From a virus, in IMG/VR virus record IMGVR_UViG_3300042346_001592, positions 1-64,000 of that record: a stretch of DNA of 64,000 nt; one strand, written 5' to 3'. The translations under genes were made by a program, and so were the position numbers. Position 1 is the stretch's first letter. The number at the start of each line of letters is the position of its first letter. Shown piece by piece: positions 1 to 64,000 of the stretch. The notes under the pieces were generated by a model. That model saw only the letters and a list, made by a program, of their open reading frames with translations, searched no databases and was not told where the DNA came from.

Positions 1-1330
1 TTCCACCGTTAGGAAGGAGTGATGGTAAGTGTAATGTTCCAGATACAATAGCTTTATATCTATCTTTATCTGCTGAAAAGTCACTCACCGAAATAGTTAT
101 ACCAAAACTCGAAGTTGAACCGGTAGAATTTAATATAAAATTTTGAATTTGAGAAATAACACTTCCAGTTCCATCATAAATTATAAAACTCATGGTAGTT
201 CCAGTAGAAAAACAAGAAAACTCACTACTCGAAAAACCTACAATTGAATTATAACTATTCGTTGTTGGTCTAGTGGTATCACCAATAAAATCACTACTTA
301 CAGACCATCCACCAACACTATAATAATCAGCAACAGGATTAGCAATAAATCTATCTTGGGTGCTATTAAATATTTGTGGTGAAAAATAATCTACATAAGC
401 AGGAGCTGGAATCCAAACGGTAACAGTAGGCGCTGAGCCTAGAACAGTTACCGCAGAACCAGTTCCGTTGGGAACATTAACGACACCACCACGGAAAATG
501 ATATTTTGAATTCCTGAATAGGTTATACCTGTATTGAAATCAATAACAGATAGAGTAAAACCACTTGATGGTTGGCTAACCCAATTGAAATTACCTGATT
601 CATCAACTGATAGCACAAATCCACTTGTGGGTCCAGCATAGGTTCCAATATTTAAGAGATCGGGTGTTATACTTGAGGTAAAAATATTAGCCGTTACTAT
701 AACATCTGCTCCTGAACTTGAGGTTACAAAATCTATAGTAGAGGAATCTTGAAAAATATAATTTGTGCTAACAGCTGTTGCTCCACCTGAGAGTTGTTCC
801 CAGGCACCGGATGGCCATGTTCCGCTATAAAAATATAATTTTTTTGTATCAAAATTTAATACTACACTACCATTATTAGGTGTTTGATAACTATAATTAG
901 GTGAATTATAAATAGCAATTCTACCTGATTGTGTAGCAAATACACCACTAGAAGGGGTTCCGATAATGAATCTATCCCCATCACTAGGACTAGTTATATC
1001 ACCTGGACTTTGAGTGAATTTTACCACTGGATCCAACCAGTAAGCCGAACCTAACCCAAAGTCTAATTTTTCCCAATTTCCATTATCAGATAGATCTTGA
1101 CTTGATAGGCCTCTTGTTAAAGTGTAAAATCCAGTATCAGCACTATCGTTATAGACCGATACGATCATACCCCATTCTCTACGAACAGTATAGATCTGGT
1201 TTCTCTGTGTAATATTTTCAACTGAGTGTAGGCCACCCTGTATTTCATACGCAAGAGCCGATGCGATAAGATCCAAACTATCATTTGGTCTTACCGGTGC
1301 GGTTATTAATGTTCCTACATTCTTAGACAT
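1..1330 (-). CDS. Putative tail fibre/structural protein, partial (runs off left edge; absent from ORF track)
   Basis: ATG at 1330 reads MSKNVGTLITAPVRPNDSLDLIASALAYEIQGGLHSVENITQRNQIYTVRREWGMIVSVYND; GG..V....RN.I...R..GM.V.V motif typical of phage fibre proteins; S/T/G-rich downstream. Confidence 0.6.
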   Translation of the reverse strand, partial: MSKNVGTLITAPVRPNDSLDLIASALAYEIQGGLHSVENITQRNQIYTVRREWGMIVSVYNDSADTGFYTLTRGLSSQDLSDNGNWEKLDFGLGSAYWLDPVVKFTQSPGDITSPSDGDRFIIGTPSSGVFATQSGRIAIYNSPNYSYQTPNNGSVVLNFDTKKLYFYSGTWPSGAWEQLSGGATAVSTNYIFQDSSTIDFVTSSSGADVIVTANIFTSSITPDLLNIGTYAGPTSGFVLSVDESGNFNWVSQPSSGFTLSVIDFNTGITYSGIQNIIFRGGVVNVPNGTGSAVTVLGSAPTVTVWIPAPAYVDYFSPQIFNSTQDRFIANPVADYYSVGGWSVSSDFIGDTTRPTTNSYNSIVGFSSSEFSCFSTGTTMSFIIYDGTGSVISQIQNFILNSTGSTSSFGITISVSDFSADKDRYKAIVSGTLHLPSLLPNGG

Positions 1331-1331
1331 C

Positions 1332-2294
1332 TCATGTTGTTATTTTTAAATAGTCGATAGTAGAATACTGCTGTGTATTACTTATCCAAATATCATAACT
1401 CTGTGTATATGAACCAATACTATACGTAACTGACGAATAATAAATTGAACCACTTCCATGAATTTTGGTGAATGCGTTATTTATTAGACCATTAACCCAA
1501 AAAACTGGTTGGCCGAAATAACTTGGAAAAGCAAAAACTAGATAATCACCCGAACCATTGATGCGAGGATGTGATTTACCGTCAAGAATAATTTCAAGTT
1601 CTCTAAGGTTTGTATTATTTGGTAATAATTGTATTTGCATATTACTCCAAGTGTTTGAGAAATATTCACTTGTGCCCCACCAAAATTTTTCACTCCATTC
1701 AAAAGTGCTGATTACCGACTGGGTTTGAACACCATCAAATACCGAGGCGGTAAAAGTAGTATCAGTCCATTTAGGAACTGAAAAAACAGTGCTACCACTT
1801 TGGCTAAGTCCGGTGATTGAAAAAGTAGTTGAATTTATTCTAAAACTCTGAATTGAATTCGAGTTTTTTTCAATACTCCAAGAGATAGAAATGTTATTTG
1901 ATTGACCCTTATACTTTGTATTGGAACTTAAAGAAATCGTTACTCCTGGTCCAACATAAGGATAAAATAGACCATCAAAAATTTGACCTAAACTTTGACC
2001 CGAGAAAGTAGTTCCTTTTGGCCATCCACCTATAGTAGCAGTTGATGGTGTTTGTGAACTATAATTAAAATCTGCTATTGTTTGATCGTGTAACTCATCA
2101 GTTCTTTTCCATAGAGTAAATACAGCATTTCTAACATCTACCGCTTGAATGAGATTCGCAGTATTATCTGGAATCGCACTCATCATTTGGTCTAACCCCG
2201 TAGGCGAAAAAATATCACCACCGAAAGGAAAAGTCTGTGAAAAAGTAGCAGAACCAGGAAATGAATAAGTATATGAAGAACCTGTATGTGACAT
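1332..2294 (-). CDS. Putative virion structural protein (S/T-rich, beta-rich)
   Basis: 320 aa S/T/G/aromatic-rich, directly upstream of fibre-like gene, TATATA motif upstream. Confidence 0.45.
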   Translation of the reverse strand: MSHTGSSYTYSFPGSATFSQTFPFGGDIFSPTGLDQMMSAIPDNTANLIQAVDVRNAVFTLWKRTDELHDQTIADFNYSSQTPSTATIGGWPKGTTFSGQSLGQIFDGLFYPYVGPGVTISLSSNTKYKGQSNNISISWSIEKNSNSIQSFRINSTTFSITGLSQSGSTVFSVPKWTDTTFTASVFDGVQTQSVISTFEWSEKFWWGTSEYFSNTWSNMQIQLLPNNTNLRELEIILDGKSHPRINGSGDYLVFAFPSYFGQPVFWVNGLINNAFTKIHGSGSIYYSSVTYSIGSYTQSYDIWISNTQQYSTIDYLKITT

Positions 2295-2319
2295 CTTGAA
2301 TGTATATATTCAAAATCTA

Positions 2320-3006
2320 TTATTTAATTCTCCAAATAAGTATGTTAGATAAGTCTTTGAAACCAATAATGGTGTATGTAGTTGGTAATTGAGCGAAATG
2401 TAATTTCCAGTGAATTAATTTTTTGGGTGATTCTCTCAATTTTTCTAATAATTTTTCAGATAATTTGCTACTATTAATTATGGATAATAAATCACCTTGT
2501 GTATCAGATGGTAGAATATTCAACTCTATATTGTTAGGTGAAACGTTCATATCTATCCTCAAATTTGATAGAGAACTAAAGAATTCTTGGCTAATCATTT
2601 CTTCAAGTTCTATGATATCTTCTTTAGAAAGACAAATAACCTTTACTAGTTCACCAAAAAGATCGATTTGGAATAAGTTCAATTTTGGCTCTAATAACTT
2701 TATATGAGATAGACTAACATCAAAATAATCCGCTAATATTTTTTCATGCTCGAACATCGAACCCCATTCAAGTGACTCACTAATCAAGAAATCTTCGAGC
2801 GTGTCAAAAATGATTTTTTTAGTAGAATGTGTATCTTCAAGATTGTTATGCTCTATAAACTTTTTATAATTAGATTCTCTCTCTAGGTATCTTTGTATTT
2901 TAGACCATGATATTTCTTTATCTTTACACCAAGATTTTAAAAGACTACGAATCTTTTTATACTTTTTTGTTATATCTCTAGAATTTTTATCAACTTTCAT
3001 ACACAT
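2320..3006 (-). CDS. Hypothetical protein
   Basis: 228 aa ORF, no recognisable motif. Confidence 0.6.
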   Translation of the reverse strand: MCMKVDKNSRDITKKYKKIRSLLKSWCKDKEISWSKIQRYLERESNYKKFIEHNNLEDTHSTKKIIFDTLEDFLISESLEWGSMFEHEKILADYFDVSLSHIKLLEPKLNLFQIDLFGELVKVICLSKEDIIELEEMISQEFFSSLSNLRIDMNVSPNNIELNILPSDTQGDLLSIINSSKLSEKLLEKLRESPKKLIHWKLHFAQLPTTYTIIGFKDLSNILIWRIK

Positions 3007-3029
3007 ATATATAAAAAAGCGTGAACAAA

Positions 3030-3056
3030 AAACAATCTCAAAAAAATATATATAAT
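3030..3056 (+). promoter_or_regulatory. AAAC-N17-TATAAT putative phage promoter
   Basis: AAAC 3030-3033 and TATAAT 3051-3056; same spacing recurs upstream of many genes. Confidence 0.5.
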
Positions 3057-3102
3057 ATCACTAAGGCGAAAAGCCTATAAAAAAATAATAAAAACAAAAC
3101 GA

Positions 3103-3285
3103 ATGAAAACTCTTTTGACCCTAGCTCTTGGTTTGTTCTTGTTTGCTTCATGTGAATCTGCTCCTGAGGAAGTAGCTACTGAAGAAACAACAGTTGTTGA
3201 GACTGAAGAAGTAGTTGCTACTGATTCAACCGCTACCGAAGCACCAGCCACTGAAACTGCTCCTGAAGCCGGAGCTATCCAATAA
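3103..3285 (+). CDS. Small acidic lipoprotein
   Basis: MKTLLTLALGLFLFASC lipobox followed by an E/T/A-rich low-complexity tail. Confidence 0.75.
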   Translation: MKTLLTLALGLFLFASCESAPEEVATEETTVVETEEVVATDSTATEAPATETAPEAGAIQ

Positions 3286-3309
3286 CTTTTATAAAAAAGT
3301 TACACAACT

Positions 3310-3346
3310 AAGGGGTGGGATCAGATGATCTCACCTCTTTTTTTTT
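3310..3346 (+). terminator. Rho-independent terminator
   Basis: AAGGGGTGGGATC-AGAT-GATCTCACCTCTT stem-loop followed by T run, after the lipoprotein gene. Confidence 0.8.
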
Positions 3347-3353
3347 ATATATA
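3346..3353. promoter_or_regulatory. TATATATA putative late promoter
   Basis: 13 nt before ATG 3367; motif recurs before many genes. Confidence 0.5.
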
Positions 3354-3366
3354 CTTGTAACAAATT

Positions 3367-4269
3367 ATGACATTAAGAGAAATACAAGCCTACAACAACC
3401 GAAAGCCGGTTGAATTTGTTATAAGGGAAAACTTCAGGCTTATTGAAGATCAGGCTTATATTCCTAGATTTAAGCTCAAAGACATCTACCAAATCGCTGA
3501 TGTTCCGGTAAATGAGCCGATGAAAGTTACAGAAGCGTTGATTATAAAGGGAATCAAATACGGTATGATATTCTTGATTAACTATAAAGGTGAATACGAT
3601 AATCACTTTGCGGGTCACGAAAGAGTCTTTCAACCGATGGTTCTTGGTCGTTCATCCAAAGGAAAACTACTTATTCGTGGTTTTCACCTCAATGGATGGT
3701 CGGTTTCACAAAATAAAAAAATAGATAAAATCTGGAGAATGTTCAGACTCGATAGAATACTATCGATAACTTTCGTGGGATCTTTCTATAGACTACCACC
3801 ATCGGGTTATAATATGAACGATAGAGGTATGCGTGGTGGTATTATAGCTAGAGCTGATTTCAATGAGATCAGAAAAAACCAACAAACCCTCATCAAGCAG
3901 CAGAAAATTCAAAACAAAGATGAAGTAACTCTCGAAGATGATGGTCGTAAGTTTGTATCTATCAAGGCTAAGACTACTGATACACAATTAGATATGAATC
4001 GTCCTTTTGAAAATGCTTACATCAATAATCTAAAAGATACTAAAAATATAAGAATAAGCTTTCTTAAATCTCTTTACGGGAATCGTTGGATAGCACTTCT
4101 AGGAGCTATCGGTGAGACTGGAAACACAGTTAAAATTTTAGACGACAAAAATGTTAATATAGGTGTCTATAAAGTTTTAGACTCGATATCAGGAGATACT
4201 TTACAAAAAATTAAAAGAGTCAAAGGAAATTTCATGTTTGAGTTATTTTTATTTGATAAAAAATTATAA
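3367..4269 (+). CDS. WYL-domain protein
   Basis: INYKG...ERVFQPMVLG...LIRGF...WRMFRLDRILSI matches the WYL core (R...P..L, FRLDRI). Confidence 0.7.
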   Translation: MTLREIQAYNNRKPVEFVIRENFRLIEDQAYIPRFKLKDIYQIADVPVNEPMKVTEALIIKGIKYGMIFLINYKGEYDNHFAGHERVFQPMVLGRSSKGKLLIRGFHLNGWSVSQNKKIDKIWRMFRLDRILSITFVGSFYRLPPSGYNMNDRGMRGGIIARADFNEIRKNQQTLIKQQKIQNKDEVTLEDDGRKFVSIKAKTTDTQLDMNRPFENAYINNLKDTKNIRISFLKSLYGNRWIALLGAIGETGNTVKILDDKNVNIGVYKVLDSISGDTLQKIKRVKGNFMFELFLFDKKL

Positions 4270-4277
4270 ATAGATTT

Positions 4278-5369
4278 ATGAAAAGAATCGTAAAAATTTT
4301 AGAAAGTAGATTTCAAGAAGAACTACCTAATTTCATCCAGGATCTTCAAGATGATAGGGATGACTTTTTCAGTGGCCATACCTTAACAAAAATAAACAAG
4401 GAGGAGTTTCTACAAAGATATTTAGCTGATTATCCTAAAGAAATGATAGATACCTATAATCTATCTGCTTTTATTCAGAAAATAAACCAAACTCTTGAAG
4501 CTTTTCCTAACATTAGTAGTGAAATATTAGAAAGAAACTGGGATATTTACCTTAACTCGTTGGGCAAAAGAGATTACGATGATACAGGTGATCCAGATTC
4601 AGCACAAATTCAAGTAGAGTTCGATGATGAGCGTTCTATACTTAAAAAATCCACGTTTGAAAGAGAGAAGTATTTTATACAAATTGATCTTCTTAAAATG
4701 CAAGAATGGATTAAAGAACAGGGCAAAAAGATGATTATTGTATTCGAAGGACGTGATGCTGCTGGAAAAGGATCCACCATTAAAAGATTCATTGAATATT
4801 TAAATCCTCGAGGTTTTAGAGTAGTAGCTCTTGATAAACCAACACCAGAAGAAAAAAGAAATTGGTTTCAAAGATACGAAACTCATTTTCCTAAAGCTGG
4901 TGAAATTGTATTTTTTGATAGAAGTTGGTATAACAGAGCTGTTGTTGAACCAGTTATGGGATACTGCAGTGAAGAAGAATACAAAGATTTCATGGAGAGT
5001 GTCAATGACTGGGAAAGATCGATTACTGATTCCGGTATTATACTTATTAAATTTTGGTTCTCAATAACAAAGGAAAAACAAGAGCAAAGATTTGAAGCTA
5101 GAAAAAAATCACCACTCAAATATTGGAAGTTTTCACCAAACGATGCTAAAGTTATTGATAAGTATGAAATAATGACTTTCTATAAAAATCAAATGTTCAA
5201 TAGAACTTCCACAGATTTCGCACCTTGGGTTATTATCAACTCGAATGATAAGAAAGTAGGTATATTAAACTCCATGCGATATGTTCTTTCACAAGTTGAA
5301 TATCCAGATAAAAATCCATCTGTTATCGAGTGGTATCCAGAGGTAGTGAATATTCTTAAGTTAAACTAA
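4278..5369 (+). CDS. ppk2: Polyphosphate kinase 2 (class I-like) with about 110 aa N-terminal extension
   Basis: FEGRDAAGKGSTIKR Walker A, FDRSWYNR Walker B, IKFWFSI, PW..I.SNDKK. Confidence 0.92.
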   Translation: MKRIVKILESRFQEELPNFIQDLQDDRDDFFSGHTLTKINKEEFLQRYLADYPKEMIDTYNLSAFIQKINQTLEAFPNISSEILERNWDIYLNSLGKRDYDDTGDPDSAQIQVEFDDERSILKKSTFEREKYFIQIDLLKMQEWIKEQGKKMIIVFEGRDAAGKGSTIKRFIEYLNPRGFRVVALDKPTPEEKRNWFQRYETHFPKAGEIVFFDRSWYNRAVVEPVMGYCSEEEYKDFMESVNDWERSITDSGIILIKFWFSITKEKQEQRFEARKKSPLKYWKFSPNDAKVIDKYEIMTFYKNQMFNRTSTDFAPWVIINSNDKKVGILNSMRYVLSQVEYPDKNPSVIEWYPEVVNILKLN

Positions 5370-5378
5370 GCTCTTTTA

Positions 5379-6350
5379 ATGCTTATATTGTATGGCATAC
5401 AAACAACTGGACTAGGTCATCTATCAAGAAGTTTAAAAATAATCAAATCTCTTGAAAAAAGAGGCCACAAGGTTGATATCGTCACTTCTGGTCCAGATCA
5501 GAATATTTTAGATATAAAATCAAAACATTACAAAGGATATTCTTTTTTAAAAAATAAAGGGGGTGAAATTAGTATCACCCAAACACTTTTCGGTCAAGAT
5601 ATTTCTCAATTATACCGAGATATCAAAAACTTTCCTAAAAGAGATTATGATTTTGTTATTTCTGATTTTGAACCTATCTCTTCTTGGGTTTCCAAACACA
5701 GAAATATTCCTCTTTTTTCAGTATCTAATCAATCTAATTTTTCAAGTAGTAACTACACAAGACCCTTAAGTATTCTTGCCCTGAGTGAAGTAGTTATGAA
5801 AATTGGGATACCTTTTGGAAGACCGATTGGTTTTCACTGGAAACCATTTGATAATTTTATCTATAAACCTATTATAAGAGATGAAATATTCTTCGCTGGT
5901 GATAGGAAAGAAGAAGATTATTATTTAATCTATATAAACAATATGAATATAGAGAACACGATTGGTGTATTGAAGAGATTCGTGAAAGAAAACTTCATCA
6001 TTTATTCATCTGGCCCATATAGTGATAACTTACCAAAAAATATAAAAATAAAACAACTCAATTTCGAGAGCTTCACTAAAGATTTGATATCTTGTAAAGG
6101 TGTTATAACCAACTCTGGTTTTTCTACAATCACCGAGGCTATTTTTCTAGGAAAAAAATTAATGTCTGTTCCTCAAAAAAATCAATGGGAACAACTTTGT
6201 AATGCTTATGATCTAGCAAGGGATGGTTTTTTCATAGATGATAGCCTTGATAATTTAGATAAATTTATCGAAAGTCCTAAAACTACTATTGAACCTTGGA
6301 GTGATCCTTCAGAGGATATCGTAGATGAGATTCTTTTTGGGGTTGAGTAG
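5379..6350 (+). CDS. GT-B glycosyltransferase, MJ1255/VC2487-like (GT28 C-terminal related)
   Basis: ILYGIQTTGLGHLSR, VISDFEP, VITNSGFSTITEA, PQKNQWEQLCNA. Confidence 0.85.
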   Translation: MLILYGIQTTGLGHLSRSLKIIKSLEKRGHKVDIVTSGPDQNILDIKSKHYKGYSFLKNKGGEISITQTLFGQDISQLYRDIKNFPKRDYDFVISDFEPISSWVSKHRNIPLFSVSNQSNFSSSNYTRPLSILALSEVVMKIGIPFGRPIGFHWKPFDNFIYKPIIRDEIFFAGDRKEEDYYLIYINNMNIENTIGVLKRFVKENFIIYSSGPYSDNLPKNIKIKQLNFESFTKDLISCKGVITNSGFSTITEAIFLGKKLMSVPQKNQWEQLCNAYDLARDGFFIDDSLDNLDKFIESPKTTIEPWSDPSEDIVDEILFGVE

Positions 6351-6367
6351 AAAAAAAAAATAAATAA

Positions 6368-6844
6368 ATGACAAATGAAATAAAAATTTTCAAAAAAATA
6401 CTTAGTTCCAAAGACGATCCATATCTTGGTGTCGATTTTGAGTTCTATACAAGGTGGCGATTGATATTGAGAATACTCGTTGGATTAAATAAAAACTATA
6501 TCTGGACCCAAGTTTTCAGAAAAAAATATAAGTTCAACACACAACTTGCTGTAATTGGTCTTAAAACCTCGGGTCAAAATGTAAAGAGAAGAACCAAAGG
6601 ATTTGCTAAAGAATTTCTTTTAGAAAATAAAAATCCCAAATGTATATTCTGCCATCAAAAATTAACAGAAGAAAACGCCACGACCGATCATATTATACCG
6701 ATTAGTGAAAGGGGAACAAACGCTCAGGTAAATCTTGTTGTTTGTTGTGATAAATGTAATGTTGAAAGAGGAAACGCACCTTTTTACACTTATTTTAGAA
6801 AAAAGAACCCTTCAAGAGCAAAAGAAAAATATATATTCATATGA
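6368..6844 (+). CDS. HNH endonuclease
   Basis: CIFC...TTDHIIP...GTN...NLVVCCDKCN. Confidence 0.85.
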   Translation: MTNEIKIFKKILSSKDDPYLGVDFEFYTRWRLILRILVGLNKNYIWTQVFRKKYKFNTQLAVIGLKTSGQNVKRRTKGFAKEFLLENKNPKCIFCHQKLTEENATTDHIIPISERGTNAQVNLVVCCDKCNVERGNAPFYTYFRKKNPSRAKEKYIFI

Positions 6845-7620
6845 TAATAAGAGGCCCTAGATTCTCATTTGAGATGAGTGATAGAGAACACAACGATTTT
6901 AAGAATTTAGTTGTTGAAAAACTAGAACTTGTTTATGGTAAAGATTCATTCTCACAAGTAGATGGTATTTGGGGCAACTTTTTAAATCCAGTAGAGGGTA
7001 TTGAAAATCCAAATCGTGTAAAAAGTATATTAAACTACTTGAATACCAATATTCTTTTTAGAGAAATGATCTGTAAGAAAAATACTTCTCTATCAAATTA
7101 TAGTGAATTGAGGGATTATTTTGATAAAAACTACCAAAAGTTTATCGAGAAGAGTGGTGAGTATTTCGGTCAAGTTTTACAACTCTTAGAAAGAACCGAA
7201 GAAAAAGGTGTCGCAAATGAACTTTCGGCCATACCAAGATTAAAAAGAGGCCTAAAGGAAAAACTTTCTCTAGATGTTGATGTCTATAGAACTGAAACGG
7301 ATTCTAAAGATGATTTGATATTTGGTATTGATATTTATTATCTAGAAGATGGTCAGATGGTTGGATGTCAAGTCAAACCACTAAAATCTTTCCAAGAAGA
7401 TGCAGACCATATTATTATCGAAAGTTCAGGCCTTATAAAAAAATACAGAGGTATCAAGTTTTTAATCTTTATTGATAGACATCCATCAGAAAATCCAAAT
7501 GAAGAGAAATATGTTCGCGGCACTAAATTCTTTATCTTCTATAATGATCCTCTAGAAATACAGAATAAAACACTTGTATTCTCAAGAGGTTCTCTTTTTT
7601 ATACCAATCAAATACCATAA
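6841..7620 (+). CDS. Putative PD-(D/E)XK nuclease-fold protein
   Basis: GVANE...DDLIFGIDIY...GCQVKP resembles the E...D..(Q/E)xK catalytic arrangement. Confidence 0.45.
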   Translation: MIIRGPRFSFEMSDREHNDFKNLVVEKLELVYGKDSFSQVDGIWGNFLNPVEGIENPNRVKSILNYLNTNILFREMICKKNTSLSNYSELRDYFDKNYQKFIEKSGEYFGQVLQLLERTEEKGVANELSAIPRLKRGLKEKLSLDVDVYRTETDSKDDLIFGIDIYYLEDGQMVGCQVKPLKSFQEDADHIIIESSGLIKKYRGIKFLIFIDRHPSENPNEEKYVRGTKFFIFYNDPLEIQNKTLVFSRGSLFYTNQIP

Positions 7621-7670
7621 AAAAAATGAAAATATTTTTTTAATATATAAATAAAAAAAAACATAAAAAC

Positions 7671-8300
7671 ATGAAAAGGAAAATTAAAGATTTCTCAAAA
7701 TTCGTAAATGAAGAACTCGAAATGAGAGACGAAATGTATGGTGGTGAGGAAACTGAAACCATGCCTATTACAAAACCAGTTACTAAACCAAGACCAGGTA
7801 TTGGAACAATACCAGCTCCGGTTCCTGGAACAGAACCAGATCCACAAGGCTCACGCAGATTCATGGATGATACCATGTACGATGAGTTTGATACTGATAT
7901 GCGTGAAATCGAATCAGAAGATGATGGAGTAGAATACGAAGATAACATTCAAACCGAAGAGGAAGAGGGTGTTTATATCGGAACAAAACTTATGGAAGAT
8001 CTTGCTGATGAACTTGGTGTTGAAATCGTTGATAATCAAATCAATTATAATGGACACGTTATCAACTTCTACTCTGAAACCGAAGCTTTTGACATCGACG
8101 GTGAATCTTATACTAGAGACGAACGTGGTAAAAAAACTCCTATAAAGACCGTAGAACAAGTTCTTGACTTTTTGAATAAAGGCCAAGATAGAGGTATGAC
8201 CAAGCCAAGTCGTATGGCACAACCAAGTCGTATGGCACAACCAAGTCGTATGATGGAAGAAAGATTCAGAGCAGGACGTGGAAGACCTGGTAGAATTTAA
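7671..8300 (+). CDS. Acidic low-complexity protein, putative internal head/scaffold protein
   Basis: N-terminus MKRKIKDFSKFVNEE, D/E-rich, preceded by TAATATATAAATA at 7641-7653. Confidence 0.6.
   Translation: MKRKIKDFSKFVNEELEMRDEMYGGEETETMPITKPVTKPRPGIGTIPAPVPGTEPDPQGSRRFMDDTMYDEFDTDMREIESEDDGVEYEDNIQTEEEEGVYIGTKLMEDLADELGVEIVDNQINYNGHVINFYSETEAFDIDGESYTRDERGKKTPIKTVEQVLDFLNKGQDRGMTKPSRMAQPSRMAQPSRMMEERFRAGRGRPGRI
8205..8252 (+). repeat. 18-bp tandem repeat (CCAAGTCGTATGGCACAA, about 2.7 copies) encoding PSRMAQ
   Basis: Read directly from sequence. Confidence 0.9.
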
Positions 8301-8302
8301 TA

Positions 8303-9724
8303 CTAACTAAAAATATCCACAATAACAGATAACCGCTTCGTTATCTGAGGCATGTTGAGCGGTTCAATAATAGAGTTTATCGGTGATAAAATTGATTTAT
8401 TGAACTGCTCATCAAGGTCTATTTCAGGAGCAAATTCGATAGGGTAAGCCCCTCGTATATAAGCGAATACTTCATTCATCGCTTTATTTTTCACATAATA
8501 ATATTTAATCTTCGTTCCTGATTTAATAAACTCGTATTTAACTTGATGATCCCTGTTTTGATGAAGTAGGTAGTTATAATACGCCGATGCTTTCACAGCA
8601 AAGTGTGTGCCTGATTCAAACTTTAGACCAGTCTTATCTTCTAAAACTTTCTTTTCGTATGAAGAGCAAGAGCTTTGCATACAAATATCATCAATTCTAT
8701 CAGGTGCACAAAGATCGAACTCTCGCTTCAAGTTTTTAACTAGCTTCAATAACTCTTTGATATTGAAACTATCTGGATTCTGAAAGAGATATTTAATAAC
8801 ATCTACAATTTTATCACGAGCAAAAAGTGGTGTTGAAGAACGAACAAGTTCTACACCTTTCGGGAAGATATATTTAAACCTATCGTAGTTAATACCATCC
8901 TCATATACAATGTGTTGAATGTATTTCTTTTTAGCTACATTGATAATAGATTCCGAAATACGTTCAAGCTCAAAATCTTGACGATTATCTACACCAAAAG
9001 AAGCCGCATAGGATTCCAGTTTTTCTGAAAAATATCCAGCGTATCTAAACTGGTCAATACCATGAATAAAATCAAGCTCTTTAGACCAGTTCCATCTAAC
9101 ATCGTTTGTGATAGAATTTTTTTCTAAAATCTCGAGAAGTTTTCTGTTTTTAGCCCAGGCGCCGTCGATGATGATTCCAACACCTTTATTCTCGGAAACA
9201 AACTCATCGAATTCATCAAGATTTTGTGTGGATAACTTTGTATAGGTTGTAGATTTTGGCTGATTTGCTCCCCAGAGAATGATATGATCTTTTTTGAGTT
9301 TATCTAAATTATCAAAAAATAAGTTTTGCCACTCGCAATGTGCGATTACCGGTTGAAATGAAACAAAAACCGAATCGGTATCAGCGTAAATTGAAACTTC
9401 ATTACCGGGAGTATTTAAGATTTGACGTGGATTTTTTATACAAAGTTTTCGATGAAGCTCTGTATCTAGATGCCACTTTTGATACCAATACTCTTGATTT
9501 ACACGATCCATTGTTTGGGTGAGATCCCTTCCTTGTGCGGTGATAGTTGAAGCTACGTTGTTGTTATAAAGAACAAAATAGCTGTTAGCAAAAGCTCCGT
9601 AACTACCGTTGAGAACAAGTTTCAAGGCGTTTTGCATAGCGTTGTAGAAATCAACTTCTTCTTTTATCTTTTCTGCTTTTTCTTTAAGTTCTGCTATTTC
9701 TTTTAAGGTTTGTTCTCTAGTCAT
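8303..9724 (-). CDS. Family B DNA polymerase, C-terminal subunit of a split gp43-like enzyme
   Basis: Starts just before motif B (QNALKLVLNGSYG); has YADTDS motif C, KKKY, KGVELVRSSTP; lacks exonuclease and motif A. Confidence 0.88.
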   Translation of the reverse strand: MTREQTLKEIAELKEKAEKIKEEVDFYNAMQNALKLVLNGSYGAFANSYFVLYNNNVASTITAQGRDLTQTMDRVNQEYWYQKWHLDTELHRKLCIKNPRQILNTPGNEVSIYADTDSVFVSFQPVIAHCEWQNLFFDNLDKLKKDHIILWGANQPKSTTYTKLSTQNLDEFDEFVSENKGVGIIIDGAWAKNRKLLEILEKNSITNDVRWNWSKELDFIHGIDQFRYAGYFSEKLESYAASFGVDNRQDFELERISESIINVAKKKYIQHIVYEDGINYDRFKYIFPKGVELVRSSTPLFARDKIVDVIKYLFQNPDSFNIKELLKLVKNLKREFDLCAPDRIDDICMQSSCSSYEKKVLEDKTGLKFESGTHFAVKASAYYNYLLHQNRDHQVKYEFIKSGTKIKYYYVKNKAMNEVFAYIRGAYPIEFAPEIDLDEQFNKSILSPINSIIEPLNMPQITKRLSVIVDIFS

Positions 9725-9735
9725 GGTATTTAATT

Positions 9736-10518
9736 TTAATCTGAAAAATCTTGCTCGTAAGAGAGCATTAGATTTGAGTTATATCCTTTAACCAGAACAA
9801 AAGTTTCAAATATCCATAAATCAACCCAATCAAAATTAGCATCTATTGAACCGAGATATTTTTTAAGAAAAGATATTTGATGATTCTTCTTATCCGATAC
9901 ATTATCTACTTCAAGTTCCCACTTACCTAGTTCAGATACTTTTACAACCCCACTCTCGAGATTGATTGAGATTACTCTGTCGTCTATATTGATTTGAGAG
10001 AGTTTCTTAATAGCGTTCAAATCAGGCGCTGAGAGTTTGAAACCCCATTTTGATAGTTTCGGATCGAGTTTTTGATCAAGTGTTTTTTGAGTGAGATCAC
10101 GAATTTGAGAGTTCTCACTCGATACCGATGAAATTTTCAACTTATTATTAGAAAACTGAATAGTTCTTATTTCATAAGTGTTCTGATAAGCGGCCGACTC
10201 TTTGTAAATAGTATCTAGATGAATAGGATGTGAAGTATCAAAAAAAGATAACCCCTTTACCAGTTTTGAAGCTGGTGATATAATAAAATCTAAACTATCT
10301 TTATCAATCTCAAAATTCTGGAAGTATTCTCCAGTTTTCAAGGTAAAACTTTTAAGAGCCGATATGAATGAATCGGTAGAAGCTACTGAGTAGAGAAGAA
10401 TATTTTCATTGGATATCTTCAACTTCACGGTATCAGATATAGCCGCAACATCACGAATCTTCGATAGAAGATCCGAGAATTTTTCTGGCACAGCAACTAT
10501 TTTTTTCTTTAGGCTCAT
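9736..10518 (-). CDS. Putative sliding clamp (gp45-like)
   Basis: 260 aa, two-repeat alpha/beta pattern, adjacent to polymerase; based on size, pattern and context. Confidence 0.55.
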   Translation of the reverse strand: MSLKKKIVAVPEKFSDLLSKIRDVAAISDTVKLKISNENILLYSVASTDSFISALKSFTLKTGEYFQNFEIDKDSLDFIISPASKLVKGLSFFDTSHPIHLDTIYKESAAYQNTYEIRTIQFSNNKLKISSVSSENSQIRDLTQKTLDQKLDPKLSKWGFKLSAPDLNAIKKLSQINIDDRVISINLESGVVKVSELGKWELEVDNVSDKKNHQISFLKKYLGSIDANFDWVDLWIFETFVLVKGYNSNLMLSYEQDFSD

Positions 10519-10534
10519 TTTTTGTTTTTATTAT

Positions 10535-11035
10535 TTAAGTGTGTTGAAGATACATCATCAAATCATTAACGTTTTTAACCGTAAAACCAACCGATTCTAG
10601 GTTTTTGGAAGTAGCTCGTAAAAAATCTACATGAGTTTCAAGTAGTTGAATATTTCTTTCGTATTCAGCTAGATGAGCTTCTACCAATTGAGTTTTTTCT
10701 TGAGAGTTGGTTTTAACAGAGAATCCAATCGCGTAGAAAATAAACTTTTGGTTTTTGAGCTCTTTCAGGAAGACTTCTTGCTTGCTTCTTTTGTTTAGAA
10801 AAAAAGCTATTTGTTCGTTTATCATTTGCCTGTAAGAAAGAGCAAGAGATTGAATCTCAATAATTTTACCAGCGTTGGTTCTATTAAAGTTTGGGATAAG
10901 CTCATCATAAATTGGTTTGAGATTTTTAATCCATTCGTCTCTCTTATTTGCTAAAAATTCTTCGAGACGATTGTTGTCCTCTCTCTTTTTTGAGATTTGT
11001 TCTAGTTCTTGTTCTGAAAAAGGTGATAAGTTCAT
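10535..11035 (-). CDS. Putative recombination mediator (UvsY-like)
   Basis: 166 aa helical protein ending ...GFTVKNVNDL, similar in layout to UvsY; replication context. Confidence 0.5.
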   Translation of the reverse strand: MNLSPFSEQELEQISKKREDNNRLEEFLANKRDEWIKNLKPIYDELIPNFNRTNAGKIIEIQSLALSYRQMINEQIAFFLNKRSKQEVFLKELKNQKFIFYAIGFSVKTNSQEKTQLVEAHLAEYERNIQLLETHVDFLRATSKNLESVGFTVKNVNDLMMYLQHT

Positions 11036-11053
11036 TTGGTTGTATGAACTTTG

Positions 11054-11061
11054 TATATATA
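11054..11061. promoter_or_regulatory. Palindromic TATATATA between divergent genes
   Basis: Single motif in the 33-nt gap between UvsY-like (-) and PlcP-like (+) genes. Confidence 0.45.
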
Positions 11062-11068
11062 AGATGAA

Positions 11069-11815
11069 GTGGAAAGTTTAACGAAAATCAGAACACTATT
11101 CATAAGTGATGTTCATTTGGGATCACCACAATCAAACGCTGAAGCTCTGCTTGAAGTTCTCAAGACCTACCAGTTTGATGAACTTTATATTGTAGGAGAT
11201 TTTTTAGATCTCACAAGTTTAAGAAGAAAGTTTTTCTGGAAAACTTCACATTCTACCGTGATACAGAAAATATTAAGACTATCAAGAAAAGGTCTCAAAG
11301 TTGTTTATATTGTTGGTAATCATGACTATTGGATAAGAAATTTAATCGAAGAGGGTAATATTCATCTTGGTGATATTCTTATTTGTAATAGCTATATTTA
11401 TACTACTACTCTAGGTGAAAAGATCTATGTAACACATGGTGATGAGTTTGATGGATTTGTAAGGGTTCATCCCTTTTTGTATTGGCTCGGTGACAGAGCC
11501 TATTCTCTATCGATGAAAATCAACAAGGTTTATAACATCATCAGGAAATGGTTCGGTATGGATTATTGGTCACTTTCTGGATATCTTAAATCAAGAGTAA
11601 AAAACGCGGTGATGTTCCTTACAGAATACAAAAAAATGGCAAGAATAAAATTGAAAGATACCGGATGTGATTCAATTTTGATGGGTCATATTCACACACC
11701 AGATTTAGTAATAGGTGAATATTATAACACCGGTGATTTTTGTGAAAGTAATACCTATATCATCGAACATTTAGATGGTCGTATTGAACTTAAGTGGTGT
11801 AAAAATAACGATTAA
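11069..11815 (+). CDS. Metallophosphoesterase of the PlcP/LpxH-like family (putative phospholipase C)
   Basis: RTLFISDVHLG, GDFLD, VIQKILR..RKG, GNHD, HGDEFD, LGDRAY, YWSLS..LK..VK.AV.F, GHIH, NTGD. Confidence 0.8.
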   Translation: MESLTKIRTLFISDVHLGSPQSNAEALLEVLKTYQFDELYIVGDFLDLTSLRRKFFWKTSHSTVIQKILRLSRKGLKVVYIVGNHDYWIRNLIEEGNIHLGDILICNSYIYTTTLGEKIYVTHGDEFDGFVRVHPFLYWLGDRAYSLSMKINKVYNIIRKWFGMDYWSLSGYLKSRVKNAVMFLTEYKKMARIKLKDTGCDSILMGHIHTPDLVIGEYYNTGDFCESNTYIIEHLDGRIELKWCKNND

Positions 11816-11831
11816 TGCTAAAGTGGGTTAC

Positions 11832-13007
11832 TCAATTAGTGGCCTTCGAGAAGACTTTTTTATAATATTCGGTTTTTTTAGTTTTTGGTATCCAAGAAAT
11901 ATCTAGTAAATCTTTTGAGAAAAAGTTTTCTAAACACAATTTTTTATAGGGATCTTGAACAAGTTGTGAAAGTCTGTTTAGATCCTTTATTTTGGATAAT
12001 CGGTGGTTGTAGGCGTAAGGGTCTTCTGGTTTTTTGAGATCGGTTAAATTTTCAAATAATTTTCTCCAAAGAAAACAAGAAAATCCACCTCGAATCTTTT
12101 GATAGGTCTTGAAATCTCCGGTCTTATCATTATCAAAAAAGTAACGAATATCTAAGTTGTTGTTTTCAAGAAAGTTCATATCGGTATTCACACCAATAAC
12201 ACCTATCGAGTTAGGAAAGAATAGTGAATCTAGATAACCTTCAAAAACGGTGATTGTTTCCTCGAAATCAACATCTAAAATACCAAAAAAATATCCAAGT
12301 TTATTAAAGGTTAGAATATCAGAGCTATCAATCTCAGTTATTTCTTCTACTGAATGTATAAACTTATATAAGAACTCAAAATTATAGACCTTAAACATTC
12401 TTTTTTTACCATCTTTTAGATTTCTAATCTGCATCGATAAAATTTTCGATCCTCTCTTGTTGAGAAAACAAATAACAGGTTCCCATTTACCACCGGGTAG
12501 AACATATTTTGCCGCGTAAATATTCTTCTGTAGTTCTGAATGAATACCTCTTGATAGTAGATAGTTTTGTATCCACTCATCTTTACTAGCTGGCTTGAGA
12601 TCTTTAATGAAAGAATCTTCTCTTGAAGTTCTTTCTACCAAACTTTCAAGAGGTATCAAGTTCTCGAAATGGGCTCCGGTAAAACTATCATCAACAACAT
12701 CTCTAGCCGTGATGACCGAATCTAGGTAGTTTAGTATTTCAAGTTTTTTATCAGGATCGAGCGATTGGTTGAAATCTTTAGAAAACCGATTAAAGTTTGT
12801 TTTTTTATCACAATTGAAACAAATATAGACTAGTTTGTTATAGTAAATATTTCCACGTTTTTTGTGCTCTGATTGACCATCACCACAGTATGGGCAACAA
12901 AAATTAACTCTATCTGAGTGCTCTACGATTCTTCTTTTGTATTGAGAGGAAAAATTATCATTGATAACGCGTTGAACAATGAAATTGATGTAAGATTTAT
13001 CGACCAT
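11832..13007 (-). CDS. DNA primase (T4 gp61-like)
   Basis: Zn finger CPYCGD...CFNC; TOPRIM FEGYLDSLF and FDND. Confidence 0.88.
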   Translation of the reverse strand: MVDKSYINFIVQRVINDNFSSQYKRRIVEHSDRVNFCCPYCGDGQSEHKKRGNIYYNKLVYICFNCDKKTNFNRFSKDFNQSLDPDKKLEILNYLDSVITARDVVDDSFTGAHFENLIPLESLVERTSREDSFIKDLKPASKDEWIQNYLLSRGIHSELQKNIYAAKYVLPGGKWEPVICFLNKRGSKILSMQIRNLKDGKKRMFKVYNFEFLYKFIHSVEEITEIDSSDILTFNKLGYFFGILDVDFEETITVFEGYLDSLFFPNSIGVIGVNTDMNFLENNNLDIRYFFDNDKTGDFKTYQKIRGGFSCFLWRKLFENLTDLKKPEDPYAYNHRLSKIKDLNRLSQLVQDPYKKLCLENFFSKDLLDISWIPKTKKTEYYKKVFSKATN

Positions 13008-13037
13008 AAAAACTTTTTCATTTTTAGGGCGAGTATG

Positions 13038-14168
13038 TTATAAAGTTTTTTTCTTTCTAGCTTTCTTAGAAAATTTAGATTTACGAATACCAACTACCCT
13101 AGGTGGATCGGGCCTGAAGTTATCTAAATCTCTAACTTGACCTACTTTATTAGACATATCATTTACTCCGTCATCTAATCTACCTTCTGGACCTTTGGGG
13201 TAAAGACGTTGAGTCATATTGTTCCATTTTGTGAAGGGCACTACATTGGCTTGTGTTCCGTCAAAGTTAGGTGAATTTGCTTCGTTTTTCTTATCGAAAT
13301 TCCAAGTAGTTACTTCTATTTTTTGTGGATTCTTTGTAGATTTAAGAACTAATTTTTGGATGTTGGTAAATTTTTCGTGGTCTATTTGATCAAAAAGTTC
13401 TTCGATCGAACGAACATTTCTTAAATCGTCGTCTGAAAAACCAACAACGGCTTTCACACCAAGACCTTTAGCCCATCGATTTACACTATCTTTGAACTCA
13501 AGTAGTGCTATCTTTTTTGCCTGCTCGGGTTCGAGTGACGAACCTTCTCTTGACGGTGCCGCTACTCCAACCAATGGGCATTCATCAAGATAATTTTTTA
13601 CTAAAGTATTTTTAGAAAACTTTTCTGAGGTATAGAGTTCTCTTGGAATACGTGGCATTTCTTCTCCAGAACCAAAAAAATGATAAAATTTCAATAAATT
13701 ATTATACATCAAATACTTATCTTCTTCAGATAGGTATTCATCTATGATCCACTCTATTCCTAATCTAATCGCTGGTGCTTCGTGACCTCTGGCGGTGATG
13801 ATAGAAAAAATGCAAGCGCTTGTAAGACATTCTAAAAAGTCATCCCATGAAGGTCCAAAATCTCTCGATCGACAGCTGTATCTAACATCTTCATAAAAAG
13901 CTTCGATCCCTCTAGGTCCGTTATCTCTAAACTCACTGAAAGCTTTCGAGGGATCATTATCTAAGATTCTCCAGTTATCTCTATCATTTCTAATTTCTGC
14001 AAATTTATGCGTAGATATAGATTCTGGTATCCATCTATCACCTACTCGTCTCTCCATATGGATTTTAGTAGGCATATTGAGGATATTATCATCCCAGTCG
14101 AAGGCATAATAAAGTAATACTCTATCTTGCGAGAGTTCCCTCTTTGAGCTTTCTGACTCTCTAGTCAT
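13038..14168 (-). CDS. HAD-superfamily phosphatase-like protein
   Basis: YAFDWDDNIL (motif I), IITARGH (II), K (III), GFSDDD (IV). Confidence 0.7.
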   Translation of the reverse strand: MTRESESSKRELSQDRVLLYYAFDWDDNILNMPTKIHMERRVGDRWIPESISTHKFAEIRNDRDNWRILDNDPSKAFSEFRDNGPRGIEAFYEDVRYSCRSRDFGPSWDDFLECLTSACIFSIITARGHEAPAIRLGIEWIIDEYLSEEDKYLMYNNLLKFYHFFGSGEEMPRIPRELYTSEKFSKNTLVKNYLDECPLVGVAAPSREGSSLEPEQAKKIALLEFKDSVNRWAKGLGVKAVVGFSDDDLRNVRSIEELFDQIDHEKFTNIQKLVLKSTKNPQKIEVTTWNFDKKNEANSPNFDGTQANVVPFTKWNNMTQRLYPKGPEGRLDDGVNDMSNKVGQVRDLDNFRPDPPRVVGIRKSKFSKKARKKKTL

Positions 14169-14174
14169 AAAAGA

Positions 14175-14615
14175 TTATTTTCTTTTATTTCTGGTTAGAA
14201 AACTTGAGAATGATTCTAGCTTTGGTTCGCCCATTTTAGGACCCTGAACCATTTTAGAACCCGTAGATGATGGCTTCATTTTATCATCTTCGTCATCTTC
14301 ATCTTCGTCATCTTCATCTTCGTCGTCCTCATCTTCGTCGTCCTGGTCTTCATCATCCTCAGACTCATCACCTTCCCAATCTTCACCATCTTCATCCCAG
14401 TCACCTTCGACATCACCAGATTCTTCTTCATCTTCAAACTCATCGAAATCTTTCATTTCTGATCCAGTATCCGGTTTTGTTTGTGAATCATCACCGTCTT
14501 TTGAAAGAGTGAATTCTTCTTCTACTTCACCATCTCTTTGTGCAGAGATTGAAAGTTCGTTACCTTCTTCGGTTATAGTGATTTCATAATCACCAAACAT
14601 CAATTTTAGTTCCAT
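14175..14615 (-). CDS. Highly acidic protein
   Basis: Long D/E tract; C-terminal KLESFSSFL; TATATA at 14632-14637 upstream. Confidence 0.7.
   Translation of the reverse strand: MELKLMFGDYEITITEEGNELSISAQRDGEVEEEFTLSKDGDDSQTKPDTGSEMKDFDEFEDEEESGDVEGDWDEDGEDWEGDESEDDEDQDDEDEDDEDEDDEDEDDEDDKMKPSSTGSKMVQGPKMGEPKLESFSSFLTRNKRK
14284..14360 (-). repeat. GAY/GAR codon repeat encoding poly-D/E
   Basis: tcatcttcgtca-type iterations. Confidence 0.8.
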
Positions 14616-14693
14616 GGTTTTTTTTTATTTTTATATATTAAATTTCAAAGTCTTTTTTTAACTTTTTTTGATTATTTCATATATGAACTATAT

Positions 14694-15320
14694 ATGTATA
14701 AATATTCCTCAAAGATTGAATCAAATTTCAAAGCTTCGATTAGTCCAAAAAATTCATTTTTTGGTTCCGATGTGCCACTCAACCATGAAATAAGTTCTAA
14801 ATTACTAGAGGAAAGAATAATTTTTTTGACAGGTGAGCTCGATGATTATTTATGTAATAGCATAAAATCACAACTACTTTATCTAGAACAGGTCTCGCCT
14901 AGAGAAGATATCAAAATTTATATTGATTCACCTGGTGGTTCGGTCTATTCAGGATTGGGTCTTCTAGACACGATGGAGTATATTTCTTGTGATATACAAA
15001 CTATCAATACGGGTCTAGCGGCCTCGATGGCTGCTATAATTCTTTGTTCTGGAACCCCAGGTAAAAGAAAATCACTTAAAAGAAGTCGATGTATGATTCA
15101 CCAACCACTGGGATACACTGGATACGCACAAGCTTCTGATATCGAAATTGATGCTAGAGAAATTAATTCATTGAAAAGGGAACTCTATGAAATTATAGCC
15201 GAAAAAACCGGTCAAAAATTTGATAAAGTCCATAAAGACGGAGATCGTGACTACTGGATGTCTTCACAAGAAGCTAGAGGTTATGGAATGATCGATGAAA
15301 TTCTCACAAAACGTATTTAA
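14694..15320 (+). CDS. clpP: ATP-dependent Clp protease proteolytic subunit
   Basis: YIDSPGGSV, GLAASMAA (Ser), MIHQP (His), DRD (Asp). Confidence 0.95.
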   Translation: MYKYSSKIESNFKASISPKNSFFGSDVPLNHEISSKLLEERIIFLTGELDDYLCNSIKSQLLYLEQVSPREDIKIYIDSPGGSVYSGLGLLDTMEYISCDIQTINTGLAASMAAIILCSGTPGKRKSLKRSRCMIHQPLGYTGYAQASDIEIDAREINSLKRELYEIIAEKTGQKFDKVHKDGDRDYWMSSQEARGYGMIDEILTKRI

Positions 15321-15332
15321 TTTTTAAATATT

Positions 15333-15358
15333 AAACTTTGTTACAACAGAGGATATAA
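15333..15358 (+). promoter_or_regulatory. AAAC-N17-TATAA putative phage promoter
   Basis: AAAC 15333-15336, TATAA 15354-15358. Confidence 0.5.
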
Positions 15359-15374
15359 AAAATAAAAAAACAAA

Positions 15375-16319
15375 ATGACCGTTAGACACGTAGTTGTTCA
15401 ACCTTCTATAAAATACTACACCTGGCAAGTTGAAGTTTTACTTATAAATTTAATGCAGTTGGGAATCAACCCAAATCATATCGATATTGTTTGTTCTGTA
15501 AATGAGCATATTGATATCTGGAAAAATATGGCACTTCACTACAACGCTGTAAGATTTTCTTTTTACGAAGATACCCGCGAAACAAAAAAATACATTTCTT
15601 CAATTAGGCCACATTTGCTAGAAAAACATTTCAGACAATACCCAGAACTTTCAGAAGAAGTTATTTTCTATCACGATTGTGATGTTATATTCACGGATAG
15701 AATTAATTATTCAAAATATGTTGATGATGATAACACGTGGTATTTGTCTGATACTATTTCCTATATCGGATACAATTATATTGTTTCTAAAGGTCAAGAA
15801 ATTTTTGATAAAATGGTCGAAATCGTAGGAATCGATCCTCAATTGGTAATTGACAATCAAAATAATTCTGGTGGTGCTCAATATATCATGAAAAATATCG
15901 ACGCTGATTTTTGGGCTGATGTATATAGAGATTGTGAAAATTTATTTCATGAAATAACAAATATAAATAATCAAATAAAACGTCAGAATCCAAATTATCA
16001 TGAAATTCAGATCTGGTGTGCAGATATGTGGGCCGTTCTTTGGAATGGTTGGAAACGTGGATTCAAAACCGTTGTAGATAAAGAACTTGATTTTTCATGG
16101 GGATCTTCACCTATAAATCAATGGCATCAATATAAAATTTATCATAACGCGGGAATTACAGAAAGTGAAGGAGGAACTCGTTTTTATAAGTATGAATACC
16201 GTGATAGACTTCCATACTACACGAATCTTCCCGTAAAAAATGATCTTTGTAGCTATAATTACTATCAATATGTAAAGCATTGCGGGCGGTTGAGTGTTCT
16301 CAAATGGTTCTGGAACTAA
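15375..16319 (+). CDS. Putative GT-A glycosyltransferase
   Basis: FYHDCDVIF DxD motif, IRP and WCADMW motifs; in glycosyltransferase cluster. Confidence 0.55.
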   Translation: MTVRHVVVQPSIKYYTWQVEVLLINLMQLGINPNHIDIVCSVNEHIDIWKNMALHYNAVRFSFYEDTRETKKYISSIRPHLLEKHFRQYPELSEEVIFYHDCDVIFTDRINYSKYVDDDNTWYLSDTISYIGYNYIVSKGQEIFDKMVEIVGIDPQLVIDNQNNSGGAQYIMKNIDADFWADVYRDCENLFHEITNINNQIKRQNPNYHEIQIWCADMWAVLWNGWKRGFKTVVDKELDFSWGSSPINQWHQYKIYHNAGITESEGGTRFYKYEYRDRLPYYTNLPVKNDLCSYNYYQYVKHCGRLSVLKWFWN

Positions 16320-16337
16320 AAAAAATAAAAATAAAAA

Positions 16338-17513
16338 ATGGCAGTTAAGCTTGTTCTAACACAAATAATGAAAAATGAATCACATGTCGCAAAAAGAATG
16401 CTTGATTCAATAAAACCAATAGTTGATGCACTTTGTATTATAGACACCGGATCAACGGACAACTCAATTGAATTTGTTAAAAACTGGGGTCAAGAAAATG
16501 GAATAGAAACTTTCATTTTTGAAAAACCTTTCGACAACTTTGAAAATTGTAGAAATTACGCCTTCGAGATGGCAAGAAAAGAGTTACTAACTCGTGGTGA
16601 TGGTCATGATTGGTATTCTTTTTGGCTTGATTTCGATGAACAATTAGTAGTTGAACCTTCTTTCGATAAGCAATCAATCAATAAAGATTTGTATATGTTC
16701 AACACTTATATCAAATCGATGAAATATACCAGAAATGAACTTTGTAGGTTAAATAAACCTTTCAGATGGTATGGCCCTGTTCATGAGTTTATTGTGTGTG
16801 ATGAGCAGAATATTACAAGTGATTTAATGAGAGGTCTTCATGTTATTGTGAATATGGATGGTGCTTCTTGGCAAGAGAATACACCAGAGAAATATAGAAA
16901 ACACGCAGCAGTTCTAGAAGACTATATTACCAACAAAGATAGAAATGCTCGTTGGGTGTTCTACACCGCACAATCTTACCACGATGCCTCAAATATTCCC
17001 AATAACAGACCAGAACAAGAAGAAAGACTTCGTAGAGCTATGAAATTTTACAAAGAACGCATTTCTAGAAATGATGGATACTTTGAAGAAAGATATTATT
17101 CCCAATTCAGGGTGGCTACAATTATGAGGGTTTTAGAATATCCCTGGAAAGATACTCTTCAAGAACTTTTCAAAGCTTACACAATGGAGCCACTTCGAGC
17201 AGAGCCATTGAAAGTAATTATTGATCAATATCTTATGACTGGTGATTATGAATTAGCTTATATGTACACGAAGTTTTGTAAAGTTAATTTTCACAAAAAC
17301 AATCCATATCCGAAAAGATTATTATTCGTAGATGAATCACTATATGCTTGGAGAATCTTAGAAGCTCACTCAGCTGCTTGTTTTTATACAGGTAGAAAAG
17401 ATGAAGCAAAATCTACATACAACGAACTAATGTCAATCGCTAAGTCATCACCACAATTATTTGCTCCAGAAGATATTCAAAAAATTGAATCAAATAAACA
17501 TTTTTTCAATTAG
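16338..17513 (+). CDS. GT2 glycosyltransferase with TPR-like C-terminus
   Basis: IMKNES...IIDTGSTDNS, F...RN.A, LDFDE, WYGPVHE, R.VFY.AQSY. Confidence 0.85.
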   Translation: MAVKLVLTQIMKNESHVAKRMLDSIKPIVDALCIIDTGSTDNSIEFVKNWGQENGIETFIFEKPFDNFENCRNYAFEMARKELLTRGDGHDWYSFWLDFDEQLVVEPSFDKQSINKDLYMFNTYIKSMKYTRNELCRLNKPFRWYGPVHEFIVCDEQNITSDLMRGLHVIVNMDGASWQENTPEKYRKHAAVLEDYITNKDRNARWVFYTAQSYHDASNIPNNRPEQEERLRRAMKFYKERISRNDGYFEERYYSQFRVATIMRVLEYPWKDTLQELFKAYTMEPLRAEPLKVIIDQYLMTGDYELAYMYTKFCKVNFHKNNPYPKRLLFVDESLYAWRILEAHSAACFYTGRKDEAKSTYNELMSIAKSSPQLFAPEDIQKIESNKHFFN

Positions 17514-18063
17514 ACTTCGTTACTCTATTCATTAAATCCTTTTCGTATTCTTCGAAAGACATAACTTTTCCAGGTTTTTTCAAATCTTTATTAAGGTCTC
17601 TATTAAATAGAGACTTTAATTTTTTTAAATTAGTTTGATCTTTTCTTCTCTTCTTGCCTACTTTCGATCCGTGTTCTCTATCAGGAACTGGTGCTTTTTG
17701 ATACATTTTTTTCCCACCAAGTGCTGGAAAAGGAAAAGCAATATCTCCAGAACCAGAAGAACCACCACCTGCTTGAAAGGCACCTCCACCAGTTGAACCA
17801 GCAAATATAGAGGGTTGTGGCGCTACTACTGCACCCATACCACCTATACCAGCATTGGAATAAGCAACACCTCCACCACCAACAGCCGATCCTGTTACTG
17901 CACCACTCGGACCCCCGGTAGCAGAAGTATCTTCAAAAAAACTTTTTAATTCGAGTTTGTGAATTAATCGATTTATATGCTCGATACCATTCATTTTTCC
18001 TTCAAGAATCATAGTTTGTCTAAGATCCAATAATTCTTGTAAATTATTTTCATTTGCTTTCAT
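17506..18063 (-). CDS. Gly-rich hypothetical protein (possible head-associated)
   Basis: FFEDTSATGG..., basic C-terminus with KVMSFEEY; TATATATA at 18070-18077 upstream. Confidence 0.6.
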   Translation of the reverse strand: MKANENNLQELLDLRQTMILEGKMNGIEHINRLIHKLELKSFFEDTSATGGPSGAVTGSAVGGGGVAYSNAGIGGMGAVVAPQPSIFAGSTGGGAFQAGGGSSGSGDIAFPFPALGGKKMYQKAPVPDREHGSKVGKKRRKDQTNLKKLKSLFNRDLNKDLKKPGKVMSFEEYEKDLMNRVTKSN

Positions 18064-18095
18064 AAAATGTATATATAAAAAAAAACTTTATTATT

Positions 18096-18788
18096 TTGTT
18101 CTCAATAGATACTATACAATTTTACAATCTTCTTGGAGAATATACAGGTGCTAGAGATGAGTTCTCAAAAAAAATAGAACTCATCAATACTAATATTCCA
18201 AAGTTTATGAGTGAAGTAGATAGATTCTTAGAGCTTAATCCCGAAATAAAAAATTTATTATCAGAAGATAAGATAGAAGAATCTTCAAGTGATGATCTTT
18301 CTCAAAAAGTTGAAAATGAAAACACAATAGAAATTTTAGAAGATAATGTATCACAACAAAACGAGAATTCAGATTCAACAAATATTATTCCATTGGGGAA
18401 TGTTAAAGAAATTACGGTAGAAGAATCAACTATTGAGAGAGATAGAAAATTAAAAGATCTTTATCGCAAAATTGTTAAAATAACACATCCTGATAAAACA
18501 TTAGATCAAATTCTTAACGAACTTTATATTGAGGCCACTAGTTATTACAATGAAAAAGATCTTTTATCTCTTTTCTATATTTGTTATAAATTGAGTATAA
18601 GTTTTAATGTAGATTCCTTCGAAATAGAGGAAATCAATCATAAGATATCAGATTTCAAAAATAAAAGTAAGTTTTTAGATAGTAACTTAACCTTGATTTG
18701 GTTATACAGCGATAAAAAAGAAAGAGTTATTCTAGATTATATATTATCACAAATTGAATCCAAAAGAATGCGTGATTTGTTTAGATAA
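18096..18788 (+). CDS. J-domain-like co-chaperone (start uncertain)
   Basis: LKDLYRKIVKITHPDK HPD motif in the C-terminal half. Confidence 0.6.
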   Translation: MFSIDTIQFYNLLGEYTGARDEFSKKIELINTNIPKFMSEVDRFLELNPEIKNLLSEDKIEESSSDDLSQKVENENTIEILEDNVSQQNENSDSTNIIPLGNVKEITVEESTIERDRKLKDLYRKIVKITHPDKTLDQILNELYIEATSYYNEKDLLSLFYICYKLSISFNVDSFEIEEINHKISDFKNKSKFLDSNLTLIWLYSDKKERVILDYILSQIESKRMRDLFR

Positions 18789-18841
18789 AAGAAAAACATA
18801 CTCGGATATATTCTCTATAATACAAAAAAGAATACACTTTT

Positions 18842-19810
18842 TTGAAAAAGATAATTTATATCACACCTCACTTATCAACAGGTGGATGTCCTAAATATTT
18901 ACAGCTGAAAGTTGAATATTTCATCAATGAATACCAAATTTGGGTTGTAGAATGGAGTGATATCACCGGTGGTGTTTTTGTAGTTCAAAAAGAAAAAATA
19001 AGAGAGATTATCGGTCAAAATCTTATTACTCTTGGGGAAAATAAAGAAGAAATACTTTCTATCATTTCTGATATCGAACCAGATTATATTCATTTCGAAG
19101 AAATATCTGAAGATTTTATATCTTATAGTCTATTAAAAAAAATATGGTCACCTAACAGAAATTATAAAATATTAGAGACTACTCACTCTTCTTTTACATC
19201 TATTTCCAATAAATCATTCTTACCAGACCGATGGGTATTTCCATCTGAGTTCTCGGTTGAAAAGTTCTCAATTAATTTCGGGCCAGAGTGTGTAGTATGG
19301 GAAGCTCCTATTTTGAACAAGAATAATATAAATAAATCTCTGGCTAGAGAGAAATTAGGTATAAGTCTCAATTTTATTCATGTGCTTCATGTTGGATTAT
19401 TCACACCTGGCAAAAATCAAGAAGAAATTTTTGAAATAGCTAAAAAGTTTTTTGGTATGGATGTACAATTTCATTTTGTTGGCAATTTAGCTGATAACTT
19501 CAAACCCTATTGGCAAGATTTAGTATCAAAAACTCCCGGAAATTGTAGAATATGGGGTGAGAGAAATGATGTTGATCTTTTCTATGAAGCTTGTGATGTG
19601 TTTTATTTCCCATCAACTTATGAATTGAATCCTCTTTCTGTGAAAGAAGCTCTATCTTGGAAATTACCTACTTTTCTTAGAAGACTACATACCTATAAAG
19701 GGAAATATGACACAAATAATTTAGTTACCTACATTGATGAAAATATAGAAGACAATTACAAAAAACTTCTACAAAAAATAATATCGATTAAAAATGAGTC
19801 TGTTCTATGA
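18842..19810 (+). CDS. GT4-like glycosyltransferase
   Basis: PHLSTGG; VGLFTPGKNQ; FPSTYELNPLSVKEALS (E-x7-E). Confidence 0.85.
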   Translation: MKKIIYITPHLSTGGCPKYLQLKVEYFINEYQIWVVEWSDITGGVFVVQKEKIREIIGQNLITLGENKEEILSIISDIEPDYIHFEEISEDFISYSLLKKIWSPNRNYKILETTHSSFTSISNKSFLPDRWVFPSEFSVEKFSINFGPECVVWEAPILNKNNINKSLAREKLGISLNFIHVLHVGLFTPGKNQEEIFEIAKKFFGMDVQFHFVGNLADNFKPYWQDLVSKTPGNCRIWGERNDVDLFYEACDVFYFPSTYELNPLSVKEALSWKLPTFLRRLHTYKGKYDTNNLVTYIDENIEDNYKKLLQKIISIKNESVL

Positions 19811-21602
19811 AGATTTAGAAAAACGAGATAGTTTTGGAAAGTTAGGTGTTATTGTATTGAAAGATTCTAAAGATTTGGATATACTTGATAGAAAATCTAA
19901 ATACTTTAAAGAAAATGATATTGAGATCTTAATAATTTCTAAACTCATACCTACTGATAAAATTTACTCCCAGTGTAATTTTCTCATTTATGATAATCTA
20001 TCAAAACGTAGTGAGTTGGAGATTATGTGGGAATTTGCTCGTGATAAGGCTTTTGTAAAAATATTATTCTACGACAATTTTGTTAAAGAAGTTACCTCTA
20101 TTGGTCAGACTTACCAGATGTTTTTAGAAAAATTAGATGAAGTTTCTAATACAGAGGAAAAATTTGTTGTGAATTTTCTAAATGGTGCCTACTTACTAAT
20201 CGACTTTCCATATTTTAGATCTTATTATGCTCAGTTCTTGGATAAAAATACAGGAAATATTATTTATTCTTGTGATATTTGGAATGGTGGGTGGTCCATG
20301 ACTATACTTAAATATTTTATAGACTACAATATCAAAGTGTTTGATAAACTAACGGATGAATTACTCTGGGATTATCATATAGATTTATATGAAAAAAATA
20401 TCTTGATTAGTTTCGAATCCTCAGCTCTAGGAGACACTCTAGCTTGGATGAGTGGTGTTGAAGATTTTATGACCAAACATCGTTGTAATGTAATTTTGAG
20501 CACTTTCCATAACTATCTTTTCGAAGATAAGTATCCGGATATAAAATTTATAAAACCTGGAGAAGGTGTATTTGGAATTTTCGCTCAATATAGAATAGGA
20601 TGGTTCTATAAAGAAGACTCAACCGTTGATTTTACACATCATCCAAGAGATTTTAAGACGATACCACTTCATCAAACAACTAGTGATATACTAGGACTTG
20701 ATTTTCAACAAAAACGTCCTAGAATAAAAATTCCAGAGATGACAAAACCCATAGAAGGTGATTATATAGTTATTGGTCCACATTCTACAACTCAAGCAAA
20801 ATTCTGGAATAACCCAGATGGGTGGAAAGATCTTGTTGATTTCTTTAAAAAAATTGGATGGAAAGTAATTGTTATCTCGAGAGAAGGTAACGGATTTATG
20901 GGCAACTATTTCCCAGAGGGTGTAATAGACAAATCAGGTGACCTACCGATAGAAGACAGAATAAATGATATACGATGGAGTCGAATGTTCATAGGTCTTG
21001 GTAGTGGATTGACTTGGTTAGCTTGGGCCACTGGTGTTCCGCTAACTATTATCTCTGGATTCTCCCAACCTTGGACTGAACCAACCGGATCAGATATTAT
21101 AAGAATACACAATTCATCAGTCTGTAATTCTTGTTTTAATAGACATCGACTTAATGGTGGAGATTGGTTCTGGTGTCCTGACAAAAAAGATACACCCGAT
21201 CAGTTTATCTGTAGTAAATCAATAACATCTCAAGAAGTTATATCAAAAATATCAGAATATTTTGGAATCGAAATTAGTGAAAAGAAAATGGGTATAAATT
21301 TAGTTAAAGATATATTGAAAACGAAAGGTATAAGAAATGTTTCAATTTTTACCTCAAATAGTTCTTTAAAATTAAGTATGTTAGAGGATTTCGAAAATTA
21401 TTTTGAAAAAGATACTGATTGTGTATTTACTGATAAATTGCCAGAAATTGCATTCACACTTTTCAAAAGTTTAGTAAGAAAAGGTGGGTTACTTGTTTTT
21501 TATAATCCACACGATCTGAGTTATTTTGAATCAATCACATCAAAAAAACTAATTTATAACTCAAACGAAGACAACGAGAGTTTTGCTATTATATTTTTGT
21601 AG
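19794..21602 (+). CDS. Aah/TibC-family protein O-heptosyltransferase-like enzyme
   Basis: SSALGDTLAW, K.WNNP.GW, FIGLGSGLTWLAW, ISGFS.PWTE, CNSC...CP...C four-Cys motif. Confidence 0.85.
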   Translation: MSLFYEDLEKRDSFGKLGVIVLKDSKDLDILDRKSKYFKENDIEILIISKLIPTDKIYSQCNFLIYDNLSKRSELEIMWEFARDKAFVKILFYDNFVKEVTSIGQTYQMFLEKLDEVSNTEEKFVVNFLNGAYLLIDFPYFRSYYAQFLDKNTGNIIYSCDIWNGGWSMTILKYFIDYNIKVFDKLTDELLWDYHIDLYEKNILISFESSALGDTLAWMSGVEDFMTKHRCNVILSTFHNYLFEDKYPDIKFIKPGEGVFGIFAQYRIGWFYKEDSTVDFTHHPRDFKTIPLHQTTSDILGLDFQQKRPRIKIPEMTKPIEGDYIVIGPHSTTQAKFWNNPDGWKDLVDFFKKIGWKVIVISREGNGFMGNYFPEGVIDKSGDLPIEDRINDIRWSRMFIGLGSGLTWLAWATGVPLTIISGFSQPWTEPTGSDIIRIHNSSVCNSCFNRHRLNGGDWFWCPDKKDTPDQFICSKSITSQEVISKISEYFGIEISEKKMGINLVKDILKTKGIRNVSIFTSNSSLKLSMLEDFENYFEKDTDCVFTDKLPEIAFTLFKSLVRKGGLLVFYNPHDLSYFESITSKKLIYNSNEDNESFAIIFL

Positions 21603-21604
21603 TA

Positions 21605-22240
21605 TTACTTAGAAAGTAGTTTTATTAAGTCCTCGGTGATACGCGCTACCATCTTTCTTCCCTCAATTTCTACCTGTGGTATATTTTGAATCACAGAAAA
21701 CTTGTCGTTTCCACCTACAGTAATATTTTCAATTAGTTTAGATATATTTGAACCTTTTGGATATTTAGATAGATAAAAGTTTTTTAGTTCATTAACAAAA
21801 TTAGAAAGATCTACACCTTTTTGATAGTTGTATTTGACCATCTGAAGTTCATTATCTTGTTTTTCAACTAAGATATACCAAATTGAATTTTTTGATATTT
21901 TTACTTTTTCTAGAAAATTATAGGCGTTTGAAGCTTTTACCTTTTTTGGAAACTTAGCTACTTTTCCGTAGAATTTTACAGACTCTTCTGTTTTTTCATC
22001 CCCTTCAGCCGAAGATTTTTTGTTTTTCAGGAGTTGACCTTCTGGTTGAAGATAAGAAATATCAGCTGTTTGCTCCCTTCTTGTTTTTTTATAGGGAAGA
22101 TTTGGATTTTGTGGAATTTCATCTTCACCAAATGGTTCTACCGGAAGCTCAATATCTACATCTTTACCTCCTTCAAAACCAGATATTTGAGAAAACTTCT
22201 TAAATTTTCCAGAATTTTTAGCTTCGTTAATATTACCCAT
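21605..22240 (-). CDS. Hypothetical protein, putative head/prohead core component
   Basis: MGNINEAKNSGKFKKFSQI; TATATA at 22259-22264 upstream. Confidence 0.55.
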   Translation of the reverse strand: MGNINEAKNSGKFKKFSQISGFEGGKDVDIELPVEPFGEDEIPQNPNLPYKKTRREQTADISYLQPEGQLLKNKKSSAEGDEKTEESVKFYGKVAKFPKKVKASNAYNFLEKVKISKNSIWYILVEKQDNELQMVKYNYQKGVDLSNFVNELKNFYLSKYPKGSNISKLIENITVGGNDKFSVIQNIPQVEIEGRKMVARITEDLIKLLSK

Positions 22241-22286
22241 TTTTATTTTTTTTATTTCTATATATTAAATTATTTTCGTGGATTTT

Positions 22287-22541
22287 TTAATTTTTGTGCT
22301 TATAGTAGTCTTTTTCTACGATATAATTTTTATAGTTTTTTATCATATTGACTTGATCAAACCATCTAGAGGGTATACCTTTTATGTTGTCAAGATAGCT
22401 CTTCATTTCATCATTTTGAAATACATAAGGAGATAGTGTTCTATCTAAAATAATATCTTCATAATCGACCCAGTCTTTATCTGTATCATTTCGATGTTTG
22501 AGATCCCAGAGCTCTTCTATTTGACGTTCTTTATTCAACAT
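22287..22541 (-). CDS. Small hypothetical protein downstream of the baseplate wedge gene (probable start MLNKERQ)
   Basis: The 22685 start of the track overlaps the wedge gene; ATG at 22541 follows its stop by 4 nt. Confidence 0.55.
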   Translation of the reverse strand: MLNKERQIEELWDLKHRNDTDKDWVDYEDIILDRTLSPYVFQNDEMKSYLDNIKGIPSRWFDQVNMIKNYKNYIVEKDYYKHKN

Positions 22542-22545
22542 TTTA

Positions 22546-24264
22546 TTAAATTCTTTGTTTTGCTGATAGTGGTACTTTTCCTTTATAGATAACATTAACA
22601 GATTTAAGACCTGAGCCATCAATATCATCAGAAAAATAAATATCATTCCTATCTCTCCATCCTCCACGAATAAGTGGTATTTCACTAGCGTGAAAAATTA
22701 TATCACCTAAAATTGAATCCAAACCTATAACCTTGTTAGGTTCATATCCAGGTTGTGGAACTACTTCAAGTCGGTTTTGTGAAAGAGTGTAAGGATTTGT
22801 TCTGTTTTGTTGAAGTATTGTATTTTGACGATGGTAGTCTTCGGTATCTTTTGATATAAATGAAATATCAACCGAATGAATCTCACTTATTTTTGACTTG
22901 AGTTCAACTAAAAGATCTGATTTGGGAATTCGATTCATACGTGTGAGATCTAAAAAATAATCTGATATTACATCATAAATTTGAGAATTCACGGTCTCTT
23001 CTACACTATCTTCATAAACAATTACGAAAACATTACAGATATAATAAGATAGTCTAGGCGAACTAATTGTAAGCTTAGAAGTAAGAACAATATTACCATT
23101 TGATTTCAGATAGGACAATATTTTATTTTTTTCAAGATCATCTAGTCTGAAAGCTTCTATATCAATTGTAAAATAATTTACATTTTTATCTTTGAACAAT
23201 TTTATGTTTGGTGTAGCAACGACATAAACAATCTCATCTTGTTCATATGCATTTACGTGTGAGAAAACACCTAATTTTTTTATTTCATAGGCAAATTGTT
23301 CAGGAAGAGCTAGAACAAAGTTATTGGTAGAAATAGGTAGAAGACTTCGTGTAAATTCGATGGATTCTGCATCAGCACCGAAATTTAGATCTGTTTCATA
23401 TACAATATCAAATATATTTTCTACGTTTATAGGCTCACCATTACCATCAAAAATATCATCAACAAATACCCAATCATTAGGAACTCTACTGAATATTGAA
23501 CCTTGTGATCCATCTGTAGCTAAATAATCCACATCAATAATCGATCCGATAGGTGGTATAGCACCGAATCCACCATTTCCAAAAATGATATCTACGCCAC
23601 CATTGAAACCAGTTTTGAAAACTAATGCTTTTTCGTCTGGCATCATATCATAAAGGTGTTTTTTAGTTTCCCACATTTGACTATTTACGAATACTTCATA
23701 GTTGAAATTCTCTACCTGACGAAGAGCTCTTAGATCGAGACTAAAAGTTTGCATCGGTGACCCGGTTCCGGTAAAAGTTCTTCTTTCCCAACGACCTTGA
23801 ATAATAGATAATATTATTTCAGTTGAGTTTGTAACTTTGTATGTTTTACTATCAGATCCAAGAATTATCGAATACTGAAGATTATTAGTTTTATTTTTAA
23901 TAGTGCTTCTATTTGATATTGTAATCCTTTCACCCGCAATCTCTTCTTCTGCAATAAAACCACCTTTCAATTTTAATTTTATAGTTCCTGTGGCCGAGAT
24001 AGCTCTAGTTGGTATGTGACCTGCTAAAATTGCGGCATTTCTTATAGCAATCGGATTATTTGTTAAATCTTGAGAAAGATCAAAATTATTCTGAGCTTTC
24101 TTTAGGTAGAGTGTAGATAATTGATGAAGATTTTCTAAAACTGTCAAAATTTGACCATATGGCGAGGCGTTTGTAAAAAGAAGGTTAGCTTTTTTATATT
24201 CTTCTTTTAGGTAAAGCTCTATCTCAGCTTTTTGCCTTTCAAAACTAATTTCGCTAAATAACAC
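22546..24264 (-). CDS. Baseplate wedge subunit (T4 gp6-like)
   Basis: ASPYGQIL..., A.LAGH.P.R.ISA, IIQG, IIFGNGGFG.IP..G..I.VDYL.TDG..G, GAD.ES. Confidence 0.8.
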   Translation of the reverse strand: MLFSEISFERQKAEIELYLKEEYKKANLLFTNASPYGQILTVLENLHQLSTLYLKKAQNNFDLSQDLTNNPIAIRNAAILAGHIPTRAISATGTIKLKLKGGFIAEEEIAGERITISNRSTIKNKTNNLQYSIILGSDSKTYKVTNSTEIILSIIQGRWERRTFTGTGSPMQTFSLDLRALRQVENFNYEVFVNSQMWETKKHLYDMMPDEKALVFKTGFNGGVDIIFGNGGFGAIPPIGSIIDVDYLATDGSQGSIFSRVPNDWVFVDDIFDGNGEPINVENIFDIVYETDLNFGADAESIEFTRSLLPISTNNFVLALPEQFAYEIKKLGVFSHVNAYEQDEIVYVVATPNIKLFKDKNVNYFTIDIEAFRLDDLEKNKILSYLKSNGNIVLTSKLTISSPRLSYYICNVFVIVYEDSVEETVNSQIYDVISDYFLDLTRMNRIPKSDLLVELKSKISEIHSVDISFISKDTEDYHRQNTILQQNRTNPYTLSQNRLEVVPQPGYEPNKVIGLDSILGDIIFHASEIPLIRGGWRDRNDIYFSDDIDGSGLKSVNVIYKGKVPLSAKQRI

Positions 24265-24366
24265 TTTTCTATAAATATTTGAGATTATATATAAAATCTA
24301 CTCTCTATTCTATTTCTTTGCGATTTGTTTTTTTTAGTTTTTTATATATAAAAATAAAAAAAACAG

Positions 24367-25089
24367 ATGACTTTCGAAGATTTCGGTAAGTTTGTATCAG
24401 AGTGGGGTGTTCTAGGTTCGTCTGGAGCTTTTATTCTGTGGGTATTGTATTTAGTGGTCAAAAATGATTCGGGAAAAATTCTTACTAAACTAATTGAATA
24501 TATTACGAAAAAACTAGGATTTGGTGAAAAAAAATCTGGTTCAAAAGTTATTTCTATTTCAGATGTTATAAATCACGATATTTTTAACTACATAGATTTT
24601 TGGAAATATTCTAAAATTCCTACTTTTACATTCTCAACCGAATACAGAACTGTTGTATTCAGAAAGTATCTATTTATTTTCTTGAAAAACTGGAAAGATA
24701 ATTTAGAAGAATATATTAATTCTAGAGATTTTGAAGAAATGGATTCTTCTGAGATCTGGAAATCTTTTCTATCCCTTATAAACGATGTTATCTATGATTA
24801 CGAAACAGAGATGGCCTCGTCGGGTATTCCTAGAATTGTTATAGAAAAAATGAAAATTAAAAACAATGATATTGTTTCTCTTACAATCAATTTGATTGAA
24901 GGTATTTGTAACTCACAATTTTACGAATCTGAAAAAAACTATCTGAAAGTTTATTCTATACTTAATATCATTCTTTCTATTCTAGAAAATACAATATCAA
25001 ATTCAGAACAAACTTGTAATGGTATTAACGGTCAACTTAAGGGGCAAAAGTTCTCTGAATCAGGTAAAACCTACATAGAACCCTCTTAA
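24367..25089 (+). CDS. Single-TM membrane protein
   Basis: Hydrophobic WGVLGSSGAFILWVLYLVV near N-terminus then a soluble domain. Confidence 0.6.
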   Translation: MTFEDFGKFVSEWGVLGSSGAFILWVLYLVVKNDSGKILTKLIEYITKKLGFGEKKSGSKVISISDVINHDIFNYIDFWKYSKIPTFTFSTEYRTVVFRKYLFIFLKNWKDNLEEYINSRDFEEMDSSEIWKSFLSLINDVIYDYETEMASSGIPRIVIEKMKIKNNDIVSLTINLIEGICNSQFYESEKNYLKVYSILNIILSILENTISNSEQTCNGINGQLKGQKFSESGKTYIEPS

Positions 25090-25093
25090 AATT

Positions 25094-25119
25094 AAACTTT
25101 CTATCACTTTTTATTATAA
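25094..25119 (+). promoter_or_regulatory. AAAC-N17-TATAA putative phage promoter
   Basis: AAAC 25094-25097, TATAA 25115-25119. Confidence 0.5.
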
Positions 25120-25144
25120 AGTAAAAATTTTATTAAAGGAAAAA

Positions 25145-25690
25145 GTGGAATTGAAAAAGGAGAAATGTATTATACTCGGACCTTCTGCTTCAGGTAAAGA
25201 TTACTTAAAAAGAAAACTATCACAAAGAGGTCTAAAGGCTCTTGTGAAATATACAACTAGACCACCAAGAGAGGGGGAAGTTGATGGGGTAGAATATAAG
25301 TTTGTTACTCAACAAATCTTTCACCAGATGCTTGAGAGTTCTGAGTTTCTTCTACATCAAGAGTTTGAGGTTTGGCCTAAAGATAAAGAACCCGAGAAGT
25401 GGTATTATGGTATATCCAGAGAAGATTTTGAAAGTTCACAAGTTATGATACTTACACCGGGTGAATTTTCTCAAGTAGAGGGACTAGATAGACAGAATTA
25501 TTTCGTGGTTCTTCTAGATATACCAGAAGAGACAAGAAGACAAAGACTATCGGTCAGAAACGATAACAATGATTCAATAGATAGAAGAATAAATGCTGAC
25601 AGAGAAGATTTTTCTGTGAAAATAGATTACGATCTTAAAATATCCGACCCTGATTTCGAAGAAGGTATGGTTTGGGATTTGATGTATTAA
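25145..25690 (+). CDS. gmk: Guanylate kinase
   Basis: GPSASGKD P-loop; YTTRPPREGEVDGVEYKFV; YYG. Confidence 0.9.
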   Translation: MELKKEKCIILGPSASGKDYLKRKLSQRGLKALVKYTTRPPREGEVDGVEYKFVTQQIFHQMLESSEFLLHQEFEVWPKDKEPEKWYYGISREDFESSQVMILTPGEFSQVEGLDRQNYFVVLLDIPEETRRQRLSVRNDNNDSIDRRINADREDFSVKIDYDLKISDPDFEEGMVWDLMY

Positions 25691-27468
25691 TCTGAAAAGG
25701 AATCACGAATTTCAACCTTAAATATATTTTTAAGCTCATCAAGTTCGTCTTCGGTTACACCAGTTTCTATTGTTCCGTCTGGATATTTCACTGCATAAGT
25801 TGTGAATTCATTTACGATATTTTGAATATCTTCACCCAGATCACCCAGATCATCATTTAAAAGTTTTTCTATAAGGCAATCTAGAAGATCTTCATCGTAT
25901 CCGTTAGCTAGAACGGCAACATTAGAAAAACAATCCTCATCACCAGCACCGGTATTTCCACTACCACTCACGAAAGGGTTGGCGACAGATGCTGTAAGAC
26001 CTTGGTTAGGTGTTCCTGGTATAGGTACACCGGTTCCAAGTCTTGGAATAAGCAGTGATTGTGTGCCACCACCACAATTTACAAATGCTCTTGGTGCCGT
26101 TAAATAACCAGAGCCTTTATTGGTGAGAATCGCTTCTTTAACATTGCCTCCTACTATTCTAACAAAACCAGTCGCTGATTGACCACTGAAGCCAGATGGG
26201 TTGATAAAATTAATAACACATTGTGATGCGTTATAGTTAATACCTTCGTCGTATATTTCAACTCTGTCGACACTATAAGAAAATTGAGAACCCGATGATT
26301 GATCTTCCAATCCAATATCTGCGTCAGCAAGAGCGGCATCCTCAACTGAACCCGAGGTCGCGTTGATAGGATTTGTAGAACTATCTACAGAGGTATCTTT
26401 CTTACAGATATTAGCTAACTGCTCTTCCAGAGATTTTATTTCTTCGTTTGTGTCATCATATCCTTCAACAGCATCGATAAATCTTTCTAAATCGTCGTCC
26501 TCGGAAATATCCGTGTCATTTCTTATTATTTTTAGAGCTAGTGAATAGTTTAAATCTCCTCCGAGTGTTACGTGGTCTGGATCTGGATCGAAAAGATCAT
26601 CTTTCCAACGACCTTGTGGAAACCCAGCTCTTCTACCGCGACGGTTGGCTCGCCTTTCAAATCGTCTTCTTTTTCTTTGCATACGACGAATTTTTCTTCT
26701 TATTCTTCTGCGCTGTTTTTCACAAGATGGTTTTCTTTTTTTGAGAAAATCAAGAATTTTGAAAATAAAGTTTTTGATAACTTCTAATGGGTCGAGAAGT
26801 TTAAGAATAATCTGTATAGCTGATCCGATAGATGATATGATTGATTTTATTTTTTCTTTCTTAATAACAAATATAAGTAGAGCTAAAGGTGACAAATAAA
26901 TTAGTAGTTTTGCAAAAGATAAAATAATTGTTTTCAAAGCTTTTACAATTTGAATAACATGCACAATAGCCTCTGCTATGTTCCAAGGTGGCACAAAAAT
27001 AATAACCGATATAGCCGCTATAGAACTACCAATAAGAGCAAAAGCCTCTATCATGTCACCTACAATTTTTTTGATTTCGCGAAAAAATCCACGAAGAGCT
27101 TGAACAAACTGTTTAGTCATCTTCTTAGCTTCGTCTTTCAGTTGCTTGACCATATTGGAGGCATTTCCCCAAATTTTATCTAGTTGATCTTTGAGTTTTT
27201 CTCTAAGTTCTTGAACAGATCCAGTTAGACCCGCAAATTCATAAATATTAGGTCTTTGTAATCCTTCACCACAATCACCGATCATTAGATCTGCTTGAAT
27301 CTTTGTTATTTCTGGTTGTTTGTGAATAAGAACTCTTTTCGCTATTTCTTCTTCACATATGAGAAACTCGTCGATAAAAGTCTTGAAATCAGGTAAAATG
27401 CCTGCTTCTAGGTTCTCTAATCTTTCTTCTAAAAGATCAAGTTGTTGAATAAGTTGATTAACATCCAT
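25687..27468 (-). CDS. Putative virion/baseplate-associated protein with hydrophobic helices and Arg-rich segment
   Basis: Hydrophobic stretch, KQRRRIRRKIRRMQRKRRR, and G.GY...P repeat (TNKGSGYLTAP) seen in T4-like structural proteins. Confidence 0.5.
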   Translation of the reverse strand: MDVNQLIQQLDLLEERLENLEAGILPDFKTFIDEFLICEEEIAKRVLIHKQPEITKIQADLMIGDCGEGLQRPNIYEFAGLTGSVQELREKLKDQLDKIWGNASNMVKQLKDEAKKMTKQFVQALRGFFREIKKIVGDMIEAFALIGSSIAAISVIIFVPPWNIAEAIVHVIQIVKALKTIILSFAKLLIYLSPLALLIFVIKKEKIKSIISSIGSAIQIILKLLDPLEVIKNFIFKILDFLKKRKPSCEKQRRRIRRKIRRMQRKRRRFERRANRRGRRAGFPQGRWKDDLFDPDPDHVTLGGDLNYSLALKIIRNDTDISEDDDLERFIDAVEGYDDTNEEIKSLEEQLANICKKDTSVDSSTNPINATSGSVEDAALADADIGLEDQSSGSQFSYSVDRVEIYDEGINYNASQCVINFINPSGFSGQSATGFVRIVGGNVKEAILTNKGSGYLTAPRAFVNCGGGTQSLLIPRLGTGVPIPGTPNQGLTASVANPFVSGSGNTGAGDEDCFSNVAVLANGYDEDLLDCLIEKLLNDDLGDLGEDIQNIVNEFTTYAVKYPDGTIETGVTEDELDELKNIFKVEIRDSFSD

Positions 27469-27518
27469 CTATATTACTTTCTTTATATAGATTTTTTTTA
27501 GACTTCTCTCCTGGATTC

Positions 27519-29783
27519 TCACCAAGAACAACGACTATTCACCACGAATGGTTTGTATCTCTTTATGTCTTCGATACTTAATTTAGAAGGACAAATTTTC
27601 GATGATTGTTCTCTAATTCCTTGTGGGTTATATGCCCAGAAACCCTTAAAATTATGAATTATTTTTTTTGTTTTCTCTAAGTCACGAATAATTCCATCAT
27701 CTATATGTTCAAGTTCTTCTAAAATAATTCTAGCTGTAACAAGACTATTTCCGGTATAAAGAATAGAGAACCAATAATAGACTCTCATTAGATCTTCTAT
27801 ATTATCTCTTAAAAATTGAGGTAAGTCCTCTTGGGATACATCAGAAAAAGATCTACCACGAGCAGAAAAATACATCTCAAGAGCAGATACAATATCTATA
27901 GATTGAATAAGTTTTCCAAAATTTCTACATCCTATCTCTATATAACTATTAATTTTTTTGTAAAATTCGTCAGCTTCATAATAATCTATAAATTTAGCTT
28001 TATTTAGGGAAAAAGTTTCTTTTGACCATCTATCAAGAGATATTCTAAATAATTTTTGCGAAGGCGTTAACTGATCACATTCTTCTATTAATAGGTTCAT
28101 TAAATCACTTGATATATAATTTCCCAATTTATAATAAATATCTGGAGAAAAATAGGTTTGTTTTCCTAAATATCTAGTTAGGCCAAAAATTTCAGCATCT
28201 TCTTCTAGAATAAAGCACGCTCCTTTAGTGTTGTAGTAGAGTAAATTTTGTATAATAGAAAAATTCCACAAGTATAGTCCTGTAATACTACCAGCACTAG
28301 CCTTTAGAGCTTTTCTGATATCAGATATATTTATTTCATAAGCAGGTATAGTGAATAATTCAGGAACTCTCTTTCCATTTGCATTTCTTACCGAATGTTT
28401 ACTTAACCAAAACTCATCATTACGAACAAACCAAGTAGTCGATAAAGAATATTCTGGTTTGAAGTATTTCCTAACACCTGATACTTGTTTAGGTAATACT
28501 TTCTGGATAAGATTAGAAGAATCATTTTTACAGATACTCCACTTTTGCCAAGGATATTTTCTCGGGTCACCTTCATACACATCAAAAGCTCGAATAATCA
28601 TATTTTTATCTACGACACCATAACCTTCAACTTCTAAAGAATGTGGTAGATAGATATTACTCTTTTGAAACTCAGACCACACCGATTGATCTTTGTGAAT
28701 ATATTTTCTGTAAATATCAGACCAAACTGTGTAGATTTTCGGTACCTCTTCACCTTTTGGATAGGTCTGAACAATATCATCTCTATGATACCATTTATCT
28801 TCAGATGCCCAAAACCTGTGATATAGAGGTGATTTTGAACCTGAAATATGGTCTCTTATATGGAAAGTTACTCCTGGGTAATCTGACTTTTGGATTTCCT
28901 CTGATAGAGTATTGGTAATAAAACCACCCGAAAAATCTAACTTATTATCTACTAGTGGAATCACAAGAAACTGAAGACTATCTACATAGGGATATTTATC
29001 AAATAATACCCTTTTTAAGGTAACAACTACTTTTCCTGGTGATTCGCTATGATAGATAGCGTCTGGGTATTTGGATTTTAACCACGATTTACATTCAGTA
29101 AAAATTTCATCAGAGTTACTATATATTCTATCACAATAAATTGATCCGTCATCGGTCTTCCAGATAAGCGCTCTCGCTAGGAGTTTCTTTACGTCGCTAC
29201 CTGGCTCATAATCCGTAAATATCATCATAGAAACTCTCTCGGGATTTTCGGTATAGATTCCTAATCGATTGTTTTTATTAGCATATCGCATACAAGAGTT
29301 ACCGAGACTACTCTGGCCACCACGGTAGTAGTTATCACTAAGATACCAAAACTTGATTTCTTCTCCTTTCACGATATCAAACTCTCTTGGGTTATAGATC
29401 TTGTTCCATGCTGCTTTATAGGCATTTACAAATTCTTCAACTTGTGGTTCGGTAAATTTTATTCCGTTATCATTTAAGATACTACGAACTAATCTTCCGA
29501 CATTGGAATCTATTTTGGTTCTAGTAGATACATCAACGCCAGTTTCTTTGAATCTTTGATACTGCCTATCTTGTAGGTATAAAATCTTATCACTACTATC
29601 ACCAGGACCTAATAGATTGTAATTGGTCTTAATATCACTTCTATTATCTACCCAATCAATAATATACCTCTCTAGACCTGATGATGTTTTAATACCAGAG
29701 ATAATTTTTTTAAACTCTGGAGATACTTCTAAAACTGACTCTAATAAATATTCTAGATTGAAATCTTTGAACCTTTTTGTCAT
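27519..29783 (-). CDS. Large hypothetical protein, SCM-RALxW-DRIY family, paralog 2
   Basis: LGNSCMRY...LLARALIW...DRIYS...YPYVD. Confidence 0.75.
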   Translation of the reverse strand: MTKRFKDFNLEYLLESVLEVSPEFKKIISGIKTSSGLERYIIDWVDNRSDIKTNYNLLGPGDSSDKILYLQDRQYQRFKETGVDVSTRTKIDSNVGRLVRSILNDNGIKFTEPQVEEFVNAYKAAWNKIYNPREFDIVKGEEIKFWYLSDNYYRGGQSSLGNSCMRYANKNNRLGIYTENPERVSMMIFTDYEPGSDVKKLLARALIWKTDDGSIYCDRIYSNSDEIFTECKSWLKSKYPDAIYHSESPGKVVVTLKRVLFDKYPYVDSLQFLVIPLVDNKLDFSGGFITNTLSEEIQKSDYPGVTFHIRDHISGSKSPLYHRFWASEDKWYHRDDIVQTYPKGEEVPKIYTVWSDIYRKYIHKDQSVWSEFQKSNIYLPHSLEVEGYGVVDKNMIIRAFDVYEGDPRKYPWQKWSICKNDSSNLIQKVLPKQVSGVRKYFKPEYSLSTTWFVRNDEFWLSKHSVRNANGKRVPELFTIPAYEINISDIRKALKASAGSITGLYLWNFSIIQNLLYYNTKGACFILEEDAEIFGLTRYLGKQTYFSPDIYYKLGNYISSDLMNLLIEECDQLTPSQKLFRISLDRWSKETFSLNKAKFIDYYEADEFYKKINSYIEIGCRNFGKLIQSIDIVSALEMYFSARGRSFSDVSQEDLPQFLRDNIEDLMRVYYWFSILYTGNSLVTARIILEELEHIDDGIIRDLEKTKKIIHNFKGFWAYNPQGIREQSSKICPSKLSIEDIKRYKPFVVNSRCSW

Positions 29784-29794
29784 ATGGTTATATA

Positions 29795-32047
29795 TTATTT
29801 ATTATTTGCCCAAAACTCGTTGTCAGATAAAAGATATAGATATAAATCTTCAATATTAATACCTTGTCTATTTAAATTTGGTGAGCTGATTATACCTCTG
29901 TATTCACCATAAAATATACTTCTAAACTCTGTAAGATCCTCTGAGTTTGATAGACTTGGAATCTTTTCATAGATCCATCCACCGTATTTCGGCGCTGAAC
30001 TAACTATAAATCTTCTCACTGCACCGGTATCTGGTAATTTGAGCCAAAGCATACTGAATAATTTGAAAATATTTAACAGGTCATCTTCACTACATTCGTA
30101 TTCTTGGCACCAGTTCCTAAAATCTTCTTTGATTTCATCAATACGCTCAGGTGTCAATGTTGATTCAATCGATTTTTTTGCACTATTAATAAATCTCAAT
30201 ATTTTTTCAGGATCTGATTCATTCACTAAATTTTCGATCTCAGCCTTTGTAAATTTAGTCAAGTCTTCTGATAGCCTTTTGGAAAATTCAATAAGTGATA
30301 TTCTCCAGTTTTTTTCCGAATTTGTAATTCTATCCAATGAGTTGCTTTTTAACTCTTCAAAATTCAGTAGATTGTTTTCAGATCCATAGTAAGATCGATC
30401 ATACCAAATACTATCAAAAACACTACGAAATTCTGGTCGCTCGATACAATCCTCTATACCAAGTAGTTTGGCGTCTATTTGTAAAATAGTATCTTTATAT
30501 ACAAATTTATTTATATCACCAATCATCAGATTTACAGAATGAACACGGCTATCATTAGAAAATTTTCTGAAAATTTTATTCCAATTAATATTCCAAACAC
30601 CAATACTAAACATTTTAGGCCAAAGTTCATTTCCAGGTAACCTTACAAGATCTTTTTCTTTATACCATCTAAATTTAGATACTGATCTTTCCCATGTACT
30701 GTTTTTAGTTGTTGGGATGCTTGTCAGATCTATTCCTAGATAATCTTTATAATCATTCTTTCCCAAAACTTTCAGCTGCATATAATCTTTTACGTCTTGT
30801 CCTATCAGGCGCTCGAGCTTTATCCATGGGTAATCTTTTTCATTTCCGATATACTTTTCTATAGCAATATAAACATAATTTGCATCTACAAGACCTAAAT
30901 CTAACATATTTATAGCTACATGTTTACTAATCCAAGTATTGTGAAAAGTTGATCCTACAGCATCTTCACGAATTAACCAAGAATTGTATAGTTTTGAATA
31001 AACACATAAATTTTTTGGCCATAACAGGGTCATACCATACACTTGAACTAACTCATCAGGTAGGTAATATCTACCTAATTTCTCGATATATGTATAAGAA
31101 GTTTCTGGTTTGCCAGTTCTGTGGTTTCTGAGCTTGAATATAATTTTACCACTAGATTCTTTTGGCTCTTCACTATGTAATACACCAGAGCCTTCTACTA
31201 ACTTATTATCAACTAGGTCATGAACAAGCCACAGAAGAGTATCCATGTAGGGATATTCATTATAAATCGTCTTTTGTAAACTTACTTGTATTGGAACTGG
31301 TGAAAGGCCGTTGAGGTCTCTGAAAATAGGATTTTTTAAATTTAATTTAAGCCACCTTTTACTTTCGTTAGTTATATCATCAGAGTTAGAATATATTCTA
31401 TCTACAAAAATTGAATCACCAACTTTCCAAAGAAGAGCTCGGGATATTAGTTTTTTTTCTCCTTGAAAATTCAGGTCTGTTAAGATCATCATAGATACTT
31501 TATCCGGATTATCACTATAGAAGTTCATTCTTGAGTTCACTGATGACGTTTTCATACAGGAGTTTCCGAGCTGATAGAGACCACCGGACATATAATTTTT
31601 TTCTAAATACCAAAAATTAATATCTTTACCACGAACTATAGAAAATTCTCTTGGGTTATATTTTGAGTTCCATACAGATTTGTAACTATTTACAAAATCC
31701 TCGATATCGGGTTCTGTGAATTGGATACTGTTATCAGCCAAAATACTTCTCGCAAATCTACCAATATTAGCCTCTGTTTTTGTTCTTGATGAAAGATCCT
31801 CTCCTTGTGATTTGTATCTTTGATATTGAAGATCTTGTAAATAGGATATTTTATCACTAGAAGTACCCGTTGATAAGTAGTTGTAGTTTGTTTTGATATC
31901 TTGCTCGTTATCAATCCAATCTATGAGTGTTTTTTCTATTTTACTCTTTGAATCGATAGATCCTAAAATCTTCCGAAATTCAGGATCGACCTCAAGTATT
32001 GATTCTAAAAGTAGATAGTTTGTGAAGTCCCGGTATTTTGTTCTCAT
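29795..32047 (-). CDS. Large hypothetical protein, SCM-RALxW-DRIY family, paralog 1
   Basis: LGNSCMK...LISRALLW...DRIYS...YPYMD; N-terminal third clearly similar to neighbour. Confidence 0.75.
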   Translation of the reverse strand: MRTKYRDFTNYLLLESILEVDPEFRKILGSIDSKSKIEKTLIDWIDNEQDIKTNYNYLSTGTSSDKISYLQDLQYQRYKSQGEDLSSRTKTEANIGRFARSILADNSIQFTEPDIEDFVNSYKSVWNSKYNPREFSIVRGKDINFWYLEKNYMSGGLYQLGNSCMKTSSVNSRMNFYSDNPDKVSMMILTDLNFQGEKKLISRALLWKVGDSIFVDRIYSNSDDITNESKRWLKLNLKNPIFRDLNGLSPVPIQVSLQKTIYNEYPYMDTLLWLVHDLVDNKLVEGSGVLHSEEPKESSGKIIFKLRNHRTGKPETSYTYIEKLGRYYLPDELVQVYGMTLLWPKNLCVYSKLYNSWLIREDAVGSTFHNTWISKHVAINMLDLGLVDANYVYIAIEKYIGNEKDYPWIKLERLIGQDVKDYMQLKVLGKNDYKDYLGIDLTSIPTTKNSTWERSVSKFRWYKEKDLVRLPGNELWPKMFSIGVWNINWNKIFRKFSNDSRVHSVNLMIGDINKFVYKDTILQIDAKLLGIEDCIERPEFRSVFDSIWYDRSYYGSENNLLNFEELKSNSLDRITNSEKNWRISLIEFSKRLSEDLTKFTKAEIENLVNESDPEKILRFINSAKKSIESTLTPERIDEIKEDFRNWCQEYECSEDDLLNIFKLFSMLWLKLPDTGAVRRFIVSSAPKYGGWIYEKIPSLSNSEDLTEFRSIFYGEYRGIISSPNLNRQGINIEDLYLYLLSDNEFWANNK

Positions 32048-32057
32048 AAAAATTAAA

Positions 32058-34061
32058 TTAAGTACATGAACCTAAGTCGGCTATTCTATTTTCATTACTA
32101 TCCTCGCCAAATCTCCCTTTCTGTATAGCAAAGAAATCATTACATAGCGCCTGGCTAAATCGTGTGTTCCAATAAATTACACTAGCTATTTCAACATTGT
32201 TGTTTGTTTCACCAATAACTATATTTGAAGTGTCATCCGCTGTGGGATTTCCCGGGTTGTTTTCTAAAAGTTGACCAGATACCAAATCTTGATTTGCTCC
32301 GTTATGTGAGAAGATATAAACATTAACGGTCGCTAGATTTAATCCAGTAACAAAAATATTATACCAACGATTAGACGTTGGACTACTTGGTGTTGTATAG
32401 GTCCATCTACCAGATGTGCCATCATCAGTGGCTCGAAAATCAAAGCTAATTAGTAAAGAACCTAATTCTATCGTATTTCTACCTTTACTAAAAATAGCTG
32501 AATCTGTCGAGATATTTCCAAATCTTACCCAGAGTGATAAACAAAATGGTGCGGTGAAAAAATTATTTATCACAGATTTATGAGTAATGGTTATCTGCTT
32601 GGCGGTATAAGTGGGCTTATGTCCTTGCCAAGTAAAGAAAGCATTAGTTCCGTGAAGATCATTTCCAGATATATCTGTCCATTGAGTAGCTCCGGGTGTA
32701 GAGGTTTTTGTTCCGGTATCTAGAGCAATTTTTATATTGGAATTTCTTATTTTACTATTAAGTGCGTATCTCAAAAAATTTTCTCTAATAGCATCATCAC
32801 CATAATTGACCGGATAGTATGATAGGTATTGGAAATTTTTATAGGCATTCTCTGTATTACTGTTAAGGTGGTATAAAACACTAGCTGTTGCTTGTGAGAT
32901 ATTTGTAAAAGGGCCAGCGAAATTAGCTGGTGTGGGATTATTAGTATGAACCCATTTACCATTTATGTAAGTTTTCCAATCAGAATTATTAGACCTAACA
33001 ACACTAATAAAATACCATGTATTTAAGGAAATAGTCGCTGAGTCTAGTGTGTAATCTTGTCTGCTATTTACACCATCTTGTCTATTCCAAGACATTGTAA
33101 GTTTGGTGTTACTACCGGTATTTCTATAACCAAGTCCCCAATACATGGTCGAAGTGTCTGGTTGACCACCAGATTTAACAAAAAAATTATTGTAATTTGT
33201 GGCATGATTAGTAGCCATAACATACATATTGAGTGTCCAACTTGTTGGTTCTAGACCACTTGACATACAAAAACCAGTATCACTTGGTATTTCGAATGCT
33301 AATAACCCACCACCAGTTGTTGCAAAATATCCACCTTCAAAATCCCAGTCACCAAGCAATTCATTTGATGAACCTATATTTCCGTGAGTAAGACCTGCCA
33401 AATTATATATTTTACCAGTCAATTGAGCACCCGGAACCATAGGTGTCGATGGTATAAATGAACTATCAAAAATTCGACTAGCTGTATTTGCAATTATTGG
33501 TGGATAAAATTTATTCACTACAACTCTATTTCCTGCGGTTCCACCCAAATAACTATTAGCATCATCTGTGATTAGCTGATCGGCATACCACTTGAAAGTC
33601 GTTACTAACTTAGCACGTGAAATGTTAATATCGGTGACTAAACCGTCAGTATAAAGACCAATTTGAGGACTTATACCCGATCCAGTATATCCTGAGAAAT
33701 ACTGAGTAAATTTAATAAGGTTATACCAGGGTTTATAAGGTGGAGACGCTTCAACATACTCCTGATCGGCGTTGGGTATATCTTTTGCGTCGGTTATAAG
33801 ATAGCAACTTGGTCCAAAACAATTATTTATTGAATCTTTATGAATATAGACAACATAAGTTTGATCTTCGAAACCGGTGATACCCGAAACCGATGATTGA
33901 AATGCTTGTGGATTCAAACCACCTCTAAACGTTCCCCAAGCACCCGTTGGATTATTACCCGCGTCAGAAAAGGCAAAATTACCAACTCTGATTGCATGTG
34001 GTGGATAACCCGGACTCGAAGCAGTATAATGAAGTATCTGATTGGGTATTGTTAGTGACAT
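32058..34061 (-). CDS. LamG/concanavalin A-like domain virion protein
   Basis: NTWYFISVVR...KTYING and W.DISGN..HGT, SLWV...RWYNI motifs. Confidence 0.7.
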   Translation of the reverse strand: MSLTIPNQILHYTASSPGYPPHAIRVGNFAFSDAGNNPTGAWGTFRGGLNPQAFQSSVSGITGFEDQTYVVYIHKDSINNCFGPSCYLITDAKDIPNADQEYVEASPPYKPWYNLIKFTQYFSGYTGSGISPQIGLYTDGLVTDINISRAKLVTTFKWYADQLITDDANSYLGGTAGNRVVVNKFYPPIIANTASRIFDSSFIPSTPMVPGAQLTGKIYNLAGLTHGNIGSSNELLGDWDFEGGYFATTGGGLLAFEIPSDTGFCMSSGLEPTSWTLNMYVMATNHATNYNNFFVKSGGQPDTSTMYWGLGYRNTGSNTKLTMSWNRQDGVNSRQDYTLDSATISLNTWYFISVVRSNNSDWKTYINGKWVHTNNPTPANFAGPFTNISQATASVLYHLNSNTENAYKNFQYLSYYPVNYGDDAIRENFLRYALNSKIRNSNIKIALDTGTKTSTPGATQWTDISGNDLHGTNAFFTWQGHKPTYTAKQITITHKSVINNFFTAPFCLSLWVRFGNISTDSAIFSKGRNTIELGSLLISFDFRATDDGTSGRWTYTTPSSPTSNRWYNIFVTGLNLATVNVYIFSHNGANQDLVSGQLLENNPGNPTADDTSNIVIGETNNNVEIASVIYWNTRFSQALCNDFFAIQKGRFGEDSNENRIADLGSCT

Positions 34062-34103
34062 AGTGTTCTTTTTCTATATATATAAAAATTGTGAAGTAAA
34101 ATT

Positions 34104-35270
34104 CTACGTAGGTGTTCTACCACAAAATGGATAATTTCTATAACCAGCAACTGAGATACTTCCTGGCATAAAAACTTGACCCATAGTTTTTGTCATACTT
34201 ATTATCTCTGGTATTCTATACGAACTAGGGGCCTGTGTGGTGTGGCCTAAATGAGAGCAATTGTATGCGTTGAATTCTGAGTAGTGGTCATCTCCCCAAA
34301 AATCATAGATATTTGTATCTTGTCTGAGTGAGGGATATCTAAAACCAGTTATGATAGAATTAGATAACCCACTCGGATAAAAATCAATATTCAAGTTTGT
34401 TCCTTGAACAAGTGAATTTCTGAAATTTAAAACTCTTCCTTGATCAAAATTTCTAGAGCGTAAATTTCCAAAAATTGTATTATAGTAAATATCTTGATTT
34501 TCTGAAGGTATATGACCTACATACTTGAAATTACTATCTTGTAAAGAACTTATATCGTTTTCATTTGTTTGTGAATTTGTGCTACCTATTTGATCATCAG
34601 CAAATCCATTGAGTTCATCAAAGGGATCACAAAGGCTTATTTTAGCAACCATGTATTGATCCGAGCTTCCTTGATCGAAGGGATTCCCTAACCATTTGTT
34701 ACCACCTTCTGGACCTATAAATATTTTAAGACCACCTCTTCGCATTACTGGTTTTGCTACTGAAACATCACCGGTAGTTTGTGAAGGGGTTGCGTTCCAG
34801 GAGTGTGATAAACCCATAATACCATAACCTATAAAGAAATTCTGTGACATAGATGTTGGTTCTACCGGAACACATCCTATAAAAAGTATTTCACCAAACC
34901 AATTGAAATTATTATCTCCACTCGCTGGTAATGGATCATTCGTATAATCCGTGAAAGAAGCTGTAAAACTTTTGCCAAAATAACTCGAACGAGCTACATC
35001 AACACCTCTCAGCCTATATGAACTATTGAATTGTGATGAATTATTTATTCTTACACCACTAACTATGGCATTACTTAGATCAAAATTACGAATACTTGTT
35101 CCATAGACTAAGGAATTAGTTCCTGAATTGAAAATATCTTTACCGATAGTAAGTGATCTAGAGCTGAATGAAAGACCACGAGAATATAATTCATCGACTT
35201 TTCTAAGTCTAACTGAGTTTGTTGAATCTTGCCTTACTGGTGCCATCCAAAGTATATATTTAGATTTCAA
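34104..35270 (-). CDS. Hypothetical, possible structural protein
   Basis: 388 aa S/G/N-rich; TTG start uncertain. Confidence 0.55.
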   Translation of the reverse strand: MKSKYILWMAPVRQDSTNSVRLRKVDELYSRGLSFSSRSLTIGKDIFNSGTNSLVYGTSIRNFDLSNAIVSGVRINNSSQFNSSYRLRGVDVARSSYFGKSFTASFTDYTNDPLPASGDNNFNWFGEILFIGCVPVEPTSMSQNFFIGYGIMGLSHSWNATPSQTTGDVSVAKPVMRRGGLKIFIGPEGGNKWLGNPFDQGSSDQYMVAKISLCDPFDELNGFADDQIGSTNSQTNENDISSLQDSNFKYVGHIPSENQDIYYNTIFGNLRSRNFDQGRVLNFRNSLVQGTNLNIDFYPSGLSNSIITGFRYPSLRQDTNIYDFWGDDHYSEFNAYNCSHLGHTTQAPSSYRIPEIISMTKTMGQVFMPGSISVAGYRNYPFCGRTPT

Positions 35271-35313
35271 TTCACATCAACTTTATTGAAAAAATAGATA
35301 TGAATAATCTATT

Positions 35314-35330
35314 TTGGCACAGAATTTGAT
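35314..35330 (+). promoter_or_regulatory. Sigma54-like -24/-12 element upstream of groES
   Basis: TTGGCACAGAATTTGAT versus consensus TGGCAC-N5-TTGC (one mismatch at -12). Confidence 0.45.
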
Positions 35331-35358
35331 AGACAAAAAATAAAAAAAAATAAACTAT

Positions 35359-35637
35359 ATGGAACAAATGAACTTTAAACCTATTGGAGATAGGGTTCTG
35401 GTAGAACCCAGCCAACAAGAAGAAAAAACAGCTGGTGGTCTTTTTATCCCAGACACCGCTAAAGAAAAACCAACAACCGGAACAGTTGTAGCTGTCGGTC
35501 CCGGAAAAAAAGATGAACCAATGACATTGGTCGTAGGTGATACGGTGGTATTTAACAAATACTCCGGTACAGAATTCAAGTTTGAGGGTAAAAATTACCT
35601 AATTATGAAAGAATCTGACATTTTTGCAACAATCTAA
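35359..35637 (+). CDS. groES: Co-chaperonin GroES
   Basis: KPIGDRVLV...[24 protein letters not shown]. Confidence 0.97.
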
Positions 35638-35654
35638 AAAAAAATAAAAAATAA

Positions 35655-37283
<1,629 letters not shown>

Positions 37284-37304
37284 GATTTTTTTTCTATTAT
37301 CAAG

Positions 37305-37337
37305 AAAACCTCATCTCGAAAGGGATGAGGTTTTTTT
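37305..37337 (+). terminator. Rho-independent terminator after groEL (possibly bidirectional)
   Basis: AAAACCTCATCTC-GAAA-GGGATGAGGTTTTTTT with GNRA loop. Confidence 0.85.
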
Positions 37338-37341
37338 CATT

Positions 37342-37884
37342 TCATGATCCCAAAGATCTTACAAAACGATCGAATCGAGTAATCAAAGACTCTGTGATTA
37401 TTTCTGGAGATTTGATAATATCATTCAAAAAACGTTTAAGATCATAAGTATCATAAGAGCTTTCATAGGTGTTTTGTATTTGTTTTATTTGTGAACCAGA
37501 TTTAAATAAAACAAAAACTCTATGACAAGTAAGTTCATTGGAACTCCCGACTAGACCTGATCTTACTATATTTCTAATATCTTCACTATTTTTAGAAACA
37601 ACTTTAAGTTGCCAATCACATTTTTTTTGTAATAGTTTGACTTGTTCATCATCTTTTCTTTGATTATCTGAAGTTATGTAATAGGTAATTATTTTAATAT
37701 TTAATTTTGTTGAAAAATCATTTTTAGCCTCTAAAAGATTCACCCAGTGGTTATCGTTTTCGGTTTTATTTTTACTACATTCGATATTTGTGAAATGAAG
37801 AATAGTAACTCCAATATTCGAATTAGTAGATACTGATGGTTCACCTAGTTCATTCTCTGATAAATTAATAGTTTTGTAGATCAT
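37342..37884 (-). CDS. Hypothetical protein (probable start MIYKTIN at 37884)
   Basis: Track start 37941 collides with the divergent gene start; TATATATA at 37905-37912 lies 20 nt upstream of ATG 37884. Confidence 0.55.
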   Translation of the reverse strand: MIYKTINLSENELGEPSVSTNSNIGVTILHFTNIECSKNKTENDNHWVNLLEAKNDFSTKLNIKIITYYITSDNQRKDDEQVKLLQKKCDWQLKVVSKNSEDIRNIVRSGLVGSSNELTCHRVFVLFKSGSQIKQIQNTYESSYDTYDLKRFLNDIIKSPEIITESLITRFDRFVRSLGS

Positions 37885-37940
37885 CTTGGATTGCTCTAAT
37901 TTGATATATATATTCAAATCAAAAGATACTATTTCTTTCA

Positions 37941-39338
37941 ATGTTTGAAAACACTATAAAATACGAAACCAGTCTAAGTAGAGCACATAATAGTTCATAT
38001 AGTGATGTTCTTTTTCACTTTACGCGCACAACACCCGCTGCAATTCCTATAAATTTCTCAAATTCTTATTTTTATGATCTTTTAGCAAGTGGATTTGGTA
38101 CATTTTCTGGTGTGGCCTATAGTTTTTCAAAAAAAATTAGATTTGGTATTACAAACGGACCACATGAGGATCCCGACATTACAAACTTAAGTATCTACGG
38201 ATTTACATCAATCGACAGTGATTTTAGAAATTTTGAACTTGCTGGTGCTTCTAATAATTTATCACTGAACGTATTTACCACAAAAGTAGGTCTACAAGAT
38301 TTTTTATGCTTTACTTTTTCACATATTGGAACTGCTTGGTCGGCTTCTGACCAATTCACAATACTATGTAAAGGAACTGTAGTAACTTGTCCGATATTGT
38401 GGGATTATCATGCTCATAAATTTTTTGCTGATTCTGGATTTACACAAAGTAGTGTTGGGGATCAAATAAGAACTTCTGTAACAAGATTAGTTTGTGATTT
38501 GAAATCTAAGTATTTATGGAACAAACTAGTTTGTTTATATCCATTCGTTGGTGGCACATCAGAATCACATAAATGGAACTTAAAAAATACACAAACATAT
38601 TCACTAGTTTACTCTTCTGATAGTATTGGAACTGTTTCACATCATTTTGATGGCGCGCAAATAACAACTCCGTCGAATGGTTTTATGAATACTGGATTTC
38701 CTCTAAGACCCGAAACAAGAGATTTAGCTATGGGTGTTTATACCAATCAACTAGTTAATTATAATTGGCCTTTTAATCCAACATATTCTGTTGGAAATCT
38801 GATGGGTAGTTTTACTACTTCTACTTCTATATCAGGTGGTCAATTACATTATTCTATATCAACGTTCAATATTACAGGTAATATTGGACTTCCTAGAGTG
38901 GTCTATATGGATGTAGATCCTGTTTATTTGAGAGGCCGATTCAGCACACAACTAAGCACCAACCTAGGAAATAACACACCAACTGATAGAGGTGGACTCT
39001 GGGCTATGGCTAGATTGGGCTCTACTTTTAGCTATACTGGTCTTATGATACCGGGTATTATCCAACTGAACACTCAAAGATGGTATCATCCCTTTGAATC
39101 TCAAGTTCTTAATGGTCTTAAAAATACTTTTGGTAGAAAAAGAGTATATTTAGAATCAACACTAGGATTGAATTATTTTACATCTTCTATTTTTATTGGC
39201 AACATAAGTGGCACACTTTCTGCGCCATCAAATCAAAAAATAAGAAGTGCTTTTATTGGATTTAGTATGTCGGCCATGGATCTACTCTATATGTCAGAAA
39301 TACTTACTAAATTCAACCACTCTCTCAATCGTGAATAA
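37941..39338 (+). CDS. Putative virion structural/fibre-associated protein
   Basis: LV.DLK...LW.KL..LYPFVGGT..SH..NL motif seen in phage fibre-like proteins; S/T-rich. Confidence 0.5.
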   Translation: MFENTIKYETSLSRAHNSSYSDVLFHFTRTTPAAIPINFSNSYFYDLLASGFGTFSGVAYSFSKKIRFGITNGPHEDPDITNLSIYGFTSIDSDFRNFELAGASNNLSLNVFTTKVGLQDFLCFTFSHIGTAWSASDQFTILCKGTVVTCPILWDYHAHKFFADSGFTQSSVGDQIRTSVTRLVCDLKSKYLWNKLVCLYPFVGGTSESHKWNLKNTQTYSLVYSSDSIGTVSHHFDGAQITTPSNGFMNTGFPLRPETRDLAMGVYTNQLVNYNWPFNPTYSVGNLMGSFTTSTSISGGQLHYSISTFNITGNIGLPRVVYMDVDPVYLRGRFSTQLSTNLGNNTPTDRGGLWAMARLGSTFSYTGLMIPGIIQLNTQRWYHPFESQVLNGLKNTFGRKRVYLESTLGLNYFTSSIFIGNISGTLSAPSNQKIRSAFIGFSMSAMDLLYMSEILTKFNHSLNRE

Positions 39339-39375
39339 TATAGAATCGATAGTCTAAAAACAAGATATATAAATT

Positions 39376-40221
39376 ATGCCAAGTAAAAAACAAGACTCTA
39401 CCAATTCAAAAAGAGAATGGGGTGTAGGTGGGTATGGGTTTGAAAATCCATTTGGTTTGGTTGCTAGTAATGATTCCTTACATATTGGTTTTTCGAATAC
39501 TTACTCCTATCTTATTCAATCTGGTGAATCTGGTTGGGGCCATCTCGGTGTTGGTATGAACCCATTCATTGATTATGGGCAAAAATGGTATAATACTATA
39601 GTCTCTGATGGTGTAATAGAAAAGAGCTCGAAATTCAATTTTTATTCTACACTTGAAGTAAAAAATATTCCCTATCAATGGGGACCACCATGGGGGTTAA
39701 GTGTTTCAACTACTTATACAGGTAGATTTCTCAGAACGCAATATTACGAATCTCATTTAATTACAGGAAGCGTTTCTTTTATTAATAGTCAATCTCGTGT
39801 TTATTTCACTGAATTTCCACAGAGAGATGGAACGTTTCGTGTTCCTGATTGTGAGGCAAGAGCATATCGATTATTAGCTACCGTTAATGGAATTGAAAGA
39901 ACATCGATTACACAAAGTAGATCTTTTTCAGCTTACTGGGATATTACTTTCGGTATCAAAAATTTTGAATTTTGCCCAGGTGGATCAAGTATGGATTTTA
40001 TAGGTGGATCTTATTTGGATCAAGTCTACAAAACAAGTTTCTTAAGCACTGGAACTATTGGATTGACCTCAACGACACCTAATTTACAAGTAGAAACTCT
40101 GGGAAGTGGAGAATATACAATCTCTGCTTTTATAAGTGGAACCTATAATGTAATAGGTTCTGCTAAACTCACGACTGTAGATTCTGGTTCCCTAGTAACT
40201 ACCTATACAGAACCTGTTTAA
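39376..40221 (+). CDS. Hypothetical S/T/G-rich protein
   Basis: 281 aa ORF. Confidence 0.55.
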   Translation: MPSKKQDSTNSKREWGVGGYGFENPFGLVASNDSLHIGFSNTYSYLIQSGESGWGHLGVGMNPFIDYGQKWYNTIVSDGVIEKSSKFNFYSTLEVKNIPYQWGPPWGLSVSTTYTGRFLRTQYYESHLITGSVSFINSQSRVYFTEFPQRDGTFRVPDCEARAYRLLATVNGIERTSITQSRSFSAYWDITFGIKNFEFCPGGSSMDFIGGSYLDQVYKTSFLSTGTIGLTSTTPNLQVETLGSGEYTISAFISGTYNVIGSAKLTTVDSGSLVTTYTEPV

Positions 40222-40647
40222 TTATTCTACTTCAAGTAATTCAATTTCAAAATGAAGATTTTTACCTGCAAGTGGATGATTCATATTAAGGATAAATACA
40301 TCACCTATAATTTGATGAATTATAGCTGCTATTTGTAACCCTTTATCATCTTGACCTTCAACAATTTCACCAACTTGTGGATTAAAGTCGTTTGGAAATT
40401 CACTTTTCAAAACTCCTACAAACCCACCGGGCTCAACAAAACCATAGGCTTCAGAAGGACTGAGAACTATTTTTATTTTTTCACCAGTTGACATTTGAGC
40501 AACTGCTCTATCGAATCCCTCAATCATTTCTCCATCACCAAGGATGAACTCTAGTGGCTCACCAACTTTGTAGGAATTATCAAATTCTGTTCCATCGTCT
40601 AGTTTTCCTATATAATTTACTTTTACTTTTTTTCCGTTCTCAATCAT
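40222..40647 (-). CDS. FKBP-type peptidyl-prolyl isomerase (SlyD/SlpA-like)
   Basis: V.Y.GKL.DG.EFDNS, MIEGFD, P.EAYG, NHPLAGKNL.FEIEL. Confidence 0.92.
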   Translation of the reverse strand: MIENGKKVKVNYIGKLDDGTEFDNSYKVGEPLEFILGDGEMIEGFDRAVAQMSTGEKIKIVLSPSEAYGFVEPGGFVGVLKSEFPNDFNPQVGEIVEGQDDKGLQIAAIIHQIIGDVFILNMNHPLAGKNLHFEIELLEVE

Positions 40648-40910
40648 TTTTTGTTAGTTATTTTTGTTTTTATTTTTTCAATTTTTCTCAATCTTGATTT
40701 GATATTGTGTAAATCTTCATGACATTTTTGCGGTTGGAAGCATCCTTGACCACCACCCTCAACATATCCTATTCTATAGTCAATATGATGATAGAATGTA
40801 TAGGGAGATCTCAATCCACATATACCACACACATCGTATATATCTTGTTTTGTTTCCATAGCTAAAATAATTTCAAGAAGAAGTTTTTTCTGAAGTTTCT
40901 TTTTGTTCAA
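40644..40910 (-). CDS. Small Cys-containing hypothetical protein
   Basis: CGIC...HID.RIGYVEG.GQ.C. Confidence 0.55.
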   Translation of the reverse strand: MNKKKLQKKLLLEIILAMETKQDIYDVCGICGLRSPYTFYHHIDYRIGYVEGGGQGCFQPQKCHEDLHNIKSRLRKIEKIKTKITNKK

Positions 40911-41298
40911 TCATTTTCGATACTCTGCTTTTACCCTTCTCTCCGATAGGAATAGGGTTTCCCTCTTCGTCAATATGAACAAATTTAATATGAGTTCTCA
41001 AGATGTTTATTTGTTTTCCCGTATAAACATTATGAGCTCTAGCCTCTAAATAAAGAGTGATTGAGGTGTTTCCAATACTACTTGGATAACCATAAATTTT
41101 TATAAGGTTACCTTCTTTAGCTGGCTTTTCGAAAAAACATTCATCAATAGATACGGTCACCAATCTCGGTGAATCACAAAGCTGCATAGCATAACCAGCT
41201 GCCGCCGCGTCGATCCATTTCAAGAGTTGACCTCCAAAAAGATTTCCATGAAAACCAAGGTCTGATTTTTTTACAGGGTATATTGATAAACTTTCCAT
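40873..41298 (-). CDS. Acyl-CoA thioesterase (HotDog, YciA-like)
   Basis: HGNLFGGQLLKWID.AA, VTV.ID, GNTSI, FV.ID..G.P; probable start MESLS at 41298. Confidence 0.85.
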   Translation of the reverse strand: MESLSIYPVKKSDLGFHGNLFGGQLLKWIDAAAAGYAMQLCDSPRLVTVSIDECFFEKPAKEGNLIKIYGYPSSIGNTSITLYLEARAHNVYTGKQINILRTHIKFVHIDEEGNPIPIGEKGKSRVSKMIEQKETSEKTSS

Positions 41299-41335
41299 AT
41301 GTTTTTTACAAAAATAATACAAAAAGTTCTATATT

Positions 41336-41361
41336 AAACTTTTGCTCTGAAAAAAATATAT
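41336..41361 (+). promoter_or_regulatory. AAAC-N17-TATAT putative phage promoter
   Basis: AAAC 41336-41339, TATAT 41357-41361. Confidence 0.5.
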
Positions 41362-41367
41362 TTCTAT

Positions 41368-41817
41368 ATGAAGTCTTTACCTATACTTACTTACGAAAAA
41401 ATACACGAGGATGCTGTTTCTCCTCTTTATAACTACCCATCAGATTCTGGTTTCGATCTACATTCAATAGAAGATATACAAATATTACCACTTGGTAGAT
41501 ACCTAGCGCCTACCGGACTTAAACTAGGCATTCCAAAAGGTTACGAAGTTCAAGTTCGGACTAAAAGTGGATTAGCACTAAAACAAGGTCTTGTTGTTCT
41601 TAATAGTCCAGGAACCATCGATCAGGGATATACTGGTGAGATAAAAGTTATACTTTATAACTCAAGTCAAACAATTATAAGGGTAGAAAAAGGTCAAAAA
41701 ATAGCTCAAGCTTGCCTATGTCCAGTTGTTAGTGGTGGTGGATTGACCTTAGAACAAGTTCAAGAAGTTGAAGATAAGGAACGAGGTGACAATGGTTTCG
41801 GATCTACCGGAATCTAA
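41368..41817 (+). CDS. dut: Trimeric dUTPase
   Basis: SGFDL, R.KSGLA, NSPGTIDQGYTGEI, KIAQ, RGDNGFGSTG. Confidence 0.95.
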   Translation: MKSLPILTYEKIHEDAVSPLYNYPSDSGFDLHSIEDIQILPLGRYLAPTGLKLGIPKGYEVQVRTKSGLALKQGLVVLNSPGTIDQGYTGEIKVILYNSSQTIIRVEKGQKIAQACLCPVVSGGGLTLEQVQEVEDKERGDNGFGSTGI

Positions 41818-41830
41818 AAAAAATGAATAT

Positions 41831-42961
41831 ATGATCAATGTCTTTGGATCAAAAGTAGATGAACAAGAGATTTCAAGTGTTATTCAAGTTATGAAATCTC
41901 AATGGATGGGGTATGGAAAAAAAGTAGAAGAATTTGAAGAACTCTTTAAGAAATCCAGAGGTGTAGATAATTTTATTTTAGTAGATAGTGGATCTAACGC
42001 CTTGTTTATGGCTCTTCACCTACTAGATCTACCAAAAGGATCTGAAGTAATACTACCCTCTTTCACTTGGGTATCTTGTGCACAAGCAGTTCTTATGGCT
42101 GGATGTCGGCCTGTATTTTGCGATGTAGATCTATTTTCTCATAATGTTACAGTAGATACTATTAGTGAAAAAATTACAGAAAATACATCAGCTATCATGG
42201 TTGTCCATTACGCAGGAAAACCAGTAGATCTTGAACCGATAAAGACATTAGGTCTTCCTATTATTGAGGATGCTGCTCATGCTGTAGATTCATACTACCG
42301 AGGAAAACTTTGTGGATCGCTAGCAGACGTCGGTATATTTAGTTTTGATGCGGTAAAAAACATAACTACTATAGAAGGTGGTGGAATTATCACTAAAAAT
42401 GTAGAAATGCTCGAAAGAGCTAAAAGATTAAGGTATTGTGGTATCGGAAAATCAGGATTTGAGGCAGCTGCAAGTGGAGCATCTGAAAAAAGTAGATGGT
42501 GGGAGTATAACATTTCTGAACCTTTTATTAAAATGCTTCCAACAAATGTCGGAGCCGCTGTAGGTATCGAACAATTGAAAAAAATAGATGAACTTCAATC
42601 TTCAAGGAAGTGGATGTGGGATTATTATCAAGAAAATCTTCAAGAGGACTGGATTATAAATCCTGTGGAACCGTTACCTGATGAAAAACATTCCTATTTT
42701 ACCTATGTAATATCTGTTAGTTGTGATAGAGATGGATTAGCTAAATATCTTCTTGATAATCAAATCTATACTACTTTGAGATACCACCCACTTCATATGA
42801 ACACTCTTTATCAAAGTGTAGATAAGCTACCGAATACGGAAAAGTTGAATCAACAAGCACTCAGTATTCCAATACATCCGAATTTGACTAGAGAACAAGT
42901 TGTATATATTGTTGAAAAAATAAAAGAATATGGAAACAAAGATAAAAACACACGAACATAA
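41831..42961 (+). CDS. DegT/DnrJ/EryC1/StrS sugar aminotransferase
   Basis: IIEDAAHA, FSFDAVKNITTIEGG (catalytic Lys); probable start MINVFG. Confidence 0.92.
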   Translation: MINVFGSKVDEQEISSVIQVMKSQWMGYGKKVEEFEELFKKSRGVDNFILVDSGSNALFMALHLLDLPKGSEVILPSFTWVSCAQAVLMAGCRPVFCDVDLFSHNVTVDTISEKITENTSAIMVVHYAGKPVDLEPIKTLGLPIIEDAAHAVDSYYRGKLCGSLADVGIFSFDAVKNITTIEGGGIITKNVEMLERAKRLRYCGIGKSGFEAAASGASEKSRWWEYNISEPFIKMLPTNVGAAVGIEQLKKIDELQSSRKWMWDYYQENLQEDWIINPVEPLPDEKHSYFTYVISVSCDRDGLAKYLLDNQIYTTLRYHPLHMNTLYQSVDKLPNTEKLNQQALSIPIHPNLTREQVVYIVEKIKEYGNKDKNTRT

Positions 42962-43373
42962 AAAATTCATAACAAAAGATTATTCAGGTAATGAGAATGG
43001 ATTTTTAGTTCCAATTTTGAATATACATGATAATATTTTAGAAGGTGACCAGTTCCCTCAACAAGTTTATCTCTCGACTGTCCTTCCAAAACACATGAAA
43101 GGACCACATCTTCATAATATTCGTAGCGGTTATTTTACCTGTATTCGTGGTAATGTTAAAATCGTCTTAAAGGTAGATGGTAAGTATCTTGAATATTTTA
43201 GTGGTGAAGACTATAATTATCTTTCTGTTCAAGTTCCAAAAGGTGTCCCTGCGCTTGTTGTGTGTCTAGGTGATATAGAAGCTTATCTGTTGAATATGCC
43301 AAGTCCAGCTTGGACACCAGATATGAACGATGAACACACCAGTGATTTTAGTGATTATTTTTCTAAACTATGA
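42930..43373 (+). CDS. Cupin, NDP-sugar 3,4-ketoisomerase/epimerase-like (FdtA/WxcM or RmlC-like)
   Basis: G.LVPI, KGPHLH, VP.GVP; overlaps the aminotransferase gene. Confidence 0.6.
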   Translation: METKIKTHEHKKFITKDYSGNENGFLVPILNIHDNILEGDQFPQQVYLSTVLPKHMKGPHLHNIRSGYFTCIRGNVKIVLKVDGKYLEYFSGEDYNYLSVQVPKGVPALVVCLGDIEAYLLNMPSPAWTPDMNDEHTSDFSDYFSKL

Positions 43374-44449
43374 GCCCATATTTCTGTATTTTAGTTACTT
43401 CGCATGCAAATACTGAAGAAAAAGTTGAACTGTTGAAAAGGTGTCTAGTATCACTTCAGCCTCTCGAAACACCAATCATTCTTTCAAGTCATATACCGGT
43501 ATCTGAAGAAATACAAGAACTCACATACCTAACGATTAAAGACTCATCTAATTTGATTTTAGATGAAGCTCAGATGATGTCACAACCTGTAACTCTTGAA
43601 GAACCACTCTATTATATACACGACAGTTTTGCTAATATTTTGTTTTCTTGTGGAATTTTCAAGAAAACTTATATACCAGGTATGATGAATCATTATATCA
43701 ATAGCATTCGTATTATTAAAGCTCTTGGTTTTGAGAATATACTTTATTGGGAATATGATTCTATTCTAGGACCAGATTCTTTGGTCAGACTTAAAGAATT
43801 TCAATATAGATATATTATGGAAAGGTTAGATTTTTTTGGTTTTGTATCCTATATTCAAGATATCAAATGTCTAAATGCTATACCATCTTTATTCAATGTT
43901 GATAAAGTTCTAGAATTCCTACCACAGAAACCAATTGAATCTGCTAAAGAATACAATGAATTAGTCCATAATAAGATAATCGAGCAATGGATGCTTGAAA
44001 ATCTATCATCTAGATCACAAGGTGAACTGATTGATTTGGGTGAATGGAATCAATATTTTAGTGACACCCAAAGGGGGTTAGTTGGTTCTCAAAACGGTAA
44101 CTATTTAACTCTCAATTTGAGATCAGGTATATTTTTCAACCATCTCGATAGAAGATCAATCTTTTATGCCTTGAACACTTGGGAAGAACCTCTGACCACA
44201 CAAATGGTAATAAAAAATCCACAAGATCACTCTGTTGTATATACAAGAACTGTAGAGTTAGAACCAGGTGTGTGGTTTTTTGATTATTTAGGCACTCAAA
44301 TAGATATTGATTTCACTACATCAACTGGTCTTGATATAGAAGAAACTGTTATCCAACAATCTACCGGTGAAGTAAATAGTTTCAAATATAATATTTCCCA
44401 AAAGAATTTAGAGTTTGTTTCAACACTTAAGAAGTGGAAAGAACTTTAA
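43370..44449 (+). CDS. Putative GT-A-like protein
   Basis: IILSSHIP...D and YWEYD; similar to the N-terminus of the 19794 protein. Confidence 0.4.
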   Translation: MSPYFCILVTSHANTEEKVELLKRCLVSLQPLETPIILSSHIPVSEEIQELTYLTIKDSSNLILDEAQMMSQPVTLEEPLYYIHDSFANILFSCGIFKKTYIPGMMNHYINSIRIIKALGFENILYWEYDSILGPDSLVRLKEFQYRYIMERLDFFGFVSYIQDIKCLNAIPSLFNVDKVLEFLPQKPIESAKEYNELVHNKIIEQWMLENLSSRSQGELIDLGEWNQYFSDTQRGLVGSQNGNYLTLNLRSGIFFNHLDRRSIFYALNTWEEPLTTQMVIKNPQDHSVVYTRTVELEPGVWFFDYLGTQIDIDFTTSTGLDIEETVIQQSTGEVNSFKYNISQKNLEFVSTLKKWKEL

Positions 44450-45000
44450 CCCTCTTTTATAGTAAAAAATACCTCACCTACGGTTTTTCCTAGATCCGAA
44501 AAATCTTGATTATAATCATTTAGATCTATAAATCCATAACCCCTATCGGTATATCTACATATTTTTTTCATACCCGTTGAACGTATAAATCTATCATATT
44601 TTATCGAGGAGTGCATCTCTATAGTCTTTGTGACTCCCATAACAGAATGTGCTAGACGAGTTATAAGATTTCCACAAAAATTTTTGAAAGGTGCGAAATC
44701 TCTAACTAACTCTTGTTTATCTACTTTTAAATGTTCAATTATTTGCATTTCAGATAAGATTTGAAAAAGATAAGGATTGGATGGTTTAAATACTCTTCTG
44801 ATCATTATACCTCTTCTAAAATCATCCGGTTTAGAAAATCTATCTGTTTGGATAATTTGAGAAGTTGTTTCGGGAACTTGAGATTTTTCTAAATATTTCT
44901 CTATAGAAAGGTGTAGATCTTCCAGCCTACAAGAGAAAACTCTTTCGGTAGTAAGTTTTGTGAATCCATCGAAGTCCATGATTAATTTACCTCCTTTCAT
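44446..45000 (-). CDS. Hypothetical protein
   Basis: MKGGKLIMDFDGFTKLTTE; TATATATA at 45009-45016 upstream. Confidence 0.6.
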   Translation of the reverse strand: MKGGKLIMDFDGFTKLTTERVFSCRLEDLHLSIEKYLEKSQVPETTSQIIQTDRFSKPDDFRRGIMIRRVFKPSNPYLFQILSEMQIIEHLKVDKQELVRDFAPFKNFCGNLITRLAHSVMGVTKTIEMHSSIKYDRFIRSTGMKKICRYTDRGYGFIDLNDYNQDFSDLGKTVGEVFFTIKEG

Positions 45001-45054
45001 ATTTAAGGTATATATATTAAAAAAACTTGAAAAGCTTTGAATAGTATAATAATT

Positions 45055-45447
45055 ATGAAAAAAATAAAAACAACACCATTTTCTATAGAAGATAGACCAG
45101 ATCTAGTTGAACCAAAAGCTTGGGGAAAGGAGATTATCTTTGCGAATAATCCACTTTATTGTGGAAAACTTCTATGCTTTAACGCGGGATCTAAGTTCTC
45201 AATGCACTTCCACCTAATAAAAGACGAAACTTGGTGGGTTCAATCCGGAGAGTTTATCTATAGATGGATTGATACAGATACTGCTCAAATTTTAGAACAA
45301 AAGTTATTACCAGGTCATATTGTTCGTCAGCATCCAGGTCAGCCACATCAACTTGAAGCTATTACTGAAGGAGTTATATTTGAAGTTTCTACTGAGCATT
45401 TCGATTTTGATAGTTATCGGGTATTACCTGGTGATTCTCAAAAGTAG
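45055..45447 (+). CDS. Cupin protein (sugar-phosphate isomerase-like)
   Basis: K.WG.E...YCGKLL...FSMHFH..KDET...PHQL...EVST; AAAC-N18-TATAAT at 45023-45050 upstream. Confidence 0.75.
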   Translation: MKKIKTTPFSIEDRPDLVEPKAWGKEIIFANNPLYCGKLLCFNAGSKFSMHFHLIKDETWWVQSGEFIYRWIDTDTAQILEQKLLPGHIVRQHPGQPHQLEAITEGVIFEVSTEHFDFDSYRVLPGDSQK

Positions 45448-45693
45448 TTATCCTTTGTATCTATGTCTATAGAGTTTGAGTAGATAAAATTTAGCTTTTC
45501 TCATGGTATCAAAAGAAGTTAAGTAATGATTTACTGAACTTGAACATACATAGCATCTAAATTCTCTTTCGAGGTAGGTATGTGTTGAACGGCTGGTTAT
45601 ATCATATCGTAGATAAATCCTACCGAAGATACCACTACCAAAATCAATTAACTTTACTAGTCTTTTTGGTTTTTTACGAGACTCTTCCATCAT
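45448..45693 (-). CDS. Hypothetical protein
   Basis: 81 aa, in rpiB run. Confidence 0.45.
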   Translation of the reverse strand: MMEESRKKPKRLVKLIDFGSGIFGRIYLRYDITSRSTHTYLEREFRCYVCSSSVNHYLTSFDTMRKAKFYLLKLYRHRYKG

Positions 45694-45931
45694 TTATAAA
45701 ATTTTGTAGAGGATCTTCAATTATTTCAACAATCTTATAAATATCATTGAAATCTTTTATGAGCATGCGAGTGCCTGGATCTCCAGGACTATCTAAATTT
45801 TTATACTGTATTGTAAGCCTTGAAATTTCTAAAATTTCTATCTTTTTAAGATCACTTGAGCTCTCCCATGTGTCTTTGAGATTTTTGATTCTAGAAACAA
45901 TATAAATCTGACCTTCTCTAAAATTATTCAT
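45674..45931 (-). CDS. Hypothetical protein
   Basis: 85 aa, overlaps rpiB stop. Confidence 0.5.
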   Translation of the reverse strand: MNNFREGQIYIVSRIKNLKDTWESSSDLKKIEILEISRLTIQYKNLDSPGDPGTRMLIKDFNDIYKIVEIIEDPLQNFINDGRVS

Positions 45932-46356
45932 ACTTTATCTATTTTTTTAACTCTTTTTTCGTGCCTACCACCTTCAAATTCTTGAGATAAAAACACATCT
46001 ACTATTTTTTTAGCTTCGAAAGTAGATACAAATCTTGAAGGAATACAAACAATGTTTGCGTTGTTATGTTGGCGAGCTAGTTTTGATAGGTCATCGTTCC
46101 AGCAAAGAGCAGCTCTTACACCTGGCCATTTATTGGCGGTCATAGAGACACCGTTACCACTACCACATATTAAAATACCTATGCCCTGTTCAGATACCAT
46201 ACCAGACACAAGATGAGCAAAATCAGGATAATCACAAGATTCACTTGACTCGGGTCCTAGATCGAAAAGTTCATACTCGTCTTTTGAAAGATATTCAACG
46301 AGAACTTCTTTCAGATCAAACCCAGCATGATCGCTGGCTATATAAATTTTTTTCAT
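45928..46356 (-). CDS. rpiB: Ribose-5-phosphate isomerase B
   Basis: SDHAG, DYPD, GILICGSGNG, ANK..GVRAA, RQHNNAN, FEGGRH. Confidence 0.95.
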   Translation of the reverse strand: MKKIYIASDHAGFDLKEVLVEYLSKDEYELFDLGPESSESCDYPDFAHLVSGMVSEQGIGILICGSGNGVSMTANKWPGVRAALCWNDDLSKLARQHNNANIVCIPSRFVSTFEAKKIVDVFLSQEFEGGRHEKRVKKIDKV

Positions 46357-46405
46357 AATTTTTTCAGTTCATTCTTATATATTTAGAAGAATGTTAGGTT
46401 TGAAA

Positions 46406-46819
46406 TTATTTTGAAAGAGATTTCAAGTTACCAAGATGAGTTAGAAAGCCTTCTGGTTTCACTAGTGTCATAAAGTGCATTCTTTCAATTGTCCCACTCT
46501 TTTTCATATCCTCAAGTTTAGATTCAAGTTCAGTGTCGGTCTGTTCGGTTTTAGTGTATCTTATCATCAGACCATCTTGACCACTCAATGAAATAGACGG
46601 TTTAATGATAGTAAGTGTTGTGTCGTTTTCATCAACGTAGACCTCACATGTATCGTATTCTGTAGAGGGGTCTATTTTAGTTCGCCACTCTTGCCAGTTA
46701 TCTTGAGAAACTTCCATTTTATTGTTTGTTGATACTTGAGTCTCTGGTTTTTGCTCGATCATTTCAGGTGTTTCTACGTCTTCTTTAAGAAACTGATTCC
46801 ACATTTTAATATTTTTCAT
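46406..46819 (-). CDS. Hypothetical protein with capsid-targeting-like N-terminus
   Basis: MKNIKMWNQFLKED; TATATATA at 46836-46843 upstream. Confidence 0.6.
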   Translation of the reverse strand: MKNIKMWNQFLKEDVETPEMIEQKPETQVSTNNKMEVSQDNWQEWRTKIDPSTEYDTCEVYVDENDTTLTIIKPSISLSGQDGLMIRYTKTEQTDTELESKLEDMKKSGTIERMHFMTLVKPEGFLTHLGNLKSLSK

Positions 46820-46939
46820 GTAATTTTTTTGTTTGTATATATAAAAAATTTAATTTTTTTGTATATTTGTGGTGTATGTACAAAAATATTTTCGGGTATA
46901 AAAAAATAAACATTTCAATCATTTCAATCTAAAAAAAAT

Positions 46940-47239
46940 ATGACAGAGACCTATTTACTCGTCTTTCTTTCTCAAACACTCTTCAACATTTTCAAGGTTT
47001 TAGAGATTAAACTTACCTATGAGAATAAAACCAACGCCCTAATGGTGAACTCTATTTTTATAAACTTAGTAAGTCTTACTTCAACTTATTTTTCTATAGA
47101 AAATCTCCTATCGGGTGATTTTGTGGTTATTATTTTCTATGTGTCTGGTTCAGTTTTCGGAAAATGGTTTGCGATGACTCATTTTGAGAACTATCGATCT
47201 AAACTTTTCAAGGTGTTATTTCGTAAAGATCAAGTATAA
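46940..47239 (+). CDS. Small membrane protein (about 3 TM)
   Basis: Three hydrophobic segments, Y..GS..G motif. Confidence 0.6.
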   Translation: MTETYLLVFLSQTLFNIFKVLEIKLTYENKTNALMVNSIFINLVSLTSTYFSIENLLSGDFVVIIFYVSGSVFGKWFAMTHFENYRSKLFKVLFRKDQV

Positions 47240-47973
47240 AATCCAATAGAATTAAATAGAATCTCTAACTGTATAAGTCCTCTACACTTGAAATGTCTTC
47301 TTTTTGTACCTTTGTCAAAGTTTTGAACTTCAGTTACAAGAAAAACTTCTCTTGAAAATTTACTAATTGTTATCTTGATTGTGTTTGGATGTTTTGGTGG
47401 TTCACCTGGTTTTGGTATAATTCTAAGAGATTTTTCAATAGGCTCAATAATATTGAAATAAATACTATCTTGAAGATCTGCAAACGTATAAAAAGGCCCC
47501 TCATAACCATAATACGACATTTGTATGTATTCTTCTATATCGGCAAGTTCGTCACCAGACATTACTGTTCTAGTAAGTTTTTGTAAAGATTGATTATATT
47601 CATAATCTGATATTAGGTAATCTTTAGAAGGATCTTTGGATAGTTCAACAGCTGCTGGTAATTGAGGCGTAGTCGGTGGTGTCACTCTAGCTGGAAGAAG
47701 TCCGTAAAAACTACTCTTTTTCTCTTGCACCGTAAGCTCAACAACATTAGCTCCTCTTTCTTGGTAAACATCTACTTTGGTTGTACAACCGTTGAATGTT
47801 CTAAAGTCTAAATCATCTATCGTAGTCCAGAGATTGACGAGATTATCGATCGTTGAGTTTTTTGGTAGGAATAAAAAAAATACAACAGATGTGTCGTCTA
47901 TTTTTTCGTGATCATAGTCTACTCGTTTTTGTTTGAGTAGATTTTCGGCAAGTATTATTTTAGAGTCTATCAT
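47230..47973 (-). CDS. Hypothetical protein, paralog of 47977..48705
   Basis: Shared N-domain, Pro/Thr linker, C-terminal KF...LVT...FKC. Confidence 0.65.
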   Translation of the reverse strand: MIDSKIILAENLLKQKRVDYDHEKIDDTSVVFFLFLPKNSTIDNLVNLWTTIDDLDFRTFNGCTTKVDVYQERGANVVELTVQEKKSSFYGLLPARVTPPTTPQLPAAVELSKDPSKDYLISDYEYNQSLQKLTRTVMSGDELADIEEYIQMSYYGYEGPFYTFADLQDSIYFNIIEPIEKSLRIIPKPGEPPKHPNTIKITISKFSREVFLVTEVQNFDKGTKRRHFKCRGLIQLEILFNSIGFYT

Positions 47974-47976
47974 AGG

Positions 47977-48705
47977 TTAAAAGGGCACCCAATCAAAGTA
48001 TTCTTTTATGAGTAAATCTATCTCAGCTAAGTTCTCACATTTGAACACTCTGGAAGGTGAATATTTTGGATAAAGTGATATAGTTACAAGATAGAGAGGG
48101 CCTCTGAACTTTTCAACTTCTACATCACATTTTATAGCTCCTCTTTCTCTTATTCGCCAGTAATAATAATCCCAGTGTTTGTAGTTTAGAGGGCCTTCTA
48201 GATCGTCAGAAAATATTCCTTCGAAAATTTTACTCAGAAGATCAATTTGACCATCTTGAAATTCTTCACGTATAGAATCTAATTCTATTTTATTTTTTTC
48301 ACCAGTGGTAATCTCAAAACGGTGTTTCGGAGTCAGTGAGTTGGGAAAGCTATATCTCTTATAGGTTTTAGGCTCCTTCGTAGTTGTTGGTGTTATAGGT
48401 GCTGCTGGTGGTGTATAGCTTGGATAATTATAAGTAGGTGCGGCATAAGTTTTTTTACCTACTACTGAAAATTCAATAACTTTTTCTGAGTGAAGCGTAT
48501 AAATATCGACTTGGCAGCTCCAGCCTCTCCATATGTTGAAATCAAGAGTATCGAGAATGCCCCATATCTCAATCAATTTTTCTATCTCAACTTCACCACG
48601 AAGATAGATATAAATATAGGTTTTCGAGCTTAATATCTCTGTGTCAAAATCAAGACCCTTTCTATTGAGAAGATCTATTGAATCCTGTAAAAATTTCTCA
48701 TCCAT
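47977..48705 (-). CDS. Hypothetical protein, paralog of 47230..47973
   Basis: W..LD.LDF..W.G....VD.Y shared with neighbour. Confidence 0.65.
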   Translation of the reverse strand: MDEKFLQDSIDLLNRKGLDFDTEILSSKTYIYIYLRGEVEIEKLIEIWGILDTLDFNIWRGWSCQVDIYTLHSEKVIEFSVVGKKTYAAPTYNYPSYTPPAAPITPTTTKEPKTYKRYSFPNSLTPKHRFEITTGEKNKIELDSIREEFQDGQIDLLSKIFEGIFSDDLEGPLNYKHWDYYYWRIRERGAIKCDVEVEKFRGPLYLVTISLYPKYSPSRVFKCENLAEIDLLIKEYFDWVPF

Positions 48706-48723
48706 TTATACTATATATAAAAA

Positions 48724-48978
48724 ATGTCTCATATAATTTCTTCTCTTTGTGTAGGTGAAAAAGACGGCTCTTGTATAGAGGTTTGTCCGGTATATTGTAT
48801 AGAAGACGGAGGTGATCAAATGTATATCAACCCAGATGTTTGTATTGATTGTGGTCTATGTATAAGAGTTTGTCCAGTTGATGCAATATTTGATTCAGAA
48901 GAAGTAGCACTAAAGTTTGGTCAAAGAGAATCTGTAGAAAAAAATTACGAATTTTATGGTAAAAAGTTTGGTTTTTAA
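48724..48978 (+). CDS. Ferredoxin (dicluster, FdxA-like)
   Basis: C...KDGSCIEVCPV.CI and CIDCGLCIRVCP. Confidence 0.9.
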   Translation: MSHIISSLCVGEKDGSCIEVCPVYCIEDGGDQMYINPDVCIDCGLCIRVCPVDAIFDSEEVALKFGQRESVEKNYEFYGKKFGF

Positions 48979-48998
48979 CGAAAACTTACCTATATTTG
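48967..48998 (+). promoter_or_regulatory. Bacteroidota primary-sigma promoter (-33 TTTG, -7 TATATTTG)
   Basis: TTTG 48967-48970, 20-nt spacer, TATATTTG 48991-48998. Confidence 0.7.
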
Positions 48999-49016
48999 CA
49001 CACTAAAATATTTAAT

Positions 49017-49124
49017 ATGAAAACAAGATTTTTGATTGAGTTAGTGAGTAGAATCATACTTTTTGGGCTTGGTGCCACTTTTTTGGGCGCTCTTGCCTAC
49101 ATTTTTTGGCTTACGATCCAATAA
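49017..49124 (+). CDS. 35-aa single-TM microprotein (not in ORF track)
   Basis: MKTRFLIELVSRIILFGLGATFLGALAYIFWLTIQ; fills the gap directly after a consensus promoter. Confidence 0.6.
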   Translation: MKTRFLIELVSRIILFGLGATFLGALAYIFWLTIQ

Positions 49125-49156
49125 TTTGGATCCTATCACCTTTTCTATTATATTTG
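49125..49156 (+). promoter_or_regulatory. Bacteroidota primary-sigma promoter (-33 TTTG, -7 TATATTTG)
   Basis: TTTG 49125-49128, 20-nt spacer, TATATTTG 49149-49156. Confidence 0.7.
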
Positions 49157-49167
49157 TAGAAAAATAG

Positions 49168-49560
49168 GTGATTATGAATCTAGAGAAAGTTAATAGAAAG
49201 TTTGTAGATCTAATTATTGATTATTGTGTATCCAATTTTGGTTATAGTAAGCATCAGAGTATATTTCCTAGAATAATTCTATATAATAGACCTTGTCTAT
49301 CAGAGCCACAGAATTGTGGCTATTATGACTGGAATAAAAATGTAATATGTATCTTCAAACCATCACATAAAAATTGTCTTGATGTAGCAAATACGATTGT
49401 TCATGAGTATGTACACTATTTACAAAGTGAGAAAAAATATTACAAGCTAGAAAAAAAGCATAAATATAGAGACCATCCATTTGAGATAGAAGCATATGAA
49501 ATCGCAAATAAACATGGAGTTCTAGCAAAAAGATACGCTAAAAAACTATTGAAAAAATAA
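49168..49560 (+). CDS. HExxH zinc metallopeptidase-like protein
   Basis: GYY...N.I, TIVHEYVHYLQ, PFEIEA. Confidence 0.75.
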   Translation: MIMNLEKVNRKFVDLIIDYCVSNFGYSKHQSIFPRIILYNRPCLSEPQNCGYYDWNKNVICIFKPSHKNCLDVANTIVHEYVHYLQSEKKYYKLEKKHKYRDHPFEIEAYEIANKHGVLAKRYAKKLLKK

Positions 49561-49574
49561 CCAATAGTTCTCAA

Positions 49575-50663
49575 CTAATCTCTTGATCTATATACAGGAC
49601 TTGTTCTCGAAGGTGTATATGATGGTGTGTAGGTTCTAGGAGTTGAAGGCGTATAAGTTCTCGGTGTGTAGGTTCTAGGAGTTGAAGGGGTGTAGGTTCT
49701 TGGTGTATAAGTTCTCGGTGTCGAGGGTGTATATGATGGCGTATAAGACCTAGGTGTCGATGGAGTATAAGAAGGCGTATATGTTCTTGGTGTTGATGGT
49801 GTATAAGACCTGGGTGTCGATGGAGTATATCTTCTTGGTGTAGATGGTGTATAAGAAGGCGTATAAGTTCTTGGAGTTCGTGGTGATGATGTAGTAGGTG
49901 CCTCTCTATGTGTTGGTCTAGACGTATATTCTCTTGATATTCTATTAGTAGCCGTATTTCTTGATTCTCTTTCTGTAGATCTAGAATAGCTTAAATTTCT
50001 ATTAGTGTTTGTAGTAGTGGATGATCCTCTTCCAAAAAAACTTCGACGAGATGAAGACTCTGCTCTCCTTGGTGAGTTACCTTCCAAGGATCTACGGTAT
50101 TGATACAGATTACGGCTAGATCCGAAAGTTGTTCTAGGACCTTGTCTATAAATAGAATTTTGACGATAGATCGGGTTGTAGGCCCATCTCCAATCTCGAT
50201 AGTAGGGGCCACAGAAATTTGGATATCCCCACCAGCCACCTGACCAACCCCACCAAGGGTTCGAATAGTAGTTCCAGTGCCAGGGATTAGACCAGCCGAA
50301 ACTCCACGGATTATTGAAGTTCCAAAAATAATTACCTCTACCGTATCTAAAAAGAAAAGGATCCCAATAGTAACCTAGACCAAAGTTCCAGTTATAGTAA
50401 AAGGGAAAATAATTATTTGTATAGATGTTTCTTACTCCTAGACCGACACCATCAGAAATACCATCTCTATAACCAAGAGAGTAGTTATCTGGTGTAGCTA
50501 TTAAATTATTAGAAACTTGGACACTTTCTCTACTACCATCTTGATAATTACGATAAAGATCATCATGGTAACCATTAGTTCTCGCACTATCATAGTTTTT
50601 AAATGTGCAAGATGTAGTAAGAGTAAGAGAAAATAATAATATAAAAGATCCAAAATGTTTCAT
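49575..50663 (-). CDS. Lipoprotein with W/Y/G-rich region and C-terminal YTPSTPR repeats
   Basis: Lipobox LTTSC; DDLY motif; aromatic-rich middle; S/T/P/R-rich tail. Confidence 0.75.
   Translation of the reverse strand: MKHFGSFILLFSLTLTTSCTFKNYDSARTNGYHDDLYRNYQDGSRESVQVSNNLIATPDNYSLGYRDGISDGVGLGVRNIYTNNYFPFYYNWNFGLGYYWDPFLFRYGRGNYFWNFNNPWSFGWSNPWHWNYYSNPWWGWSGGWWGYPNFCGPYYRDWRWAYNPIYRQNSIYRQGPRTTFGSSRNLYQYRRSLEGNSPRRAESSSRRSFFGRGSSTTTNTNRNLSYSRSTERESRNTATNRISREYTSRPTHREAPTTSSPRTPRTYTPSYTPSTPRRYTPSTPRSYTPSTPRTYTPSYTPSTPRSYTPSYTPSTPRTYTPRTYTPSTPRTYTPRTYTPSTPRTYTPSYTPSRTSPVYRSRD
49611..49880 (-). repeat. Degenerate tandem peptide repeat YTPS/YTPSTPR(T/S)
   Basis: More than a dozen YTP units in the translated ORF with varied codons. 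Confidence 0.85.
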
Positions 50664-50700
50664 CTTTTTTTCTTTCTTTTATATATTATTTCTTAAAAGT

Positions 50701-52335
50701 TCATAAATTTAACTTTATAGTAGTAAAGGGATAGTTTCTAGCTAGATAAAACTTCTGTCGTTCTATAAAGTGACGATAAAGTATGTTATTCATTTTAGTA
50801 CCATCAAATACATCAACTAGATCGAAAATAGTTGCTACTTTTTTCTGTTGATGTTTTCTAAGCGCACGACCGATAGATTGTATAATGATTTGTTCGGATT
50901 TGAATGAATCAGCAAAAACTACATTAAAAATAGCAGTGATAGACACCCCAGTTGAGAGTGTTCCGAAAGAAGCAACTAAAATTTTTACCTTATCATTTGT
51001 TATTTCCATTTGTTTTTTGATCTCTTCTCGCCTTTTACCACCAACTTCACCATCGATATAGAAAAATTCTTTATCTGGTAATTCTTTTGATAACTTCTCA
51101 AATATTCTTGTTCCATAATCAATATTATGAAAAAGAACGAGTGTATTATCTTGGCATTTATCAACTAGTTTTTTGATAAAGTCTAGACGCTTTTCTGAAG
51201 CTTGCATAGTATCTTTTTCTATCTGAAAAGCATCTCGACCAGCTCCTAACTTTTTGATTTCGTGAAGTCGTGTATTCAGTTCTGGATCCTGATGATTTAA
51301 GATAACACCTTTGATCTGCATTTGTGTGATAGCTCCTCTCTTTATAAGCTCATCGGCTTCGATTTGAGTAACTCTTGGACCTAAAACAGATTGTATAGTA
51401 AGAATCTCTAAACTATCATCCGAGGGAAATGTTCCAGATACACCAAACCTGTTATAGGCGTGACCGAAAGTTTTTTTAAGTATTGAAGTTAGTGTTTGGG
51501 CTTTGGTCATGTGAGCTTCATCGACTGCTACGGTATGAAACTGTGTGAAAAAACTTTTGGGCCATTTATCAAGTGATTGATAAGTTCCGATGTAGATATT
51601 TGGTTGATCAACACCTTGCCATCTTCTAGGCCTATCGGACATGATCTCTTCCATTTTAATTTTAGCCGGAGAATAATCAGGTTCAAGTTCCTTGATAGGA
51701 TCAATATTCCCACTACGAAAATCACAACGAGTTTCCCAGTTAGTTAGGTAGTTAAAACCATAGTTATACTCCATAATATTTTCATAAAACTGAGTTACCA
51801 GAGTTATCGTTGGAACAATAATCAGAAACTTTGCATCAGGGTTTATATTTTTCAAGATATAGAAAATAATAATCGAAAGCACGAGAGATTTACCGCCAGA
51901 GGTAGCTATCTCAGCCATACAATACCTGTTCTTTAAGACTTTGAAAGCTGTTGCTACTTGATAATCGTAAGGTTGAAAATCGATCCATTGCTCATCTTTT
52001 GTTTTGGTCTGGTGATTTTTGAAGAACTCTTTACAGAAGTTTTCTACACTCTCTAGAGTAACATCACGATTAAGTGGAAAATCTTCTTTATTCTCGATAC
52101 CAAAACCAGTTCCGACCTCTTTTAGAGCTTTGAGGCATTCTTTCCAAAGACCTAGATTAACTTTCCCATTATCGAAGTAGGATTGGTCTCCTCTCCAGAT
52201 CCCCATTTTATAGGCAGGCATATACTGGTAACCTTTAACTTTTCTTGTTAGCCAAAGATTTAACTGGTGATACTCTGTTCTAGTAGAATCAGAAACTATC
52301 AATTTTTCTGAAGCCTTGTCGTAACGAAATTTCAA
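50701..52335 (-). CDS. uvsW: SF2 DNA helicase (T4 UvsW-like)
   Basis: PYDYQ, ATSGGKSL, IIVPT..LV.Q, VDEAH, SGT, STGVSI, QSIGRALR. Confidence 0.9.
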   Translation of the reverse strand: MKFRYDKASEKLIVSDSTRTEYHQLNLWLTRKVKGYQYMPAYKMGIWRGDQSYFDNGKVNLGLWKECLKALKEVGTGFGIENKEDFPLNRDVTLESVENFCKEFFKNHQTKTKDEQWIDFQPYDYQVATAFKVLKNRYCMAEIATSGGKSLVLSIIIFYILKNINPDAKFLIIVPTITLVTQFYENIMEYNYGFNYLTNWETRCDFRSGNIDPIKELEPDYSPAKIKMEEIMSDRPRRWQGVDQPNIYIGTYQSLDKWPKSFFTQFHTVAVDEAHMTKAQTLTSILKKTFGHAYNRFGVSGTFPSDDSLEILTIQSVLGPRVTQIEADELIKRGAITQMQIKGVILNHQDPELNTRLHEIKKLGAGRDAFQIEKDTMQASEKRLDFIKKLVDKCQDNTLVLFHNIDYGTRIFEKLSKELPDKEFFYIDGEVGGKRREEIKKQMEITNDKVKILVASFGTLSTGVSITAIFNVVFADSFKSEQIIIQSIGRALRKHQQKKVATIFDLVDVFDGTKMNNILYRHFIERQKFYLARNYPFTTIKLNL

Positions 52336-52448
52336 TCCGTGAGATAATTTTAAGTTATATATGAAAAAAGTGATAAAGTGTTGCCTGAAAAAAACTTTGG
52401 ATGAAAAAGGAATATATTATATATAAAAATAAAAAAAATAAACAACCT

Positions 52449-52793
52449 ATGAGTATTTTAAATTACTTTAAGAAAATGTTGGGTTTTCAAACTCAAGAAA
52501 CTTCGCAAGAACTACCCACAGTAGAGACAGCTGTTGTAGCAGAAACTACAATAAATGTTCTTCCTTATAAAGAAGAGAGAATTTACGAGATTAGTCCAGA
52601 ACCTCTCAAAATGGAGGCAGAGCCAGCGGTTGTCAATCCACAGATTACCGATGCTGTAACTCAACAAGAGGCACCAAAAAAGAAAAAAGTAAAAAAGTCA
52701 AAACCTGTAACTGAAGAGAAAGTATCAGAAGCTAAACCAAAAGCAACTGTTGGTGAGATTAAGTCTGGGGCTAAAAAGACCGGTAAGAAATAA
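52449..52793 (+). CDS. Hypothetical protein with Lys-rich tail (probable start MSILNYF)
   Basis: ATG 52449 after A-rich leader and AAAC-N17-TATAT at 52392-52417. Confidence 0.6.
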   Translation: MSILNYFKKMLGFQTQETSQELPTVETAVVAETTINVLPYKEERIYEISPEPLKMEAEPAVVNPQITDAVTQQEAPKKKKVKKSKPVTEEKVSEAKPKATVGEIKSGAKKTGKK

Positions 52794-52838
52794 ATCTGTT
52801 GTTATATTTTGAACTAACTCAAAAAATAACTTAATGTT

Positions 52839-52970
52839 TTGAAATACGATTATATTGAGATAGGTATCTCGAATACGGAAAATCTTTGCCAAAAATATCC
52901 AGATGGAATAGGAATAACCATAGAGCCACTGAAATTTTATTTTGATAGAATGAACTACACAACGACCTAA
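52839..52970 (+). pseudogene. Truncated FkbM-like methyltransferase N-terminal fragment
   Basis: TTG start, KYDYIEIGISNTENL...GITIEPLKFYFDR then stop after 43 aa. Confidence 0.45.
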
Positions 52971-53210
52971 GATTGTTGTGTTTTGGGCTTATCAAAGATC
53001 TTCTTTTTAGAGGTTTTTTATATCTTTTTCTATATTTTTCTGGTATTATTTGAGATTCACATACATGATCTGAACTTTTTATATTATTTAGATACTATTT
53101 TAGAAATTTATTATAGAAGCTAAAGACTTCTGTTGTTTCTATGACCAGACATATAAATTTTCAACTCACTTGAACTAAAATATAAAAAAAAAATATAATA
53201 CTAATAATTT

Positions 53211-54146
53211 ATGAATATAAATAAAAAGTACCTCATAACAGGATCTGATGGATTAGTGGGTTCTGCTTTGAAAAGATTATTAGGACAAGGACATATTTTT
53301 CACGAAAAAAAAGAAATAGATCTATTGAATAGAGAAGAAACAAAAGAATATTTTCGATATCACTGCGAGAATAATGGAGTAAATGCTGTTATACACTGCG
53401 CCGCAAAAGTTGGAGGTGTTCAAGCCAACATGAACAACAACAAAGATTTTTTTTTACAAAATTTTATTATAAACAACAATGTGGTAGAATCTCTCATAGA
53501 AAATGAAGTTCCTTTTTTTGTAAATCTTCTTTCGACTTGTATTTTTCCAGATAAAAATATTCTTTATCCATTAACATCGGACCAAATCAATATGGGTGAT
53601 CCTCATCCTTCTAACCACGGATATGCATTCGCAAAGAGACTTTCTGGTGATTTAACCAAAATGATAAGAAAAATTTATGGACACAACTGGATCTCAGTGG
53701 TTCCAACGAATGTTTATGGTGAATTCGACAATTTCAACTTAGAGAACGGTCACTTGGTACCCGCTATAATCCATAGGTCTTTTTTATCCAAAACAAGTTC
53801 ACAACCTATGATTTTGTGGGGGGATGGTAGCCCTCTCAGACAACTCATTTATTCGGAAGATTTAGCTAGATTGATAATCTGGGCTCTTGAAAATTGGAAT
53901 GTAGACAAACCTTTTATGGCTGTAAACCCAAAAGAACATAGTGTTTTAGAAATAGCAACAATTATTTGCGAAAAAATGGAAATATTATCTAAAGATCTCA
54001 TTCTAGACCCAAATAAACCAACAGGACAATTTAAGAAAACAGCATCCACCGATGCACCCACAGATTTCAAATTCACAGATTTGCACTTAGGGATAGAAAA
54101 AACTATAACTTGGTTTAAAAAAAATTATCCCAACATTAGATCATGA
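53211..54146 (+). CDS. GDP-L-fucose synthase / GDP-colitose synthase (Fcl/ColC family)
   Basis: TGSDGLVG, HCAAKVGG, STCIFP, YAFAK, PTNVYG.FDNF, WGDGSPLR. Confidence 0.92.
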   Translation: MNINKKYLITGSDGLVGSALKRLLGQGHIFHEKKEIDLLNREETKEYFRYHCENNGVNAVIHCAAKVGGVQANMNNNKDFFLQNFIINNNVVESLIENEVPFFVNLLSTCIFPDKNILYPLTSDQINMGDPHPSNHGYAFAKRLSGDLTKMIRKIYGHNWISVVPTNVYGEFDNFNLENGHLVPAIIHRSFLSKTSSQPMILWGDGSPLRQLIYSEDLARLIIWALENWNVDKPFMAVNPKEHSVLEIATIICEKMEILSKDLILDPNKPTGQFKKTASTDAPTDFKFTDLHLGIEKTITWFKKNYPNIRS

Positions 54147-55297
54147 AAAAAATTACCTTAATTAAAGATACAATAGATGAGCATGATATCGGAAATTTAA
54201 TAAACTGGTTACAAAAAAATCCTAGATTGACCAAAGGTGATTATACTATTCAATTCGAACAAGAATGGTCAAAATGGTTAGGTGTAAAATTTTCAGTTTT
54301 CGTCAATTCAGGGTCATCAGCAAATTTAGCATCAATATATTCACTTTATTTATCTGGTAAATTAAAAAACAAAAAAGTGGTAATTCCTGCTGTGTCGTGG
54401 GCTACTACAGTTTCACCAATAATTCAACTAGGCCTGGATCCAATAATGTGTGATTGTGATAGAGAAAATTTGGGTTTGGATATAAATTCACTACAAAAAA
54501 TAATAGAATTTGAAGATCCTGGTGCTATAATACTAGTTCATGTTCTTGGAGTACCCAATAAAATGGATGAAATAATAGATATATGTAAAAAAAATAATAT
54601 TTTATTGGTAGAAGATACCTGCGAATCTATTGGTTCAATGTATAGAGGCAAAAAATTAGGAAATTTCGGGGATATTTCAACTTTTTCATTTTATTTTGGT
54701 CACCATATGTCAACAATAGAAGGTGGTATGATATCTACCGATAATGAGGAATTATACCATATTTTATTATCTATAAGATCGCATGGATGGGATAGAGATT
54801 TACCAAAATCAAAACAAAAAGATCTCAGAAAAAAATATTCTATTGATGATTTTAGTGCACTTTATACCTTTTATTACCCTGGTTTTAATATAAGATCTAC
54901 GGATCTACAAGCTTTTATAGGCCTGGAACAACTAAAAAAAATCAACGATATAATAGATAAAAGAAATAAAAATTATGAATTTTATCACAGTCAAATAAAA
55001 AATAATTTTTGGAAAATTGAACCGCCGAATGATTCTTTTATAAGCAACTTTGCCTATCCAATAATTTCACCAAGCAGATCTAATTTAATAAAAGAGTTAG
55101 AAAAAAACAATATTGAATGTAGACCACTCATTTGTGGTTCTATGTCAAAACAACCATTCTGGTATGAAAGATATGGTCAAGGTTCTTTCCCAAATAGTAA
55201 TCTTGTGCATGAATTAGGAATTTACGTGCCAAACAACCATCAACTAGAAAGTGAGGAAATAAAATTAATAGTAGAAGTAATTAATAAATCTATATGA
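54143..55297 (+). CDS. colD: GDP-4-keto-6-deoxy-D-mannose 3-dehydratase (ColD-like)
   Basis: DegT fold with His in the catalytic Lys position (FSFYFGHHMSTIEGG), NSGSSAN, EDTCES, RSHGW; no RfbH-type Cys cluster. Confidence 0.75.
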   Translation: MKKITLIKDTIDEHDIGNLINWLQKNPRLTKGDYTIQFEQEWSKWLGVKFSVFVNSGSSANLASIYSLYLSGKLKNKKVVIPAVSWATTVSPIIQLGLDPIMCDCDRENLGLDINSLQKIIEFEDPGAIILVHVLGVPNKMDEIIDICKKNNILLVEDTCESIGSMYRGKKLGNFGDISTFSFYFGHHMSTIEGGMISTDNEELYHILLSIRSHGWDRDLPKSKQKDLRKKYSIDDFSALYTFYYPGFNIRSTDLQAFIGLEQLKKINDIIDKRNKNYEFYHSQIKNNFWKIEPPNDSFISNFAYPIISPSRSNLIKELEKNNIECRPLICGSMSKQPFWYERYGQGSFPNSNLVHELGIYVPNNHQLESEEIKLIVEVINKSI

Positions 55298-56286
55298 AAA
55301 AAGTATTAATAACTGGAATAAACGGCCAAGATGGATCTTATCTGGCGGAGTTTTTATTAGAAAAAAATTATAAGGTCTTTGGAACTTTAAAACGTAATTC
55401 GGTATCAGAAAACCAAACATACAGAATAGAAAAAATACACGATAGTGTTAATCTCGATTATGCCGATATGACCGATCTATCCTCGTTGATAAGTGTTATA
55501 AAAAAAGTAAAACCAGACGAAATATATAATCTTGCGGCTCAGTCACATGTTCGTATATCATTCGACCAGCCAATTTATACAGCTAACGTAACGGCCATAG
55601 GTACTCTGAATTTGTTAGAAGCAGTGAAAATTATAGATACAAACATCAAAGTTTATCAAGCCTCTTCTTCTGAAATGTTTGGAAATAATATTGATCCTGA
55701 TGGTTTTCAAAGAGAAACAACACCTATGAGTCCGGTCTCACCCTATGGATGTTCCAAAGTTTTTAGCTACAATATATGTAGAAATTATAGATATTCCTAT
55801 GGTTTATTTGTATCTAATGGTATATTATTTAATCACGAATCACCCAGAAGAGGAACAAATTTCGTGACTAACAAGGTATGTAAAGAAGCAGTAAGAATTA
55901 GTCTTGGATTATCTGAAAGACTAAAACTAGGTAATCTCGAGGCCACAAGAGATTGGGGACACGCAAAAGATTATGTTAAGGCTATGTGGCTTATTTTACA
56001 ATTGAAAAAGCCAGATGATTTTGTGTGCTCAACAGGTTTATCACATTCAGTTAGAGATTTGTGTGAATATGTTTTTTCTAAATTGAAATTAGATTACAAA
56101 AACCACGTAGAAATTGATCAAAAATTCTTGAGGCCAGAAGAACTGAACCATCTGAAAGGCGATAGTAGTAAACTCATTTCAGCTACCGGTTGGAAACCCG
56201 AATATAATTTTGAGAGTATGTTGGATGAAATGATTGAATATTGGTTAGGTTTTTACAATAAACAAACAGATAAGAATATAGAATAA
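55294..56286 (+). CDS. gmd: GDP-mannose 4,6-dehydratase
   Basis: ITGINGQDGSYLAE, YNLAAQSHV, YQASSSE, SPYG.SK, NHESPRRG. Confidence 0.96.
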   Translation: MKKVLITGINGQDGSYLAEFLLEKNYKVFGTLKRNSVSENQTYRIEKIHDSVNLDYADMTDLSSLISVIKKVKPDEIYNLAAQSHVRISFDQPIYTANVTAIGTLNLLEAVKIIDTNIKVYQASSSEMFGNNIDPDGFQRETTPMSPVSPYGCSKVFSYNICRNYRYSYGLFVSNGILFNHESPRRGTNFVTNKVCKEAVRISLGLSERLKLGNLEATRDWGHAKDYVKAMWLILQLKKPDDFVCSTGLSHSVRDLCEYVFSKLKLDYKNHVEIDQKFLRPEELNHLKGDSSKLISATGWKPEYNFESMLDEMIEYWLGFYNKQTDKNIE

Positions 56287-56326
56287 TTTAAGTTCTTTAA
56301 ATAGATATTAAAAATAAATTATCAAA

Positions 56327-57171
56327 ATGTCATACATAACAAAAACAAATTTAACTCTGAATGCTTTTTTCGGTTCGCAGATTACACAGTTTGCTGGTCT
56401 ATATGCTGTTTCTAGACATTTAGGAATAGAAATAAAAATTTTTCGAGAATATATAAATACCATCTGGGACAATAAATGTTATCCTATTCAACTATTTAAT
56501 GCCTTTGAATTAGATCATTATCTATGTTCAACCGAAGATGTCCAACCAATAGATAAAACTTATAATTTACAGAATACAATAAAAGATGATGATGTATTTA
56601 AATTGGATTCGAATTTTAATTGGGATATCCAGGGTTATTTTCATACATATCATTATTGGCATGAATATAGGAATGATTTAATCAAAATATTGAATTTCAA
56701 AAAAGAAATTACAGAATTAGCAAAAAAAAAAATATCGAACTCATCAAAGGTAGTGATCAAATACCAATAATATCACTACACGTTCGTAGAGGTGATTACC
56801 TACAACTTTCATCTTTGAATTTATCACTCAACTATTTCAAAAAATCCATATCTATTTTTTCAACTTTGTTTGAAAAATTTAAAATTGTTGTTTTTTCAGA
56901 TGATATATCCTGGTGTAAGGATAATATCATTAGTGAACATATATACTTTTCAGAAAATAATTCAAATCATGTAGATATGTGTATGATGACTATGTGCGAT
57001 CATAATATTATAGCAAATAGCAGTTTTAGTTTTTGGGGCGCGTATTTGAATCAACATCAAAATAAGATTGTAATTTGTCCTAAAATGTATATTGGTCTAA
57101 GTGACCAAATTCATCAATTTATTAATTATAACTGGTATCTGAAAGAATGGATTTCTTTAGATATAATCTGA
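56327..57171 (+). pseudogene. GT11 alpha-1,2-fucosyl/colitosyltransferase split by a frameshift at an A11 tract
   Basis: ORF1 has GSQ and QGYF; the other frame after 56732 reads NIELIKGSDQIPIISLHVRRGDY and continues into FSDDI.WC, ANSSFSFWGAYL. Confidence 0.85.
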
Positions 57172-57188
57172 AAAGTAGTAGAATTATT

Positions 57189-57974
57189 CTATTTTTTCAT
57201 AGAATGGTATACATTTTTTATACCTTGTTCTGTACCAACATATTCTAAAAGCATTTGAGGAACGCCACAATACTTTTCTGCTACTCCATGTTGTTCAATT
57301 CTAATATTAACTTTGTGACTATCTAATTCATTAATTATATTTGCAATGTCTAATAAACTATACGATTTTTGATATGAACAATCTATTTCTTTTGGTGGAT
57401 TTTCATTTTGAATATAATAATCAACCAATGAAACTAAATCTTTCATATAAAAGAAATCCATAAATTTATCTTGGTGTATAATTATTTGCTCTTTATTTAT
57501 GTATCGTTTTATATTTCCTTTAATAAATCGTGTATCTAACTCATTTTCATCAAACACAGCAAATATCCTAATATTGTAAAAATTTTCTTGCTCCAATATA
57601 GATTTAGCTATTACTCTTTTACTCAACCCATATGGAGATTCTGGTTGAGTTATTTCTGCACCCGAACCAAAGTGGATTAATTTTCCAAATCTATCCCTAC
57701 AATTGAGCAGGTTATAATACATTTGAAGGTTATTATCCATATCATTGGTAATATCCTCTTTAAGTCTACTACCACCGCTTACAGCACAATGAATTACTAC
57801 ATCAAAATATTTGTGTTTTAGATATGAATCCAATACTTTAAAATGATTTAAATCAAAGTTATTTCTGGTTAGTGTGGTTATTTCATATGAATTTTTCAAT
57901 GAATTATATAAACTTTTAGCTATATAACCATTACCACCTGTTATTAATACTTGTCGCTTATTTTCTATTGGCAT
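57189..57974 (-). CDS. NAD-dependent epimerase/dehydratase/reductase (SDR)
   Basis: ITGGNGYIA, VIHCA, GSGAE, YGLSK. Confidence 0.88.
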   Translation of the reverse strand: MPIENKRQVLITGGNGYIAKSLYNSLKNSYEITTLTRNNFDLNHFKVLDSYLKHKYFDVVIHCAVSGGSRLKEDITNDMDNNLQMYYNLLNCRDRFGKLIHFGSGAEITQPESPYGLSKRVIAKSILEQENFYNIRIFAVFDENELDTRFIKGNIKRYINKEQIIIHQDKFMDFFYMKDLVSLVDYYIQNENPPKEIDCSYQKSYSLLDIANIINELDSHKVNIRIEQHGVAEKYCGVPQMLLEYVGTEQGIKNVYHSMKK

Positions 57975-58015
57975 ATATTAGATTATATATGTAATAAACT
58001 CTTTTATTTTTTTGT

Positions 58016-58771
58016 TTATTTTTTTCTAAATACAGCTAAATAATTTACTAATTGTTTGTCTAAAACCATTTCTACAAGTTCAAAACTATCTTGAAGTTCT
58101 TGGTTTTGTTTATCATGTAAAAAATGAGATTTAATTACTCCAGTATGTTCAGCCATTAAAAGATCTTCTGTAAGTAATGAATTGTCATATTTAAATTTAC
58201 CTCGTGTATATCTTGGATTTTGTAAGTCTTCCATAAAATAATATCCACCTGATTTAATAATATCTTTGGCTTGCCATAAACTTACAATCATATGATTAGG
58301 CCAATGACTACCATCTTCTACAAAGAAATCAAAATCATTAGGGCATTCTTGTTTAATTTCATTCCAATCACAAAAATTTCCTTGATCAGCATATATAAAA
58401 TTAACTCCCCATTCATTAATCATATTGATTTCTTCTATTTTATCTGTCAAATATGAGCCCCAAAAATTATCAACACAATATAAATCAATATCTTTAAAAT
58501 AAGAAAGCCACATTTTAGGAGAGGCATAAGGAAATCTTTTATCGCAAATCCCTATTTCAAATAATTTAATAGAGGTTTGTCTGTATGGAGCCATATATTT
58601 TTCATAAGTTTCTGTGTAACCCCAACATATGTGTTCCGGCCAGTCTTTTCCCCATGAAAGAGTAGCCTTATCAGCTGTACCTTTATCTGTTTCTAGATTA
58701 TTAGCTATCTCTGTTAGAGTTTTACTTTTATCAAAAAAAGTATTGTTTTTTGTTTTTTTAAAAAATTGCAT
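58016..58771 (-). CDS. Class I SAM methyltransferase, sugar O-methyltransferase-like
   Basis: TDKG, LFEIG, ADQG, VEDGSH, GGYYFMED. Confidence 0.7.
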   Translation of the reverse strand: MQFFKKTKNNTFFDKSKTLTEIANNLETDKGTADKATLSWGKDWPEHICWGYTETYEKYMAPYRQTSIKLFEIGICDKRFPYASPKMWLSYFKDIDLYCVDNFWGSYLTDKIEEINMINEWGVNFIYADQGNFCDWNEIKQECPNDFDFFVEDGSHWPNHMIVSLWQAKDIIKSGGYYFMEDLQNPRYTRGKFKYDNSLLTEDLLMAEHTGVIKSHFLHDKQNQELQDSFELVEMVLDKQLVNYLAVFRKK

Positions 58772-58855
58772 ATTATTATTGGTTTATCGGTTTAAAATTT
58801 AGTGTGGAGTATAAGCTTTTTATAATATAATTGTTACCTCTTGTGATTAATATTT

Positions 58856-59896
58856 TCATAAAATAGTGTGATTAAACTTATTTGAAATTAAAAGAAATTC
58901 CAATAATATAGAATCTTCTATAGGTATACCATTAATCTTTCTATGTTCATATGACATTTTTTCTTTATCACCTGCTATCATAACATCATTTGTTCCCACT
59001 TTTGGTAAATTCCTAATTTGAGTAGCCATATCTGAAAGATAACCTTTAAACCAATCAACAGATACAAACTTAGAGATATCTAACGCCATAAAAAAGTGGC
59101 TTATATTTCTATCATATGTTATGGATAAGTCATAAAGGGGTGCAATCTGCTTACTCATTGGGCCCGTGGTCAGTCCTGAACATAATATTTCAATAAACAT
59201 TCCTAGTCCAAATCCTTTATAGCCGCCAACACTATTGAGTGATACGGCTTGATGAGGATCTATAGTTGGTTGTCCATTATTATCATAGGCCCATTCTAAT
59301 TTTAGGGGCTTATTTTGTCTTTTATAATTTTTAACTTTATTCCAAGGTATTGTAGAAGTTGCCATATCTAAACAATAAGGATTTTCATCTCTCATTGGGG
59401 CTGAAAAAGCTATTGGATTAGTTCCAAAAAAAGTTTCTTTGCTACCATAAGCATTGACCAATGCTTCAGTATTAGTTAATGCCAACCCAATCATTTCATA
59501 TCTTGCAGCAATATCAGTAAAGTACCAAGCTGCACCGAAATGTGTTGAGTTCTTTACACTAACAACCCCAATTCCAGTATGTTGTGCTAATTGAATTGCT
59601 TCTAACATAGCTTTTTTTCCAGCAAAATGTCCAAATGTATTTTTAGCATCTAGTATAGATACAGAAGGACTTTTTTGCTTTATTTCAATGTTAGAATTCT
59701 TGTTGAGCCTATTAAGATTTAATTCCTTATAATAGTGTGGAAATAAGTGAATACCATGAGAGTCAACACCTTTTAAAGAGGTTTCAATTAGCGATTCAGT
59801 TACTGTATTAGCAACTTCAGCCTCAACACCAGTTGATAACATACACTCATACATTACTGCTCTGAATTTGTTAGAATCAATTAAAACCATTCTCAA
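58856..59896 (-). CDS. Ldh_2 family oxidoreductase (malate/L-lactate/sulfolactate dehydrogenase)
   Basis: GVDSHG, NSTHFGA, GTNPIAF, DMATS, GYKGFGL. Confidence 0.9.
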   Translation of the reverse strand: MRMVLIDSNKFRAVMYECMLSTGVEAEVANTVTESLIETSLKGVDSHGIHLFPHYYKELNLNRLNKNSNIEIKQKSPSVSILDAKNTFGHFAGKKAMLEAIQLAQHTGIGVVSVKNSTHFGAAWYFTDIAARYEMIGLALTNTEALVNAYGSKETFFGTNPIAFSAPMRDENPYCLDMATSTIPWNKVKNYKRQNKPLKLEWAYDNNGQPTIDPHQAVSLNSVGGYKGFGLGMFIEILCSGLTTGPMSKQIAPLYDLSITYDRNISHFFMALDISKFVSVDWFKGYLSDMATQIRNLPKVGTNDVMIAGDKEKMSYEHRKINGIPIEDSILLEFLLISNKFNHTIL

Positions 59897-60266
59897 TAAA
59901 GTTTAAAGTATCATTCCAATTATTAAATCTATAACCATTATCATCTATGTATAAAAAGGCCCTAGGTTTCTCTGATGTTATTTCTGAGATGTAATCTAAT
60001 ATATTGTGCTTCTCTAACCACTCAGATACAAGTTGAGTGCCAGTCTTACCATTTACTAGTGGTCGGTTTGGTTTTGCCTTGGCGGTAAATATGATTATGT
60101 TGTATTGTGTAGCTAGTTTTTTAATAGCATCTAGTGATCCAGGTAAAGGTTCACCATAACAGGTGCCATCGTGAAAACCCTTGTCGAAGTTGTGAATGAC
60201 CCCATCAAAGTCAATCGCAATGTTATTGACATCATTTTCAAATCCAGGTGGGAATTTATCTATCAT
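59877..60266 (-). CDS. Small HAD-like phosphatase
   Basis: IAIDFDGVIH, IFTA, KP, YIDD. Confidence 0.8.
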   Translation of the reverse strand: MIDKFPPGFENDVNNIAIDFDGVIHNFDKGFHDGTCYGEPLPGSLDAIKKLATQYNIIIFTAKAKPNRPLVNGKTGTQLVSEWLEKHNILDYISEITSEKPRAFLYIDDNGYRFNNWNDTLNFIENGFN

Positions 60267-60936
60267 ACTTTTGTATTGTCATTATAATAGTATTGTCAGT
60301 CACACCATCTAGTTGACTTGATACTTGTTTAATAATATTTGCGAAACCTACATCACCAGGAATAGTGACTAGGTGAGCTCTGTTGTTGATGTTTCGAACT
60401 AAACCACCTCTAAGAAATATGAGTAGATCTGTGTCTTTTTTTTTGTTTATAACATCTATGTCATTTATGTTTTCTACTGTAAGAGTGTTCCCACCAAAAT
60501 CGTAGATGTATGATTGGTTAAGTTCCGGTTCTTTGATCCAAAGGCAATCAGACTCTTTCGGATACTCAAAGCTATTATTCTCATATGGTTTAGACTCTCT
60601 TCCATATTTATCAAACAATCGAACCAGGTCATGTTTATCTTTTGGAGTCTCAATCTCAAGTAATAATACCTGGTCGGATAATGCTTTAGTTTGATGAAAC
60701 AATCCTCTACGGATCATAACCTTATCTAAACCTTGTAGTATTCTCTTATCACTTAAAAAAGATATCTCTGCAATTCCGTCTAAAAGAACTAATCCTGTGG
60801 TTTTAGTTGGGTGGCAATGCATTGAGGTACTTTGATCTTTCTTAATATTAAGAAACCACAAACCTACTTCCTCATTCTCATAAGCAAGATACTCATACCC
60901 CCATGGTTTTTTTACAATGTTTTTATTATGACTCAT
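60256..60936 (-). CDS. Cupin protein (mannose-6-phosphate isomerase-like)
   Basis: KKPWGYE, TSMHCH..K, FHQT, EIETP..K.DLVR..D.YGR. Confidence 0.75.
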   Translation of the reverse strand: MSHNKNIVKKPWGYEYLAYENEEVGLWFLNIKKDQSTSMHCHPTKTTGLVLLDGIAEISFLSDKRILQGLDKVMIRRGLFHQTKALSDQVLLLEIETPKDKHDLVRLFDKYGRESKPYENNSFEYPKESDCLWIKEPELNQSYIYDFGGNTLTVENINDIDVINKKKDTDLLIFLRGGLVRNINNRAHLVTIPGDVGFANIIKQVSSQLDGVTDNTIIMTIQKYDR

Positions 60937-61480
60937 GACTTAACTTATTATAGGTTTCTATTAACTCTTTCATCCAATGGCCAACCCATTTATAGTGTGG
61001 ACTACTTATAATATTATTATCAACTACTGCGGGTGCATCAACAAATATAGCTCCGGCATTCCAAATATCTTGTTCCATGCTATAATAAGCAGACACTTTT
61101 CTTCCTTGTAAGATTTTTGCTGTGATAAGCATTTGCGCACCAGAACAGATGCTTCCAATAATCTTGCCTAGTTTATTCCATTTAATAATAAACTTAACTG
61201 CTGTAACTTCTAAACGAAGCTTTTCTAATGATATTACACCACCTGGGATGATAAGAATATCATATTCGTTTAGGAATTTTTCAAACTTGTCTAGATCTTG
61301 TAGATCCTTAAGCAAAAAATGACTTGGAATTGATCCTCCTAATATTCCTTTTACCTTATTGATAGTATTTGATATAACATCTACTTGAAATCCTTCTTCG
61401 AGTAGACGATAGTATGGATAAATGGCTTCGTAGTCTTTATAACCTTCATAGGTCATTATTAATGCTTTATTTTGTTTCAT
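60926..61480 (-). CDS. DJ-1/PfpI family protein
   Basis: DYE..YP, IIPGG, SICSGAQML (nucleophile Cys), VVDNNIIS. Confidence 0.88.
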   Translation of the reverse strand: MKQNKALIMTYEGYKDYEAIYPYYRLLEEGFQVDVISNTINKVKGILGGSIPSHFLLKDLQDLDKFEKFLNEYDILIIPGGVISLEKLRLEVTAVKFIIKWNKLGKIIGSICSGAQMLITAKILQGRKVSAYYSMEQDIWNAGAIFVDAPAVVDNNIISSPHYKWVGHWMKELIETYNKLSHES

Positions 61481-61498
61481 GTTGCTTTTATATTTTTA

Positions 61499-63250
61499 TT
61501 ATTTGTATATTGGTATGATCATTTCCTTCTCATATATTTCTTTTGGCAAAAACGGAAACATATTTTCAAGAGGCTGGGATATTAGTTTTCCATCATCTGT
61601 TTGTAGTGTAGCAGAAGTTGGGTAAATTTCTTCATTAGGGGGGCATATTATTTCGCATAAATAATATCCTTTATAATTGATAATTGTTTCTAGTTTTGCT
61701 TTTAGTTCATTTATATCGTTAATTCGAGTAAATGGAAATCCGTATGCATAAGCAATTTTTTCAGCATCAGGGAAGGATATTCCTGAAGATGGGCTTTCTC
61801 CAGATAGTCTTTGATTAAAGAATTTAATTTGAGTATTTCTAATAGATAGATAACCCCCATTATTTAATATAAACAATTTTATAGGTAACTTATTTTCAAC
61901 AATAGTTTGTAATTCTTGGATATTAAATTGAAAGGAACCCTCCCCTGTAACACCAATAATAGTTGAGTTTGGATTAGCAAAGCATGCTCCTATGGCAGCT
62001 GGCAATGCAAACCCCATTTCTCCTTGAGCTGAGGGGATTATAAGTTTATTATTAATTAAAGATTGAGCTAATACATAGTAAGATGAACCAGCATCTGTTA
62101 TCACAATTGAATCTTTAGATATTTCAGATAACTCTTTAGAAAAGGAATACATATTTAATTGGTTGATATCATCTCTATCAAAAACAGGCCACATATTTTT
62201 CCAATTAATACATTTACTTATCCACTCTTGATTATTATTTATATAATTCGAAGAGTCAGTTGCAAAAAAATTTGTCAAATCATCTTCAATTATTTGTTCA
62301 ATTTTTACAGTTTCTTTAAGATGTTCATTTTTATCAATATCAACAACTACAATTTTAGCTTTTCGACCGAATAAATGATATTGATAACCAGTTGCTGGTA
62401 TGCTCAATGATGTTCCCAATCCTATAATAAGATCTGAGTTGGCTACAGCAAAATTTCCTGCTCTAGTACCTTTTAAACCTATTCTGCCAACATATAGCGG
62501 GTGGTTTTCAGGGAGAAGATTAGTTCCTAGAAAAGTTACAGCTACTGGTATTTGGTGCTTCTCAACAAATTTTTTAAATGCTTGTTTGGTATTTGATAAG
62601 TTTATACCATTACCTGCTATAATAATAGGGCGTTTTGAATCATTTAAGTATCTCATAAGTACAGATACAGATTTATTATCTATTATTATATCATCAGGAG
62701 TATAATGATGTAGATTATTTTCATCAATTAAAGTAGATTGTATATCTAGGGGGATATCAATCCAAACAGGGCCTGGTCTGTTTGAAGTACATAAATGATA
62801 TGCCTTTTCTAGCTCGTATGCTATATCCTCAGCACTTTCAATCATAACGGCATATTTGGTAATAGATTCAACAATTTTAATTATATTTGCTTCTTGAACT
62901 CCTAATTTTCTTAAGGAAACTTTTTTTAAAAAAGTTGTATCTTTTTTATTAACTTGCCCAGATATAAACATAACTTTATGACTATCTTGCCAAGCATCTA
63001 AAAGTCCGGTTATTGTATTTGTGCTTCCACACCCTGTTGTTGGGATTACTACAGAAACATCATTAGTAACTTTAGTATAACCAACTGCTGCCATAGCACA
63101 TGCTTGTTCATGATGGCAGAATACAGGTTTAATATTACTTTGGGCAATAGCATCATTCAAAAACATAGCCCCACCTCCTGTTACTTCAAATACATGTTTA
63201 ATATTTTTTTGTTCTAAAAATGATGCTACATAATCGGCCACTCTTACCAT
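61499..63250 (-). CDS. ThDP-dependent acetolactate-synthase-like enzyme (YerE-like)
   Basis: HHEQ..AMAA, GPVWIDIPLD, MGFALPAAIG, GEGS..FNIQEL...NN. Confidence 0.88.
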   Translation of the reverse strand: MVRVADYVASFLEQKNIKHVFEVTGGGAMFLNDAIAQSNIKPVFCHHEQACAMAAVGYTKVTNDVSVVIPTTGCGSTNTITGLLDAWQDSHKVMFISGQVNKKDTTFLKKVSLRKLGVQEANIIKIVESITKYAVMIESAEDIAYELEKAYHLCTSNRPGPVWIDIPLDIQSTLIDENNLHHYTPDDIIIDNKSVSVLMRYLNDSKRPIIIAGNGINLSNTKQAFKKFVEKHQIPVAVTFLGTNLLPENHPLYVGRIGLKGTRAGNFAVANSDLIIGLGTSLSIPATGYQYHLFGRKAKIVVVDIDKNEHLKETVKIEQIIEDDLTNFFATDSSNYINNNQEWISKCINWKNMWPVFDRDDINQLNMYSFSKELSEISKDSIVITDAGSSYYVLAQSLINNKLIIPSAQGEMGFALPAAIGACFANPNSTIIGVTGEGSFQFNIQELQTIVENKLPIKLFILNNGGYLSIRNTQIKFFNQRLSGESPSSGISFPDAEKIAYAYGFPFTRINDINELKAKLETIINYKGYYLCEIICPPNEEIYPTSATLQTDDGKLISQPLENMFPFLPKEIYEKEMIIPIYK

Positions 63251-64000
63251 ATAAACTTATTTTTATAATAATCGACAATCTGTGGAAGTTCATTATCAAA
63301 TTCTTTTTTTGGTTTCCATCCTAACTTTTGTAATTTAGAATCATCTAAAGCGTATCTAACATCTTGTCCTTGTCTTATATAAGAAAAATCAATATAATTA
63401 TCCAACTCTTCTAAATTTTTATTGTCTAATATACAAATTTTTTTCACAGTTTCCAAATTATTTTGCTCAAATCCGCCACAAATATTATAAATTTCGTTTT
63501 TAACTCCTGCGTTTACAATTGTGATTATCGCATCAGCAGTATCTTGTGCGTGCAACCAATTTCGTATTGGTGTCCCACCATTATGTAGTGGAACTTTTCT
63601 ACCTAACTTTAGATATTTGCAAGTTTTTGGTATTAACTTTTCAACATACTGGCCAATACCGTAATTATTTGTAGGCCTTACTATGATATATGGTAATCCA
63701 TATGTTCTTCCCCACGCCATAATTAACATATCAGCGGCTGCCTTTGTAGCCGAGTATGGGTTTGATGGTTTTAATAAATCTGTTTCAATATGCTCACCCT
63801 TTTCAATATCACCATAAACTTCATCGGTACTAAAATGTAATAATGTTGGTTTACTTATATTTTCTCCTCTATGATTTTTAATTAGTTCTAACAAATTATG
63901 AACTCCATTTATATTGGAGTGAATAAAATCATCACTGTTTGCTACTGAATTACCGACATGAGTTTCTGCCGCGGTATTTATTAAATAATCACAATCGTAT
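63244..64000 (-). CDS. dTDP-glucose 4,6-dehydratase-like (RfbB/RmlB), partial at right edge
   Basis: Frame stays open to the window end (AAETHV); STDEVYG, PYSATKA, NNYG, R.GQD.RY. Confidence 0.88.
   Translation of the reverse strand, partial: YDCDYLINTAAETHVGNSVANSDDFIHSNINGVHNLLELIKNHRGENISKPTLLHFSTDEVYGDIEKGEHIETDLLKPSNPYSATKAAADMLIMAWGRTYGLPYIIVRPTNNYGIGQYVEKLIPKTCKYLKLGRKVPLHNGGTPIRNWLHAQDTADAIITIVNAGVKNEIYNICGGFEQNNLETVKKICILDNKNLEELDNYIDFSYIRQGQDVRYALDDSKLQKLGWKPKKEFDNELPQIVDYYKNKFIW

Follow-up and report, generated by a model that had tools for sequence, protein, structure and literature searches.

The PlcP-Agt pathway has been described for S. meliloti (SMc00171), Phaeobacter (MED193_17359), SAR11 HTCC7211 and P. 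aeruginosa (PA3219/PA3218), and plcP-agt operons are known from Proteobacteria (PMC4796936). The locus analyzed here shares with these systems the esterase clade and its motifs, and the pairing of an esterase gene with a glycosyltransferase (GT) gene. It differs in being carried by a phage, in having a partner of family PF13528 in place of a GT4-type Agt, and in an activity that is so far a prediction; Pho-box control is not applicable to the phage pair. In ocean metagenomes plcP is more frequent where phosphate is scarce. Bacteroidota possess an operon of a related esterase and a PF13528 GT (for example, UNS60_RS17625/RS17620 of Parabacteroides distasonis) comprising the same families in the same order, often with overlapping genes. 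LpxH has in common with the phage esterase a metallophosphoesterase core with an inserted helical lid, and provides its nearest solved structures, but belongs to another clade, and the sequence blocks of the LpxH side are missing from the phage esterase. Known phage genes that relieve phosphorus limitation, such as pstS and phoH, act in uptake or regulation. These phosphorus-stress genes (pstS, phoH, ppk1/ppk2) resemble the present pair in being host-derived and expected to ease phosphorus limitation; the pair differs in that its target would be membrane lipid. Virus-encoded ppk2 has already been reported (PMC13188868). A search of the literature for phage-borne PlcP found no report.

The window, a 64,000-nucleotide stretch of viral record IMGVR_UViG_3300042346_001592, comes from a jumbo phage whose hosts are of Bacteroidota type. 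The initial annotation had proposed that three of its genes, encoding a PlcP-like phosphoesterase, an MJ1255-type GT and a class I polyphosphate kinase (PPK2), form a system for scavenging phosphorus and remodelling lipid; all three ORFs are intact and their coordinates exact. The esterase gene (11069..11815, + strand; 248 aa, GTG start) lies 4.7 kb from the GT gene (5379..6350, + strand; 323 aa), on the same strand. The replication genes that the three had been said to flank sit in between: an HNH endonuclease gene (6368-6844) and, on the - strand, the C-terminal part of PolB (8303-9724). Esterase and GT are probably on different transcripts in this phage. (A scan for σ70 promoters yielded 44 hits against 36 expected, which is near chance level.) The very large genome to which the proposal appealed is plausible, since the record extends to 142 kb at an estimated completeness of 56%.

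The esterase matches PF00149 and is, by its sequence, allied to PlcP rather than to LpxH. In a maximum-likelihood tree (IQ-TREE; support given as ultrafast bootstrap and SH-aLRT) a PlcP side, which contains the validated S. meliloti and P. aeruginosa (PA3219) enzymes, separates from an LpxH side with support of 100/100, and the phylogeny that had been suggested as a check thus places the window esterase with PlcP. It is 40% identical to the S. meliloti PlcP-locus protein over 243 aa and 40% identical to P. aeruginosa PlcP, as against 27% to E. coli LpxH, confined to the N-terminal 131 aa. Scores against the two LpxH equivalogs, NF003743 (43.6 bits; cut-off 134) and TIGR01854 (30.6 bits; cut-off 190.35), are far below threshold. 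The motifs on which the original assignment was based (VIQKILRLSRKG, WLGDRAYS and YWSLSGYLKSRVKNAVMF) are all present in the translation. They carry more than chance weight, because the corresponding blocks (YW..H..V.QK.LR..RKG, HGDxFD, LGDxAY, YWSLS..LK.KVK and NxGDWxES, also found as NxGD(W/F)xE(S/N)) track the PlcP side in a clade-by-clade alignment of 36 sequences: they occur in the validated S. meliloti and P. aeruginosa enzymes, in the phage clade and in Bacteroidota paralogues, are least well preserved in the majority clade of Bacteroidota, and appear in no LpxH-side sequence. (These blocks are empirical discriminators of this analysis and not a published definition.) GNHD versus GNRD was considered as a further discriminator and rejected: GNRD is found only in E. 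coli LpxH, and LpxH-side sequences of the FCB group have GNHD.

The catalytic apparatus is intact. The protein has the metallophosphoesterase motifs SDVHLG, VGDF, GNHD, THGD and GHIH, which 14 phage homologues conserve, and the metal-binding residues D14, H16, D44, N84, H123, H207 and H209 are invariant or nearly so across phage homologues. The structure model places a helical lid at residues 124-198, and the top 25 PDB matches to it are all LpxH; in the absence of any solved PlcP, matching by sequence or fold in the PDB cannot tell the two families apart. The esterase is predicted to be a phospholipase C acting on glycerophospholipids, with an LpxH-like fold and lid. In the tree the phage esterases are united at 98/98 on a long branch of their own (0.54-0.60), which sets them apart from the Bacteroidota operon enzymes and along which specificity may have shifted.

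The GT matches PF13528 with 135.6 bits (cut-off 25) and, weakly at its C-terminus, PF04101. The description as MJ1255-type is correct at the level of this Pfam family and too narrow at that of NCBIfam subfamily TIGR00661 (MJ1255/VC2487), whose cut-off of 195.9 is missed at 149.3 bits. The structure model (pLDDT 88) has a GT-B fold and finds its nearest solved counterparts in GT1-type UDP-glycosyltransferases and MurG; all of the 23 residues invariant in an alignment of 30 family members are retained. The phage GT clusters with those of the Bacteroidota operon of the PlcP-like esterase. The gene products adjoining plcP in P. aeruginosa (PA3218) and Sphingomonas are GT4 enzymes (PF13439/PF00534) and unlike the phage protein; validated Agt, in work on Agrobacterium, is reportedly GT21. 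A search for a characterized PF13528 member, C. tepidum MgdA included, found none, and no paper on the family was found. The phage GT is predicted to move a nucleotide-activated sugar onto a lipid acceptor, which would be diacylglycerol.

In many large phages, as in Bacteroidota, the GT is the conserved genomic partner of the esterase, and the pair is host-derived. The adjacency in Bacteroidota that had been put forward as a check is pronounced: a PF13528 GT directly adjoins 27 of 33 PlcP-side loci and none of 85 LpxH-side loci. (In five genomes of Bacteroidota whose esterase is an orphan, hits to the GT profile were weak or lacking.) Among IMG/VR phage contigs with the esterase, 34 of 44 have the GT within 10 kb, and in 29 of these 34 the two genes abut on the same strand, as they do in megaphages of 630-640 kb. 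A neighboring gene for synthesis of phosphorus-free lipid, which serves as a mark of PlcP, is thus present, 4.7 kb away here and abutting in most relatives. Contigs of 630-770 kb that rank among the best esterase hits might be taken for bacterial genomes; their gene content is that of megaphages. In several megaphages an FKBP/SlyD gene follows the pair and genes for lysis-type hydrolases are nearby. Pelagibacter phage Mosig, a SAR11 myophage, has a PlcP-side gene beside a phosphate ABC transporter gene (pstS); this gene was acquired independently.

These findings make it somewhat likely (we would put the probability at roughly 0.55) that the window carries a host-derived two-gene cassette for lipid renovation, converting phospholipid to phosphorus-free glycolipid and freeing phosphorus for phage DNA. 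The metal-dependent esterase would strip host glycerophospholipid (in Bacteroidota, mainly phosphatidylethanolamine) of its phosphorylated head group to leave diacylglycerol, which the GT would glycosylate from a nucleotide sugar; the membrane would be kept intact while its lipid phosphorus is released to meet the very large demand of phage DNA synthesis. What is observed is the place of the esterase in its family, the integrity of its catalytic residues and lid, the GT-B fold of the partner and the strong conservation of the gene pairing; substrates, products and phosphorus benefit we infer. The case for the cassette rests on the grouping of the esterase with validated PlcPs, on the persistence of separate LpxH candidates in genomes that have a PlcP-side gene, on a pairing in Bacteroidota and phages that mirrors the plcP-agt operons of Proteobacteria, and on links to phosphate supply: depletion of phosphate strongly induces PlcP (Fjoh_4577) and a GT (Fjoh_0541, possibly of PF13528) in F. 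johnsoniae (PMC8115612), and the Mosig gene neighbors a phosphate transporter gene. Counting against it are the different GT class of the validated Agt partners (GT4, GT21), the 4.7-kb split and probable separate transcription in this phage, the long phage esterase branch, and the failure to find PhoH, PstS or Ppx genes in the 142-kb record. Moreover, other glycosylation genes are abundant in the window and fit a role in surface modification. We also know of no characterized enzyme in the phage esterase clade, the Bacteroidota clades or family PF13528.

The last two of these genomic features lend some plausibility to a different use of the same chemistry, in which glycolipid would be made in order to remodel the envelope for ends other than phosphorus (superinfection exclusion, receptor masking, timing of lysis, or anchoring of a phage glycan). 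GT and sugar-nucleotide genes are numerous in relatives as well as in the window, and the FKBP/SlyD and lysis-type genes near the pair in megaphages point the same way. Such a role nevertheless seems unlikely, given that Bacteroidota chromosomes widely carry the pair as an operon, that phosphate starvation induces PlcP genes in two flavobacteria (PMC4796936, PMC8115612), and that the Mosig copy adjoins a transporter gene for phosphate. That the esterase is an LpxH-type UDP-2,3-diacylglucosamine hydrolase, the pair then working on precursors of lipid A, is very improbable in spite of the label LpxH that public sources attach to it and of its nearest solved folds, which do not discriminate. Both equivalog cut-offs are far from reached, it stands across the 100/100 split from the LpxH side, whose members lack its sequence blocks, and the GT is not LpxB; in addition, a separate and better-scoring LpxH candidate is kept in five of five Bacteroidota genomes that have a PlcP-side gene, and in genome G001. 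A non-lipid substrate, with the pair modifying nucleotides or DNA, might be suggested by its location among PolB, HNH and PPK2 genes, and can be given hardly any credence in view of the LpxH-type lid of the esterase model and of the unrelated gene contexts that surround the pair elsewhere, in bacteria as in other phages.

The third gene of the original proposal (4278..5369, + strand; 363 aa) does encode a class I PPK2, as stated: it matches PF03976 (E 6e-82), passes the TIGR03707 equivalog cut-off (314.7 bits; 301.8 required) and retains the P-loop and lid motifs (Walker A GRDAAGKGS, and FFDRSWYNR) behind an N-terminal extension of ~120 aa. It would convert NDPs to NTPs at the expense of host polyphosphate. 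Its position 9 nt upstream of the GT gene, in this phage and in close relatives L001 and L002, invites the view that PlcP, GT and PPK2 are a single selected unit for mobilizing phosphorus of membrane and polyphosphate together, as do megaphage L008, in which esterase, GT, GGACT and PPK2 genes follow one another within 3.3 kb (another arrangement, with PPK2 one gene from the pair), a third lineage with PPK2 and esterase ~12 kb apart, and a plcP-like gene of Mitsuaria beside ppk1 and ppx. PPK2 adjoins the GT only in this phage and those two relatives, and the wider survey of co-occurrence that had been called for goes against the unit, which is quite improbable: among 44 phage loci found by way of the esterase none has PPK2 within 10 kb, among 48 found by way of PPK2 none has the pair within that distance, no PPK2 was found in five large phage records with both genes of the pair (completeness is 94% or more in three of these), and the esterase occurs anywhere in only two of 14 PPK2-bearing records of at least 100 kb. 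The scarcity of PPK2 near the pair therefore leaves the three-gene system unsupported and the two-gene cassette supported; the PlcP/GT lipid pair of the initial annotation stands, and PPK2, independently distributed, drops out as a member. Common in jumbo phages and separate from the pair, the PPK2 gene is no obligate partner, although it may serve the same economy of phosphorus and energy.

A more general proposition, which we put forward tentatively, is that the huge phages infecting Bacteroidota, and a SAR11 myophage by a separate acquisition, might take phosphorus from host membranes during infection by means of PlcP, with a dedicated GT family backfilling glycolipid and PPK2 recruited in some lineages for polyphosphate. 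If this is so, membrane lipid supplies an appreciable share of the phosphorus needed to replicate genomes of 250-640 kb, and the host membrane is added, as a phosphorus reservoir, to the uptake and regulation on which known phage genes act, in phages that rival small bacteria in genome size. A first clue to the function of the widespread Bacteroidota operon would come with it. The genes are small and the pair is common among related viral contigs.

The reference enzymes were checked for identity. PA3219 is followed by agt1 and then, downstream, by cyaB, which is the published arrangement of its locus (PMC8528852). The S. meliloti reference gene adjoins sinI/sinR, and its product is 47% identical to PA3219 in our alignment, the published value being 46%.

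The metallophosphoesterase encoded at 11069-11815 (plus strand, GTG start) is a predicted PlcP-type enzyme, that is, a lipid-renovation phospholipase C, and not the UDP-2,3-diacylglucosamine hydrolase LpxH, under which name its homologues are labelled in public sources. Against the two NCBIfam LpxH equivalogs its bit scores are 43.6 and 30.6, where the cut-offs are 134 and 190, and it is 40% identical to S. meliloti PlcP over 243 residues (E 9e-61), compared with 27% identity to E. coli LpxH over the N-terminal 131 residues only. The two validated PlcP references, S. meliloti SMc00171 and P. aeruginosa PA3219, were taken from mislabelled chromosomes or chromosome fragments in a plasmid collection. 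The S. meliloti gene adjoins AHL synthase and LuxR genes, which we take to be sinI and sinR, the neighbours of SMc00171. Downstream of the P. aeruginosa gene lie a GT4 gene and then an adenylate cyclase, as at the PA3219-agt1-cyaB locus (PMC8528852). The two references are 47% identical (the published figure is 46%).

In a 46-row IQ-TREE phylogeny, the branch dividing the PlcP and LpxH sides has 100/100 support and the window esterase falls on the PlcP side, as the initial annotation had proposed. The PlcP side comprises the two references, Proteobacterial genes that adjoin GT4 or ppk1, two clades from Bacteroidota and a phage clade (support 98-99); the LpxH side comprises E. coli LpxH, LpxH-like genes from Ignavibacteriota, Zixibacteria and Kryptonia, and Bacteroidota second copies. 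A separate gene scoring better on the LpxH model is present in all five Bacteroidota genomes with a PlcP-side gene, and in a further genome record, G001. The three motifs originally cited for the PlcP assignment, together with HGDxFD and NxGD(W/F)xE(S/N), mark the PlcP side of the alignment and are absent from every LpxH-side row. (GNHD versus GNRD, also considered as a discriminator, fails as a general rule in the alignment.) The catalytic residues are intact. In an AlphaFold model (pLDDT 77.5), residues 124-198 form a helical insertion in the phosphoesterase core, and every one of the top 25 PDB matches is an LpxH; the modelled LpxH-like fold is consistent with a lipid substrate and cannot tell PlcP from LpxH.

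The window makes up the opening 64 kb of a 142-kb record (~33% G+C, estimated completeness 56%; IMG/VR), and all three genes of the initial annotation are found in it. Past a strong terminator-like hairpin at 3310-3339, a co-directional plus-strand run opens with an ORF of 300 aa (3367-4269), followed by PPK2 (4278-5369), a GT-B glycosyltransferase starting 9 nt further on (5379-6350), an HNH endonuclease (6368-6844) and two further ORFs. Next along are three minus-strand genes, one of which (8303-9724) encodes a family B DNA polymerase, though only its C-terminal portion, and the esterase is a lone plus-strand gene with minus-strand genes either side. Gene order is the same in a relative at 89% protein identity (L001/L002). 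The polymerase part matches positions 490-839 of PHROG 262 and the HNH endonuclase lies 1.5 kb off; the polymerase looks split or interrupted. A DUF2793 protein (2-1330) and a ClpP protease gene (14694-15320) flank the region, and relatives encode additional GT2 and GT1 enzymes some kilobases downstream (L001 15658-19129).

The glycosyltransferase belongs to PF13528 (its PF04101 match is weak and C-terminal) and falls below the TIGR00661 cut-off; its model (pLDDT 88) adopts a GT-B fold whose closest solved relatives are GT1-type UDP-glycosyltransferases and MurG. Gene neighbourhood marks it as the conserved partner of the esterase. When an HMM made from its homologues was run against every fetched locus, the glycosyltransferase directly adjoined the esterase, mostly downstream and overlapping, at 27 of 33 PlcP-side Bacteroidota loci, including those of Parabacteroides distasonis and of one MAG each from Flavobacteriales and Bacteroidia, as against 0 of 85 LpxH-side loci. 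It lies within 10 kb in 34 of 44 IMG/VR viral contigs found via the esterase, abutting it on the same strand in 29 of the 34, and the pairing recurs in phage contigs of 260-640 kb. The window glycosyltransferase clusters with pair-associated phage enzymes and those of Bacteroidota operons. The two genes are one cassette whose members have moved 4.7 kb apart in the window lineage; elsewhere the adjacency is conserved, and the original description of a glycosyltransferase within 7 kb therefore understates the link.

PPK2 is genuine, exceeding the class I equivalog cut-off and keeping its P-loop and lid motifs, yet it stands outside this cassette. It adjoins the glycosyltransferase in the window and close relatives, and megaphage locus L008 has the order esterase, glycosyltransferase, GGACT, PPK2. 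Within 10 kb, PPK2 accompanies 0 of 44 esterase loci and the esterase 0 of 48 PPK2 loci (IMG/VR); five large pair-bearing phage records, three of them at least 94% complete, gave no PPK2 match, and of 14 PPK2-bearing records at least 100 kb long only 2 hold the esterase, ~12 kb from PPK2. Of the proposed interpretation, phylogeny and gene neighbourhood uphold the PlcP-plus-glycosyltransferase part, and the three-gene system is not borne out. An earlier paper describes ppk2 encoded by viruses (PMC13188868). The window PPK2 has an N-terminal extension of ~120 aa (4278-4640) outside the Pfam domain, present in diverged form in the L008 protein; the intervening GGACT (gamma-glutamyl cyclotransferase-like) gene of that 630-kb phage is at 9786-10112. 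On a Mitsuaria plasmid (L137, 2914-6729), a PlcP-side gene immediately precedes ppk1 and also neighbours ppx, a cellular case of PlcP adjoining polyphosphate genes.

In phosphate-starved Proteobacteria, PlcP frees diacylglycerol from phospholipids and the adjacent Agt builds glycolipids (PMC4796936, PMC8528852). Two flavobacteria respond to phosphate depletion by inducing their plcP homologue (PMC4796936, PMC8115612), and F. johnsoniae also induces a glycosyltransferase of its phoBR operon (PMC8115612). Because of this homology and the conserved pairing, we infer that the phage pair would convert host phospholipid to glycolipid, freeing the phosphorylated head group. The cultured Pelagibacter phage Mosig supports a phosphorus role independently: its PlcP-side gene, acquired separately, is divergent from a putative pstS-type phosphate ABC transporter gene (L236, MT647606.1, 3903-5738). 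The Mosig record annotates the gene as UDP-2,3-diacylglucosamine hydrolase, and its authors give the LpxH-like annotation without comment. The functional inference is weakened by the different GT family of Agt, by finding no characterised enzyme of the phage or Bacteroidota PlcP-side clades or of PF13528 in the literature, and by the lack of PhoH, PstS and Ppx genes in the 142-kb record. Since numerous further glycosylation genes are present in this phage, it is possible that the pair serves a surface or membrane-property role instead. Our literature search found no paper that links plcP to viral auxiliary metabolic genes or reports a PlcP from a phage; the phage pair would extend a known pathway, in variant form, to a new carrier and is directly testable.

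Several megaphages have an FKBP/SlyD-type gene after the glycosyltransferase-esterase pair and, 2-3 kb off near GH108/GH19 lysis-type genes, another metallophosphoesterase that is highly divergent (22% identity); these loci are L006 (9749-10165 and 11902-12642), L237 (10747-11163 and 13148-13903) and L239 (10749-11165). Three very large, nearly complete phage records (G305, G306 and G309; 476, 281 and 436 kb) are labelled 'provirus' in IMG/VR, a status that seems improbable for megaphages and could have arisen as an artefact of classification. Three Bacteroidota MAG genes (L010, L011 at 7956-8741, and L012) lie inside the phage esterase clade at 56-57% identity, sister to a megaphage sequence. 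One is from Kapaibacterium; another, on a chromosome of 2.49 Mb and surrounded by ordinary bacterial genes, is convergent to a GT2/GT21-like gene, not a PF13528 glycosyltransferase. These genes may reflect phage-to-bacterium transfer, or the donor lineage.
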